Part shown: positions 1 through 64,000 of the stretch, piece by piece | How the letters are laid out: each line of letters begins with the position of its first letter | Position numbering within the stretch: the stretch's first letter is position 1 | Assembly (NCBI GenBank): GCA_951804945.1 | Contig: OX638153.1 | Span: 82,522,001-82,586,000 of the forward strand | Direction of reading: 5' to 3' | Length of the DNA stretch: 64,000 nucleotides | Source of the DNA: Podarcis cretensis | Lineage: Eukaryota | Program-made: the position numbers and the translations under genes | Notes under the pieces: generated by a model | What the model saw: only the letters and a program-made list of their open reading frames with translations | What the model was told of the DNA's origin: nothing | The model's database searches: none

Positions 1-612
1 GCGGACTGTCTCGCCAGAGTGGTGCATGCTCTGGTTATCTCCCGCTTGGACTACTGCAATGCGCTCTACATGGGGCTACCTTTGAAGGTGACCCGGAAAC
101 TACAACTAATCCAGAATGCGGCAGCTAGACTGGTGACTGGGAGCAGCCACCGAGACCATATAAAACAGGTCTTGAAAGACCTACATTGGCTCCCAGTACG
201 TTTCTGAGCACAATTCAAAGTGTTGGTGCTGACCTTTAAAGCCCTAAATGGCCTCGGTCCAGTATATCTGAAGGAGCATCTCCTCCGCCACCGTTCTGCC
301 CGGACACTGAGGTCAGAGCTCCGAGGGCCTTCTGGCAGTTCCCTCACTGCGAGAGGCCAAGTTACAGGGAACCAGGCAGAGGGCCTTCTTGGTAGTGGCG
401 CCCGCCCTGTGGAACGCCCTCCTATCAGATGTCAAAGCGATAAACAACTACCTGACATTCAGAAGACATCTGAAGGCAGCCCTGTTCAGGGAAGTTTTTA
501 ATATGTGACATTTTAGTGTATTTTTCATCTTTGTTGGAAGCCGCCCATAGTGGCTGGGGAAACCCAGCCAGATGGGCGGGGTACAAATAATAAATTATTA
601 TTATTATTATTA
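1..612 (+). mobile_element. L2-clade LINE 3' fragment
   Basis: RLDYCNALY..LQLIQNAAARLV..LHWLPV C-terminal ORF2 motif; (TTA)n tail. Confidence 0.85.
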
Positions 613-1424
613 CTATCCTGGCAAAAACATTAGATTTATTTTCATTGTTTCGTTGACCTGACCACGTAAAGGTGACTTCTCTGCAATTAAGAGAGGGTAG
701 ATATTGTTGCTCAGTGAATAAATACAGCAGCTTCCTTGATCAATTTGGAATAATGTTCAGAAATGACACATGTTCCAGACCAAAAGGCATTGTATTGCAT
801 AAACACCCTTCTTTCTGACAATGCTTCAAGATTAGGGTTCATTTGTCTGAACAGTCACCTTAAAACCCCATAGCGCTCTGGGAATCATGTGTGTATAGCT
901 CCCTCCTCAGCAACAGGAACCCTGGCTTGAAGAGGGCTTTCTTGTTAATATGTTTTAAATGAATTTTAAAGTTTTATAAATGAATGTGAAATCTACATTT
1001 TTTCTCTCTTCAGCTTCATATTCGTATTATATTCATATAGTTGTTATGGATAATATTGTTTACAATGGATGATAACGGCTTCTATGTAATATAATTTATT
1101 AGAGCTCAATTGAGTCCAATTAGGCCATAATGACAAACAAGACAAAGACTTGTGCTTCAAAAATCCTCACTTCTGCTCTGAAATTCAAGGTAAAGCTCTC
1201 ACATTTCATTGAAGGGCTCCATGATCTGACTTTGGACATTATGGTAAAAATGTGAGTCTCCTGCCATTTGGCTGTCCATGTTTCTTATGTACGTTTGACA
1301 CGGCACTAAGTGATATGTAAGGCTGCTTTCCTGGCTAACAGGAACAAAGCCTGTGGTGGATTTGTAATATTTCAAAGTATTGCAAATGCTTAAGGAGAGA
1401 ATGGTTTCATTTAGCAAGTTCATT

Positions 1425-1460
1425 AACAAACCAAAACACGTAATAATTTATGCATTTATT
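1425..1460 (-). terminator. Probable IFT80 polyadenylation signal with downstream GU-rich element (3'UTR about 1.25 kb)
   Basis: AATAAA at 1460-1455, followed about 15 nt later by CGTGTTTTGGTTTGTT; alternative AATAAA at 2384-2379 and 2168-2163. Confidence 0.55.
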
Positions 1461-2706
1461 ATGAAAGGCACAGCATTTCCATTAACACCAGTTACAAAAG
1501 GATTCCAAGTAATGATTTACTGTACAAAAATATTTTACTACTGATATCACCACAAAATATTGTGTTTTGCCTATTAAACAATCAGGACATTAGTGCTGTA
1601 TTCTTGAAATCATTGGCAATGGAGATATTTTGGACAAGTAATGAGGCTACACCAATAAAGTGGCTTGAGGTTTTTCTAAATCCCCAGTGCACTGGTGAAA
1701 TACCATATATAAATAAGGGACATGGGACAGCTTACCATCACAAAATGCTTTTAAAGGATGGGGATATCTGAACCTTTTCAAAATAGAAAAGCCTTATCAC
1801 TTAGCATTAACTATTTCTAGAAAAAATAAGTGTCATTTTAAACAAATACGTTTTACAACATATGCACAGTGTTAGATGGATTACTTGCTATGTTGAACTT
1901 GGGAGAAAATTAGTTTTTAAAAAGTATCTCCAGTTTGGTGTTTGTATATGCTGGAATTCATTGTACAGAGTTTATGTTTTGTATACTTCAGTGTCAACAG
2001 AAGTTAGTTCAATTAAGGACTACCCATTACATCAACCATCTTGTATGCCACTGTCTATATCAACAAAATTTGTTTCATGTTAGCAGGGTTCATTATGCTG
2101 CTTCTGCTAAAGTTAACCCTGCAATCTCAAAATCATTTACAAAAGAAAAACAAATCAGAAACTTTATTAAATTCCTTAGAAATATTCATTATCCAGCAGT
2201 TTCAGGACTTCAGTCTGTGCTCATGGTATAATGCTTCCTCAGTTTTCAGGCAGATTATACTTCTGACCCATAAACTTGTATACAAAAAGAGCTTCCTTAG
2301 GCATAAATATGTTTAGGTAAGCGGTCTGCTTTGAAAATAAATTCCATGCTTGTCTATTCTAATCTTAATAGTTGACCATTTATTTATGTGATAGTTTCCA
2401 CTGCCTCAGCTCTGCTACCAAAACCAACAATTTTCTTTTGAGAAACCAAGTCAGAGAACCTGATTCTGGTAACATATGCCATGCTCACTCCAAACTTTTC
2501 ATATTACCATAACCAGAATAGGATTGTCGTTCGTAGCATAAGATGACATACATACAAATTCATTTGCATTAACAATAAAGCAATAGCTATAGAAAGTCCA
2601 GGATATGGGAGTCAGGCTCTACTGTCCATCCCAAAATACCAAGGCTTACCAGTATGCTGAAGTAGCAGAGTGATAAAACCACTACTTAATATAATCAGCA
2701 TGCCAC

Positions 2707-2820
2707 TTAGCGCTGTATGGTTACGCTTGCTCTGACTGCTGGTGTAGCTGCAGCTCGTTCTCTCTCTTTAGCAATTTCCAATTCTATTTTGGCTTTGATT
2801 TTATCCCAGTTGACTTCAAG
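2707..2820 (-). CDS. IFT80: IFT80 last coding exon c19 (LEVNWDKIKAKIELEIAKERERAAATPAVRASVTIQR*)
   Basis: Manual translation; CAG acceptor after a pyrimidine tract; TAA at 2709-2707; resembles human LQIDWEKIKAKIEMEI. Confidence 0.95.
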   Translation of the reverse strand, partial: LEVNWDKIKAKIELEIAKERERAAATPAVRASVTIQR

Positions 2821-3659
2821 CTGCAGAAGCCAGGGGGCGAGGGGGAGAGAAAGTATCCATTAATCATAATTATAGTAGATGCATATAAATTAACCTGACA
2901 AGTCTTTACTTTATATGTTACATCTGCTACAGATTTCTTCATAACTTTCTGCTTGTTGGCCTTTTGTGGCTGGGCAGCTTTCTGCAATGTGTTAGCAAGA
3001 TTAAGAAACTAAATCTTGGTCCTATGGCAGCGATCCAGACAAGCCCATGTGGGTGCAGCAAATGCTTCTGCATGCAAATGGATTGCCAATTTTTCCTTCT
3101 GTTGGCAGCCCCTTGCAGCTCATGGGTTGTCACTCTGGAAAGTCCTCTGACTTTAGAGGCAAACTTGATTGCAGGGTGGGGTTTGTTGCTGCTGGAGGGG
3201 AACTGAAAATTGTATGTGCAAAAGTATGTGCAAAAGCTGTACTTCAGATCCTCACCCAAAATATTAAAATACATCATCCAAACATCTAGAGGCATTGTGC
3301 ATCTCAGTTATGACTTTAACCTTTTCACTGATTTTGATATCTCTTTTAATGGCTCTAGGATATGCATAAAGTGGGCTCTGATGGATCTGGCATTGCTTGT
3401 TTTCTCTAAACCTGTTGACTGGCTGCTGAATGTGTGTCCTGACCACTTAAAGTACTGTTTGAGGTGATGTGGGTATATATAAAAGCCCTAGCTAAGGTTT
3501 TGTATCTGTAATGGCACATTCATAAAGGCAAATCAACACTTAATGTTGCAGCTGCGAAATGAACATGTATGTGTACTGTAATCCTACATTTAAGAAATGG
3601 AATTTGTGCATATTTTAGAACCTTTAGAAAACAATGACTCCTAAATATTTTCAAGGAAA

Positions 3660-3692
3660 GTGTGTGTGTGTGTGTGCGCGCGCGCGCGCGCA
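3660..3692. repeat. (TG)n(CG)n microsatellite
   Basis: Direct reading. Confidence 0.95.
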
Positions 3693-4493
3693 AGAGAATG
3701 ATATCCATCTTTTGCCATATTTGCTGCAGTTTGTACCACAGCTTCACAGCAAATACAAAAAAAAACACAACCTGTTAATTTTATTAGAATTAATAAATGT
3801 CTAGGATCTAAAGAAGTAAGAAATATGTTCTCTAGACCCAAAGAGTTATGCTTGTTTTTATCAAACATGACCCCATGTCACATAGAAACAGATTTTGAAA
3901 TTGATGGGAGTTTCAAAAGCAGCTTGTGATCTGTTAAAGAATTCAGCTGTTAAAATTAAAAAGGCAACTGGCCCCTTGCAGAAGCCCCTTGCATTAGCTG
4001 TTTGGATTTCAACCTGTATTCCCCCTTATTGTATATTATGTCTCCACTTCCATCAAAGATGGCACAAATAACAGTGGTGACTTAAGAGCCAAATGAGGCC
4101 TCCTTTTACCACAACTATTTTATGTTGTTTCAGAAGGCTGCTACTGAGATCTGTTATAGTACAATCAAAACTTGCCAAATATTGCTGGCCAAGTTAAGTC
4201 CCACATGCTGCTTTGCTAAATCTCTATCCCTCTCTTACACAGGAGGAGCGTGAAGGCTATGATGCAGATTGCCAAAAGCTGCATATGATTTTCAGATAAT
4301 ATTTATTATACCTTACTAAAAGCTATGCTAAGCAAAACAGCACTGGGGCTTTTGCTGTAGCAGCCCCACAGGATGTCAACCCAAGAATAGGCTATGACCG
4401 CATCTGTTACTGAACCAGCTTGCACTGGTGGAACCTCAAAATTGAAAGCTTCAGAAACAGAAACTGCCCCCCAACCTTAATGTTTCTAAGGGA

Positions 4494-4620
4494 AAGGTAA
4501 AGGGACTCCTGACCATTAGGTCCAGTCGCGGACGACTCTGGGGTTGTGGTGCTCATCTCGCTTTATTGGCTGAGGGAGCCAGCGTAAAGCTTCCGGGTCA
4601 TGTGGTCAGCATGACTAAGT
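4494..4620 (-). mobile_element. Sauria SINE 3' fragment
   Basis: Matches the 3' part of the copies at 19685 and 27070 (AAAGGTAAAGGGAC.CCTGACCATTAGGTCCAG). Confidence 0.8.
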
Positions 4621-4906
4621 TCCACCTATATTACTCAGCTGTGTAATATTTACACAGTGTGACTGTCAAAATTGTCATGGGACACCCCCTGACATACTTT
4701 GGGCCCAGCTCTGTAGACATTAAAAATTAAGCCACAAAATGCAGACCCTGAAATCTAAAGATAATAAACAGTTAGTTTTATCGGCTACTGTAAAAGCACA
4801 AGCACAAAGTATTACTAATCTCATATTAGACTATAGTTTCAAATTGTTTCACAGCTATAATGCTGACTTTCTGACAATGTATAGCACAGCTTCCACAAAT
4901 ACTTGC

Positions 4907-5030
4907 CCCTTCTGCATACTGCAAAAACCTCTGATTTGTTTCTTTTTTACCAAAGTCATCCAAGAACTTTTGTCGGTAAGCCAGAACCGTGTCAACGTGT
5001 GTCTTGTGTTTCACTGCAAGTTCTAGTGCC
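4907..5030 (-). CDS. IFT80: IFT80 coding exon c18 ([23 protein letters not shown]...LQYAEG)
   Basis: Within ORF 4826..5155; TAG acceptor; non-canonical GCAAGT donor; 124 nt. Confidence 0.94.
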
Positions 5031-5584
5031 CTAGAAGAAAACAATAATGAGCTCATCAGGCTGAACTCAGAAACTGGCCTAATTACAAATGCTTTGGTTT
5101 TTATAAAAAATACATGCTGTACAGTGACTACACTGGTGGAAAGTTTTCTTGACATAAAGCAAGAAGAAACCTAGCATTAGTGCTGGCAATGATGTCTAGG
5201 CACTAGACGAATTTTATGAAGTATGTTATGAGAAGCAGTCATATTTCTATTGTCCTTACAGTGCTATTAAGAAACTGAAACGTATCTTCCCCATATAATA
5301 TACTTTGCTCAAAAAGTTTAGAATGTATTTAAAGCAACATTGCTGCTTTCAAGAGTAAACAATGATTCATATAACTATTGGAGAGACTCTAAACACAAAT
5401 AATGCCACTCTGTGATCCCTGTATTGCTGGAGTTAAAAATCTGTGACTCCAGGGATTTCTACAAGAGACCTTTGGGGTTTATCAACAGGAGAACCCCCTG
5501 GCTCACCTAAAATAGGCTTGAGGGATCCCAGCTATTATACTTAAGGAAAATCATAAATATTATACATAAGTAAGGAGCAATCGA

Positions 5585-5690
5585 AGAACTTTAGATTTGG
5601 AAGGGACCCCGAGGGTCATCTAGTCCAACCCCCTGCAATGCTGGAATCTCAACTAAAGCATCAGTGACTAGAAATATCTCAACTAAAGCA
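5585..5690 (-). mobile_element. CR1-type 3' end fragment
   Basis: TTGGAAGGGACCCCGAGGGTCATCTAGTCCAACCCCCTGC resembles the CR1 tail at 55760. Confidence 0.6.
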
Positions 5691-6239
5691 TGTTTAAAGT
5701 AGAATGGAAGAGCAAGCACACTCTCTTCTCCGTGGGAGGTGCTACATTGGTGACTCACTTCTACAGTTAAAACGAACCACCACCAACAAAAACAGCATAA
5801 TAAATATTATGGGTTTTCTTAAATATTATGGGAGATTGCTCTGTCAGTGCTTGCCTGATGGCAAGCACTCTTCCCACACATGATGATTTTTTTGGGGGGG
5901 TCTCCTGCCCCCCCTCCAAACCAATTTGGGAGCAAATAGGGTGAGGGGAGGAAGAAAGCCCCATTGTGCTAGTATACATGTTCATGCAGGCTTCAGCTAG
6001 TGGGACCTGTTAGCTGAATCCGGCCCTTCTTTTACATTCATAAGAAAATATATTGCCTTCAGGGCAGAATAATAGGATTAAATATTCTTTTTTCTCCCAA
6101 ATATTTAGTGTTCAAAACAATTTTAGTTAAATGTCAGGGAACAATGACTAATAAAATAATGGAACTGACTTACAAGTATCTCACAATAGCATTAGTTGAA
6201 TCTGTAAGGCACATGCTACATCCATAAGAAACATATTAC

Positions 6240-6412
6240 CTTTCCCAGTTGTAAAGGTTAATGTTGACTTGAATAGCTTGATAAATAAGGCCAGCTTGAA
6301 GAAGCAGTGTTTCAGCATCGTGTACATTTCCACTGAAAAGCAGGATATGAGCCAATCTTGATTCCTTTGATGGAAGATCTTTAATAGAACTGATATACTG
6401 AACTTTGTCGAT
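6240..6412 (-). CDS. IFT80: IFT80 coding exon c17 ([18 protein letters not shown]...NLYNWE)
   Basis: Within ORF 6236..6598; CAG acceptor, GTAATA donor; 173 nt. Confidence 0.96.
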
Positions 6413-6517
6413 CTGTTTTTTTATTTTAAAAAATGCAACAGTTATAATAAAATTAGCGCATTTAAAGTTACGTTGCAAGAAACTAAGAAGCCAAACTATT
6501 AAGGCAAATCTACTTAC

Positions 6518-6607
6518 TTCACCTATTGATGCATAGGCTACTTCTGCTGTATTCATATCTTTACTGGCTACTGCCATGGCAGCTAAACATGCCCACAATG
6601 TTTGATC
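6518..6607 (-). CDS. IFT80: IFT80 coding exon c16 ([30 protein letters not shown])
   Basis: Overlaps ORF 6236..6598; AAG acceptor, GTAAGT donor; 90 nt. Confidence 0.96.
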
Positions 6608-6751
6608 CTTAAAGTGAAAGAGAAGAAGTTTAAGACAATCATTTGTTTTCAGCCAAAGAAAAATGAGCAGAAGTTAAAGTCTATGTCAAGCTGTTAAAGT
6701 GTCACTGTCGTCCCCCATCAACCTACCCCACATTTATTCATTTCTACTATT

Positions 6752-6950
6752 AGATGTCAAGGAAATAAACAACTATCTGACTTTCAGAAGACATCTGAAG
6801 GCAGCCTTGTTTAGGGAGGTTTTTAATGTTTGAAGTGTTATTCTGTTTTTAGTGTTCTGTTGGAAGCTGCCCAGAGTGGCTGGGGAAACCCAGCCAGATA
6901 GGCAGGGTACAAATAATAAAATTTATTATTATTAGTAGTAGTAGTAGTAC
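6752..6950 (+). mobile_element. L2 LINE 3' end
   Basis: Same 3' end as the 1-612 copy; (TTA)/(TAG) tail. Confidence 0.8.
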
Positions 6951-7341
6951 TAAATATGGGCTGCAAACAGATTTGCCAGTAGATATTCTTTCTCCACGAA
7001 GAGGGGGTACTCTACAATTAAATTTTCTATTTGAAGAAGAACATTTGTTCACTACTGACACTGAAATGTAAGCAAAAGCCAGAGGTAACAGAAAAGAACC
7101 AAAATAATGGACGATAAAAATGTCAGATTCTGCTTTTAAACTATGCTACAAGAGACAACTGATATATTTATTTTATCATGACAATTTCAAGTGCATGCGA
7201 ATAAATCAGAAAGTTACAAATTCCATACATATTATAGCAAAATTACTTGATGAAACTTCATTGTTAATTATAGTAAATATATTCCGATCTGGGTAAAACT
7301 GTTTGTAACCATATTGTTAAAGCTACCAGATATGAATGACA

Positions 7342-7567
7342 CAGTGGTACCTCGGGTTACAGACGCTTCAGGTTACAGACTCCGCTAACCCAGAAATAGT
7401 ACCTCGGGTTAAGAACTTTGCTTCAGGATGAGAACAGAAATCGTGCAGCAGCGGCACGGCGGCAGTGGGAGGCCCCATTAGCTAAAGTGGTGCTTCAGGT
7501 TAAGAACAGTTTCAGGTTAAGAACAGACCTCCAGAATGAATTAAGTTCTTAACCCAAGGTACCACTG
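7342..7567. mobile_element. Tc1/mariner (pogo/Tigger-like) MITE, family A
   Basis: TIR CAGTGGTACCTCGGGTTA...TAACCCAAGGTACCACTG; TA on the right flank; several copies in the window. Confidence 0.85.
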
Positions 7568-8613
7568 TATTTCTATTTGCATGCAAGAGGGGCAAATGCA
7601 TTATACAAAAATTAGTGTAGAAACCAAAGCTATCTGATAGTGCAATCCTAACCAAGTCCACTCAGAAGTAACTACTACCGGATTCAAGGAGGCATTTCCC
7701 CAGGTAAATGGGGTTAGGGTTTTTGTAAATGACTGCATAACCCTGCCATGCAAACAAGTAGAAGTGAGTTAGCAACTCATTTATCTGCTTGCCTTGCTGC
7801 CCTATGCTTCCATTCCCACCTGCAGCAAGGGTATCTGTTGCCAGGAGAGACAGCCACCATAGCAGTAAACTATACTAATGAGCCTGTTCTTGTTTCAGAA
7901 GACAGAAAAGAGTCAGAACACAGTGTTGCATGTTCCCTTTTCTCTTCTGCCCTTAAAAGGCTACTAACCCTTATGCGTATGTGCAAAAAACATAGAATGT
8001 AAACACTGTAATGGTGGCTGCCAATGCCTACATTTAAACAGCCTGGACAGGCACATATGACAGCACTCTGGAAGCAGGTGTGAGCCAAATGGCAGCCAGT
8101 CAGAAGGAAGGATGAGCAGTTTGCTACTCAGCTCAGGCAAATGACCAGCTGCATCAATGAGGATCAACTGCATTTTAAAAAGCATTTTAAGAATTTTGGG
8201 GGGAATTCAATCCTACAAACCTGCATGCTCTATTTCAACTTTTTTGGCAGATAAAATGCCAGTTATAATTTATGATAGTTTGAATTAAAAAGAGAGATAA
8301 GAACATGTCTGCAACTTCATAATAAAGAAAAGAAAGGTGGCTTTACCAGAATGTAAATAATTTTAGAATTCTCACTGGCTCTGAAGCAGAGCGGTGTGGA
8401 ACTCTTTAGTGCATCATAAGCTAGTTTTTAAAAGCTAGGGGAGTTTCAGAAACACTTTATGATGGGACATAGAGAGAACTCTTTGCATGGCTGAGGGCAG
8501 ACCCAAAAGCCTGACAAAGTTCATATTTCAAAGTCCATTTTTCAAAAGTTGAAGTAGTAATGGGTATATAAAAACTACAAAAAACTTACTCTGCTGCAGA
8601 ATTTTATATTTAC

Positions 8614-8785
8614 CTTAACAAAGCGACATAATCTGACAGCATCTTCCCATTTTAAATTGTTGACATATTCATGGAGTATGGCTGGATAAGGTGAAATACT
8701 GATGTGAATAAGTGAGCCATCGGCTCTCCTGACCGTTACTTGACTTCCAGCAAAACTCACAATCTGGGGATTTTTACTAAATTCG
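8614..8785 (-). CDS. IFT80: IFT80 coding exon c15 ([12 protein letters not shown]...AVRLCRFVK)
   Basis: Overlaps ORF 8575..8760; CAG acceptor, GTAAAT donor; 172 nt. Confidence 0.96.
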
Positions 8786-9911
8786 CTGTTGAGATAAAAA
8801 ATATCATAAAATTATTTGAATGTTGAATAGTTTTGTCTAAAGCAGGGATTTCAAAGTTTCTGGGCCGGTGGGCATATCTGACAATTTGAGAAGCTGATGT
8901 GGGTGCCACTCACAAAATGGCTGACACGAAGGTGTGGAATAACACAAAATGGCTGCCACATCTAAAAAAACCAAGAAAAGAGACAAGACTACAAAGTAGT
9001 GTAAGCAAGCCTCCAGTATCAATTGCTCCCATCAATGGTGGAAAGGCACTTACATAAACCACTTAGAGAGAAGCTCCTTGCATCTCTCCATAATGAAAAG
9101 GACTATGGGTGTGCAATCCTGCCATCCAATGAAATGTGGGCATGTTTAAGGGTCTGTGCTCAATGTAGGAGAGACTGAGGAAGCACTCAGAATAGCATTC
9201 TCTTAGTATTCATTGCCTATCAGTGGAAATATGGCCATATTCTTCACGTCTATATACCTCAATTTCTCGTCTGGTCTTTTGTGACATCACATTATTTTAA
9301 TTTTTTGTATCAGTCACACCTCATAAAATAATTTATCTAGACGATATACAGAAAACAGAGTATAAAACAAGTTCAAAAAACACACACATTAAAATGAATT
9401 AAACACTGAATTCAAACAGCATCAAAGCAAAATGTCAACCATAGAAAACAAGAGATTTAACTCAGCCAAAGAGGTAAACACACCTCATAGGAGCTAAAAA
9501 TCAATCATCAAGTGGCAATAACTACAGTTAAATAAATACAAAATGATGTTTAAAAAGCATGAGAGAATAAACAGTACATTAATGCCATTGCCAGATGAGC
9601 CCACAATCAATGGCGGTGTGCCACCATTAACTATACAGGGGAGCTTATAGATTAGCACATAGCAGCTAGGTCTATTTACCGCCCTAAAAATGAAAGTAAA
9701 TAACCAGAACAGATAGATGCTTCAGGTGGAGAGATGGAAACTGATAATTTGAAATTGCAAACTTAGTAGCTCAAATTTAGCCCCTGATCCAAATTAAACG
9801 ATGGCAACTCATACTTGTTTTCGCCTGTAATTGCACCCATGTTTTTCACACTGTGGAATCTTACTCCCAATGGTTCTAATGGCAAGTATTTTATTGATGG
9901 GGGTACTATTA

Positions 9912-10091
<180 letters not shown>

Positions 10092-10966
10092 TTAACAGAA
10101 AGTAAGCAGAATCAAGTATCTGCTCAAGCACATGACACTACAGTATAAACATCAGTATCTTCAACTCTTCTCTGCCAGTGAATATGACTCTAAGTAACAG
10201 TTTTGTCTTCTGTGTAAAATAATGTTTATGTTTTACTTCCCATAAATTAGAATTTGTACCCTGAAAGATTATCGCAGAACAAACAAGCACAAGCCTGCGA
10301 GAATTCATGGGTAGTTTTTTTAACCCCTTTTCTTGGTGTTCCTTGTGTGTGCTCTGAAACTTCCTCTCACTGTAGAATAGCAGGCATGGGTGTCTTGTTT
10401 CCCCCTTGCAGCACACAGGATTGTGGCTCAGTCCTCCTACTGGGGTTTTATCTCTCAGTGTCTGCAGTATGCCCTCTCTAACATCAGCTGGGCTTCCCCC
10501 ACCTCTTAAAAAGGAAGTGAACATGTGCTGGTCTACTTAGGTGCAGAACCTGTATGTATGACTGCACCGAGAACACAAAGAAGTACTGAGCATATAATTT
10601 TTAATATCACAAATTACTGTTGATTGCTTCATGTACAGTATTTTAGCTTACTTACTGGACACCGTAAAATTAAAATTATGCGCAGATATTAGAAACTGAA
10701 AATACCATTGGCATGACTTAATCCATGGTTGCAAGCCAATTATGGGAATTAACTCCTGGAATATTGTCCACCCACCCCTAAGGGATGCTTCTATTTAGAA
10801 ATATAATTTCCAGAAATTTTGATTCCATGGGAAAGAACCATTTGGGTGGGGTGGGGTGGAGGGCTTCAGGAAAATGGAGGGCTTTCAAGAAATTTTTTTT
10901 ATTTTGTCAGTAGTAATGGGCTAGAAAGAAAGGGATAAAAATCTGTTGCATAAAGTTAATTCTTAC

Positions 10967-11102
10967 CTATTTTGATAACCTTCTGTTCTTTACCAAATCT
11001 CTTCACTGATGTTATATAAAGGTCTCTATTTTTGTCAATAAAAGCAATCTTCCTTTCATTTGTATGTCCTTTTCGGTCTAAGGCAATTTCCATGATTTCT
11101 GT
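10967..11102 (-). CDS. IFT80: IFT80 coding exon c13 ([12 protein letters not shown]...[10 protein letters not shown])
   Basis: Manual translation; TAG acceptor, GTAAGA donor; 136 nt. Confidence 0.96.
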
Positions 11103-11251
11103 CTATATTATAAATCAGTCATATTTCATGGAGTTAGGAATTAAATGCTTTATTTAAAAAACAAACAAGAATGAATTATAGGAATAAACATTTTGCACAT
11201 TGTACACTGAAGGACAGTGAGTTGGTCCAAGAAGAAAACAGGAACCTGGGT

Positions 11252-11435
11252 CAAAACAAAATAAAAAAATTCCTTCCAGTAGCACCTTAAAGACCAACTA
11301 AGTTAGTTCTTGGTATGAGCTTTCGTGTGCATGCACACTTCTTCAGATACACTGAAACAGAAGTCACCAGACCCTTCTATATAGTGAGAAGGTGGGGAGG
11401 GGTATTACTCAGAAGGGTGGTGGGATTGGGTGATT
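11252..11435 (-). mobile_element. Penelope-like element pseudo-LTR fragment
   Basis: 11-bp direct repeat GGAACCTGGGT (11241-11251 and 11436-11446); near-identical to the arms at 51849-52032; contains a hammerhead motif. Confidence 0.8.
11313..11350 (-). ncRNA. Minimal type I hammerhead ribozyme motif (Penelope-associated)
   Basis: GUAU-CUGAAGA-A-GUGUG(CAUG)CACAC-GAAA-GCUC-AUAC: helix I, conserved core, helix II, palindromic AGCU in place of helix III. Confidence 0.8.
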
Positions 11436-11900
11436 GGAACCTGGGTGTTCCACTTTCAGATCCTGCACTTTTATCTACTATACCACACAAGCTCACACTA
11501 TGCAAAGTCAAAGGTATAACTTATACCAGGTCTTGAATCCTCTTGTAATAAATAGGCTGAATTATTTTTTAATCAGAATAGTGTGAAGTCTAAAAGTGGG
11601 CAATATTACATTAATATCTTAAGTCACAGACCACTTTCCTTTAGAGCCATGTTTGGGCTGGGACACATCAGTAGGCCATGGGTCACTTTCAGGTGATCTC
11701 CTTAAATTGCCTGCTCCAGTCCCTAGCCATGCCAAAGCATTTTGGTTGGACCAATCCCAGCACTAACAACTGTGAGTAAAATTGGCCAGGAGACAAAGAG
11801 TTGGTGGGGGGAGAGGTCTCCCTCATTTGAGGGGAAAGGGCCAAAGGAAGTGTTGAAGGAGACTGAGAGATAAAAAAATAATATTTATTATTATTAGATT

Positions 11901-11998
11901 CAGGTAGGTAGCCGTGTTGGTCTGACGCAGTCGAAATAGTAATAATAGCACCTTAGAGACCAAGTAAGTTTGTTCTGGGTATAAGCTTTCATGTGCAT
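11901..11998 (-). mobile_element. Diverged, truncated Penelope-like fragment
   Basis: GGTAGCCGTGTTGGTCTG...AGCACCTTAGAGACCAA...GTATAAGCTTTC, homologous to 51818-51930. Confidence 0.7.
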
Positions 11999-12011
11999 TT
12001 CGTGGCATTTG

Positions 12012-12308
12012 AAGAGGTCAGCAGTTTGAATCCCCATGACGGGGTGAGCTCCCATTGTTCGGTCCCTGCTCCTGCCAACTTAGCAGTTCGAAAGCTTGTC
12101 AAAGTGCAAGTAGATAAATAGGTACTGCTCTGGTGGGAAGGTAAATGGAATTTCCGTGCACTGCTCTAGTTTCACCAAAAGCGGCTTAGTCATGCTGGCC
12201 ACATGACCCGGAAAACCTGTTTGCAGACAAACGTCAGCTCCCTCGGCCAGTAAAGCGAGATGAGCTCCATAACCCCAGAGTTGTTCGCGACTGGAGTCCT
12301 TTACCTTT
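12012..12308 (+). mobile_element. Sauria SINE, 5'-truncated
   Basis: Body matches the other copies; CCTTTACCTTT tail. Confidence 0.85.
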
Positions 12309-12330
12309 TTAAAGGTGCTACTAGACATAC

Positions 12331-12361
<31 letters not shown>

Positions 12362-13421
12362 TTAACAACAACAAAGAAACAGGGAATACAAGAGGAAAGC
12401 TGTTCTAGGAGGAAGAAGTTAAGTGAATGTAAAAGAACCAGGAAGTAGGGATGAAAGAAATGAGCAGCTGGGGGTAGTGATAGGGTGGAGGTTGAATATG
12501 AAAGGAGAATGAATCAAGAAATGAAAGGAGACAGGTCAAGGAGCACGTGGGAATGGGAATAAGAAAACGTAGGAAAGAGACATTTGCTATTTAGTGCAGG
12601 GGTCACGAACCTAGTGCCCATGAAGACCTTCACTGGCACCCCTGAGGCCCAGACTTTGAGTTTCATTCATTTAAAAATTAAGTCTCTAGCTCTCCAATAA
12701 AGAAAGTTATGAACAAAATGTGTATGGCCTTTTAAATATGGGGGTGTGGAGGGGAATGTTATTATGATTATTTTATCATCGTGCTGTCTATTATTGTGTT
12801 CTGTATGATGTTTGTTATTATGCTCTGTGAATTATGTTCTTAATGTTGTACACCAGCCTCAGATCTTTGGATATAGGGTGGTATATAAACAACAAAAACA
12901 ACAATAAATGTTCATTTCTACAAATGAATTATCTTACTCTGACCTGTATCTTATTGCTTTAAAAAACAAAGCACAAGCACAGTTATTTTAAAAAACCCAA
13001 ATATATCAAACATCTGGCCAAACTGGCAAAATATTTTTTCTGACTTTTAAAACTGAAACCTGTATTTCATTAATTAGATGTGCGTAATTTCTAAACTCCC
13101 ATTAGCTAACTGCTGAAACAGCTATATTAATCTCAATGATCACTGAATTAAGATTTCTCTCAGTTTCAATCAACACTGGCTGATTTCTAACTGATAACAT
13201 GCTGGGATACTTGGAACTCGAAACTGGGAACATAGCCAAGCTACAAAGCAGAAAGTTATTCATGCAACCTCTCTTTCAACAATCTGAGCTCACAGAGGTT
13301 TTCAGCAACATTACACCTGCCTCTCCAACCTAAATTACAGAGGATGATTTCCAGTGTTGGTCTGCTCTGATAATGACTATTGATATTACCCCAAAATATT
13401 AAATGATACTACATACATTAC

Positions 13422-13484
13422 CTTATGAGTAAGGGGCTTCCCATCACCTAAGGGCTTTCCAGCTAAAGGCTCAAACAGGTAAAT

Positions 13485-13486
<2 letters not shown>
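13422..13486 (-). CDS. IFT80: IFT80 coding exon c12 (VIYLFEPLAGKPLGDGKPLTHK)
   Basis: Manual translation; AAG acceptor after a (TC)n tract; GTAATG donor; 65 nt. Confidence 0.95.

Positions 13487-13489
<3 letters not shown>

Positions 13490-13535
<46 letters not shown>
13490..13535. repeat. (GA)23 microsatellite forming the polypyrimidine tract of exon c12
   Basis: Direct reading. Confidence 0.95.
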
Positions 13536-13537
<2 letters not shown>

Positions 13538-15304
13538 TTATCAATAAATAATTTGACTGTTATACTCTATTTATTTTTAAGTGTTTTTGTAATGAGGGTA
13601 GAAGGATGGCATGGGAACATGGTATGTTTTATTCTTCATTTACTATAGTTCAAATTTTGTGCCATGCATCTCTTAGCTGGTCCTTTGTTTTTCAGGGTAC
13701 ACAATAGTTTACAACCTTTACTTCATTTACCTTTTCCATAACCTTGATAACATAAGACTGAAAAAAAATCATGGTAGAGCTGGGGTGTGAGCCAGGGTTT
13801 CATATGCAAAGGCCACTCTGAATCCCAGTTCTCGTGATTTCTGACCATTTTAACAATATAACCACAAAGCAAAGAATAGCTGCTTGATTACTGCAAATGG
13901 AAAATCTATACTGTACACTCTTATGACGACTGTAAGGAGGAAAACCCCCAGGAACTTTTCATCGGAATGCTTTGAATTGTTATTATTGTTAGTAATTTGC
14001 TTGAGAGCTTGATTTGTGCTAGAAACCTGAAAGACTTATAACTGAAATTTAACAACTGGACAAAGTTGTGTCCTTTTGCAAGCTGCTAACTCCTTGGGCC
14101 AAAATAGGAAGTTTTGTAAACAAAAACCTGCACATGACAGAAAAATTAAAATGTGATTATTTTTATCCCTGCTCACTACATTTTGTCATAAAATGATTAA
14201 ATCTTTCAATTAGACTTACAGGAATATAACATGAAATATTGAAAAATAAAGGATATTAACAATACAATGCAGGATCTACAGTTTGTATGGTAAAGTGCTA
14301 CTGTTAAAAAAGGCTGTTCTCCAACTGGAGCACTTGCAGACCAGTGTTTCCCAATTGCTGGTGACATAGGCAATTTCTAAAACCTAACAGAGGGGTTTAA
14401 TTTCACTTTTTAAAAAAGCACTAAACAATATTTATATACTCTGCTGGGAATCGGCTATTGTGAGTGTGACATGGGAGTTGATAGGTCATGTGCTTTGCCT
14501 TTTCTTAACTATCCCTTTTCCACCTTTATCCACTTCAGTAATTATTGAATCCAAAAGATGACAATATTTTGTGTTTTCCATCTATTTTCTGGTCTTCCTC
14601 TTCCTTTTTTGAGAAATTATGGGGTTTGTAATACATACACTTCATATATAAAAAAGAACATCATGATAGTTAGTAAAACTTTTGGTTTTGATAAAAACAC
14701 AAACAGTGTCTATGACAAGGGAAACCTTACATCAAAAAGAGCACAGCACTGTCTCAAGTCACAAGTTATTTTCCTGTGTTTACACAGCTGGCTCAAACTA
14801 GCACTGGATGTAACCCTTCTTTTTCCTTTTCATATGCAACCATCAACATCAGAACAGCACCTGTTCTCATAACATCGTTTTTTCCTGCCAATATAACCAG
14901 TGACCGCAAACCAATATCCTGTATCCTTCTAAAAGAAACTCATGACACTATGCTAAAATGCAAATGGAAGAGTCTTTTAAAGTTAAACGTGCATGCCACA
15001 TGGAATATAGATGACATATTATCAGCTGGATTTGGCTTGTGATGTCAATGCTTAAAATCTGTTTGGAATTAATCACTCCCTTCCTTGCATTTGCTGAATT
15101 ATTCAACATTTATTTCAGATTGTACATGTGCTAGTTTTTCTAACGTTCCTGTCTTGAGAACAGTAAACATGGGATTAATCCTTGTATAAAATGTGACTTT
15201 GTATAAAGTAAATTAATATATTAACTCACAAATCTCATGCTTGTCTACTCAGAAGTAAGTGCCACTGAGTTCAATAGGATTTACTCCCCTGTAATGGTGT
15301 ACAT

Positions 15305-15678
15305 CGTGGGACGCAGGTGGCGCTGTGGGTTAAAGCCGCAGCGCCTAGGACTTGCCGATCGAAAGGTCGGCGGTTCGAATCCCTGCGGCGGGGTGCGCTC
15401 CCGCTGCTCGGTCCCAGCGCCTGCCAACCTAGCAGTTCGAAAGCACCTCCGGGTGCAAGTAGATAAATAGGGACCGCTTACCAGCGGGAAGGTAAACGGC
15501 GTTTCCGTGTGCGGCTCTGGCTCTGGCTCTGGCCAGAGCAGCGATGTCACGCTGGCCACGTGACCCGGAAGTGTCTCCGGACAGCGCTGGCCCCTGGCCT
15601 CTTAAGTGAGATGGGCGCACAACCCCAGAGTCTGTCAAGACTGGCCCGTACGGGCAGGGGTACCTTTACCTTTACCTT
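15305..15678 (+). mobile_element. Full-length young Sauria SINE
   Basis: tRNA-like head with B-box GGTTCGAATCC; (ACCTTT)n tail; TSD TAATGGTGTACAT (15292-15304 and 15679-15691); CpG-rich. Confidence 0.9.
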
Positions 15679-15754
15679 TAATGGTGTACATAGGATAAAA
15701 CTCTGTTTTATGAAGCTAGCTATGTGCACCTACTTAACCTTTTCATCTTTTTTA

Positions 15755-15990
15755 CCAAAGATGTTGTGGACTTTGAAGGCACTCGAACTCAGGACGAAAG
15801 GGATAAACAAGCTAAAAGGAAGGCACATTTGGCAAACCCTCAACTACTGCCCAGAAACCTATGTCCCCACTGTGGAACAGCGTATGGATCCAGAATTGGC
15901 CTCCAGAGTCACCTATGGACACACCACTAAGACCGTGTTCATGGAAGACAATCTTACTCAGCTATAAGTGATCACCAAAGAAGAAGAATG
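15755..15990 (+). mobile_element. RTE-clade LINE 3' end
   Basis: CPHCGTAYGSRIGLQSHLWTH zinc-finger-like C-terminus; (GAA)n tail. Confidence 0.65.
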
Positions 15991-16724
15991 TCAACTACAG
16001 GCTATTTTGTACAGAGGTTACAGATGGAAACAAGCCCTAAGACATCCAGTTTTCCTGGATAAACTTCTTTAGATGTAGCACAAGGAAATGCCTCTTCAGA
16101 GAAAAAGAATTTCACCCTTCAACATCAGTGGGCAAGTGGAGGTCCTTAGAAAACAAGGGGCAATGAAATACGCAACCTCTTGCAAGGGAAATTATGTATT
16201 CTGATGTCTTACTTTTGGAAGGAAAGTGGAATACACCTAATATTTTACTGAGATGATTTAATAACTTCTGGGATTTTGATTAAATCTACGTGTGCTAACA
16301 AATAGCAAATTATTTCCCACCAATTCTGGGATTTTCTTGACTAGTTACTGAAACATATTTCCTCTCTGGTGTCATTTATTCCTGCTATCTCTCCTGGAGA
16401 ACTATTGACTGTTTACTTGACAAACCTCAACAAGCCAAAGATAAGCATAAATCCAGAACTATCAATAAGCCTGCAAAAAAGAAACGCACACAAAAAGAAA
16501 CTATTGTTGCTGCACACATAACAGAAATACATTGGCTATAACCAAATTTATGTAAGTAAAAGTTTGCTTATACCATGGAGTTCTCCCCTCCCTTATCCCC
16601 ACTTTAGCCCCTCAAAAGCCTCTACTAAAAGTCAAGAGATCCTCAGGAAAGGCCTCGGATATAGCACAGGGGGATAAGGAGGAAGATGAAATCTCCATGT
16701 GATTTTCAGTTATGCTTCCCTCAA

Positions 16725-16917
16725 TGGAGGGTTGGCTAAAGACATTTTAGCACCCGAGGCGAACCCCCAAATAACAGCCCCCTCCCCACCAAGGAATAAG
16801 GGGTGAGGGAAGCAGGAACAAGGCATGAAGAAAGATCAACAGTGGGATCCACTGCCCCTGTGGATCCTGCAGCCTGAGGTAGTCACCTCACCTTTCCTCA
16901 TGGGTGGGTCAGCACTG
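16725..16917. mobile_element. Old non-autonomous DNA-type repeat (second copy at about 20388-20622)
   Basis: Both loci share AGACATTTT.GCA...CTGAGGT.GTC..CTCA...CATGGGTGGG. Confidence 0.45.
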
Positions 16918-16961
16918 CTTCATTAAGAATAAATGAGGAAAAGTTACTCTAATTTCAAATA

Positions 16962-17191
16962 CAGTCATACCTCGAGTTACAGACGCTTCAGGTTGCATGT
17001 TTTCGGGTTGTGCACCGCGCCGAACCTGGAAGTACCGGAACAGGTTACTTCCAGGTTTTAGCGCTCGTGCATGCGCACAAGTGTTGAATCGCAACCCGTG
17101 CATGCACAGACGCGGTGCTACAGGTTGCGAACGCTGTGGGTTGCGAATGTGCCTCCCTCACAGATCACATTTGCAACCCGAGCGTCTACTG
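16962..17191. mobile_element. Tc1/mariner MITE, family B
   Basis: TA-CAGTCATACCTCGAGTTA...AACCCGAGCGTCTACTG-TA; inverted homolog at 61232-61459. Confidence 0.8.
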
Positions 17192-17723
17192 TACATGTTT
17201 GCTTGTTTATCTAATAAATTTATATACCGCTTTCCAAGAAGACCTCACTATTGTAACAATAAGCATCATTTTCAAACAGGATACATTGACATGGAGCAAG
17301 GACAATTTTGAACTGCAACCAAGGAAAGACGGGTTGACCCTTCTTATCTGTGATATGCCACTCCCTATTGAAATTAGGCTTGGAAAATGACTTATTTTGG
17401 CTACAGCAGAAGAATTCTTTCAAATCTAATGGGGGGCATTTGTGAGGTGGAGTAATCAGTTGAGGAGGGAAGAGTTAAGCTGTGAACTATTGAACCCTCA
17501 CTCCATTTCACATTTAGGTTTGAAAGAAACCTTCTATATGCTGCAATAGATTCTTTGAAGCCTAACTTAAGTAGGAGAGAGAGGATGCTGAAGACATCAA
17601 GAAAAGGCTTGGCAGGTGCAAGTGCACCCAAAAGTGATATATTGACAACCCTATATTTACTTCTATTTGCTCAGAAGAAACGTTTTATGCAAAAATAACA
17701 ATTTTAATGTCTGTACAACATAC

Positions 17724-17887
17724 CTTTTTCATCAGATTTATCTCTTATTGCTAGGGTATCATTACTCAAAGAAATGGTCTGAACATTTAGTATATCTGTT
17801 CTCATTCCTGGAACCTTCGGAGAGGAAATTAAACGTCCTTCATAAGAATATAAATATAGCCCTCCACCATCTACAAGAAGAAAATGC
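17724..17887 (-). CDS. IFT80: IFT80 coding exon c11 ([19 protein letters not shown]...IRDKSDEK)
   Basis: Manual translation; TAG acceptor, GTATGT donor; 164 nt. Confidence 0.96.
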
Positions 17888-18062
17888 CTATAAATAAGAA
17901 GCAGAGGAGAAAATACTGATTAACTATTTTCACACAATACCATTAACGTAATTGTCTATATACTGTATTATTATTTCTTGCATAATTTAAAAATGCATTG
18001 ATTCAAGTAAGTATTTTCAAATAATATATCAATGCACAGGCATTTGTAATCAAATGTATTTC

Positions 18063-18107
<45 letters not shown>

Positions 18108-19240
18108 TTATTTATACTCTGCCCATCTGGCTGAGTTTCCCCAGCCACTCTGGGCGGCTCCCAATCAAATATTAAAAACAATACAGCGTTAAATATTAAA
18201 AACTTCCCTGAACAGGGCTGCCTTCAGATGTCTTTTAAAGATAGGATAGCTACTTATTTCCTTCACATCTGAAGGGAGGGTGTTCCACAGGGTGGGCGCC
18301 ACTACCGAGAAGGCCCTCTGTCTGGTTCCCTGTAACCTTACTTCTTGCAATGAGGGAACCGCCAGAAGGCCCTCAGCGCTGGATCTCAGTGTCCGGGCTG
18401 AACGATGGGGTTGGAGACGCTCCTTTAGGTATACAGGACCGAGGCTGTTTAGGGCTTTAAAGGTCAGCACCAACACTTTGAATTGTGCTCGGAAACATAC
18501 TGGGAGCCAATGCAGATATCTCAGAAACGGTGTTATGTGGTCCCGGCGGCCACTCCCAGTCACCAGTCTAGCTGCCGCATTCTGGATTAATTGCAGTTTC
18601 CGGGTTACCTTCAAAGGTAGCCCCACGTACAGCGCATTGCAGTAGTCCAAGCGGGAGATAACTAGAGCATGCACCACTCTGGTGAGACTGTCCGCGGGCA
18701 GATAGGGTCTTAGCCTGCGTACCAGGTGGAGCTGGTAGACAGCTGCCTTGGACACAGAATTAACCTGCACCTCCATGGACAGCTGTGAGTCCAAAATGAC
18801 TCCCAGGCTGCGCACCTGGTCCTTCAGGGGCACAGTTACCCCATTCAGGACCAGGGAATCCCCCACACCCACTCGCCCCCTGCCCCCCCAAAACAGTACT
18901 TCTGTCTTGTCAGGATTCAACCTCAATCTGTTAGCCGCCATCCGCCTCCAGGCACTCACACAGGACCTTCACCGCCTTCACTGGTTCTGATTTAAAGGAG
19001 AGGTAGAGCTGGGTGTCATCTGCATACTGATGAACACCCAGCCCAAATCCCCTGATGATCTCTCCCAGCGGCTTCATATAGATATTAAAAAGCATGGGGG
19101 AGAGGACGGAACCCTGAGGCACCCCACACGTGAGAGCCCAGGGGTCTGAACACTCATCCCCCACCACCACTTTCTGAACATGGCCCAGGAGAAAGGAGCG
19201 GAACCACCGTATAACAGTGCCCCCAGCTCCCAGCCCCTCT
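18063..19240 (-). mobile_element. L2 LINE, 5'-truncated, about 1.2 kb with RT remnants
   Basis: GVPQGSVLSPMLF and YADDTQLY RT motifs (18931..19170); 256-aa C-terminal ORF; one frameshift between them; (TTA)n tail. Confidence 0.92.
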
Positions 19241-19684
19241 AGACTTTAAAGTTCTCTAATTTCTCCTCTGCTTAGGACATCTAATATTACATCAATCTGA
19301 TACTGAAATGACTTGGCACGCATTCATGGTAATATTTGCATAATGATACATACACTTTATTTGGAAAGTGAGGGTTTTTTGGCTAACTGGTTTAAAAGGC
19401 AAGTGTTAATGATAGAAATTCAAAACCTACAAACACTTACTTGGAGGGGAAATTATTATCAAGTCCAAAGCAAGTTTAACCACACAGAGGTACTACTGTA
19501 CACAGATTCACTCACAGAGTCAAGATTGCTGAGTGTCACATTCATGAGCATATAACAGGGCAAGCAGAGCATATAGCTCTAGATTATTCAAACAAGGTCA
19601 AGAGTCAGATCTAGCTGGGAAACTGCTTCCCAAACAGTATCATCAAAGTCAACACATATATTTCTTCCAAATATGATCCCACTA

Positions 19685-20037
19685 GTAAAGGTAAAGGGAC
19701 CCCTGACCATTAGGTCCAGTCTTGGCCGACTCGGGGGTTGCAGCGCTCATCTTGCTTTATTGGCTGAGGGAGCTGGTGTACAGCTTCCGGGTCATGTGGC
19801 CAGCATGACTAAGCTGCTTCTGGTGAACCAGAGCAGCGCACAGAAACGCTGTTTACCTTCCTGCCGGAGCGGTACCTATTTATCTACTTGCACTTTTGAC
19901 GTGCTTTCGAACTGCTAGGTTGGCAGGAGCTGGGACCGAGCAACAGGAGCTCACCCCGTCGTGGGGATTCAAACCGCCGACTTCTGGTCAGCAAGTCCTA
20001 GGCTCTGTGGTTTAACCCACAGCACCACCTGCATCCC
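19685..20037 (-). mobile_element. Full-length Sauria SINE
   Basis: TSD TATGATCCCACTA (19672-19684 and 20038-20050). Confidence 0.9.
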
Positions 20038-20101
20038 TATGATCCCACTATCTCACCCTATTCAAGTAAACATTGTTTTAAGTCATGCAATCAGCAAGTT
20101 A

Positions 20102-20260
<159 letters not shown>

Positions 20261-21044
20261 TCACAGATATATCAGCTTGAAAACATTGTGGTAAGATTTC
20301 AAAAGAATCATAGGACAGATAAGTATTTATCATTCCGTTTATATAACAAGAACCTATTTCACATTTTTCCAATATGATTTTAAACTAGGGCCAGACTAAG
20401 ACATTTTGGCAACTGAGGAGAACCACGAAATGGAGCCTCCCTAGCCACCAGGGAAGAATGATAAGAATAATTTTAATAATAACTTTATTATTTATACCCT
20501 GCCCATCTGGCTGGGTTTCGGAGGAGGGGTGAGTGAAGATCTACACCAGGAGCAAGGGAGATAAAAAGATCTATATTGTCTGAGGTGGTCGTCTCATCTT
20601 GCCCCATGGGTGGGACAGCCTTGTTTTAAACATTAGTTACAGCTTTTATGCACCAGTACAATGTACATGGACATCAGCTTAATGCCCACTAGAGCTTTGC
20701 CATATTCCCTTGAAACAGAACTTCGAACTGTACCCCTAAACTTTGTTAGAGGACTTCAAACTTTAAAAAGTAATTTAGAAAGTTGGCACGAGTAGTGATT
20801 AAAAGGTTACAGACCAAAATAGTGCACAGTTGAACTGGGAAACAGGATGCCAATAAGCAGTAACATGTGGCTTCACTGGGAAGGTCTCACTCATGGGAAA
20901 ATGAACATAGCTAATTCCATTCACAGTTATGAGAAGTTTATGTCATTTAGCTTAGGATGCTTCCCAAATCGAATCATGTAGCTGTGAAAAATTCAAGGTT
21001 TTTAATTGATCAGATGGCTGTATCTCATTAATTCAGGCTGCTTA

Positions 21045-21164
<120 letters not shown>

Positions 21165-22140
21165 CTAGTGGGAACAGAAGCCAATGGTTAAATAAAATTT
21201 AAATAATTTTGAAAGCAAAAGCAAAGAAGTAGCCTTATTCTTAGCTCTAAGAACAGTACAGAATGTCAGGAAATGAAGATTAATAATGAATATTTAAGTG
21301 TTTATATTTCTCAAATTCAAGCTTTAAAACTCCCATTTTTGTATTTATTTTAAAGAATCTAGGGCCCATAATTTAGAAACTATTGAGCTGAAGATTGTTA
21401 ATGTATTGAGTGAGACCTAGCAACATGCAGTGTGCTCCTATGTATCTTTATTCAGATCAGTAGTGTAGGGCTGCAGCCTTCTTTGAGGTCAAAGACTGAA
21501 CACATGACTCCTAATAAATAAGACTCATTTTCCTTGGCCATGGGGTAGTACTAATAGTGCTTTCCCAGATTATTGCAGCAACAGACTTGGGACATAAAGA
21601 GAAAGGCATCCTGTGCCTAAGTTGTTCAGGGCTTTGTTCATTACATACTGGTATCATTAGATACTGGTATCTGAAAAGGCTTCACAGAAAGCTGACATTT
21701 GGAAAGTGAAAGTTGTTAAAAGGGAATAGCTCCTCCCATCCTGAACATGGAAATACAATGATAATTCACAATTAATGTCACTTAACTATTTATAAGCAGT
21801 AAACCAGGACAGGACCAGTGGAGATCTAGTCAGTTCTGGTTTCCAGAATCTTATAACAAAAGTGAACTAAAGCTTTTATATAAGATTGAGAATGATATGT
21901 TAATTGTGCATTTATTCTTATTTCTAAACAACATGGTAGAAGCTGGGCTGGAAACTTTTCTTGAGACAACCCCAAAACAAGAATTTAAATTATGTGCAAG
22001 TCATTTGCATACACTGCTAGCGAAGACTCCTTTGTATACCTTTCCCACGAAGCTGTACAAGCTAAATATAACTAAAGCTTCAGGGATTACTAGACAGAGT
22101 CATTCATTACGATTCGCTGTCTGGGAATGAATACCAAAAA

Positions 22141-22500
22141 TATGATTTTTACCTGCCAATTTGTCTTCCATATTCCCAGACACTGACTCATAACATCCCA
22201 CCCAGTGGACAGATGGGTAATATAGAATTTCTGTTGTTGCAAGTTTTCCCAATTATATATTCAGCATCAAAGACAACTTCACTTCAGGCCAAAAGATATT
22301 TAGGTGCCTAATTATAGATTTGGGAGCCTAACACTGGGCACCCAGGGCTGAAAAGCTTGGCCTGAACTCTAATACTGAATGTGTAATTGAGAAAACTTGT
22401 AACAACAGAAATTGTATATTATCTCCCTGTCCTCTGGGTGGGATGTTATGAGTCAGTGTCTGGTCAGCGAGGACAGAACATTTAGCAGGTAAAAAATTAA
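22141..22500. repeat. About 360-bp fold-back inverted repeat with DIRS-like terminal motifs
   Basis: 22176-22212 vs 22427-22463 are 36/37 complementary; arms extend about 100 bp; outer TTTTTACCTGC / GCAGGTAAAAA. Confidence 0.8.
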
Positions 22501-23442
22501 TGCATTTGCTTTCAGATACTTAGACTCACATTTTAAATTTAGGACCATGTGTCTTTAAAAGAACCTACATTCACAATTCTTTTAGGCTTCACTTACAATA
22601 AGGTAACCATAAAATAGAAAGTTGCCTGAAAATCTTTAATTGGGTCTAATAAAAGGCTCTTTAAAATATTCTGTAAGCAAGCAGATTTTAGGTATGAAAA
22701 GCTTATGGTTTCTCTAGGCTGGACAACTAGTAGTAAAAATAAGTCATAGTAGATGTTTTACCTAGCTGAAAACTATTTTAACCTGGGGCTGAAATATTCT
22801 GGGCAAAGTTTCATCAAGAAGCACTATTAGGTTGGGGGGGGTGAGTGCTTGGCTAATGTACTGATTTTGTGATCAAAGAAAGCAGACACATTTAGCGCTA
22901 TCCCTGCTCTTAGCAGAAAAAACCTGCACTATAGTAAAAAAAAAAACAAAAAACCAACAATGCTGCAGCTGCTATAATGGTAAACCACAGCTGTGTACAT
23001 GTACAGGTTTTTTCCAAAACCAGTAAACCAAGGCTATCTGTGCATGGACTATTATGCTATTGCTTCTGCAGCTGTGACTTTGTTGCCAGCTGCAAAATAA
23101 TTTCTAGCATAAATGTGTGTTTTTTTAATTCTGAATTTCCATCCACTGCAGTAACCAGAGGTATACTCTACAGTCAATTTACTCCAGAGTAGCCTTCCTA
23201 ACATCAACAAGCTCACATTGGATTGTGAGAATTGACCTCAGTTCATAAACATATTGGTCAACATGCTATTATCACCAGGAGCATCCTGAAAGCTGCTCAA
23301 TCCAGCTGTCTGATGAACAGATCTCCCGGGGATAGTTAGCTGGCCATAGAGACGAATGTCACTCATTCACTCATTTCTGCCAACATTTTGTGCTCACCAC
23401 ATTTGTGAGCCACTCACAAAGCTTGAAACATCCAACACATAC

Positions 23443-23622
23443 CTCCATTGTTCTTCTTTTAGTTAATGTTATTCCAAAGTTTTTCCACACCCAGCGCTGT
23501 TCCACAACATGAGCAAAAATCACGTGTCCATTTCCACAAGCCCCCGCTATTTGCGTGCCATCAGTAGACCAAGCAATATTAAATATGCTGCCGGTGTTTG
23601 GTTTCTCTAAGGCATAGGACCA
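23443..23622 (-). CDS. IFT80: IFT80 coding exon c8 ([14 protein letters not shown]...TKRRTME)
   Basis: Within ORF 23371..23736; CAG acceptor, GTATGT donor; 180 nt. Confidence 0.96.
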
Positions 23623-24313
23623 CTGCAAATAAAAAAAAAAGTGCATACTTCCACTTGTAATTACTTCTACAGTACACAATGCATATATTACAACAAAGCA
23701 GTAATAATGCTCTGTGTATGTGTGCGCATACAACATCTTTGTCTATCACTCTTAAATTATTTGTCTTTGGACAGTGATAGGATTACTTAGTTTTCTGTTC
23801 AGCATCCAGAACAGTGAGGACACTAAATAAATGTTAAATGGTTTCTGAAGCAAAGGCATGAACCTAATTAGCTAACAGTAAGGCAATGCTATTCCAGCTT
23901 TTTATTAGATGAACTGAGTGCAAAATAAAAGGAAAAAAGTTGGTATGTCTGGGATAATTTCACATAAAAGTCTAAATCGCTAAACAACAGTGAACACTTG
24001 TTATGTGGAGCAGACGATTTTTGTGAAACAGTTTTAATAGGTATCTGTGGGTGGGGAAGTATAGAGGGGAAGAGGTCTCTTTGTGGTTCCCTTGCAGGTG
24101 CCTCCGTCTAGAGAATGCTAAAAAACAACTAAAACAGCACATATACAGACACAAAATGGGACAGAGGTTGATTCAAACTTCATAAATCTTATTTGAACAA
24201 AGGGCAGAGAAAGTAACACTTTATCTATTGTAGATGTTTTGTTGTTGTTGTTGAAAGCTCCTCCTTCCAAAGTCAAAGGAGCAGCTGTATTAAGTCTTGC
24301 AGCAAAGATATAT

Positions 24314-25090
24314 TGTGGCTCGAGGACCCAACCCCCGCAATGTGGAATGAATACGCAAGGACACGTGATATAAGGTTAATGGGCAAGAAAAGGCCACAAC
24401 TTTATTGATTACAGCAGTGAAAAGGTATTGGCTTAGGCATTGGATGTCTCAAACAAGGGGGTTTATTCACCAGTAGGTGGAGCCTGTTGATGCTAATCCA
24501 ACTATAGGCTCTCCCCTGATGTCACCAAGGGTCGTGCCATGGCCTCCCGCCAAGCAGGCATCAGACAGAGTACACGACCTCCAGATTCCTTTAACGGAAT
24601 ACCCAAAAATTGAAGGCATAGGCGATGGCCACACCTAGCCCTTCGACACACCACAACACATTATTCCAATGCCTAACCTACCCACCGATACCACAAAAGT
24701 TGTGGCGATTGCTACGAGGTAGGTGAAAAAACCAAAAAGCCTAATGCCAAATGGAAAAATTCCTACCAGGCCCCCTGGACAACCAGGGCGACCAACCTAA
24801 GGTCCATAGCAAGGCCAAGGAACTAAGACCCTGAGCTTGAAGGGAGTGGAGGGTGGGTGACTTGCGACGAGACAACGGAGAGAAGAATGAGGCCGAGGAG
24901 GGGCTGGCGCCGCAGCATAAAGGTTGCTGTAAACGCCCCCTCGGAGGCACCTGGTTGGGTGCCTGCCGACGGGCGTGGGCGCCAGCCAGGTGAGTGGGGG
25001 AGGCAGGGGGCTAACGCCCCCTGCTAGGGGCGGAGCTCGGGCTCCCGCCCACAACCACTCCCCTCTCTTCCAGGGAGGAGAGTCTTAACA
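24314..25090 (-). mobile_element. CpG-rich LTR-like insertion (solo LTR or tyrosine-recombinase element terminal repeat)
   Basis: Sharp GC/CpG contrast with flanks; TG...CA ends; AATAAAGTTGTGGCC near the 3' end; no TSD found. Confidence 0.55.
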
Positions 25091-25399
25091 TGATGAGACA
25101 TTTTAGGGACCAGTCGATTTACTGTGGCATGAGCTTCCATGCACCCTACACAATTGCCCCTCAAGTCATATTCTGGCTACATTAGAAGACAAATGCAGAA
25201 TAGTATGCAAAGTGTTGGACTTGAGTCAGGGAGATTCAGGTTTAAAACCTTGCTCAGCCATTAAAGCTTACTAGGGTTTGGGGCGATTACTACATTTTAC
25301 TCTAATATATTACACAGCAGTGTTATGAACAGAAAAGAATGATAAACTTTTGGTTTGTCCTGTTGCTACTATGCCTTATCAAGGCCCATTGTGTTTGCG

Positions 25400-25900
25400 A
25401 AACAGTTCCATATCATGGTGTACTTTGCAATCAGTTGTGTCCATTATTATTACAACAAGGCCAATCTACCCTAATGTCCAATGGCAACATCCTCACTGGT
25501 TTAAGGTTAACTGGTTCCATTGTTAACCTTTTTTTAACATTAATAAGTTTTTCCTAATGTTCAATCCAAAACTACTATCCTGTACCTAAAGACCATTAGA
25601 TGTATTCCTGCCTTCCAAGGCAGCAGATATAAAATACCGGTATTTGCTTCTTCTGCTGTAATATCCCTTCAAGTATTTGAAGAGTGCTGTTATGCCCATC
25701 CCAACCCTGCCACGGCTTCTTTTCTCCAGGCTAAATGTACTTTTGTCATAGGACTTGTCTTCTATACTCTTGACCATCTTCATTGACCTCATCTGAACCC
25801 ATTCCAGTTTGTCTACATCCTTCTGAAAGCACAGCACCCAGCGCTAAGGCAAAGAACTCCAGCAAAAGTCTGACTGATGCAGAATGAGCACTTCTCATGA
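25400..25900 (-). mobile_element. Old CR1 LINE 3' fragment
   Basis: Degenerate FQKDVDKLEWVQ..MVK..FSLEKR..FKYLKG CR1 ORF2 motif. Confidence 0.75.
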
Positions 25901-25982
25901 CTTGAAACCTGTTCATCCACCAAAAGTTAACACTGCAATATACATTATTTAAATACGGTAAGCCGTGGTCTGTCAAAAGCAG

Positions 25983-26231
25983 AGGAGAAGAGAAGTTTGG
26001 ATTTGATATCCTGCTTTATCACTACTCTAGGGAGTCTCAAAGTGGCTAACAATCTCCTTTCCCTTCCTCCCCCACAAGAAAAACTCTGTGAGGTGAGTGA
26101 GGCTGAGAGACTTCGGAGAAGTGTGACTAGCCCAAGGTCACTCAGCAGCTGCATGTGGAGGAGCGGGGGCGTGAACCCGGTTCACCAGATTACAAGTCTA
26201 CCGCTCTTAACCACTACACCATACTGGCTCT
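25983..26231 (-). mobile_element. tRNA-derived SINE (Squam3/CORE-like)
   Basis: Head AGAGCCAGTATGGTGTAGTGGTTAAGAGC with A box; GTGACCTTGGGCTAGTCAC core; CTT-rich tail. Confidence 0.75.
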
Positions 26232-27069
26232 TGTAAATTGTTACAAAAGCACTTGTAAATTGTTATACAGTAGAACTTAAATCAGAAAAATGACACTGAT
26301 TTGAGGATATGCTTTCCTCATAGTAGTTTCTTCAGATGGGAATGACTTTGTGGTTGCTTTCCAGAGCAATGGATTAATATGGTAAATGATGGAAAAATCT
26401 TCAACGATATTATGATGGTGGCATATTTTCTTGCATCTCATTTTGTGTCTATTTCAGGTTTAATAATCAGTTTTTGTAATATGGGCCTGAACAATCAGGG
26501 GAAAGCAGGAAGCTCTTAACATCATTTTCTAATGAAAATGATCTAAGGTCATTTCATGCAATACAATGCATGAAAATAATACTGAGGGCCAAATGCTCAT
26601 TAAATTGTCCTACCAAAGAATCTGATACAAATACTAAGCAGATGTACTTCCAGGCCATAGTGCAAAAAGTAATAATATTTGAAATAAGTTACAGCTTCAC
26701 AAAATCTATTTCACCTAAAAGATGATAGAGCAATGCAGATACCTTAGTAGTACAAGGTGACCTGAATCTTTTCCAAGTATACCTTCATGTATTTGTGATT
26801 TTCTCAGTCTGCATATGTTGCAGAAGGTGACACACCTGAGGGAGGGGAGTCATGTATGAGTTCCTGATCTAATAATTAAGCAACTGTGAGGCCACAGAAA
26901 CTTGGCAGGTCTACCTGTGGAAACAATTGTATTTCCAGTAATGTTAACTGTGGCTATAACTATCAATGGCTCCTGTATATCCAGACTTCAATTTATGGTT
27001 TTAGTATGGGTGAAGTGGGAACCCTGGTTAGTACTAATTGCAATTAATGGTCCAGTATGGACCATCTCA

Positions 27070-27425
27070 AGGGACGTGGGTGGCACTGTGGGTTAAACTA
27101 CAGAGCCTAGAGTTTGCCGATCAGAAGGTCGGTGGTTCGAATCCCCGCGATGGGGTAAGCTCCCATTGCTCGGTCCCTGCTCCTGCCAACCTAGCAGTTT
27201 GAAAGTACATCAAAATGCAAGTAGATAAATAGGTACCGCTCAGGTGGGAAGGTAAACGGTGTTTCCGTGCGCTGCTCTGGTTCACCAGAAGGGGCTTAGT
27301 CATGCTGGCCACATGACCTGGAAGCTGTACACCGGCTCCCTCAGCCAATAAAGCGAGATGAGCGCCGCAACCCCAGAGTCGGCCACGACTGGACCTAACG
27401 GTCAGGGGGTCCCTTTACCTTTACT
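27070..27425 (+). mobile_element. Full-length Sauria SINE
   Basis: TSD TATGGACCATCTCA (27056-27069 and 27426-27439). Confidence 0.9.
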
Positions 27426-29686
27426 TATGGACCATCTCAGGAATTAGTGTTGGGTTGGGTTCTCCTCCCTAGTCCCTCCCTCCCCTGATGTACTACTTTG
27501 GAGCTTTTTTGTTGTTGCTTGTATTAAGCCAGAGTTCCGTGTTACATCTGAACCAGGTTAACCAGTTGTCAAGTCATGAAAATAAGCCTTCTCCTGAATG
27601 TTTAACTATAGTTTAGAAATTGGGAATATCACATTTGCATTCATTGTATACTGTACAAGGCATATTATTAACATAAATAAGCTTTTAGGACTTATTGTAG
27701 CATAATAAAGCAGCAAGTCCTAAGACCTGTGTTTTGAAGACTATAAGACAGCACTGCTCAAACTGAAGATTCTGAAGACACCAAGGCAACCTTTCCTATT
27801 TAGAAATTTGGTTTTCACTACAAAAGAAAAATAAATTCAAGTTTCTGAAACTCAGAACAGTCAAACCTAAACAGAAGAACAATACAGAGTAAAAGTTTTA
27901 TAAGTAAAAATAGCACATATTGAGAGATCTAGATACATGTGTCAAATGGAAAAGTTTAACATGGTATTAAGCCTGGCACAAGGTTACTCTTACTTCTCTT
28001 GTAGAAAGATTGTTTCAGCCCACTTGATTGTTAAAAGATTGTTAAAAAGGCCCACTTCATTTTCAAGGGAAAGGAAGCCAAAAATCAGATCTTATTACAA
28101 GAGTTCTAAATCAGTATATATGAATTCACCAACCTAAGATTGGTTTTGGGATATTTGCAAAACATTAAAGTGTACACTTGATTTCTCAGGAGCATATTAA
28201 AAACACCAACGATAAAATTACGACTGTGTTAAAATTAAGTATAAACACACTTCTACAAAAATCTGTGTTTGGGTCTTTGGGTTTCTCTCTAGAGATTAAA
28301 AAGTTTTGTGAGAACCAAAAGCAGCAGCATACATATTTCTTGTAATTAGAAGATGCTGTCAGCGCCTTTGTAACTGATGGGAAACAATGCACTATAATAG
28401 GTTATTGAAAGCTATGGGGGAAAATAAATACATTTTAAAATGGGTAACTTGTAGAATATTATTACAGCCAAACTTCAGTGACATTTGAGCAGCGTTGCAC
28501 ATTTTTTTCTGTGTGTTCCACCTTATGGCTGCAAAAAAGGATCCATAAAAAGGTATTCCATAAACACATAAAATGCAGAATATATTTTATTCCTACAAAC
28601 AAACACAGTGGAAACTGCATCACTGACGAGATGCTCACTGGATGATGGGAACATGTATGTATACATGGCTAGAAATGTAACCTGTAGTCAAGTGGACAGG
28701 CAAGTACCAGACCCAGTATCTTTTGTGTTCCTAGCTGGCTTTGCTCCATACTGGTATTGCTTTTTCCTCCAGCGGTTTTTGCTTAGATTCCTTGTTTCCT
28801 CCAAATGGCTATAACTTGAACTTCTTTATCCACTGTTGCCTTTCTTTGCTGCTATCCCCTTTTCAATCCCCCATGTTTTGACCTGCTTTCCTTCGTTAGC
28901 CCAGCCACAGCTTCCCTTTGCTTGGCCCATCCTGCTCTGTTAGATTGTCTGGTTTGACCCCTCACATTTGGTTGTACAAGGTTGTACTTTTACATCAGGG
29001 GTGAAGAACTGGATCAGGCTGGTGGGCCAGATCCTCATCTACCCTAACTCTTGCCAGCCAAATTTGACAGGTGAGCTGCCTATCTGTCAATCACCTGATA
29101 CCACAATGACATCATGTGATGCAGTGCTTTGAAGCCCTGACAATCAGCTGACTGTTGTAGTTTCAAAGTGCCATGCAGGACTCTTTAAAGCACCAATGAT
29201 ATGCTGATAATTGGGAACTGAAAGCTCTTTGAAACCCTGACAGTCACTGATCTTTAGCCAAATAGTGGGGAAGGTGCAGAAATACCTGGAATGTAGGAAA
29301 CAACCCAGTCAATGAATTGCTAAGCCACCTATTTGCCCCCTACAAAAGCATATGCAGCAGCTTTTGCTCTCTCCAAGCCATCTGAATACCTCAGACTGGC
29401 ATCCCAAAGTGGTTGTCCAGTTTGCTTCTTCAGTTGGGCCAGCCCTATTTGTTTGATGTGTAAACCCTCCAAGGTGGCTTGCTAGTGTATATAATTAACA
29501 AACCAGAAGCACAGTGCCATAAGCATTACTTGCATGTGCATCTGCACAAAATTAACATTAAATCAACTTTAGTATTTGCTTCTGGGCAGAAACAGCTGTA
29601 ATACAAAGGTTTTGTATTACCCATGAAACCAAGGTTTATAGTCACTGTTGTATACAAAGCTAATAGACTAATAGTGAACTAATGTA

Positions 29687-29879
29687 CAGTGGTACCTCGG
29701 GTTAAGAACTTAATTCATTCTGGAGGTCCATTCTTAACCTGAGGTACCACTTTAGCTAATGGGGCCTCCCACAGCCACCGTGCGATTTCTGTTCTCATCC
29801 TGAAGTTCTTAACCTGAGGTACTATTTCTGGGTTAGCGCAGTCTGTAACCTGAAGCGTCTGTAACCCGAGGTACCACTG
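29687..29879. mobile_element. Tc1/mariner MITE, family A (opposite orientation, internal deletions)
   Basis: TA-CAGTGGTACCTCGGGTTA...TAACCCGAGGTACCACTG-TA. Confidence 0.88.
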
Positions 29880-30674
29880 TACTACAACGGTGATTAAGAA
29901 CTGAAACCACTGCTACCTTTTAAAATAATTTCAGTCCTCCTCTCATTCTTAATCTTGGAATTTAGTCAATGATTTGGCTCTTTACTAATCTAAGATATGG
30001 ATTAAATGCATAACCTACTTTCAAATATTAGGATCATTATCTCATCTAGTGAATTGTATCATATCAAAATGTGCTGTTTTGGAAAAGAATTGCTGCCAAA
30101 AACCTCTTTTTAAATTCTGGTTACAGTGCACTGTCAAATTTCAGTAGAATTCTACTCAGTCATTGTCAGTATATTCCAAAGAAATCAATGGGAGACCACA
30201 AGGGAAACCATGATATTCCAGTGTAATTTATTTAAAGAACTGAATTTGGTAAAAAATAAATACATTCAAATATATAGGTCATACTAGGGAAAACTGGGAT
30301 GCAATCCCTGAACAGCATTAAGGGAAACAAATTTGCTAGGTCTACAGTTATTGAATGGAAATATCATCTTTAATGTAGTAATGCATTTATTCCATGCATA
30401 GTAGCTACTTTTGAAAGAGTAGCCTATCAATTACATTTTTTTTTTACAGAATCAAAAGCAACAGTTTTAATTATGGGATAAAATAATTCATGGTGCTTTT
30501 TTTCATTTCAAATTGATACTGATCATGGAGTTTAATCCCAATAGAAAACTTTAAAAATATATCTACAAATATTTGCTGACAAACACATATTACAAATACA
30601 GAATACAAATACATATTTGCAGATGCAGCCTTCGGGAGGAAGGTACTGCAAAGAGTGGTACAGAGTTCCGTCCT

Positions 30675-30817
30675 GGATACCTCAATTGATTAGAGCATGG
30701 TGCTAGGTCTTGTAGGTTGCAGGTTCGATCCCTGTATGGGACAGCTGCAGATTCCTGCACTGCAGGGGGTTGGACTAGATGATCCTCAGGGTCCCTCCCA
30801 ACTCTATGATTCTATAT
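30675..30817 (+). mobile_element. Short tRNA-headed SINE with CR1-type tail
   Basis: B-box GGTTCGATCCC; tail GGTTGGACTAGATGATCCTCAGGGTCCCTCCCAACTCTATGATTCTAT. Confidence 0.7.
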
Positions 30818-32468
30818 TATAAAGGAAATCTTAAGACTGCTTTTTTTCTGAGTACAAAGTATCATGCAAGTATGAAGAACAAATACGTATCATACGTATT
30901 TTATACTCTAGTCCAATGCCACAGTACAACGATCATAAGAAGTAGTCCTTTTAACTGCTTTGTTATGATGAGAGAAGTGGCAGTAAAAGTAACCAACCAA
31001 AAGTGACTGAAAATAAAATGGCTTTCATGCACTCTACAGAGTTTAACAACCCTTCACCATGCAGTTTAAATCATCTAGAAAATATCTCAACACATTCTGA
31101 AGTGAAGAAACAAAATGCCATTGTAGTCTTTGTCAACTGGTTCTCTTTATTATCATTGCTACCTACCTTCATTTACAGGAGGGCAAAGAAAACAGCAAGG
31201 AGATTATAGAAACTTGCAAATAATGCTTTTTACACAATTCTTGTTTCAGATTTATATAATGTTGTCAAGCTTTATAAAAACTCATTCCCATCAATCTATT
31301 CTGAAATGCGAGCAGGAAACAACACAGAGTGTAAACTCTTCCTCTAGATACCTGAGGCCAGGGCAAGATACAGGTTTAAATTCCATCCCATTATTGTGCC
31401 CAAGTTTCATTATCTTCACAGTCAAGGAAGTGGTGGTACAGTCTCTACTACCAAAAATCCCTCTGAAGGTAAAAATATTTTCTGACCACTGCTCCACCTC
31501 AACCACATCTTCAAGAAAGGGCACAGCTACTATAATGACTACTCATTTTAAAAAGCTATGCTCATGCATTTGAATGATGAGACATATGGGAGATGTCCTA
31601 TTGCATAGAGTAGAGATCAATAATATAATTAAAAGTTAGTATGCAGAGGCATTCACAATATAACAAAATATTCAGTAGGAAAATGTGTTGCCCGCAAGTC
31701 TAAAAAATACAGATGATGTTCCAATACTTAGACTAAACTAAACAACTGTAGTAGAGTTTTATTTTTGTACAATAGTGCACAGGTTAAAAAAAATCCCTTA
31801 AAATCTGCAAAAGAATTCAAAACTATAATAAAAATGGCACTAACCATTGTCTAATGGGGCTCAATTAACCTCTTGTAAAGAAAGCAGAAAAGTAACATTC
31901 CTTTATATGAAGGACCAGATTGACTAAATGATTGTAACAACAAAAAATCATGTATATGTGTGTGTGCACTCGTACTGACTGTGGCTTATAATGTTCTTTA
32001 TGCTTTATATAAATGTTTCTTTCATTCTCTGGGGCACTGAGAAAGGGGTCCTCTCTTGTGATTCATTTTCTGTAACTGCGGGGGTGGGGGAATATTAGAA
32101 GGCCTCAGTCCTTCCTGATTTCTATTTCTGTGTAAGAGTAATGCGACATGACCAACAGTGTCAAAGCAGGCATACAAACCCACAGGAAGTCACCCACAAG
32201 GTATGTATGAATAGTCACAGGCGTCAGGCACTGGTCTTTTCTTCAGACACTTAGCATTTTAAAAATCAGGGACAAAGAAAATGCAACTGTTTTTTGTATT
32301 ATATGTAGAAGTGTGTTTGGCTTTGAACATAATCTATGCCTGGCACAAATGTTAAGAGCACCTACCAAAGTTAATTCTAATACTGGGTATTGTTGCTTTT
32401 CATGAAATTGCATGACATTTTAACTGAAGTCTGTTTCTAAGCAGTACTACTGTAAAAGTGGCACGCAT

Positions 32469-32499
<31 letters not shown>

Positions 32500-33742
32500 A
32501 AGGAACAGATGAAAAGCAAAAAAGAGATGGAAGCAAAAGAGTATTTGTTAGCGTATTTAATTAAATTATGCTTTGTAACTAGTTGCATATGCTGTAGAAG
32601 GGTTAATGATATGTATATCTCCTGATGGCTCTCGAGGGAGCAATTCGCTGATTCAGCTCCATTACATCAGACACAATAAAAATGTCTGTGTTGACCAGAA
32701 AGCCAGGTCTGGTTCTCTTCAAACACTATCACAATGGTTATGTGACTCATTCTCTCTTCTCTCTCAGCACCAGCATTGGCTAATTCTTTAGGAGCTATTT
32801 ATATTTAAGTCAAGGAAAAAAATTGCATGAAGCAGCAAAAACGAAGGAGGCAAGCCTCATAAATTATTCCTGCCAGCTGTAAAGGAATAGATAGTATCTG
32901 GCTTTAGCTACTGTTAATCCCCTCCCCATTCCTCTGTAGGAAGAAAGTCCCATTTTAAAGTATTTTTCTGTAAACAGACTTAACTTCAATATTTTATGTT
33001 GTGTGTTCTGTAATAGATGAACTTACAAATGAATAAGAAAAGTCTCTGTAAAGTTTGTGTTTCTTCTCTCATTCTTCTTATGCTTCGAAACAAATACACC
33101 ACCTATATATTTTGTGTTTATAAATCAAAAATAATTCATACCGATGCCAGACTCATAAACAATACCATGGATTAGAATTCTCACTTTGCCTATAATTGTT
33201 GAAAGAGTGGAGTAGGGGATTTTTTCCATTAATAGCTTGAATGTATGACACAGTGGTTGAAAAATGTTTGGGAGTAACTAACATCAGGGTTTGCAACAAG
33301 TGATGCTTTTACTTAGTATGCAGTCTCCTCCTCAGAGTCTATCTTAAGGCTATGACTAAATGCAGAATTTGGGGTTTCACCATTAAGGTAGCAAAATGGG
33401 AGCGGAGTGGAGGAAAGCTGAATATCCAGCCTAATTGATTAATGAACAGCTCTGGGAACCTGAAAGCTTGCTTATTGTTTTGTACTATTTTGGTGGATCC
33501 GTATAAAGGCAATGACCAACAATGGATTTTGAAATCCTTCAAGTGGACCAGATTCGGCTTCCTTTCAATCCAGAATCAACACCCGACATTATGAAACATT
33601 TGCCAGCACCCATAAACTGCAACAGGGTCCACCAGTGCTGCTATTTCCAAATGCCCTCCTCCAAGCACCCTCTACCACATGCCCCTGCTCCAACTGGTAG
33701 CACTGCTGCAACCACCAGCCTCTGCCCCTTCCAAGCTAATCC

Positions 33743-34525
33743 AGTTGTTGTTATTCATCAGTCTCAAAAGACTATGAAAGAGTGTGCCACTGAGGTCAAA
33801 CTGTTGGAGTTACAGCGCCTGTTGTGGCTGTAGAAACCAATATGGGATTGTTGCAGCTGGGCAGATGAAGGCATCTGGTTTCACTGTTACAGATGCACCA
33901 TGGTATTTCTTCTCTCTGCACTCCCTCCCAGTGATCATTCCTCCTCTGGTCACTGTTGTGGATACACAACCAGACTGTCTCCAAGCACTGAGGTCGTCTG
34001 CAAGGGTTTCCACACAGCAGGGTTCATGTTGCCAGTCTTCATGCCATGTTTGCAGACATCTTTGTAATGCAGAGTTGGTTTGCCAATAGGTCTGATGCCT
34101 GAAGCCAGCTCCCTGTAGAGCACATCCTTGGGGATCCTGCCATCTTCCATTCTGTGGACATGACTAAGCCAACGTAGATATCGCTGAGAGAGAAGTGCCA
34201 ACATACTGGGAATGTGGGCATGATAGAGCACATCTTTTTTTTGAAACTCTAACCTGCCACGTGATGCCCAAAATCTTCTGGACACAGCACATATGGATTT
34301 CGATGTCATTCCTGACAGGTATAGCATTCTCCCATACCCTTTTGGAGAGAGCTATTGCCATAGCTGCCTTACCTACACTTTTCCAGCTCAGTGTCCATGG
34401 AAAGTATGCTGGTTATGGTGGAGCCCAGGTAGACAGAATAGTCCACCACCTCAAGCATGTGGCCACCAATGCTGATGCGTGGAGTGCTGGTAATGCCCTG
34501 ACCCAAGATGTTGGTCTTTCTTCAT
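33743..34525 (-). mobile_element. RTE-clade LINE 3' fragment
   Basis: LRWLSHVHRMEDGRIPKDVLY.EL motif; (CAA)n tail; frameshifted. Confidence 0.85.
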
Positions 34526-34747
34526 GAGGCAGTGATGCTGCAATAAACCAGAAGCTGACTGGTTGATCAGCTCCTAGCCCATTACTTCACAGCTGCTAGG
34601 TTAGGTTATTAACAAGTACAGGTGTGCAGCTCCCCCCCATTCTCCACCCCCCTTGAATGAAATTTTCATGTGTGAAGAGGTTCCTGAAATCCAGCATAAA
34701 CTCTATACTGTTGTATTACAAAGTATTCTCTCAGATTTTCAATGAAG

Positions 34748-34751
<4 letters not shown>

Positions 34752-34782
<31 letters not shown>

Positions 34783-34942
34783 TTATTATTTGTACCCCAG
34801 CCACTCTGGGCGGCTTCCAACAAAGATTAAAAATACATTAAAAACTTCCTTAAACAGGGCTGCCTTCAGATGTCTTCTAAATGTCAGGTAGTTGTTTATC
34901 TCTTTGACATCTGCTGGGAGGGTGTTCCACAGGGTGGGCACC
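34752..34942 (-). mobile_element. L2 LINE 3' end
   Basis: PTLWNTLPADVKEINNYLTFRRHLKAALF; (TTA)n tail. Confidence 0.85.
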
Positions 34943-35264
34943 TCAATTAAAGAAGAAATAATGTTTAATTTAAAGAACACTCTTCTAGGCTGTAGCTGAA
35001 TTCTAAGAAGTGTAACTGAATTCAGTAGGCCACATCTTGAGTTGCAAATAATTGACAATTTGAAAATTTAGTAATTTGAAATCCTATTAAGCTCTACTAG
35101 GAGTAAATGCTGCTGTTTTCAATATGGCTCACTCCCAAGTAAATATGAATAAGATTGCAGTCTGAAATTAGTAAGCCTACGAATGTGAACAATGCATACA
35201 AAGAAGTTATTCAGATTATGGCTTTGTTGTGACAGATTTTGGGGAAAAGTTTCTGACTCATTTG

Positions 35265-35865
35265 CCATGTTCTCACATACCACTAAACCACTATTTAGCA
35301 CTACATGCATGAGCTGGAATGAGCCCAAGCACAGCCTTGGGCTCACACACTCCCCCTACCTTTTCCACCTCCTGAGCAGACTGGATAAGGATTTTGCCAG
35401 CATTTAGCTTCACTTTCCCCTAATCTTGACTTGTTGTTGCATATAAACCAGATATTGTGGTTTATCAGAAACTCTGGTTAGTTAAACAAGCTAGCTTCAT
35501 AACTCATGGTTTGAAGTTTGCTTATTTTGAAACTGACTAGTTTGAAATAAACCATGATCCCTGGTTCCTATGCAACAAGTCAAGATTAGGGGAACATGAA
35601 ACTAAACACTGGCAAAGTCGTTCTCACAGCTGCATGGGAGGAGAGAATCAGAGATGTGAAAGCCCAGGAAAAAACAGGAAAAATGGAGGAGGTACCCAAA
35701 CTCCCCCCATTTTCCCATTCTTTCAATTGGGTGGGTTGATTTTTCCAGTTTCTTTCCAGGCCTTCACATCTCTGGGAATGATTTATTTTAAAGCTTTGCT
35801 CATGTTCATTCCTTGTCACTGATGTTGTGCAAACCATGGTTTAGCATTATGTTCTAACTGGGCTA
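35265..35865. mobile_element. Degenerate palindromic non-autonomous element
   Basis: CTAATCTTGACTTGTTG / CAACAAGTCAAGATTAG and further nested inverted segments. Confidence 0.5.
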
Positions 35866-38723
35866 GTGTTACTTTCAAACATATTCTTCAAATATCTATT
35901 GCATTATCAACAATGTATGTGTTACAAGTATACCTCCCACCCTTCCTTCAAGGAGCTCAATGTGGTATATATGCATCCCCCCTCTTATCTCACACAAATC
36001 TTATGAAGTAGGTTAGGAAAAGAGACAGTGACTGGCCCAGAGACTAGCTCTATTTTACATGGTAATCCACTATCCTACCCTAAGCTCTTCATCTTATTCT
36101 ACAATTGTCATTATTATTTCTAAGTGATTGATGAATCATGGATTCCAATATTCATAATCTGAGTCAGGCTAGGTAATAGGTGGGGGCACACTGCTTTGTC
36201 AAGGAAAATTAAGGCACCACTCAAAATATTACAGCTGTACAACAGGTGCCAATATGATAACAGTTGTTTGAGGAAGGACTAGAAGTCACAAGCTGTTGTG
36301 AAATGAAAGTAAACTTCTGGACTGTAAAATACTAGTGCAACGTGATTTATTGTCTGCTAATAATGTTCATAATTGAGATGTAAAGCACCTATATTGTTTT
36401 TGTTTTGTGGCTGTGAATCCTCACCATGAATAGTGTATGCAGAACAGAGTAGTAGGAGACAAAGACTGAGAGGAAGCAGGAGAGGAAGGAAGTATTAAAG
36501 GACAAGTGAGTGTGGAATGGAGTGAGAGGACAAGAGAGAAATGTATGAAACTGGGAGATGTAAATCGTATCAAAATTGTTATGTGTTAGAAAGTTTTCTT
36601 TTTAAAAGCCAACACAAAAATTTATGTAGCATTTTTAATATTTCAGTATAAAACACTTTAATACCAGACTACTGCATACTAAAGTTACACTAGCATAAGA
36701 CCCTTTCATGGAGTGGTAAGGTGTTGAAAGGGATGGTAACCCTACTGTTACAAACTTAGCTCACTCTCATGCCAGTACCCTGAGGAAACTCTATTTCACT
36801 CTTTATAATTATATTTAACTATTATCAAATAGAATATACTATGGCAGATGTGAATCACCGTAACAAGAACTAGTCTTCATGATTGATTAGCAATTTATCT
36901 ACTTTAATGCTTCAGCTGCAAACACTGTCTTTGGAAGATCAATTATTTTGGCACAAAATTGCAGCTTATTTTATGAACAGCATACTTTCTGGTCTGAAAA
37001 GATTATGATTGAAAAGCTCCAAACAATACTATTTTGTCAGAGAACCTTAGTCAACCTAAATCAGAAATAGCCATTTATCCTTTTTTTTCTAGCCAGAAAT
37101 AAAGCAAAAACAACTATTAAAGAGATGAAAGTTTAAAAATTTAAAACTAAATATCCCACCTTCTTAGTTGACTAAGAAGTATTTTAGAAGTAAAAATAAA
37201 TTAGTGATGAATAGACCTTGAAGCTATGATTTATAATAGATTTTCAGATTCAGAAGAAAATGATAATTTCTGAACTTCCTTATTAACTACATTTAATATC
37301 TGTTTCTAATTTGAAGTGATGTGAATTGATCATTTGCAGCACATTTTTTCCTTTTGATTTAAATATCAACTTGGACACATTTTGAACTCTTGGGCATGAG
37401 TAGCAAGAGGAAAGAGAGTAACATTGTTCAAAACAGTTCTAGAAACGTGAGTGAAACATGCATACATGAACAGAAATCTGAAGCCTAATTCAGCACTTCT
37501 GTGCAGAGTCAAGGAGCACATGTGTGCAATTACACCTCAGACCCATGTCATTCATGGCCCACAGGGAGGGTGGCAATCCTAGTGGAGTAATCAGATTACC
37601 AGAGGCTGAAAAGAAGCTGGTAGCAGTTTATGTAGTGCTATAAAGTGATCCCTGCCCGCAAGGAACTCAAATTCCTCTCAATGCTATATTAGCCTCTGGG
37701 ATATGACAACTCCATTAAGAACGGAAGCCTGCTCCCACCTCGCCACATGGGCAATCACTACCAGCATATTCCCGCTTATCAGCCAGAATCCTGAATAGGC
37801 ACATTTCATTTGTGGGCATTTCATCCACTACTCAGTCTAATAGGTATTTTGATCAGTTCCTCGTTCCTGCTTGAAAAGAGGTGTCCTTCTCCACCACAAA
37901 GCACACTCAAAACCTGCTCTGAAATGATCCATCAAATTTAAGAGATAAATATACAACAAAACATTAAAACCATAACTTAAAAGCAGCTATTAAAATATTC
38001 AAATGATTATTAAAATCAACAGTAGCTAAAAATAAATAGCACACTTGTAACTTCTACATGCCTGGATAGACTTGCCTAAATAAATTTGCTCTAAGCAGGC
38101 ACCAGAAAGGGTACAGTGAAGGCACTTGCCTGATGTCAATAGGAAGGGACCTTTTAATTGTAATTTCTGCTACACTAAAAGACTGATTTCTTCGAAGTGC
38201 AGAATGGGTATTATGTGGCACCTGAAACAGGGCCAGTTGTGCATACTGAAGCAGTCAAGTGGGCACAGATGGGGTAAAGTGATGCCTCAAGTAAACTGAT
38301 TCCAAGTGGCTAAGGCTTTCTATACCAATAGTAATACCTCAAACATGGCCCAGTAGCAAATAAGTAACCAGTGCAGATCTCTTGGAAGTGTTGTATGTTG
38401 ACAGGGGAATAAGACTGCTTATTAATCACATAGCATAATGAAAAGTTGAAAAGCCTTTGAATGTAAAACTTTAAATTGGAAATGTAAGATGTACCAGTGA
38501 AATTTCTTTACTATTTTTCTTTACTACTATGTAAACAAATATACAGTGTATACATTAAAAATTCTAAGTTATGGTCCAATTTTATAAAGTTTAAATTTTT
38601 AATGTATACAGCATTCTTTTCTAAAAGTGAATCCACTAAGCACACCAGGAAATAATTTATAAAGATACCCCACTGGACAGACACCCCAAAACAAGAGTTA
38701 TTCTCAAATCATCAGTTACTTAC

Positions 38724-38861
38724 CCCAGTTTTATCGCAAAGTCGTAAGGTGTGAAAGGACCCCACAGCAAATAACTCCCCATCCAGAGCCCAAGCAACAG
38801 AAGTGATAGGATACTCATGCGACTGTGAACTATACAATAGACGACCATAGCTATCCCACAC
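38724..38861 (-). CDS. IFT80: IFT80 coding exon c7 ([46 protein letters not shown])
   Basis: Manual translation; TAG acceptor, GTAAGT donor; 138 nt. Confidence 0.96.
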
Positions 38862-39697
38862 CTATAAAACCATTAAAAGATCATTGTTAATGACATCATA
38901 TTTCAAAGGAGTCTTACTTGTTTTCCAAATACAAATCATGTTTCAGAACTACATAACATTTCTTGTATATTACCCAAAGTGGGAGCAATGGCTATTTCCA
39001 GTCCTTTCTCCACTCCCACCCTTTATATCCACTCTCCAAGTGGAGGATCTGTCCAGATCTTTCCCTTTGCTCTACATGCTACAATGGATTAAGGTTCATA
39101 AATAATGGGATACCTTGGATATGTGTGGCTGGGGGTACTACTGAAGTAATTGACATGGGGGAAACCAAGAGTAGTACCAGGTCTGCTCAGATGTTTTATG
39201 TATCTCATCATCCGTATTCCGTGCCCCCAGTTTGATATTCTGAAGTTCATTCCTTCAAATAGTCACCTTACCCCACACCTTATTTAGAGTATGTGCACAG
39301 GCATTTCCTTCTTTGGACCAGTTACACAGCATGAGATCCTTGGAACACTATGTGATCCAAGTAAAAAGGTCATTTGGCTTGCTCAGTATGGGCAGACTGA
39401 GGTAATATGGGTTATATCCAACTAAGTTCTACTCATAATAGACTGATTAGAATTAATGGATCTAATTTAGTAATATCTATATCTATATTACAGTTTTGAT
39501 TTACCAGTCTATTTAGTTTTTTATGATGCAATCACTCTTACCTCGCTGTTCTTCTATGAAAATAATTTTTGTTCTAGTGTGGGCAGGCATAAGCAGTACT
39601 TTAAAAATATTTAGCCATAAATAAGGTTGGCTGATATATTTATTCTGAAGAATAAAAGACATTTAAAGGAATGTGTTCTGAATAACAAACTCTTTTA

Positions 39698-39892
<195 letters not shown>

Positions 39893-41850
39893 TTACAAAG
39901 AGCTACAATTGCAAGATGTAAATTCTATTATCATTCATTAAATTTGTATACTGCCCTTCATCTAAAGATCAAAATACAAAAATACAAAATGAGAACACAA
40001 AATACATAATAGAAACAAGAACAAACCAATAACCCTCACTCCCACAAACACATTTAAAAGCCCATAGAAAGTTAATCACCACAGGCGAGGTTAAAGAGAA
40101 ACATTTTCCCCTTGTGCCTAAAGATACGTAATGAAAGCACCAGGAACACCTCCCTGGGGAGAGCATTCCAAAGCAGTTCCTGCACCAAAACAGGGCCTAA
40201 ACCCCAGTTGAAATGGATCCAGAAAATCTAACACTGGCCCAGCAACATATCCAGTGTCCTCTGTCTGCTAGCACAAGGGCTCTTGTGCTGGAGGACAAGT
40301 GAGTTTTAATATAGCGCAACAAGGGAAACCAATGCAACCATTACTCTATTAGAAAATCAATGTACAATGATTACATAATCTATTGTACAACAAAGCAACC
40401 TGCTTATCCATTCTCTTTCACAACAACTTTCTGCTGGTGTAAAACATTTTGCCAGCAGAACAAGCAGACCACTAAGTGACCTAACTTAACACTATACTGC
40501 ATACAATTCTAAATATTAACAGGTTGCAGTTTTAGGCTGGCAAGCCATTTCAACCATATTGGGGGGGGGGAGGACAGCAGCATAATTGATAAGTTGTTTT
40601 AAAAACAAAGCTTTTAAAGGTCATGTCATGTGAGGACAGCTAAGATCAAATAAACTAACTATATATACAATAAACTGATATAGCCATATATTACTTTTGC
40701 AACAGAGCTCTCTCTAAGTTAGGTTGCACAATCCATATAAAAACATTTGGATAGATAAAAGTTAAATGTTCACCCACTGTGTACTTTTTGGATAATTTTT
40801 TTTAAAAAATGGCCTAAGTTCTGCAATGTAGGGTGAATAGTTATCAATCCACATGTGTTCCAATGTTTAGGACTATATGCACTTTTAGGTGTCAGTCCTG
40901 TTAAAATGCTGTGCTGGTGCACACTTAATATTCATGACTGATTAACTGTGCTTAAACAATCAGGACTGGGTTGCAAGATTTTGTGCTCTTTCTTCCCAGT
41001 GGTTCCCTACTTGAGTGAGTGCAAATCCCTTTCTCCCCAGCCTCCTCAATCATGATTAAGCATTACATCAGCACCACTTTCAACCACAGTTTCTAAACTT
41101 ATTTCAAATTCTGGCTAAGTCTGGTTAGACTTAATTGCAGTTAATATTGATCCCCTGTAATGCTTAACTGTGGTTTTAATGAGTGATTGTGCAACCTCTG
41201 TTAAGGAAAGTAGAAGTGTTATGTGTACATACAAACAGTTGCACTACCTTTTAAGAAGCGTAATTAGAATAATAGCACCATGTGAAGAGAATGCCCATTT
41301 ATTTCACAGGATTACAACAACTGCCTTGAACTGTCTGGTGCCAGGCAAAAACATTCCTCTTTACCCTGGCTTATGGCTATTAAATAATCCTGTGGGGGAG
41401 TGGACAGTTATTACGATGACTATGTCATTATTATGCTGTCTGTCAGTATGTTTTTATTATGTTTTTATCTTCTGTAATGTGCTTTTTATATTGTATACTG
41501 CCCTGGGATCTTCTGATAAAGGGTGGTATGTAAACTGAATAAATAATAATCCTAATAATAGTTGTAATGTGGATACTGAGGCTCTGTTCCACACATGAAC
41601 TTGCATATATGAAAGTACTGTATTCTCTATACCAACACTGGTGAGTTAGTCCTTAACACTGTTGTGAATGACAATGTTCCTGCTAAAATAATAACATAAT
41701 AATAATTTTATTATTTATACCCCAACCATCTGGCTGGGGTTCCCCAACCACTTCTGATGAACACACAGTTTTTTATTATATAAATATTTTATATAAATAT
41801 ATATAAATATAAATATCCTGAAGCAGTATGAAAGGCTAAATCCCATTTCA

Positions 41851-42464
<614 letters not shown>

Positions 42465-44468
42465 TCTATTAGTAAGAAATCCTGCTAACTTGCTGAGTAA
42501 GGCCCCATATTTTCTAGCACTGATATCTGATCTGTTTTAAAAAGGCAAATTTACAGAGACTGGACTGTTAAAAATGGATGGAAGTTGTAACCAAGGTCAG
42601 CTACTGTGGCATGCAACTATTATTTATTTGTTGAACCGGGAGGTTCACAGAATAAAAATACAAGATAAAAACACAAGATACATAATAAAAACAAGAACAT
42701 AACAAACCAATAACCCCAACTGTTGTTGTAAACTTACAAACCACTACCTGGGAGGGACAGGCCCATGGGCACCAACTAGTGAGATGCGTTCCTGCTTGCC
42801 AAAAGGCACTTGGAGGTTAGCAGGCCAATAGGTTAAGAAAGCAATGATACACAGGGAATTCTCTTTTCCTGAAGACTTTACAAAGCATAAGCCTCTATTG
42901 GAAGGTGTTTCTATCTGGGCTGGCTTCTTGTGGAAATGGTTAGGGTTTTCAATGGAGTACTAAAGAGAAATCCAATGTTGTGCTAGAGGATTTCACTTTT
43001 CTCTCCTCCCTCCTGCACTCCTCCACATGTGCAGAAGGAGGGGAGCAGAGGAAGTCATGTTGTGTGAGCAGAGGTCCTTTCTGAAAGCAGGTGAGCAGAA
43101 TTAGATGTCGTCTTTAGATTTTAGGTCTTTAGTTATTGTTACGTATTTATCACCAGTGGGCTAATGAGTTCAAACAAAAAGAGTCTGGCTCCAGCTGGCA
43201 GCAATTTCAGTCCTTAAAAAGACAGCACATCAGACTAATCCAGAGTACCTGGAGGGGAATAACCAAACTCAGTGTTGATGTATGTCAAAGTTTATGTCTG
43301 TACAGGATCGAAGCAGAGCAGGAAGGGCAGGAAGGAGGAGCTGAGCAAATAACAGGGATTAGCAGCAGGCTGTTTCTGATTCCACCACTAGCAAAGCTAT
43401 AAAACAGCAAAGTTCTAGCAGAAGACTGCTCTAAAAAACATGATTCAAACAACAGCCAAGGGTGTTGAAGATTAAGAGAGGTACAGTAGAGGTTGCTGCT
43501 GCCACTGAGAGAGACAGGAAAAGATAAAGAATGGAGATTGGCTATATGAGTTAACATAGCTGCATTCCACATGCTTAGAAGGTCTGGGCTTGACATATAC
43601 AGTATTAGCTATCATTACAGATTTGGATTAAAAGGTCTGTTGGTATGCCTAGGTCTAATTAAACTAATTAAATTACTTAATTAAAAATATATACCGTAAG
43701 CAAAAGCAGGGAATAATCCTTTTGATGTAATGGGGTTTTAATGTGCACCGCAGATGCTACCCGTGAAACTTTGCTTCCTTTCACACGCATTAAAAACAGA
43801 CAGCACTGACATATTTTTCAATACTGTGAGACTTGCCTGATTAAAAGTAAAAGATACTAGCATGTGCCTTATCTGCATTCCAACAGTAAAATCTGCACTG
43901 CTTGAAAGCTACATGTATATTTACAGATATATAGGGTTTTATAACAATGGAGTGCAGATTTCAGATATCATTACCACCTCAATCAATAAATTAAGATGCC
44001 AATGAATATTAGATTGCTTTGGTTTATTTTATTTTTATTGGCAAAGGTGCTTTGGTTGCTATGGCTAGTTCCCATGAACCCATATTCAAACAGTATTTTC
44101 TGAATTAGGCCCTAGTAAATAAGTGAAAGGTTGAGTTTTGAAAACGAAATGTAAAATAAGTTTTCTTGCCCTTTTTTTACCCTCCTTTGTTATCTAAGCT
44201 TCAACTTCTTCTCTTTTGTAATATGTGATATATATTCTACACAAGCTTCTATTACAGTGGTTTTAAAGAACCTCCAAATGTGCTGATGAGATTTTGACTA
44301 TGATTCTCCCTTTGTGCTGTCTTTTAACTTATCCTCTCACAGCTCTTTCCAGCCTGAGGAACAAATACAGAGCGCTGTTCTGCAGACCTGAAAGGGCACA
44401 ACAGGGGTAACATAAATTTCAGGGCTGAACAAGGAAGCTGGAGTAGCTCCACAATGATCTGTCTAGTA

Positions 44469-44710
44469 CAGTGGTACCTCGGGTTACATACACTTCAGAT
44501 TACAGACGCTTTAGGTTGCAGACTCCGCTAACCCAGAAATAGTACCTCGGGTTAAGAACTTTGCTTCAGGATGAGAACAGAAATTGTGCTCCGGTGGCAC
44601 GGCAGCAGCAGGAGGCCCCATTAGCTAAAGTGGTGCTTCAAGTTAATAACAGTTTCAGGTTAAGAATGGACCTCCGGAACGAATTAAGTACTTAACCCGA
44701 GGTACCACTG
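44469..44710. mobile_element. Tc1/mariner MITE, family A
   Basis: Perfect TIRs; TA TSD. Confidence 0.9.
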
Positions 44711-45203
44711 TAGCAGAAACAGGACTGCGGTAGTAGGCAGAAGAAGCAGGTGGGGAGGACAAGGCAACTGGAAAAGAGGCAGTGGAGAAAGGGCAAGAAG
44801 GTGGGATATAAGGAAATTGTACATTTCTATAAGTGGGAGTCTGGACCAAATAATTTTTAAAAAAAACAACAGTACAAATTCTACTAAAAACAGAAGTAGC
44901 AAATTAACAATAAGGCAAGAAAAAAAAATGAATTTTAAAAGCAGAGATGATAGTACTGTATCTATGTGGGAGGAATTTTGAGTGGGAAAGATTGGGAGCT
45001 TATTTTTCACTATATTCCAGCAAGATACCCAATAAGAGAAACCGATGAAACAGCCAGAAACACAATATTTGGGAGGCAATGGTAGGGGAAAATTCGAATG
45101 TTATGGTCCTCACACAGAAGCTGGAAAGAAACATCTTCAGCATGATGGAGGATTGGGGACGTGTAATGAGTGACAGCATTTTGACTGGTCACAAATTTAT
45201 GTA

Positions 45204-45442
45204 CAATGGTACCTCGGGTTACATACGCTTCAGGTTACATACGCTTCAGGTTACAGACTCCGCTAACCCAGAAATAGTACCTTGGGTTAAGAACTTTGCT
45301 TCAGGATGACAACAGAAATCATGCGGCGGCGCATCAGCAGCGAGAGGCCCCATTAGCTAAAGTGGTGCTTCAGATTAAGAACAGTTTCAGGTTAAGAACG
45401 GACCTCTGGAACGAATTAAGTACGTAACCAGAGGTACCACTG
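45204..45442. mobile_element. Tc1/mariner MITE, family A
   Basis: TIRs with 1-2 mismatches; TA TSD. Confidence 0.88.
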
Positions 45443-47892
45443 TATTGGGATGAGAGCATGCAAAGGCTGTGAGGAGTCAGAAGACAAGAATCAGGACTCA
45501 AGCTAGATTTAATACTCTCAACTGACTTTCTTTATCCTTTAGATTTAAGAGTTGGGCAAATAGATTACTAAAATAGCATAATATGTTATTATCTGAAAGG
45601 TAAACTAATTTATTAGTTTTTACTAGCTTATCTTCTAGTATGCCGGGGGGCGGGGCGGACAAATCTGCTTCATTACCTGGGGCAATTCTAAATTGTGCTA
45701 ACCCTGTGTATATGATCCAGTCAACATGAAGTGCTCTGAAGAGTAACTGAATCAATTAGTGAGCACAATCCATGTTACTTTGTATAAGCCTATGAAATTA
45801 AATAAAACCTTTTTTAAAAAAGTTGCCTTTCCTTCCGTTCTTGCCTATCCTATCCTTCTTTGCTCTCTCAGTCCATTTGTCCATTAGGCCTAAGTCTCAT
45901 ATTTACGGTAAGTGATGAGCATTTTAATAAGAAATCAGAAAAACTGTGTTTGAAATTAAAATACTTCTGAATACATTCACTAACTTCTGCTAAAATTATT
46001 TTTATAATGCATTTCAAAAATACACAAATGCATCTAAAATGTTAAAAATATCAGGTAAGAATAATATCCAGTATTGCTAGCTTGCTTGAACACATGAAAC
46101 TTTCAGAAGAAAGCAAGACCCTGCCAGGAATAAGGCACAAACATTCTATTAACTGTGTTGATAGAAAACTAAATGTCAACATGTACTGTTGGCTCATCTT
46201 GGGGGTTTTTCACAGCAAATGAGAAAACATGCTGCATTTGTGATAGAAACTTCCTTCAAACAGTTGAAATCTCTTTGTCTTTTATTTTTGTGGTTAGAAA
46301 TGTCTTTCATAGGCTAAGAGAATTTAGAGATTTTGTTTGAGAAAGGAAGAGATAAAGGTCTGACATTTCACCAAACCCAGCTGCATGTGACTTCTTAATG
46401 TCAAGAGAGTGCAAGATCTAAATGTACAAAGGTAAAGAAGAGTTGGGTGTTTTGAATGAAACAGAAAATGAACACAAAATATTTTGCTGAAAAGTACTGA
46501 AAAGTGCATATTTAAAATATATTAGCTCCAAATCACAATGAAATATCCTGTTATGTTTTATTCTATTTGTTTATAAAAATAATAAAACTGCCTTTCAGAG
46601 TACACTGCACTCACAAGGTGGTGTACAAAATTACATTAGCAAAATAGACCATATAAATCACAGATTAAACCACGCTACAGACCTTTTATAAACAGCAGAA
46701 ACAATGAATGAAAACGCAACAGTTAAGTAAATACAGATCAAAATAAAAGCAGCTAAAGAGGTTTTTTAAACATTCTAAGCTCAGTATAACTTGTGCTTAA
46801 CAAAAAGAGAGAGGTATGAACAGATGTGCTGGAATGTGGATGAGGATGCACATTCCAGTGAGAGTAATGCTCCACACTCAGATACGCATATTCCAATGCA
46901 TATATGGATGCACATCTGATTTGTGGGTATCATTTTAAATTAATGCAAGTGATTCATGCATGAAAGCCTTCTTAATTGGTTCATCTACTAAGAGGCAGAT
47001 GATTAATCAATAAATGTTCCCTTTACATAAGAATATAGGAAGAATCCTGCTAGATCAGACCAAAGGCCCATTTAGTCCCGTGGTCAGCTAGATGTGTGCA
47101 ATAGCAGTCTCCCCACTTGTAATTCCCAACAACTGATATACAGGGGCATGCTGCCTCTGACAGTAGTGGTGGAACATAGCCATCGGGGCTAGAAGCCAGT
47201 GCAGTCTTACACTCCATGGATTTGTCTGGCTGGAAAGCTACCACTGTTGTGTTCCTACAAGTGGTAGCCAGCATAGGAACACCTCTTATTGGGCATGGTG
47301 AATGGGGAGAAGCAGCAAGGGGTGCAGCAATTTGCCATGTCCTGGGAATGGAGAGATAACGCACTGGAAAATGGAGTCTATTACAGTACCATCATTAAAG
47401 GAGGGACAAGCAGATGATGCTTGTCACCACCTCCATTCTAACTTCCAGGAGTGCCAGCTTGGCCCCGCGACTGTGGGTGCCTGGGGTTGTGGGTGCCCAG
47501 CCCCTTAATGGGGAATTTTGTGGGTGTTGGGCACCCAGGGCCCCAGGGAGTTGGCACCTATGCCACTAAATCCTAATGGGACCTGGGTAGCCATGCTCAT
47601 TAGTCCTCCCACATGTCAGTCAAATAAAAAGTCACGTCAGTCCATAATAAAACTTGGCTCATCCACAACTTGACATCTTGTGTGTATTACCAAGATCTGG
47701 GTGGGCAAGCAGGGTGGTCCTGACCTCACAATTTCACATCACCCCCAAAGGCACACTCCTCCATTGTCTTGTGAGACAGACAGATGCGAACAACAATTTG
47801 TGGTACAGGGCTATTGAAGAACCAACTAATTATTCTGGGAATGTAGGAATATATACATATATTGCAGTTACATAAGATATAAAACACCTTAC

Positions 47893-47961
47893 CTTGTTGT
47901 GCTAAAGTTGATCTCAGCATTCCACTCTTAGACCATATTTTGACTTGTCCATCTTCACCAA
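47893..47961 (-). CDS. IFT80: IFT80 coding exon c4 ([23 protein letters not shown])
   Basis: Within ORF 47726..48043; TAG acceptor, GTAAGG donor; 69 nt. Confidence 0.96.
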
Positions 47962-49438
47962 CTAGAACAAAGGAACATTTAGCAATGACCTTGCAACTGA
48001 CTGAATTAAAATTCTCAATTTTAACACTCAGAATTTTAAACACTGTATTAAGTTAACTACACTGAAAAAACAAATTTAGCATACAGTACAATAAAAATTT
48101 CCTAACATTTTCTGAGGAATCACATGCCACATCATCTCATTCATCTGGAATTCCTATGCCACTCCAAAATAACCATAATAAATCATGCTCCAATGCAGTA
48201 TGTCAGTGGTTGGGGGTGGGTCATAACAGGAGGCTTCAATTGACTGGAAGAAGTGATGTAATAGCCAATGATTTTCATGTAGGAGGTGATAGAATGAGCA
48301 TGACCCTGTTTGTCCCCAAGAACTTGGAAATATATAGAATGGGAACAGATGCACACTCTACGTTTATGCTTCCTCGGAGGGTGGCTATTTCAGGGCACTG
48401 AGATTAAATGACACAGGTGGTGTGGGCCCAAAGGTTTTCTAAATCTGCTAACATTGCAATAAGTAAGGCTGGGGAACAGGGAGGTTAGCCTGTTCTCCCT
48501 CTTCCTCCAAGTGAGGGCAGAACATGCAAAATAGGAGGGGATGTAACAAGACATCCAGATGCATAAAGAAATGGAAGCATCAGGTAAGAATTTATACTGA
48601 GATAAACATTGATCATTAATTAGTTTATTTTTTTGGTTGGACCTAAGAAAGATATTACTCTACTGCTACTTTTGGGTTGTTTTTTCTAATGGACTAACAA
48701 GACTACCTGCTATTACTGTATATTGGCATTAAAGTATTTCATTGTTATAGGCAAATATTTGACAGTGAACAGACAACAGCTATTCATGGCTGGCCCAAAG
48801 TGTTTTGTTACATCACAAAAATTATAATTTTGCCTATATGCTTCTTTGTGTCTTATTGTCTACACAATAAATGACCAAGAATAGAGCAGGATACTATTCC
48901 TTATTTTTTCTAAAATGATTGGTCACAGTGTTGTGCTACATATTAGTTCATCTATACTAAATACTATCCTGATTCCTGGGTCCCATCATTAACAGATTAG
49001 AATCCTCATCGCACCTATTTGCAAGCATTCAAAAGTGATTAAAGCTAGACATGTAAATGTTAACCATTTGCAAATATAACATCCTATGAAGGGTCTGCAA
49101 TGCAGGAATCTCAACTAAAGCATCCAAGACAGATGGCCATCCAACCTCTGCTTAAAACCTCCAAGGAAGGAGAGTCTACAACCTCCCATTCCACTGTCAG
49201 AGTAGGAGATAACACCCCACAAATAAGCTCCTAAGCTGTTGATATCTGCCTTCCTCTTTGCACAGTTATGGTGCATCTCCTTGCCACAGGAGGGTGGGGT
49301 GGCCCCCTCTTTGCTTTTACTAGCAAGCAAAGATTATTGTGTTCTGTGTGTTGCGCTGTGACAGGGTCTTCAAACAGCAGGTGTCCTGTGCTTTTACATG
49401 TGTTTAATTGTTTTTGGTGTTATTTTTAATAGGGTAAC

Positions 49439-49475
<37 letters not shown>
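49439..49475. repeat. (AT)n microsatellite
   Basis: Direct reading. Confidence 0.95.
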
Positions 49476-49479
<4 letters not shown>

Positions 49480-50279
49480 TTTTTAGTTGTATCTATTTTA
49501 ATTCATGCTGCGAGCTGCCTTGAGTCCTGCACTGGGAGAAAGGTGGGATACAATACAAAAATAAATGATCCTGGAATTTTGTCACTCTGTGCAATTGCTT
49601 CTGTTGCTGGTATGCTTGGGCCAGCCCTATAGCTACTTACTGTTTTAACCAGCCTCAACAATTTAGTATCAGCAAACTTGACTATCTCTCTCCTTACTCC
49701 TAACTCTGCCTTATTTTCACTTATATAAACACAAGAATTAAATGACAAGCAGTTGCTGTGCATTTATCATGCTGTTGCTTCAAAAGCTTGCTTAACAACT
49801 TATTGAACTTTATAGGAGTTGAAACTACTCACATGTGATGCAGCCTTTGGCTAGTTGAACAGTGGGTACTGACCCTTGGCCAGGAGATTTTGATTAACCA
49901 TCATTTATTACTTTTGCAATCCTAGGACTGTGGATGGAGAGGACAATGTGCCTCTGAATAATAGTTGCTAGGAATCTAAAGTGGGGAGAGTGATGTTGTG
50001 CTTGCTGGCTTTCCATAGTCATTTGGTTGGCCACTATGAGACCAGGAGGCTGAACAAGATGGTCATTTGGTCTGATCTAGAAATGCTTTAATCTTCTTGT
50101 GTTCAATGAGAGAAAATCTCAATCTAACCCCTCTCAATATTCAGTAGACATTTAGTATGTTTTCAGTCATGTTAATTTTGTCACTAGGTTTCAGGAAAGT
50201 ACATGTTCTTTTCTATGAATGTTATACTTCACTTTTGAAGACATACTTTTGAAGACAGTTCTCCTTCATCACATTTTTA

Positions 50280-50438
<159 letters not shown>

Positions 50439-51373
50439 TCAAATATATACAAGAAGGTTCTTATCATAGCTGTGACATTGGTTAAAATAAACAATTATCT
50501 GACAAACGTCACTTGATTCTTCTAAACCTTTTTCTAATTCCTTGACTAGCCAATTAGTGATCATCCCATAGCCCAACAAATAAGCAAATTCTTCAGTTAA
50601 TAATCCTTCCTATTAATCTCATATATACCAGAAGTGAAAACTTTTTCTAGAATTAGACATTTACATCCCACTGAAATCAATGGGACAACAACTTAAGTCC
50701 CACTAACAACAGTTAACGTTAGCTGGATTAGTACCTCTATATTGGTAAACAGTTATGTATCTTCCTATACATTACCCAACTTCAAGGAACCCTTTCCCCA
50801 TTATTTCTTCATCCTTTGTATAGGCTAGTTTTTCTTAGTTTTGCAAAAGCAGATATAATCCTGAATGCAATGATAGGCCTGTGATAATTCGATCCTAACA
50901 AGAAAGTATTTTTAGAAAATTAAATATTAGTTGTTTTAAGAAAATCCTGCAGTGCTGGCCTCTCCCTGATCAAATTGATCAGGTCACAGCTACCATCTGT
51001 GATGTCATGGCACTCACTCCCAGTTTTGCTGGAGAGCCTTGCCCCTCAAGCTAAAGAACAGATCACCTCTCATCAATAAAGCCTCTCCTCCTCCCATAGG
51101 AGAGGAGTTGTGAGCAGGAGGCATTTCCCATGTTTAGCAGGGGGCGTAATGCCCCCTGCTTTGCTGTCCCTGCGCCGCACCCCCTGGCAGCCATCCAATC
51201 GGGCGGAGGCAAAATGCAGCCACACCAACGCTTCCACCTCATTGTGATATGTGAGTTTCTGGGAAAACCTCTCATCTTCCACTGAGAGCAGCACTTTTCA
51301 GCCAAACTAAAGATGGAATATGCTCACATGCTATCATCATCATCATCATCATCATCATCATCTACATCTATAG

Positions 51374-51507
51374 CAGCTTTCTCCAATCTGTCTCCCATCA
51401 GATGTTTTGGACTACAACTTTCATCAGTCCCAGCCACCATGGTCTACAGTCCCAGATGATGGGAATTATAGGCCAAAACATACAGGGTATCAGGTTGTGG
51501 AAGCCAG
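51374..51507. mobile_element. hAT (Charlie-like) MITE
   Basis: 8-bp TSD ATCTATAG / ATCTAGAG; TTTTGGACTACAACT / ATTATAGGCCAAAA internal palindrome. Confidence 0.65.
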
Positions 51508-51814
51508 ATCTAGAGAAAGGTTAGTTGTGGCACATTTGAATGACATCTTATAGTCATTCTGAATTCCAGTAGAGTGGGGATAAATATAAGATAGTCATTA
51601 ATTGTTGTTTGTGGCATATATCAGATACAGAAATCTATCCTGGTGGAAAATGTTCGTACATGAAAAACTTTATTTCGTGAACCTGAAAGACTGAAGTTAC
51701 AGCATTCTATTATGGAACAGTGCCTTAAGATTTGAAGGTAAAAAACATGTTGGGCAAGTGACCAAGACTGAAAAGATGGATTCAGAGCAGAGACATTCAA
51801 ACTGTGAAAGACAG

Positions 51815-52030
51815 TTACAGATAGGTAGCCGTGTTGGTCTGCCATAGTCAAAACAAAATAAAAAATTCCTTCCAGTAGCACCTTAAAGACCAACTAAGTT
51901 AGTTCTTGGTATGAGCTTTCGTGTGCATGCACACGTATCTGAAGAAGTGTGCATGCACACGAAAGCTCATACCAAGAACTAACTTAGTTGGTCTTTAAGG
52001 TGCTACTGGAAGGAATTTTTTATTTTGTTT
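51815..52030. mobile_element. Penelope-like insertion with inverted pseudo-LTR halves (perfect 86-bp IR)
   Basis: Arms 51849-51934 and 51947-52032; TSD TGTGAAAGACAG (51803-51814 and 52031-52042). Confidence 0.85.
51935..51972 (+). ncRNA. Minimal hammerhead ribozyme motif, identical to the 11313-11350 copy
   Basis: GTATCTGAAGAAGTGTGCATGCACACGAAAGCTCATAC. Confidence 0.78.
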
Positions 52031-54429
52031 TGTGAAAGACAGCTAACTGATCTTCTCACAAATCCACTGCCAGCGAACAGATCATAAGCAGAGAGTTATC
52101 TTGCAGCCTCATACAGTTTAGGAGTCACTTGATGGGTGACACTGGCCATGAAGACAATTTTAAAATAAAATAAAATCAGATGCTCAAAAACTCATTTGGT
52201 GTCTGTTGGCATGAGTGGACATATCAAGATTTTTTGAAAAACTTTACTGTTATAGGCTGCATAGAAAAGTGAAAGCTTTGACCATATGCTTTATTCATAA
52301 TATAGTTTGGAACAGAATGTGAAGGGACTCAGTTTCAGCCTTACATTAATTCTCAGTTTTATAAAATACTGCTCCTTTCTTCCTGTTTTTATTATTTAAT
52401 GAAACCATAAACTGTTCTCAAAGTTAAAGCTGTTTTGCAGTTCTGGAAGGCATTCAAATAAGAGATTAGAGGCCTATTCAAGTACAGCATGTACAGAACC
52501 ATGTCTGTTATATTCATTTGCTACCACAGACCTCTTAAATATTCTGCTCTGATTTTAATGATTAGTCATCAGTATAACGAAAACTAGTAGAAAAAGAGCC
52601 AACATAATTTTTAAGGAACCATTACAGATTGTATTAGATGAATAATTAAAGTGGTAACATAAACATATTTCATATGGGAAGGCAGATTGTAATTCCACCA
52701 AATAGATCTTTACATACAAACTAAACAAACAAAAAGTTATTAATCAGGAAGAAAACATGCTATAAACAAAAAGGAGAAAGGTTATTGTGTATAGCAGATA
52801 ACTGAAGCTCAGCTTTTAACGTATGGCGTTATATGTACTAGAATATGTAAGTGCTGGATTCTAGATAGAGATCATAGTTCTAAACAGAATTTTAGAAAGC
52901 TGAAGAATTATAAAGATGCTAGCAGATACCTGTTATAAATGTCAGTTCTTATAATCCTGCCTATCAGGCATTTCTTGTTGGCAGCAATTCCCTTTGAGGG
53001 CATAGTAGTCCTGTGTAATAAGGTCATCATTACTGTGGGTGACCCCTCTGACTACCTTTGGCTTAGCTCCTGGGATTTTAGAATCTGAATTCCAAGTTCT
53101 ATGGGCATTCTTATAAACTAACCAAAGGGGTTTTCATAGCACTTTGGTTGAGTGGTAGAAGATCCTTTCATACAAAATGGTGGACAACATCTGCTGCTCA
53201 AAATATATCTATTGAGACTTGCTGAACCAGCTAAAAGGAGCATGATGACATTTTAAAAAACTACGCTGCTCAAGTATCCTTGAATATGCTGCTGGGATTG
53301 TAGAGAAGCACTGAGCCCATCCTCACCTGGGATCCAGTTTGCACCCTTATGGAGGGGCAAAAGAGAGAAAGCTTCAGGACTATCCCATATTTATAACAGC
53401 CTGTTTAAAAGGGCTTTTCACTTTCACTACCTCACCTATGTGTTACTGAACCCCCTTCATGGAATGATGCCAACAGCAGTGTTGACTTTGAAAAAAGAGA
53501 TCTGGGAACATACTAAAATGGAAAATCTGCTATTCTGGCTCATCTTACAGGCATACACAAGGAGGCACAATCATCAGGGGGACATTCAAAGTTCAGGTCT
53601 CACACACTCCCGTTGCATAAATGATTTGCCAATGCTTATGTATAAATACTAATTTTAGATTCTGAATGTTATGAAATAAGACTAGTTGCTAGTTGGCAGG
53701 GTAAAAAGGGAACTTTTATTGTAATCCATAAGGATTTTAGAGTCTTTCTTTTGGTTTTGGTTTAACCTTACTTAGTACAATCTTGCATGTGTCAAATCTT
53801 GGAACCCTGTTCCTTTATTGTCACAACTAGTGCTTTGTCAATGAACAGTGACTCTGACAAAATTAGGGAATGGTCTGGACCACAAACCTAAAGTCCCATT
53901 TAGAAACCTGAGTGACTTTTGATAAGAGAAAACCTTTTGGACTTTTTGTGTGGAAGGGGAAATTATCACTATTCTCTCATACCCCCTTATGAAACGGATA
54001 TTAGCATGTCAGAGAACTAATGCTAATTAGTTCTTCTTCTCCTCCTAGTGAGAATGGTGCCAAGTATGTAAAAGTGTTTCAGTAACTTGCATTGAGCCAT
54101 TTGTATATGCTTTCCCAGACACCCAACATAGCACTAAGGCAATCCTTCAATCAGTGCAAGGATTTCTGATTGTGCAATGCAGCATTCTCCCTATCTCCTT
54201 TGTCCTAAATCTGCTCTAGAGGTTCTTAAAACCCTACATATTTGGGCATGTGGTGAGAGGAGAGCAAGTCCCATTGTGCAAGTGGAAATCTTTGCACTGA
54301 CAAATGCCCTCTGTACGGGAAGTTAGTTGTAGAGAAGCATCATGAGCCAAATCTCCTTTGAAGTGGCCCATTCGGTATTTGTTTTCTTGTTTACCATATT
54401 CTTACTGTATCTTATAAATGATAACGAAA

Positions 54430-54826
54430 CTCCCATGTAATGCTGACTATGGCTTACTGCAAATGAGCAAACACATGGGCTGCTAGAGAGGAGATTGTGG
54501 CTACTTTGCTCCTCCCCTTTTTTCTTTTGCTACTGCTCTGTGCTTGAGTTAAACTGCAGTTTGGCTCAGCTAACTGTCTGAAGCAGGGCTCAGGGTTTAT
54601 CTCTCCCAGACAATACACAAGTTGTAAACCATAGGATAAACCTTGGTTCCAGCTTGTGGTTTGTCTGCAGAGAGCTAAACTACAAGCTCGGGTCTGGACA
54701 ATAAGCCAAACCACAGCTCAGCTCAGTGTAGCAGAAAACATCCAGGGAGGAGCAAAGTGCTACAATCTCCTCTTTGGAACCCCACGTTTGTAGTAAGTCA
54801 TGGTTTGGCTTAACATTATGTGGGAG
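54430..54826. mobile_element. Palindromic non-autonomous DNA element
   Basis: 54487-54516 near-complementary to 54745-54773; termini CTCCCATGTAATG / CATTATGTGGGAG. Confidence 0.6.
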
Positions 54827-55759
54827 CTGGGCAACTGTAAACATTTCAGCAAGGAAACAGCTTTTTTTCTCTTTAATGAAAAACCAGAGGGAAAATGTAA
54901 CCCACACTGAGCCTCTGAGATAGAGCAGGATAAAGTGAAGATCCTCACTTTGTTTTGTTTTGTGTTTACATTTTTATGCTTGTTATTTTATCACCTGTCT
55001 CCTCAAAATATAATGGGATAAAAAATAAATATGGATATTTCCCATTTTGTAGCAATGTTTTCCAAGAATAGTTCACATATGTAAGATATTGGGCTATTAT
55101 GGTGCCAAGCACCATAAAAGCCTTTCTATGAAATCCTATATCATGTATAGGTTACCAGTGTGGTTGGTCTTAAATGTGACAATCACAGATGATTAACTCA
55201 GCAAATCTAGGAATTCTATACTACAGCTTTGTTTTTCAGAAGATGTGTTACTCCTGTTAATCTATGAATTATAGCAGCTGTCTAGTTAGATATACTTCAA
55301 GACATAATGGTCCCTCTATTACATATGTGGTAAAATAAAGGTCTCAGTGGGCACTTTCTACTTTTTACACTGCTATTAAAAAATCTAAGATGCATTCATA
55401 AAACACAGGGAACTCGGGGGAATTCTGGTTTGCAATATTAATACCATAAATAAGATTAAAATTGGTGTACTATCTTGTAAGAAGGATTCTCTTGGTTACA
55501 TTCATACAGAACCAATTTGTAGGATTTTGATTGATGGCACAGGAATGCTCTGAGAAACACATTAGTGGAATATAATGTCTATATATACATAACAGTTGCA
55601 TTGTTCTCTTTTCAGTGGACATAATATGTTTCTTTAAAAATGTCTTTATCAATCTTCATGTTGTAGATGCAAAGGAACATGAAAAAAGCCCTGTCCTGTC
55701 AGTGTAATAACTTAAAACAACTTAGGCTCAGGATGACAACAATGGTAGCTTGTTCATTT

Positions 55760-56180
55760 ATAGAATCATAGAGTTGGAAGAGACCACAAGGGCCATCGAG
55801 TCCAACCCCCTGCGAAGCAGGAAACACCATCAGAGCACTCCTGACATATGGTTGTCAAGCCTCTGCTTAAAGACCTCCAAAGAAGGAGACTCCACCACAC
55901 TCCTTGGCAGCAAATTCCACTGTCGAACAGCTCTTACTGTCAGGAAGTTCTTCCTAATGTTTAGGTGGAATCTTCTTTCTTGTAGTTTGGATCCATTGCT
56001 CCGTGTCCGCTTCTCTGGAGCAGCAGAAAACAACCTTTCTCCCTCCTCTATGTGACATCCTTTTATATATTTGAACATGGCTATCATATCACCCCTTAAC
56101 CTCCTCTTCTCCAGGCTAAACATGCCCAGCTCCCTTAGCCGTTCCTCATAAGGCATCGTTTCCAGGCCTTTGACCATTTG
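55760..56180 (-). mobile_element. Young CR1 LINE 3' end
   Basis: Uninterrupted YEERLRELGMFSLEKRRLRGDMI...FKQRLD; ATGATTCTA tail; TSD GTTCATTT. Confidence 0.92.
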
Positions 56181-56534
56181 GTTCATTTGCTGTCTAAATG
56201 TGTGTGTGTGTTAGGATAACAAAATAAAACTATTTGGCTTTAAAGAGATGTTTTATCTTTTGAGTTTTGCAAGTTGAGTACATTTCCCCCTTATGCCTTT
56301 GATATTGTCAGGATTTTTTAAAAAATACTGTAAGTGTGCATTTTTAAATCTTCAGCCATAATTATATCAAACAGATTGTTGTATGTATAATACATTCTAT
56401 TTTAAAGTATACACAAGCATATACAGCTACTTACATTAGAGAAAAACTTGTTGTCATTTGCCATAAACAACAACGTCCACTGTTTGCTTGGAAATAAGTC
56501 AATTTACTTCAATAAATGTCCACATGAATGCATC

Positions 56535-57304
56535 TTCTACCTCTCCACATCAGAACCAGTGAAGGCGGTGAAGGTCCTCCATCTAGAGGCAGATGGAGGA
56601 CGGATGGCAGATAACAGATTGAGGTTGAACCCTGACAAGATAGAAGTACTGTTTTTGGGCGGGCGGGTGTGGTGGACGCCCTGGTCCTGAATGGGGTAAC
56701 TGTGCCCCTGAAGGACCAGATGCACAACCTGGGAGTCATTTTGGACTCTCAGCTGTCTATGGAGGTGCAGGTCAATTCTATGTCCAGGGTAGCTGTCTAC
56801 CAGCTCCAACTGGTACGCCGGCTCAGACCATACCTGCCTGCAGACTGTCTCGCCAGAGTGGTGCATGCTCTGCTTATCTCCACTTGGACTACTGCAATGC
56901 GCTCTGTGTGGGGCTGCCTTTGAAGGTGATTCAGAAACTACAACTAATTCAGAATGCGGCAGCTAGACTGGTGACCTGGAGTGGCCACTGGGACCATATA
57001 ACACTGGTTCTAAAGGATCTTCATTGGCCTCAGCCCAGACACTGAAGTCCTCCTCAGAGGGTCTTCTGCTGGTTCCCTCACTGTGAGAAGTGAAGTTACA
57101 GGGAAGCAGGCAGAGGGCTTTCTCAGTAGTGATGCCGTCCCTATGGAACACTCTCCCTTCAGATGTAAAGGAAATAAACAACTATCAGACATCTGAAGGC
57201 ACTCCTGTATAGGGAAGTTTTTAATGTCTGATGCTTTATTATGTTTGATATATTCTGTAAGCCACCCAGAATGGCTGGGGAAACCCAGCCAGATGGGTTG
57301 GGTG

Positions 57305-57345
<41 letters not shown>
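56535..57345 (+). mobile_element. L2 LINE 3' fragment with internal deletion
   Basis: NRLRLNPDK.EVL and LGVILDSQLSM motifs; (TTA)n tail. Confidence 0.88.
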
Positions 57346-57504
57346 TGGGTGCAATGAGATATGAGACAGTGCAGGACCCAATTTTTTATCCCTTATAAAG
57401 TGTGGGTGGGCAGATGATTTAAGGTGCAACATATGTCAGTGGGAGGGAACAGCTGGACCTCCAACATACCTGCACATTTGATTTTTCTCTTGGGGTGCTT
57501 CCTG

Positions 57505-57997
57505 CTAGCTTTGGAGACCCTCAAGGAGAAATATCATTAGGGTAAAACATGTGAAGACAGGCTCTGGATTGAGAGGATGTGACCAATAGTGAGTCCAATG
57601 GTCAAGAAGGCGGTTTCTGCACATGCTATAGGGGGAAGTGAGGGGCAGATGGGGCTCATGAGCCTGGGATGGTAGTCCATCTAGGAGAAGGAAAACTCTT
57701 GATTCTAAAGAAAGGGCTAAGGAGTAAACTCTACACATATCTGGAGTGGAGTCCCTAAGACAGTTAGATGGCAACTACAGCAGCCAAGTTGGTTCCAAAC
57801 AGATTGCTCTGCTTTCCCTTGGACCACATCAGCAAGGTCAAGAGGAGGGACTTGTTGTCTGGGCAGCCCAGGATTTCCATAAACACTGTCCAGGCTTGCG
57901 TCCCAGAGAAGTCACTTCGGTACTGTTAACACAGCAATTTGACTTCACCCCCAGAGGCCCACTCCATTGTCTTTCAAGACAGATGGATGCCAACAAA
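57505..57997 (+). mobile_element. Non-autonomous RTE-related element
   Basis: No ORF homology seen; 3' tail shared with the RTE at 33743 and a fragment at about 47640-47797. Confidence 0.55.
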
Positions 57998-58509
57998 ACA
58001 CCGGCAGGTATCAAACAGCTGGTCTGCTGTCATTATGTCCATTTTCAGCCAACTGTCTTAAAGCATTCACTTTTTCTACTACACAAAAGTAGCTTGCTGT
58101 TGTGCACTTCTCCAAAGCGAACAGATAGAAAATTATTGCTTATTTTCCAAGGGTTGTATCCAGCTTATAGTCAAAGTAGACCTACTGAAATCAATGAATT
58201 GGGCTAATGTATGTGCATTGATTTCAATGGATCTATACCGAGTATGAGTTAGTTGGATACAACTCTTCTGAATTACCCATTTAGCAGTCTTATTAATGTC
58301 ACAATGGATGCAAAATCAAGAAAAAATGGCTAATAGGTTTGCTGACTATAAATGCTTTCTCCTTAAAAAAGATCCCTTTGAGAAAAAGTAAACAAATATG
58401 GATTAATTGGATTAAAGTGTCAAACTAATCAGTTACATTAATGCAAAGTGAAAGAAGGAAATTAAACTGAAGTTGGGGGTACAAAATAAGCTATGTTCTA
58501 GTACAACAC

Positions 58510-58830
58510 ACTATGTGGGGCTACCGCAAAGCATGTTCCAAAAAGAAAGCCAGATTGCTTTCTGGCATGCAGTTTGTTGACCATATTACACTAGGTTTTG
58601 TAACAACTGCACTGGTTTACAATTTGTTTCTGGGAACCATTCAATGTGCTGGTTCTTAACTCTAAAGACCTAAATGGTTTGTTGCCAGAGTATCTGAAAG
58701 GCCATCTACCTTTAATTTAAGATCACCTTTGGCGGCTTCGCTATTTGTTGTACCAGCAAGAAAGCTAGATTGGTGGAAACATAGGACAGGGCTGTTGCTG
58801 TGGTAGTACATTGTCTATGGGACTTTTTGC
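58510..58830 (+). mobile_element. Ancient L2 fragment
   Basis: Degenerate CTATGTGGGGCTACC...CTGCACTGGTTAC...GTGCTGGT..TAAAG.CCTAAATGG. Confidence 0.6.
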
Positions 58831-59918
58831 TCTGCATGACTTTGGCTGGTTTTAAGTGAAATTGCTTCCACATTTTTAAAAATTTAAATCATACTAATCT
58901 GCCATGGTATTGTTTCAAAGTTTTGAAGCTAACTTTTTTCAAATTGTGGATAGTCTCAGTCGTTCTTTGTGGCCAAAAGGCAACTTAGTATTATAAATAA
59001 AATAAATTGCTTATCAAGACAGATACCTGATTTACAGTTACAATAGATACCAGAAGAAAAAAATCTCTTCTACTAGTCTTGACATCAAAGTCTCTGATAT
59101 AGACAATTGTCCATGAGTGTCACAAGGAAAAATGTGTGCAGTATTCAATATAGCCCATGATTGCCATTATTCTTATTTGCACTAAAAGCAAGTGGAAAGG
59201 AACCATTTAATACAAACCACACCAGGACAACAGGGATTGCACGTAACATAGTATGTATGTGCATCTAGGCAGAGCCGATTCAGCTTACCAGAGCTACTCT
59301 GCATGTAGATCTAAATTTACCCTTTCCCCCACATCCATGCTACTGCTGATCTACACCTATGGTGTGCTCAAGGCAATTTCTGGATTGGACCAGATAAGAT
59401 TTTGTTCTTAAAAGATACACCAGTTACAAAGCTGTAGCATTCTTACTTGAATTGCTTGCAACATCCCAAAACTTTGATATGTTCTTTCAACTGCTACTGT
59501 AATTAAACTACTGTTTTCCTCTAGAGTGAAAACAAATCCCAAATACTTGCTTATGTCTGACCAGTGTATTTACAGCATAAGGTTAGAGCCCAATGTTTCA
59601 ATGCAAGGGAAAGCATGCACCCAGAGTACAAAATACTGTAAAGTTGTACAAAATCAAGGATCAGAGAAGGTGACACTTGAAAGGAGTCATAAAGTTAGTG
59701 ATTAAAGATGGTGCATCATATTGCATGATAATCTCAGCAGAAACTGTAGACTCAAGAGCAGTGCCATTTAAATGACTGGACATTGCTAATTTAGGTCCAT
59801 TAATTTTAAAGGAACTGCTCTAATTCATTTGACTACAACTTTGCATATTGACAAAATGAAATACTTTCAAAAGCATTGTACTCTAAAATAAGCTATATAC
59901 ATCTCCATGGTGACTTAC

Positions 59919-60140
59919 CATCAGAACTTGTAAGTACAAAGTTCTCAGTGTGAGTTTGTCTCTTTCCACCAAAACTTTTGGGAAACCAGTGAAGATCGAT
60001 GGGATAGATATCATCAGGAAGCTTCGCTACTTGTGTTGTCTCACCATTTAACAAGTTCCATTTAATAATTTGGTGATCATCACTGCATGAATAAAGATCG
60101 TCTGCTGTTGTCCAGCCTACACAACTAACCAATTCCTTAT
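59919..60140 (-). CDS. IFT80: IFT80 coding exon c2 ([10 protein letters not shown]...VLTSSDG), WD40
   Basis: Within ORF 59893..60195; AC acceptor with TTCCTTAAT branch site; GTAAGT donor; 222 nt. Confidence 0.96.
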
Positions 60141-60404
60141 GTTTTAACAGAATTAAGGAATTTAAGAATATTGGTACAGTTAAATCCTTATACATATTAG
60201 CAAATAGATTATTTTTTCTTCATTAAACTTTTTTGAAAACATGAATTACCATAAAATTATTTAAACAAAAAAGATGCAAGGGGTTGGTAAAGAGAGCTCA
60301 ACAATTATACATACCGATAATACTTTATTTCTTACTTATATCTTCTTTACAGTATTTTTCTTTAAAGGGTTTTGAGATGAAGGAAGAACTCAAAACGTCT
60401 ATAG

Positions 60405-60491
60405 CAGTGTTTCTGAAAATTGGGTCTCCAGCTGTTGTTGGACTACAACTCCCATCATCTCCAGCTAGCAGCAGCAGTTTGAGAAACACTG
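60405..60491. mobile_element. 87-bp hAT MITE
   Basis: TIR CAGTGTTTCT / AGAAACACTG; perfect 8-bp TSD GTCTATAG. Confidence 0.85.
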
Positions 60492-60901
60492 GTCTATAGT
60501 GTGCACTTATAGGTTGTAACTGGTTTTGCAAGGCCTCTTTAGTTATTATACTATTAGACTCATACAAATCATGAAAATGATTAAGGCTTTTTGGGCACCA
60601 AGCTTTAACATCTCCTACAGAAAATCTTCCTAAAAAGGAAGGGTAGTATGCTGATAGCAATAGGAGAGGTGTACCTGGCCTTAATACACCAGTCCAGGAC
60701 TTTCAGGCATGAAATATGCAAAGGGATAGATTTTGACCTTCTTTACAAGTGCTCTTAAAAACCAACAACTGGATCAAGTTCATAAAGGATTAGAAAAGTT
60801 GCATCTGCTGGTTGTCCAAGCAGTAAGAAACCTGGAATATCTTTGTGGTCCATTTAAAGCTGGCTTAAAAATATGATGCTGGCTCTTAGGACTTAGAAAT
60901 A

Positions 60902-61010
60902 CAGTGGTACCTCTGGTTACGAACTTAATTTGTTCCGGAGGTCTGTTCTTAACCTGAAACTGTTCTTAACCTGAGGTACCACTTTAGCTAATGGGGCCTC
61001 CCGCTGCCGC
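60902..61010. mobile_element. Truncated family A MITE
   Basis: One TIR with TA; homology ends at about 61010. Confidence 0.75.
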
Positions 61011-61231
61011 TTTCCTCTTTGTTTTCCCTTAGTTTGAAAAGGTCCATTATGATTAGCACTAACCAGGAATTACATGCAAACCATTATTTGAAACTATGTT
61101 TTGTAGGTAATCCAATTTAGTGCTTATTGGTTTGCCCAACTCAAGACACAGCAAACAATATTTTTTATTTTACAAGATTTATAGACTGCTTAATTAAAAA
61201 AGGAATAAAATCGTTTACATAAAGTAGTATA

Positions 61232-61459
61232 AAGTGGAACCTCAGGTTGTGAATGTGATCCGTGTGGGAGGCACGTTCGCAACCCACAGTGCTGTGTCTG
61301 CGCACGCGTGGGTTGCGATTCGGCGCTTCTGCGCATAGTGCCATTTAGTGCTTCTGCGCATGCACCAAAAACTGGAAGTAACCTGTTCCGGTACTTCTGG
61401 GTTCGGCGCGCAACCTGAAATTGCGTAACCTGAAGGGTCTGTAACCCGAGGTACCACTG
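61232..61459. mobile_element. Tc1/mariner MITE, family B
   Basis: Inverted homolog of 16962-17191; TA flanks. Confidence 0.8.
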
Positions 61460-62484
61460 TACTAATTAACCAGAAAAGAGAGCAGTGGATATGTGAGCCC
61501 ATTGTATGTTCTGGGTGGTTTGGAGGCTTAAAATATATTTTAATTCAACCCTTGATGTCTAGTGCAAAGCTATCTGTGCTTTGTGAGCCAATGGTGTGCC
61601 ACTCTTGTGCTGCATGGATCATATGTGTAGTACAAGGAACTTGAATATGGGGATACAGAAGTAAAATCAAATAGCTAGCACTAAAACTATTTACAATACC
61701 TTATCAACCAATAACCATTTGCATGTCTGAGCATCAGTGACTTTTCCTCACAAATTTAAAAGTTCCATGATAACATCAGTGCATGAACAGGAACTAGATT
61801 CTATATGGGCACTTCCTTTTCTTCCACACTTCAATGCAACAGATGCTGTTAAACTCTGCATAATTTTCCTAACTCAAGCAGAAGCAAATACATGGGCAGA
61901 AGGATTATTGCCCCTCCTCAAAAACTGTGCTATTTTCTCAAGGAATGTGAGAGTTCTGTTGGATAAGACCAAAAGCCTATCTAGTCAGCCATCCGATTTC
62001 ACAAAGTGGCCAACCAGATGCATCTGGGAAAGCAACAAGATGATTAGACTGACCAGCTCAATTGAGAACATTCACTTTAGTTGTGAACATGTTAACAGTA
62101 ATTTGTATTTTACAAGTGGGGTGCCACAGTTCCTGATATCTTTCTTTTTTTTAATTCTATTACACAGATGGGATTATTCTAACAGCCCTTAAGATGCTGT
62201 TCAATGATAAGTCTTCTATCTTCCCTGGCTGCACAACAATATCAATATCCATTTGCTCAAAAACAGTAGGTCTGATGTTACTGCCTGAAACTGGACCGGT
62301 TTTCATGTCACAGTAAATGACAGTTAATGGGTTTTTGAGAATGTGCAAACCCTGTTTAACTCTTCTCCTAGGACAAGCAAGAGCAACACAGATAGCTGAG
62401 TGCTATCTGAATCAGGTATCATAATTTGCTTTCCTTACAACCCTTGGCTGACAATCACGGTTTGTTTGGAACTAACGTGAAGTT

Positions 62485-63190
62485 GGTGAAGGTCCTGTGT
62501 GAGTGTCTGGAGGCGGTTGGATGGCGGCTAACAGATTGAGGTTGAATCCTGACAAGACAGTAGTACTGTTTTGGGGGGATAGGAGGCTGGCAGGTTTGGG
62601 GGACTCCCTGGTCCTGAATGGGGTAACTATGTCCCTGAATGACTAGGTGCGCAGCCTGGGGGTCATTTTGGACTCACAGCTGTCCATAAAGGAACAGGTC
62701 AATTCTGTATCCAGGGCAGCTGTTTACCAGCTCCATCTGGTACATAGGCTGAGACCCTATCTGCCTGCAGACTGTCTCGCCAGAGTGGTGCATGCTCTGG
62801 TTATCTCCCGCTTGGACTACTGCAATGCGCTCTACGTGGGGCTACCTTTGAAGGTGACCCGGAAACTACAACTAATCCAGAATGCGGATTAGTTCCCTCA
62901 CTGCGAGAAGCCAAGTTACAGGGAACCAGGCAGAGGGCCTTCTCAGTGGTGGCACCTGCCCTGTGGAACGCCCTCCCAGCAGATGTCAAAGAGAAAAACA
63001 ACTACCAGACTTTTAGAAGACATCTGAAGGCAGCCTTGTTTAGGGAAACTTTTAATGTTTAAGACTATTGTATTTTAATATTCTGTTGGAAGCTTCCCAG
63101 AGTGGCTTCTGTTGGAAGCTTCCCAGAGTGGCTAGGGAAACCCAGCCAGATGGGCGGGGTATAAATAAAAAATTATTATTATATTATTAT
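62485..63190 (+). mobile_element. L2 LINE 3' fragment with internal deletion
   Basis: ORF 62647..62892 matches the L2 ORF2 C-terminus; (TTA)n tail. Confidence 0.88.
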
Positions 63191-63493
63191 AAACAAATCA
63201 CACTGATACCAGGTTTAGACTTAACACTAAGCCAGGGATTGTGGTTTGCTGCTCGCATTCACACTAAGGGATCAAAGGCAGTTTACCACAATATGTAAAC
63301 TGGACCATTGTAGGACAAAGTGTATTGTCAAAAATGTTGTGTCTTTCTAACAGGGTTTGAGCTCTGAGAGATACAAAATTTTATTTTGATACATTTGTGA
63401 TTTTTTAAAAAACCACATTGTTACAAGCACTGAGAAATATCAGAACATTGTCAGCTATGCCTATGACATAGGTTTGAGATGAACAAAGGATAT

Positions 63494-63530
63494 GTTTTGG
63501 TTCCTTCAACAGAGATGTCTTTAATCTCAT
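63494..63530 (-). CDS. IFT80: IFT80 coding exon c1 (MRLKTSLLKEPK+C)
   Basis: Minus strand reads ATG AGA TTA AAG ACA TCT CTG TTG AAG GAA CCA AAA C, followed by the U12 donor ATATCCTTT; matches the IFT80 N-terminus. Confidence 0.95.
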
Positions 63531-64000
63531 TATGATTTCTGTTATTGATCATCCAGTTGCTACACTGATAAAAAAATCTTCTTGGTTGCACAGTTAATAC
63601 CTGTAAAACACATACAAAAAAGTAACCTGTACTAAAATATTAATCCTCACATTTTAATCAATCATTACCTTCTCTGGCCCAAAGTGGTAATGCAATGTGC
63701 TACAGATTTATGCATAAAGATGACGAAGTGTTTGTATTAACTTTGCAATATAGTCAGATACTTTGGGAAAGCTCTGGACCCATTCCTGGCAATAAAATGC
63801 CAAGTTACAAAGAACTGTTGGAACAAAAAAATGTTTACAAAAGGTTCTGCAGAAATAATGGACTTTAGAGAACTTCTTCAATTGCCATAACTCCCATTAA
63901 TGTAAATTAATGGACACTTTCTTATTCACAAGAGAATGCCATTATGCACAACATATGCCCTCTAACCTCTTGGGATTCCAGCAACATAGATACTACAACC

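What the first reader, a model, noticed from the sequence alone, without database searches (positions are those of the whole stretch)
11313..11350. Intact hammerhead ribozyme motif in the sense strand of the IFT80 pre-mRNA
Seen (minus strand): GUAU CUGAAGA A GUGUG CAUG CACAC GAAA GCUC AUAC. This gives helix I (GUAU/AUAC), the CUGANGA and GAAA cores, a perfect helix II, and a self-complementary AGCU where helix III should be, with predicted cleavage after CUC. Established: Penelope-like retroelements carry such minimal type I hammerheads, which are thought to cleave as dimers. Inference: sitting about 210 nt upstream of the exon c13 acceptor, this is a potential self-cleaving site inside a ciliary gene intron, delivered by a recently active family.
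Basis: partly seen in the sequence, partly recalled or inferred. Interest (0 to 1): 0.85.

Follow-up and report, generated by a model that had tools for sequence, protein, structure and literature searches.

The report
Penelope-type minimal hammerhead in IFT80 intron
The hammerhead ribozyme motif is really there, but it is one ordinary copy of a well-known, high-copy Penelope-like retroelement ribozyme that is not expected to cut on its own, so it is unlikely to affect the IFT80 gene.

Summary
A 38-nt minimal type-I hammerhead motif lies at 11350..11313 on the minus strand, with the predicted cut between 11317 and 11316. It is sense to an IFT80 exon whose acceptor lies 211 nt downstream.

It is not a chance motif. 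A structural descriptor finds it twice in the window and never in 300 shuffles. The second, identical copy is at 51935-51972.

The motif sits inside a 184-nt retroelement insertion (11252-11435) flanked by an intact 11-nt target-site duplication. The other copies in the window carry Penelope-like element (PLE) hallmarks: an inverted 5'-truncated arm and an optional 31-nt tail.

Every published hallmark of the PLE "min-HHR" is present: an extra nucleotide between A9 and G10.1, a G10.1-C11.1 pair, a palindromic AGCU in place of helix III, and a 4-bp helix I.

Rfam hammerhead models do not detect it. Folding does not favour the active fold, as monomer or as dimer. Published tests of such ribozymes show no cleavage by single motifs, protein dependence in an Anolis PLE, and no RNA-seq ends at that element's cut site.

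No read evidence could be obtained here. The scan has already noted many such copies in this genome, 13 of them by the words hammerhead, intron and sense.

Verdict: an ordinary, probably inert member of a known kind.

The parts
11313..11350 (-). Minimal type-I hammerhead motif (min-HHR). Helix I is GUAU/AUAC. It has the CUGAAGA box, a bulged A, a 5-bp helix II with a CAUG loop (a 14-nt perfect palindrome), the GAAA box, and AGCU in place of helix III. C17 is at 11317 and the predicted scissile bond is 11317|11316.
11252..11435 (-). 184-nt retroelement insertion that carries the motif. It is either a 5'-truncated PLE end (pLTR part) or a short non-autonomous PLE derivative.
   Evidence: It is bounded by an 11-nt direct repeat. 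Its 3' 99 nt are 99-100% identical to both arms of the copy at 51.9 kb.
11436..11446 (-). Upstream target-site duplication ACCCAGGTTCC
11241..11251 (-). Downstream target-site duplication ACCCAGGTTCC
11351..11435 (-). Element-internal 85 nt upstream of the ribozyme. It holds TATATAG (11383-11377) and an Inr-like TTCAGT (11356-11351), with 30 nt from TATA to the A. Because it lies inside the TSDs it is part of the retroelement, not host promoter sequence.
   Evidence: PLE pLTRs typically hold promoters (PMC6765202)
11252..11312 (-). Element 3' region downstream of the cut site. It ends in a U-rich run and GTTTTG and lacks the optional 31-nt tail.
10965..11102 (-). IFT80 coding exon (46 codons) downstream of the insertion
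51818..52032 (+). Second young insertion of the same family. It has a 31-nt tail plus an 86-nt inverted arm (51818-51934), then a direct arm (51935-52032) that starts with an identical min-HHR (51935-51972). The junction falls at the helix II palindrome. The TSD is (G)TGAAAGACAG(T/C)TA.
11901..11998 (-). Older, diverged 3' fragment of the same family in the same orientation, 666 nt upstream of the motif. It keeps GAAAGCUU-AUAC and the tail but has no CUGANGA box.

Best explanation
This is one dispersed copy of a Penelope-like-element (PLE) minimal hammerhead ribozyme. A 184-nt piece of PLE-type RNA was reverse-transcribed into the IFT80 intron and left an 11-nt target-site duplication. The piece comprised a promoter-like pLTR segment, the min-HHR and the 3' region, without the optional tail. 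In the parent element the ribozyme is thought to process tandem or multimeric element transcripts. It does so by pairing two units through the palindromic AGCU, which builds helix III, and through swapped helix I strands, probably with help from the element's protein. As a lone unit in an intron it is a passenger. Its core is intact, but it lacks a partner and a stable helix I or III, so it is expected to cleave IFT80 pre-mRNA negligibly or not at all. Shown here: the motif, its strand, the insertion boundaries, the family membership features and the lack of a cis partner. Inferred: the catalytic mechanism and the lack of effect on IFT80.
For: The motif and its positions are. It is non-random: 2 hits against 0 in 300 shuffles, and the 34-mer occurs twice exactly. 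PLE insertion signatures are seen in sister copies: an inverted 5'-truncated arm, a 31-nt tail at one end only, and a TSD. These match the descriptions in PMC8557442 and PMC11167929. All four non-descriptor hallmarks listed by Cervera & de la Pena are present: a nucleotide between 9 and 10.1, G10.1-C11.1, a palindromic 15.2-16.2, and a short helix I. That paper also reports such motifs in turtle and snakes. The Anolis Poseidon_Ac ribozyme, read from its consensus, has the same layout with a different helix II and CG instead of GC at 15.2/16.2, so the pairing is kept through different sequence. Evidence for inertness is as follows. Single min-HHRs showed no detectable cleavage and dimers cleaved poorly. 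The PAc HHR needs its protein, and no RNA-seq reads end at its cut site. There is no second complete core on the minus strand in 64 kb. Helix I has probability 0 in the 184-nt context. The designed double hammerhead scores -11.1 kcal/mol against -30.6 for the dimer MFE, and the intermolecular helix III has probability 0. Fold z-scores are only -1.2 and -0.4. In Xenopus, 44% of HHR-bearing non-LTR retrozyme copies overlap introns. This scan has 13 first-reader notes in this genome that hold the words hammerhead, intron and sense, and the 8 shown describe intronic copies (unchecked AI notes).
Against: No PLE reverse transcriptase or GIY-YIG ORF lies in the window, so the PLE assignment rests on insertion architecture and ribozyme type, not on a linked ORF. 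Only three family copies were available and the young ones are identical, so core conservation and covariation within this family could not be measured. No RNA reads could be examined, so in vivo cleavage is not excluded. Nearest-neighbour folding ignores the tertiary and non-canonical contacts of the hammerhead core. PLE protein or abundant element transcripts in trans could activate it.
Confidence: 0.85

Rival explanations
1. The motif is a working self-cleaving site in IFT80 pre-mRNA. It would cut the intron co-transcriptionally, either helped by PLE protein or by pairing with other copies of the family, and so lower or modulate IFT80 expression.
For: All catalytic core positions are intact and in sense orientation. 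PLE HHRs do cleave as dimers or with element protein. The family looks recently active, so protein and transcripts may exist.
Against: It is a lone unit with no complete partner in cis. Single min-HHRs are inactive in vitro. No cut-site ends were seen in Anolis RNA-seq for the related PAc element. The active fold is not favoured. Cleavage of an intron 211 nt upstream of the acceptor would have to outrun splicing to matter. Sense intronic copies appear common in this genome, which argues they are tolerated.
Confidence: 0.07
2. The complete core of this copy acts as the enzyme half on the substrate-like half of the older fragment 666 nt upstream in the same transcript (GAAAGCUU|AUAC at 11990-11979). 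The cut would then fall at 11983|11982 rather than at 11317|11316.
For: In a double hammerhead, each site is built from one unit's core and the other unit's 16.x-H17-helix I strand (topology worked out). The old copy keeps AGCU, U17 and AUAC in the same orientation.
Against: Only 4+4 intermolecular base pairs would hold it together. Folding gives no support for the AGCU/AGCU helix. CUU is a poorer cleavage triplet (from my own knowledge). It was not verified that no exon lies between the two copies (one search shows only stop-riddled frames).
Confidence: 0.03
3. It is a chance match to the hammerhead consensus, or a conserved host intronic ribozyme of the HH9/HH10 kind, rather than transposon cargo.
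For: Rfam gives no hammerhead hit, so there is no independent model-based call.
Against: There were 0 hits in 300 shuffles against 2 observed. An identical copy lies inside another TSD-flanked insertion 40 kb away. The motif lies between intact TSDs. There is no helix III and no match to the HH9/HH10 models.
Confidence: 0.02

Closest known systems
Minimal hammerhead ribozymes (min-HHR) of metazoan Penelope-like elements (Cervera & de la Pena 2014, PMC4209133; Lunse, Weinberg & Breaker, RNA Biol, cited in PMC6765202)
   Same: Type-I topology. CUGANGA and GAAA boxes. An extra nucleotide between A9 and G10.1. A G10.1-C11.1 pair. No helix III loop, only a palindromic A-GC-U. A short 4-bp helix I. 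Dispersed, mostly single copies in truncated elements. Reported in reptiles.
   Different: Helix II is 5 bp with a 4-nt loop, forming a 14-nt perfect palindrome, whereas the Schistosoma families have 7-8 bp. This exact sequence family was not found in the papers I could read. No activity data exist for it.
Poseidon_Ac (PAc) hammerhead of Anolis carolinensis (PMC11167929)
   Same: It is a lizard PLE. The ribozyme layout is identical: box, one extra nucleotide, helix II, GAAA, a 2-nt palindrome, UC. It has the optional 30-40 nt tail and internal initiation of reverse transcription. Insertions end at a fixed site with or without the tail.
   Different: Helix I, helix II and 15.2/16.2 have different sequences. 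In PAc the 846-codon ORF starts at A9/stem II. Here an AUG in loop II opens only 9 codons. No RT/EN ORF is attached here.
Animal non-LTR retrozymes (PMC7229834; bioRxiv 10.64898/2026.07.22.740005)
   Same: Short non-coding HHR-bearing units derived from PLE pLTRs. The reptile consensus averages 176 bp, against 184 bp here. Monomers are dispersed, often in introns.
   Different: Retrozymes are defined by tandem arrays and circular RNAs. This is a single unit with TSDs, and no tandem copy or circle evidence was found.
Conserved amniote intronic hammerheads HH9/HH10 (Rfam RF02275/RF02277)
   Same: A sense-strand hammerhead inside an intron of a protein-coding gene.
   Different: Those have a stable helix III, loop-loop tertiary contacts and monomer activity, and are conserved at orthologous loci. 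This one has none of these and does not match their models.

Membership tests
PLE minimal hammerhead (min-HHR) | Catalytic boxes C3-U4-G5-A6-N7-G8-A9 and G12-A13-A14, A15.1-U16.1, H17 | tested here: met
   CUGAAGA at 11346-11340, GAAA at 11324-11321, U16.1 at 11318, C17 at 11317 (descriptor)
PLE minimal hammerhead (min-HHR) | Unpaired nucleotide between A9 and G10.1, and a G10.1-C11.1 closing pair | tested here: met
   A at 11339; G 11338 pairs with C 11325; feature listed in PMC4209133
PLE minimal hammerhead (min-HHR) | No helix III loop; palindromic 15.1-16.1 segment that allows dimer pairing | tested here: met
   AGCU at 11321-11318 is self-complementary. However, the predicted probability of the intermolecular helix is 0 in the cofold ensemble.
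PLE minimal hammerhead (min-HHR) | Short helix I (4-5 bp) and extended helix II | tested here: met
   Helix I is 4 bp, GUAU/AUAC. Helix II is 5 bp plus a CAUG loop, with P about 0.89 in the element context.
PLE minimal hammerhead (min-HHR) | Carried by a PLE: TSD, inverted 5'-truncated copy, optional 30-40 nt tail at one end | tested here: met
   The 11-nt TSD is at this copy. The inverted arm plus 31-nt tail plus TSD are at 51818-52032, and the tail also occurs at 11901-11931. Definitions are in PMC8557442 and PMC11167929.
PLE minimal hammerhead (min-HHR) | Linked RT + GIY-YIG ORF of the same family somewhere in the genome | not testable with these tools
   None of the six ORFs of at least 140 aa in the window has a Pfam hit.
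PLE minimal hammerhead (min-HHR) | Core conservation and helix covariation across genomic copies | tested here: inconclusive
   The three young arms are identical, so they are uninformative. The old copy lacks the 5' half. Only the cross-family comparison with PAc shows pairing kept with different sequence.
PLE minimal hammerhead (min-HHR) | Self-cleavage (as dimer or with protein) | not testable with these tools
Literature on relatives only.
Rfam hammerhead families (RF00163, RF00008, RF02275, RF02276, RF02277) | Covariance-model score at or above the gathering threshold | tested here: not met
   No hammerhead hit at gathering on the whole window, nor at E<=10 on 701 nt or 86 nt. This is expected, because these models include a helix III.
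Non-LTR retrozyme | Tandem head-to-tail units bounded by HHR cut sites; circular RNA | tested here: not met
   It is a single unit between TSDs, and no adjacent direct copy exists. Circular RNA is not testable.

The most novel reading that the evidence does not exclude
The intact sense-strand core is conditionally active. When the family's PLE protein or transcripts are present, or by pairing with the substrate-like half of the older copy 666 nt upstream in the same intron, it would cut IFT80 pre-mRNA. That would couple retroelement activity to the dosage of a ciliary gene.
Probability: 0.04. Interest if true: 0.6.

Novelty: new member of a known kind. Interest (0 to 1): 0.15.

Why it matters
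As it stands it matters little. It is one more dispersed copy of a ribozyme class known since 2014 to litter non-mammalian vertebrate genomes, and intronic sense copies appear common and tolerated. It is useful as a clean, young, TSD-bounded example for asking whether lone min-HHRs ever cleave host pre-mRNAs in vivo. If they did, thousands of genes in PLE-rich genomes would carry conditional cleavage sites.

Tried and rejected
- Rfam cmscan at gathering threshold, and at E<=10 on 701 nt and on 86 nt, gave no hammerhead family. The only hits were noise: snoRNA and lncRNA models at E 1.7-8.4.
- My first fixed-spacing pattern had the wrong spacer length and found nothing. This was corrected.
- The metagenome scan with a tail-based pattern returned one locus (L001). 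It is a chance match inside what looks like a coding region, unrelated to this family.
- The search of earlier findings by sequence was blank.
- Lunse et al. (PMC5785218) is not held, so it is cited only through the review PMC6765202.
- The Pfam scan of the six longest ORFs found no RT or endonuclease.
- Chance motif and HH9/HH10-type host ribozyme were considered and rejected (see rival explanations).
- The IFT80 gene model was not assembled.

Full report
**1. Observation**

The minus strand from 11350 to 11313 reads GUAU-CUGAAGA-A-GUGUG-CAUG-CACAC-GAAA-GCUC-AUAC. In standard hammerhead numbering this gives:
- helix I 5' strand at 11350-11347
- C3-A9 at 11346-11340
- an extra A at 11339
- helix II at 11338-11325, with G10.1 at 11338 and C11.1 at 11325
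- G12-A13-A14-A15.1 at 11324-11321
- G15.2-C16.2-U16.1 at 11320-11318
- C17 at 11317
- helix I 3' strand at 11316-11313

I wrote a descriptor requiring both boxes, a helix II of at least 4 bp, a palindromic helix III substitute, H17, and a helix I of at least 4 bp. It hits exactly two places in the window: this one and 51935-51972(+). It hit none in 300 dinucleotide-preserving shuffles. The 34-mer occurs twice with zero mismatches.

**2. Gene context**

The stretch 11102..10965 (minus) is an open frame of 46 codons. It follows a TATAG acceptor (AG at 11104-11103) and precedes a GTAAG donor. It matches IFT80 residues 461-493 of PDB 8bd7_I and 5n4a_A at E 6e-4. The motif is therefore on the sense strand and ends 211 nt upstream of that exon. 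I searched this single exon by reference only. I built no spliced model and did not check the exon number.

**3. What carries the motif**

An 11-nt direct repeat, ACCCAGGTTCC, lies at 11446-11436 and at 11251-11241. It brackets a 184-nt insert (11435..11252) made of three parts:
- 85 nt upstream of the ribozyme, holding TATATAG and, 30 nt on, an Inr-like TTCAGT
- the 38-nt ribozyme
- a 61-nt 3' region ending in a U-rich run and GTTTTG

The copy at 51.9 kb is a separate insertion with its own TSD, (G)TGAAAGACAG(T/C)TA. It consists of an inverted 5'-truncated arm (51849-51934) preceded by a 31-nt extension (51818-51848), then a direct arm (51935-52032) that begins with the ribozyme. The two arms meet at the helix II palindrome. 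All three young arms are identical apart from one T in a T-run.

An older, diverged 3' fragment lies at 11998..11901 in the same orientation. It keeps the tail but lacks the CUGANGA box.

Three features are the published signature of Penelope-like element insertions (PMC8557442; PMC11167929): a TSD, an adjacent inverted 5'-truncated copy, and a 30-40 nt tail present at one end only.

No RT or GIY-YIG ORF is in the window. I therefore cannot say whether this is the truncated end of an autonomous PLE or a short non-autonomous derivative. Its 184 nt is close to the 176-bp mean reported for reptile non-LTR retrozyme consensuses, but it is not in tandem.

**4. Comparison with the known ribozyme class**

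Cervera & de la Pena (PMC4209133) defined the PLE min-HHR. They listed features that emerged beyond their search descriptor:
- a conserved G10.1-C11.1 pair
- a palindromic 15.2-16.2 segment

They separately described a short helix I for these motifs. All of these are present here. They also report such motifs in turtle and snakes.

The Anolis Poseidon_Ac consensus shows the same layout across its tandem junction: CUGAGGA, one extra U, a 6-bp helix II, then GAAA-CG-UC. Its sequence differs in every helix. That is modest cross-family support that the pairings, not the letters, are what is kept. In PAc the long ORF starts at the A9/stem II AUG. Here the AUG in loop II (11332-11330) opens only nine codons.

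Rfam's hammerhead models include a helix III, which is probably why none of them reports this motif even at E<=10 on an 86-nt stretch. It is a member of the literature-defined min-HHR class, not of an Rfam family.

**5. How it most likely works, and whether it works here**

In the dimer model, the AGCU of two units pair to form helix III. Each catalytic core then docks on the other unit's U16.1-C17-helix I strand (topology checked). Two observations argue against this happening at this copy.

First, there is no partner. No second complete core lies on the minus strand in 64 kb. The minus-strand reading of the 51.9-kb copy, and the old copy at 11.9 kb, offer only the substrate-like half.

Second, the fold is not favoured:
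- The 38-mer folds at only -6.8 kcal/mol.
- In the 184-nt context helix II forms (P about 0.89) but helix I has probability 0, because the CUGAAGA region pairs elsewhere.
- In a 54-nt context the centroid sequesters C3-A6 in a UCAG/CUGA hairpin.
- Neither fold is more stable than shuffles (z -1.2 and -0.4).
- The designed double hammerhead scores -11.1 kcal/mol, against -30.6 for the dimer MFE. That MFE instead zips the two helix II palindromes together. The intermolecular helix III has ensemble probability 0.

These energy models ignore hammerhead tertiary contacts, so they lower the odds of activity but do not exclude it.

Published experiments on relatives point the same way. A single min-HHR gave no detectable cleavage, and dimers or trimers gave little. 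The PAc ribozyme cleaved only with its protein, and no public RNA-seq reads began or ended at its cut site. A review summarises the dimer requirement and the low rates.

**6. Commonness**

In Xenopus, about 44% of HHR-bearing retrozyme copies overlap introns, although they are relatively depleted there.

This scan has already logged 57 notes with hammerhead and Penelope in this same genome. One is a follow-up that judged a sister insertion an ordinary member of a high-copy lizard repeat. Another 13 first-reader notes hold the words hammerhead, intron and sense, and the 8 shown describe intronic copies in other genes. These are unchecked AI notes, and I use them only as an indication of copy number. 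So the scan has found this before on other DNA of this genome.

**7. What could not be done**

A metagenome pattern scan gave only a chance hit. Family-level conservation and covariation therefore remain untested.

**8. Verdict**

The best explanation, at about 0.85, is a young, ordinary PLE-type insertion whose minimal hammerhead is a catalytically latent passenger in the IFT80 intron.

The residual novel reading, at about 0.04, is conditional cleavage of the host pre-mRNA. It would need direct end-mapping or biochemical evidence.

Noticed in passing
window 11351-11435 (minus): The TATA box (11383-11377) and Inr-like TTCAGT (A at 11353, 30 nt downstream) were flagged by another first-stage note as a Pol II promoter pointing into IFT80. 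They lie inside the TSD-bounded retroelement, so this is the element's own pLTR-type promoter region, not host sequence. A transcript starting there would begin 3 nt before helix I of the ribozyme.
   Followed up: partly
window 11246-11273 (minus): The element's U-rich 3' end plus the duplicated target reads as a long pyrimidine tract followed by CAG|G (AG at 11247-11246). This looks like a 3' splice site 143 nt upstream of the real acceptor. Using it would add 143 nt (not a multiple of 3) containing stop codons. This is a pure sequence observation; no expression data were examined.
   Followed up: no
window 51818-52032 (plus): A sister insertion forms a perfect 86-bp hairpin (51849-51934 pairs with 51947-52032). 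The 12-nt loop, GTATCTGAAGAA, contains helix I and the CUGAAGA box. The inversion junction sits exactly at the 14-nt helix II palindrome, which suggests template switching at that palindrome.
   Followed up: partly
window 11901-12342 (minus): The older tail fragment (11998-11901) directly follows a roughly 300-nt SINE-like body (about 12300-12010) that has a tRNA-like end. A weak inverted tail fragment lies at 12309-12342 (79% over 34 nt, E 0.13). This is either a SINE inserted into an old inverted PLE insertion or a composite element using the PLE tail.
   Followed up: no
window 11303-11332 (minus): An AUG in loop II of the ribozyme opens a 9-codon frame (MHTKAHTKN, then a stop). This echoes Poseidon_Ac, where the long ORF starts within the ribozyme. 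Here it is too short to encode an RT or endonuclease.
   Followed up: partly
window 11480-11500 vs 11313-11329 (minus): Host flank just upstream of the insertion (GUGUGAGCUUGUGUG) is partly complementary to the ribozyme's 3' half. In a 384-nt fold this abolishes helix II (P about 0). It is probably a coincidence.
   Followed up: no

Follow-up and report, generated by a model that had tools for sequence, protein, structure and literature searches.

In the window analysed here (the whole stretch of DNA, 64,000 nucleotides), intron 2 of IFT80, a gene transcribed from the minus strand, carries a hairpin-forming insert that lies some 1.4 kb upstream of exon 3. Each arm of the inverted repeat (51849-51934 and 51947-52032) measures 86 nt; the two are 100% complementary and are separated by the 12-nt loop GTATCTGAAGAA, and both arms are bracketed by the TSD TGTGAAAGACAG (51803-51814 and 52031-52042, 12 of 12 positions matching). 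The perfect 86-bp hairpin, the 12-nt loop and the 12-bp TSD described in the first-pass annotation were thus all reproduced. The insert is asymmetric, as its 216 nt are made up of 120 nt in antisense and 96 nt in sense orientation, and the left copy exceeds the arm by a 34-nt tail (51815-51848), which was found on the left side only. The features of the locus are:

51803-51814, no strand: left copy of the TSD, TGTGAAAGACAG, present as a single copy only in contigs of related species
51815-51848, minus strand: AC-rich tail of 34 nt, reading ACTATGGCAGACCAACACGGCTACCTATCTGTAA on the minus strand; it forms the outer (3') end of the copy in antisense orientation
51849-51934, minus strand: left arm, a copy in minus sense that extends from the 5' edge of helix II over GAAA and the predicted cut site into the downstream 64 nt
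51935-51946, plus strand: hairpin loop, identical with the sense copy's 5' leader (5' strand of helix I, GUAU; catalytic box, CUGAAGA; bulged A)
51935-51972, plus strand: complete minimal (dimer-type) hammerhead from the descriptor scan, in order GUAU, CUGAAGA, A, GUGUGCAUGCACAC, GAA, A-GC-U and C, then the cut, then AUAC
51947-52030, plus strand: right arm, a sense copy running from helix II to a tail-less end, ...TTTTGTTT
52031-52042, no strand: right copy of the TSD, identical to the left copy at 12 of 12 positions
51377-51836 and 52004-53007, no strand: contigs of X2 (second sample of the species) over the junctions, 0 mismatches

The inverted repeat extends to 52032 and thereby shares 2 nt (TG) with the TSD. 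An alternative TSD of 15 bp, containing a single mismatch, was considered and rejected, since contigs of related species set the boundary at 12 bp; the extra TTA beside the duplication appears to be templated by the element. RNA folding of the hairpin gave -162.3 kcal/mol, compared with -47.9 +/- 4.2 kcal/mol for shuffled sequences (z = -27), and DNA folding gave -105.9 kcal/mol (z = -28).

The exact empty site was found in three related species (X5, X8 and X14, one contig per species), whose contigs join 51802 directly to 52031 and whose flanks differ by 1.2-1.8%. In the second sample of the same species, both outer junctions are crossed without mismatches and at flank-like depth. None of the listed independent contigs spans the hairpin centre exactly; for the inner junction and the length of the insert, the assembly is the source. 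Because the empty site is exact in all three relatives, the insert derives from one event; it is real and recent, and its arms are identical, with no mutations. The very young age that had been proposed for it was borne out by the empty site. The structure, the TSD, the empty site and the one-sided tail are all direct observations.

The hammerhead motif

The window was scanned with a descriptor built from the published features of min-HHRs (PMC4209133). Exactly two sites were found, 51935-51972 on the plus strand and 11350-11313 on the minus strand, whereas 0.0 matches per simulated window were expected by chance (200 simulations). The scan confirmed the earlier proposal that the loop and the right arm together make up a complete plus-strand hammerhead; its predicted cut lies between 51968 and 51969. 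The left arm starts at helix II and contains neither the CUGANGA box nor the 5' strand of helix I, in agreement with its previous description as a core-less half on the minus strand. Rfam hammerhead models gave no match on 51600-52250 even at E <= 10, and at the gathering score no hammerhead family was reported in the whole 64-kb window; the Rfam matches were limited to generic miRNA-hairpin models, which responded to the long stem. The lack of an Rfam hammerhead match is expected because the motif has no helix III, and the motif is recognisable only by means of the minimal descriptor of the type found in Penelope-like elements (PLEs).

The predicted motif shares with the min-HHRs of metazoan PLEs (Cervera and De la Pena 2014, PMC4209133) a 4-bp helix I, a long helix II, an unpaired base between positions 9 and 10.1, the G10.1-C11.1 pair, and a palindromic 15.2-16.2 (GC) without loop 3, which implies action as a dimer. 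It differs from them (PMC4209133) in that helix II is a perfect 14-nt palindrome, GTGTGCATGCACAC, and in that the predicted motif is buried in the 86-bp duplex. The same hammerhead layout is present in PAc (Poseidon_Ac of Anolis carolinensis; Frangieh et al. 2024, PMC11167929), namely a short helix I, CUGANGA, a bulged base, a long helix II, GAA, A-(2-nt palindrome)-U, C and the cut; however, no sequence similarity to PAc was seen outside the hammerhead core.

In vitro, min-HHRs showed no activity as single units and weak activity as dimers (PMC4209133), and the hammerhead motif of PAc cuts only when the protein is present (PMC11167929). By analogy, cutting at the IFT80 insert would need a partner molecule as well as protein. 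The calculated energy of the hammerhead fold, -7.6 kcal/mol versus -162 kcal/mol for the hairpin, supports the earlier view of a ribozyme locked by its own antisense, as the hammerhead is thermodynamically swamped. The complete hammerhead is antisense to the IFT80 pre-mRNA: the gene lies on the minus strand, and therefore its pre-mRNA holds the antisense of the ribozyme and not the ribozyme. Its transcript contains the core-less half together with this antisense, and in this respect the first-pass annotation needs correcting. Being antisense to IFT80 and sequestered by the hairpin, the putative hammerhead is probably a passenger at this locus.

Other copies of the family and class assignment

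The same module was found elsewhere in the window, and its joints were found in contigs of up to four species:

11252-11435, minus strand: sister insertion of the same subfamily, with 85 nt of upstream promoter-like sequence and a 99-nt sense unit, tail absent
11901-11998, minus strand: old diverged copy of the module with its tail block, 76-89% identity
51836, 51841, 51850, 51862, 51878, 51883, 51888, 51895 and 51899, same-strand: left joint positions among the matches listed, each joined to 51935

The sister copy is flanked by its own 11-bp TSD, ACCCAGGTTCC (11436-11446 and 11241-11251), and it matches the loop plus arm of the hairpin at 98 of 99 positions, with one extra base in a homopolymer, which is the single difference that had been noted before. 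The right arm and the sister copy have the tail-less end in common. In the sister copy, TATATAG precedes the G equivalent to 51935 by 31-33 nt, and a part of the family extends upstream with the same ...GGTGACTTCTGTTTCAGT. The tail block is contiguous with the module in the old copy too (11905-11924). The family is very abundant, and most of its copies differ by 1-10%. The hairpin insert shows that a PLE-type family has been active very recently in this lizard lineage.

The fixed 5' end of the family lies at 51935, where joints and loose ends were observed in four species. Inverted same-strand joints lead to this position from at least nine left positions among the matches listed, in up to four species. 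They were read from contigs of short length (smaller side, 18-27 nt; 15 of 351 rows) and contain 0-2 extra letters and no shared letters among the matches listed. The fixed 5' end and the family-wide variation of the antisense breakpoints are thus directly observed. Since many left breakpoints are combined with one fixed right end, helix II is not a special switch point but merely the place where the left copy stopped. In the first-pass annotation, the inversion point at helix II had been taken as the switch site, and this part of the interpretation was not supported by the breakpoint survey. We also noticed one head-to-tail joint of the unit in the contigs of a relative, from 52018 to 51935 with GTTTTG in between; a tandem or partial-tandem (pLTR) arrangement is absent at the hairpin locus.

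In typical PLEs, an inverted 5'-truncated copy is adjacent to the 5' end, and a tail of 30-40 bp is often present at one end only (PMC8557442). Such tails are optional and depend on the use of two adjacent RT start sites. At the IFT80 locus we found a min-HHR, an inverted 5'-truncated copy lying against a sense copy within one TSD, and a one-sided 34-nt tail. The assignment of the insert as a PLE insertion is based on architecture and motif, and the earlier attribution to a Penelope-type architecture was upheld by the truncated inverted copy, the one-sided tail, the min-HHR and the variable length of the TSD. Published PLEs (PMC8557442) resemble the insert in the truncated inverted copy against the sense 5' end, the one-sided tail, the hammerhead in the terminal repeat, the TSD and the high copy number. 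They differ from it in that only a terminal module of ~100-130 nt is present here, without the ORF, and in that the sense copy is full length up to the putative transcription start, so that the insert is a miniature (PMC8557442). PLEs are mobilised by, or descend from, elements that encode a telomerase-like RT together with a GIY-YIG endonuclease. Pfam gave no match of any kind for 10 of the 17 ORFs of at least 110 aa in the 64-kb window, so that no RT/GIY-YIG coding sequence was found there, and the module was not found in metagenome contigs by exact and degenerate pattern scans. An ORF starting from an ATG in helix II, as in PAc, was rejected, since none of the three frames stays open for more than about 10-17 codons; the region that is the ORF start in PAc (PMC11167929) is thus closed in all three frames here.

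Non-LTR retrozymes were considered as another candidate class. They co-occur with PLEs and are related to their pLTRs (PMC7229834; Li et al. 2026 preprint). Like the family, they are short repeats that bear a hammerhead but no coding sequence (Cervera and De la Pena 2020, PMC7229834; Li et al. 2026 preprint), and a further common trait is the head-to-tail unit junction, of which one was seen in a relative. However, the hairpin locus is not a tandem array and ends away from the cut site of the ribozyme. The candidate was rejected, as retrozymes are tandem repeats bounded by ribozyme cut sites and give rise to circular RNA, whereas the locus is a single composite insert that ends at RT start sites and at the putative TSS and not at the cut site. 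In kind, the locus is ordinary, i.e. a clean young example of the usual insertion mode of PLEs and not a new kind of insertion.

Proposed insertion mechanism and its alternatives

In our opinion, the insert is likely to have arisen by a single retrotransposition of a high-copy, apparently non-coding PLE terminal module, with dual priming and head-to-head joining. The PLE endonuclease would cut the two strands of the IFT80 intron at sites 12 bp from each other, and both 3'-OH ends would prime reverse transcription on element RNA. From the plus-strand end, synthesis may begin at the distal start site, so that the 34-nt tail is included, and copy 120 nt up to the 5' edge of helix II. From the minus-strand end, it may begin at the proximal start site, leaving the tail absent, and copy 96-98 nt up to the 5' end of the RNA at G 51935, which is, as suggested by sequence, probably the transcription start of the pLTR. 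The two cDNAs would then become linked through their 3' ends, in head-to-head orientation and with no homology, either through an end-to-end template jump or in the course of repair, and the product would be a 216-bp insert in which the shared 86 nt form the perfect inverted repeat and the 5' half of the hammerhead forms the loop. What we infer is the order of these events, the use of either two RNAs or one RNA copied in two passes, and the way in which the ends were joined. The arms are identical though most copies of the family differ by 1-10%, and therefore both templates must have come from one source. An 86-nt overlap between the cDNAs is hard for one RNA to template simultaneously, and two RNAs or a tandem transcript have to be assumed.

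The purified PAc protein cuts and elongates the top strand as well as the bottom one, with equal start sites (PMC11167929). In vitro, both target strands prime and the template RNA is uncleaved (PMC11167929). Its two start sites are ~34 nt apart, as they would be here (PMC11167929), and the distance between them equals the length of the 34-nt tail; the tail of PAc itself is likewise ~34 nt long. They lie 55 and 89 nt downstream of the cut, compared with 64 and 94-98 nt in the hairpin insert (PMC11167929), and a TATA-like box tens of nt upstream is common to both (PMC11167929). There is no homology at the start sites of PAc (PMC11167929), whereas the hairpin insert has 2-nt overlaps between target and element. 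The predicted cut between 51968 and 51969 coincides with the end of neither arm, and both arms read through it; this would indicate an uncleaved RNA template, which agrees with the in vitro substrate of PAc. The insert may therefore be a natural footprint of the in vitro behaviour of the Anolis PLE, with both strands cleaved and extended, starts ~34 nt apart and an uncleaved template. It is unusually clean: the exact empty site exists in three relatives, mutations are absent, and what would be both alternative RT start sites were used in one event.

A related process is LINE-1 twin priming, reportedly described by Ostertag and Kazazian in 2001, in which the second cut strand is said to prime on the RNA and not on the first cDNA and to yield an inverted 5' part within one TSD. 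The two cDNAs reportedly correspond to neighbouring stretches of one RNA that for the most part do not overlap, with priming by A-rich microhomology. In contrast, both cDNAs would here copy the same 86 nt, from two defined internal sites.

Alternatively, the inversion may be explained by a template switch or snap-back at the palindromic helix II during the synthesis of a single cDNA, with the nascent strand being copied, which is the model of the first-pass annotation. The antisense copy does end exactly at the 5' edge of the palindrome GTGTGCATGCACAC, and such a palindrome can fold in nascent cDNA and free a 3' end. However, a self-copy cannot hold sequence that is missing from the first arm, and each arm contains element sequence missing from the other: the left one has the unique tail (51815-51848) and the right one the unique 12-nt leader (51935-51946). 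Because of this, neither arm was copied from the other, and both must have been copied from RNA. Pairing of the palindrome would moreover give a loop-less palindrome and not two palindromes 12 nt apart, the ...GATAC 3' end has no complementarity to the sequence on which it would prime, and the joints to 51935 begin at many positions with no preference for helix II among the matches listed. The asymmetric content of the arms largely refutes this model, and we consider it quite unlikely. Two separate insertions, in which a later, oppositely oriented copy landed exactly against the 5' end of an earlier one, are conceivable in a family that is extremely abundant and recently active (the sister copy is 99% identical). 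They are nevertheless very improbable, as one 12-bp TSD surrounds the whole composite, the inner junction has no second duplication, both halves are jointly absent in all three relatives, and the head-to-head joint with the fixed 51935 end recurs family-wide, pointing to a one-step product.

The long inverted repeats and the TSD could also suggest that the hairpin unit itself is mobile, either as a MITE-like fold-back element moved at the DNA level or as a palindromic RNA copied whole. Here, however, the arms are not terminal, as the left arm is internal to the 34-nt tail, and the module also occurs in single orientation with its own 11-bp TSD. The TSD lengths of 11 and 12 bp fit target-primed insertion and not a transposase, and the inner breakpoints differ between copies, so that the fold-backs are independent products. 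A MITE or fold-back DNA transposon was rejected on account of the internal left arm and the two TSD lengths, and a mobile hairpin in general would come as a great surprise. Finally, an inverted duplication could be created when reads are assembled over a high-copy repeat; tandem and inverted PLE structures are known to trouble assemblies (PMC8557442), and it is the hairpin centre for which an exact independent contig is lacking among those listed. Such an artefact is extremely unlikely, given that the contigs of the second sample cross both outer junctions mismatch-free with the 3' ends of the element pointing outward on both sides, that the TSD is perfect and the empty site of the relatives exact to the base, and that the structure is the usual product of the family. 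Dual priming on element RNA with head-to-head joining remains our preferred explanation.

Possible consequences for IFT80

With the insert, the IFT80 intron gains an 86-bp perfect duplex. It is conceivable, though rather unlikely in our view, that a symmetric, dimeric integration complex of PLEs regularly leaves such head-to-head inserts behind and that those in transcribed introns give rise to long, perfect hairpin RNAs, which would be diced into small RNAs against the still active family. If so, the insertion mechanism of PLEs would seed their own silencing, and the IFT80 copy would be an ideal test case, being young, perfect and located within a broadly expressed cilia gene.

The inverted insert and its empty site

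The inverted repeat at 51849-51934 and 51947-52032 was found to consist of two arms of 86 nt each, 100% complementary to each other, with a spacer of 12 nt, GTATCTGAAGAA, and a perfect 12-bp direct repeat, TGTGAAAGACAG, flanked it on both sides, with copies at 51803-51814 and 52031-52042; the perfect hairpin with its short loop and target site duplication (TSD), as described in the first-pass annotation, was thus borne out. We also noticed 34 nt of extra element sequence (51815-51848) between the left duplication and the left arm, on the left side only, which makes the insert asymmetric: its 216 nt comprise a 120-nt copy in minus orientation and a 96-nt copy in plus orientation. The predicted RNA fold had an energy of -162.3 kcal/mol, in comparison to -47.9 +/- 4.2 in shuffled sequences (z = -27), and the DNA fold one of -105.9 kcal/mol (z = -28). 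A single long stem would be expected from a transcript of either strand.

Logan contigs of four sequencing runs, one from the same species (X2) and three from relatives (X5, X8 and X14), were compared over 50600-53300. In 3/3 related species, one contig joined window position 51802 directly to 52031, indicating that the site is uninterrupted there, to the exact base, and holds the 12-mer once.

Empty-site joints in the three relatives (positions within the contig)
X5, record 17: 3756/3757
X8, record 24: 2264/2265
X14, record 3: 2628/2629

Flank divergence from the window was 1.24%, 1.40% and 1.77% in these relatives. The insertion is younger than the splits from all three, which, if common reptile rates are assumed, occurred about a few million years ago; the identity of the arms alone gave an age bound of roughly 8-19 My. 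In X2, a 506-nt contig over 51377-51836 crossed the left junction and a 1004-nt contig over 52004-53007 the right one, both with 0 mismatches and flank-like depth, in a sample that may be the same individual as the assembly. As the 3' end of the element faces outward on both sides, these contigs independently support the head-to-head arrangement. None of the contigs listed runs exactly across the hairpin centre, which leaves the assembly as the basis for the inner junction. The insertion was confirmed as real and, as had been proposed, young.

The hammerhead motif and the repeat family

The Rfam search returned no hammerhead at the hairpin region even at E <= 10, and none at the gathering score in the whole window; the matches at the hairpin were miRNA-precursor models, responding to the stem. 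The minimal hammerhead (min-HHR) is the type described for metazoan Penelope-like elements (PLEs) by Cervera and De la Pena (PMC4209133), and its features were all matched point by point at 51935-51972.

Hammerhead features in the hairpin
Helix I: 4 bp, GUAU/AUAC
Catalytic box: CUGAAGA
Unpaired A: between positions 9 and 10.1
Helix II: long, closed by G10.1-C11.1
GAA, then A-GC-U: palindromic 15.2-16.2, loop 3 absent
C17: predicted cut 51968|51969

A descriptor written for this analysis from the published min-HHR features matched the window only twice, at 51935-51972 (+) and 11350-11313 (-), with 0 matches in 200 simulated windows. This agrees with the complete plus-strand hammerhead proposed for the loop and right arm; the core-less half assigned to the left arm was likewise found, since the minus-oriented copy starts at helix II, without the catalytic box. 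The 41-nt motif alone folded at -7.6 kcal/mol, not better than shuffles. In earlier studies, min-HHRs were expected to be active solely as dimers, with barely detectable activity in vitro (PMC4209133), and the hammerhead of the Anolis PLE required the element's own protein (Frangieh et al. 2024, PMC11167929).

The unit, a short PLE-type terminal repeat, has a sister copy at 11252-11350 (-) with 98/99 identity, which starts with GTATCTGAAGAA and ends in ...TTTTGTTTTG like that of the hairpin; the claimed one-base homopolymer difference between the two was correct. It lies in an insertion of its own:

11241-11446 including the TSD, minus strand: sister insertion of 184 nt, flanked by an 11-bp TSD of its own, ACCCAGGTTCC

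In this insertion the hammerhead is preceded by 85 nt, in which TATATAG lies 31-33 nt ahead of the G equivalent to 51935, and by its sequence the upstream part looks like the core promoter and transcription start of the PLE terminal repeat. In an old copy at 11901-11998, the tail block ...CAGACCAACACGGCTACC... was contiguous with the unit; a Sauria-type tRNA-derived SINE at 12000-12150 adjoins this copy and marks the genome as that of a squamate. In the element bins of 4/4 species, the summed contig depth, which is not a copy number, exceeded that of the flanks by four to five orders of magnitude, and the PLE-type family is clearly very abundant and common to this lizard group. The A/T homopolymer of the unit is of variable length in the family: an extra base accounted for ~13-37% of the summed depth at 51859 and for 4-28% at 52015, and it is by such a base that the 11252 copy departs from the hairpin arms. 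All three frames of the unit, as read from the sequence, were closed within about 10-17 codons; the window has 17 ORFs of 110 aa or more, and the 10 of them that were scanned gave no Pfam match. Together these results suggest that the inserted piece is a non-coding terminal module. In X8, a head-to-tail joint of the short tail-less unit (52018 to 51935, with GTTTTG between) points to tandem module copies elsewhere in the genome of that relative. Two other high-copy repeats lie close beside the hairpin, at 51328-51509 and 51055-51145; their summed contig depth exceeded the flank depth by a factor of hundreds in 4/4 species, and the loose-end consensus was ...CCTTCCCCAACCTGGTGCCCTC.

Comparison with known elements and mode of insertion

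The hairpin locus fits the description of PLE insertions by Craig et al. (2021, PMC8557442), in which a 5'-truncated inverted copy typically abuts the 5' end and a tail of 30-40 bp is often confined to one side, in line with the earlier remark that inverted partial copies are a known Penelope pattern, and is in kind an ordinary Penelope-type head-to-head insertion. Purified PAc, the Poseidon element of Anolis carolinensis, cuts and extends both target strands, with uncleaved RNA as substrate; reverse transcription begins at two adjacent internal sites, equal on both strands, whose spacing sets a ~34-nt tail (Frangieh et al. 2024, PMC11167929). The PAc consensus (File S1: CTGAGGA-T-helix II-GAAA-CG-TC|AGG, with a TATA-like box upstream; PMC11167929) has a hammerhead layout like that of our unit. 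The PAc tail covers the stretch from ~55 to 89 nt downstream of the cut, whereas in the hairpin insert the tail-less end lies 64 nt and the tailed end 94-98 nt past the predicted cut. All three readable outer junctions, a small sample, showed a 2-nt overlap of target and element (TG 52031-52032, AC 11250-11251 and AG 51813-51814, the last conditional on the family continuing ...CTGTAACTAGAAC past the tail), while 'no homology' was reported for the PAc start sites (PMC11167929).

The first-pass annotation had proposed template switching at the ribozyme stem, with the helix II palindrome as the inversion point. However, the left arm alone carries the 34-nt tail and the right arm alone the 12-nt leader, so neither arm was copied from the other and both were copied from RNA; a snap-back copy was rejected on the same grounds, as tail and leader cannot come from self-copying. 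The opposite orientation of the arms requires primers on opposite target strands. In the simplest reading, a single event, a 12-bp staggered cut would leave two 3'-OH ends that both prime reverse transcription, one cDNA starting at the distal and one at the proximal site, and the two cDNA ends would then be joined. Neither arm stops at the predicted ribozyme cut site and both continue past it, indicating that the templates were uncleaved. Three further origins of the hairpin were rejected as well: two insertions in succession, since one 12-bp TSD encloses the whole composite; a fold-back unit that moves as such, since the tail lies outside the left arm and the inner breakpoints differ between copies; and an artefact of assembly, since the X2 contigs cross both outer junctions without mismatch and the empty site of the relatives is exact.

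Among the best-supported joints of the family, same-strand joints led to the single right end 51935 from nine left positions (51836, 51841, 51850, 51862, 51878, 51883, 51888, 51895 and 51899), with 0-2 letters inserted (in many cases GT, G or T), no letters shared across the joint, and presence in up to four species. These joints agree with dual-strand priming: in them the sense copy regularly extends to one and the same 5' end, and the point at which the antisense copy stops is variable. Helix II is therefore not a required switch point, and the joints lend no support to a special role of its palindrome, which is where this antisense copy chanced to stop, 12 nt short of the end. According to the loose ends at 51935, part of the family extends further upstream, with the sequence ...GGTGACTTCTGTTTCAGT. 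Together with the TATA box, which longer copies have at -31 to -33, this leads us to infer that transcription of the repeat most likely starts at the fixed end.

Position within the host gene

The host gene is IFT80, transcribed from the minus strand. At 63530 (-), MRLKTSLLKEPK begins with an ATG, and a U12-type donor, ATATCCTT, follows at 63493 (-), right after codon 12.

63493-60141, minus strand: U12-type AT-AC intron, ending in AC at 60141, with TTCCTTAAT ~12 nt before the terminal AC
60140 to about 59920, minus strand: exon 2, best PDB match IFT80 residues 15-43 (E = 2.9e-4)
about 50410-50298, minus strand: exon 3, matching IFT80 residues 85-122 (E = 2e-9)

Further exons lie at lower coordinates. 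The hairpin falls within the intron of ~9.5 kb that separates exon 2 from exon 3, with ~1.4 kb left to the start of exon 3, and the assignment to IFT80 made earlier stood. The complete hammerhead, being on the plus strand, is antisense to the pre-mRNA. The IFT80 pre-mRNA carries the core-less half and the complement of the ribozyme, and would all the same be predicted to form the full 86-bp duplex.
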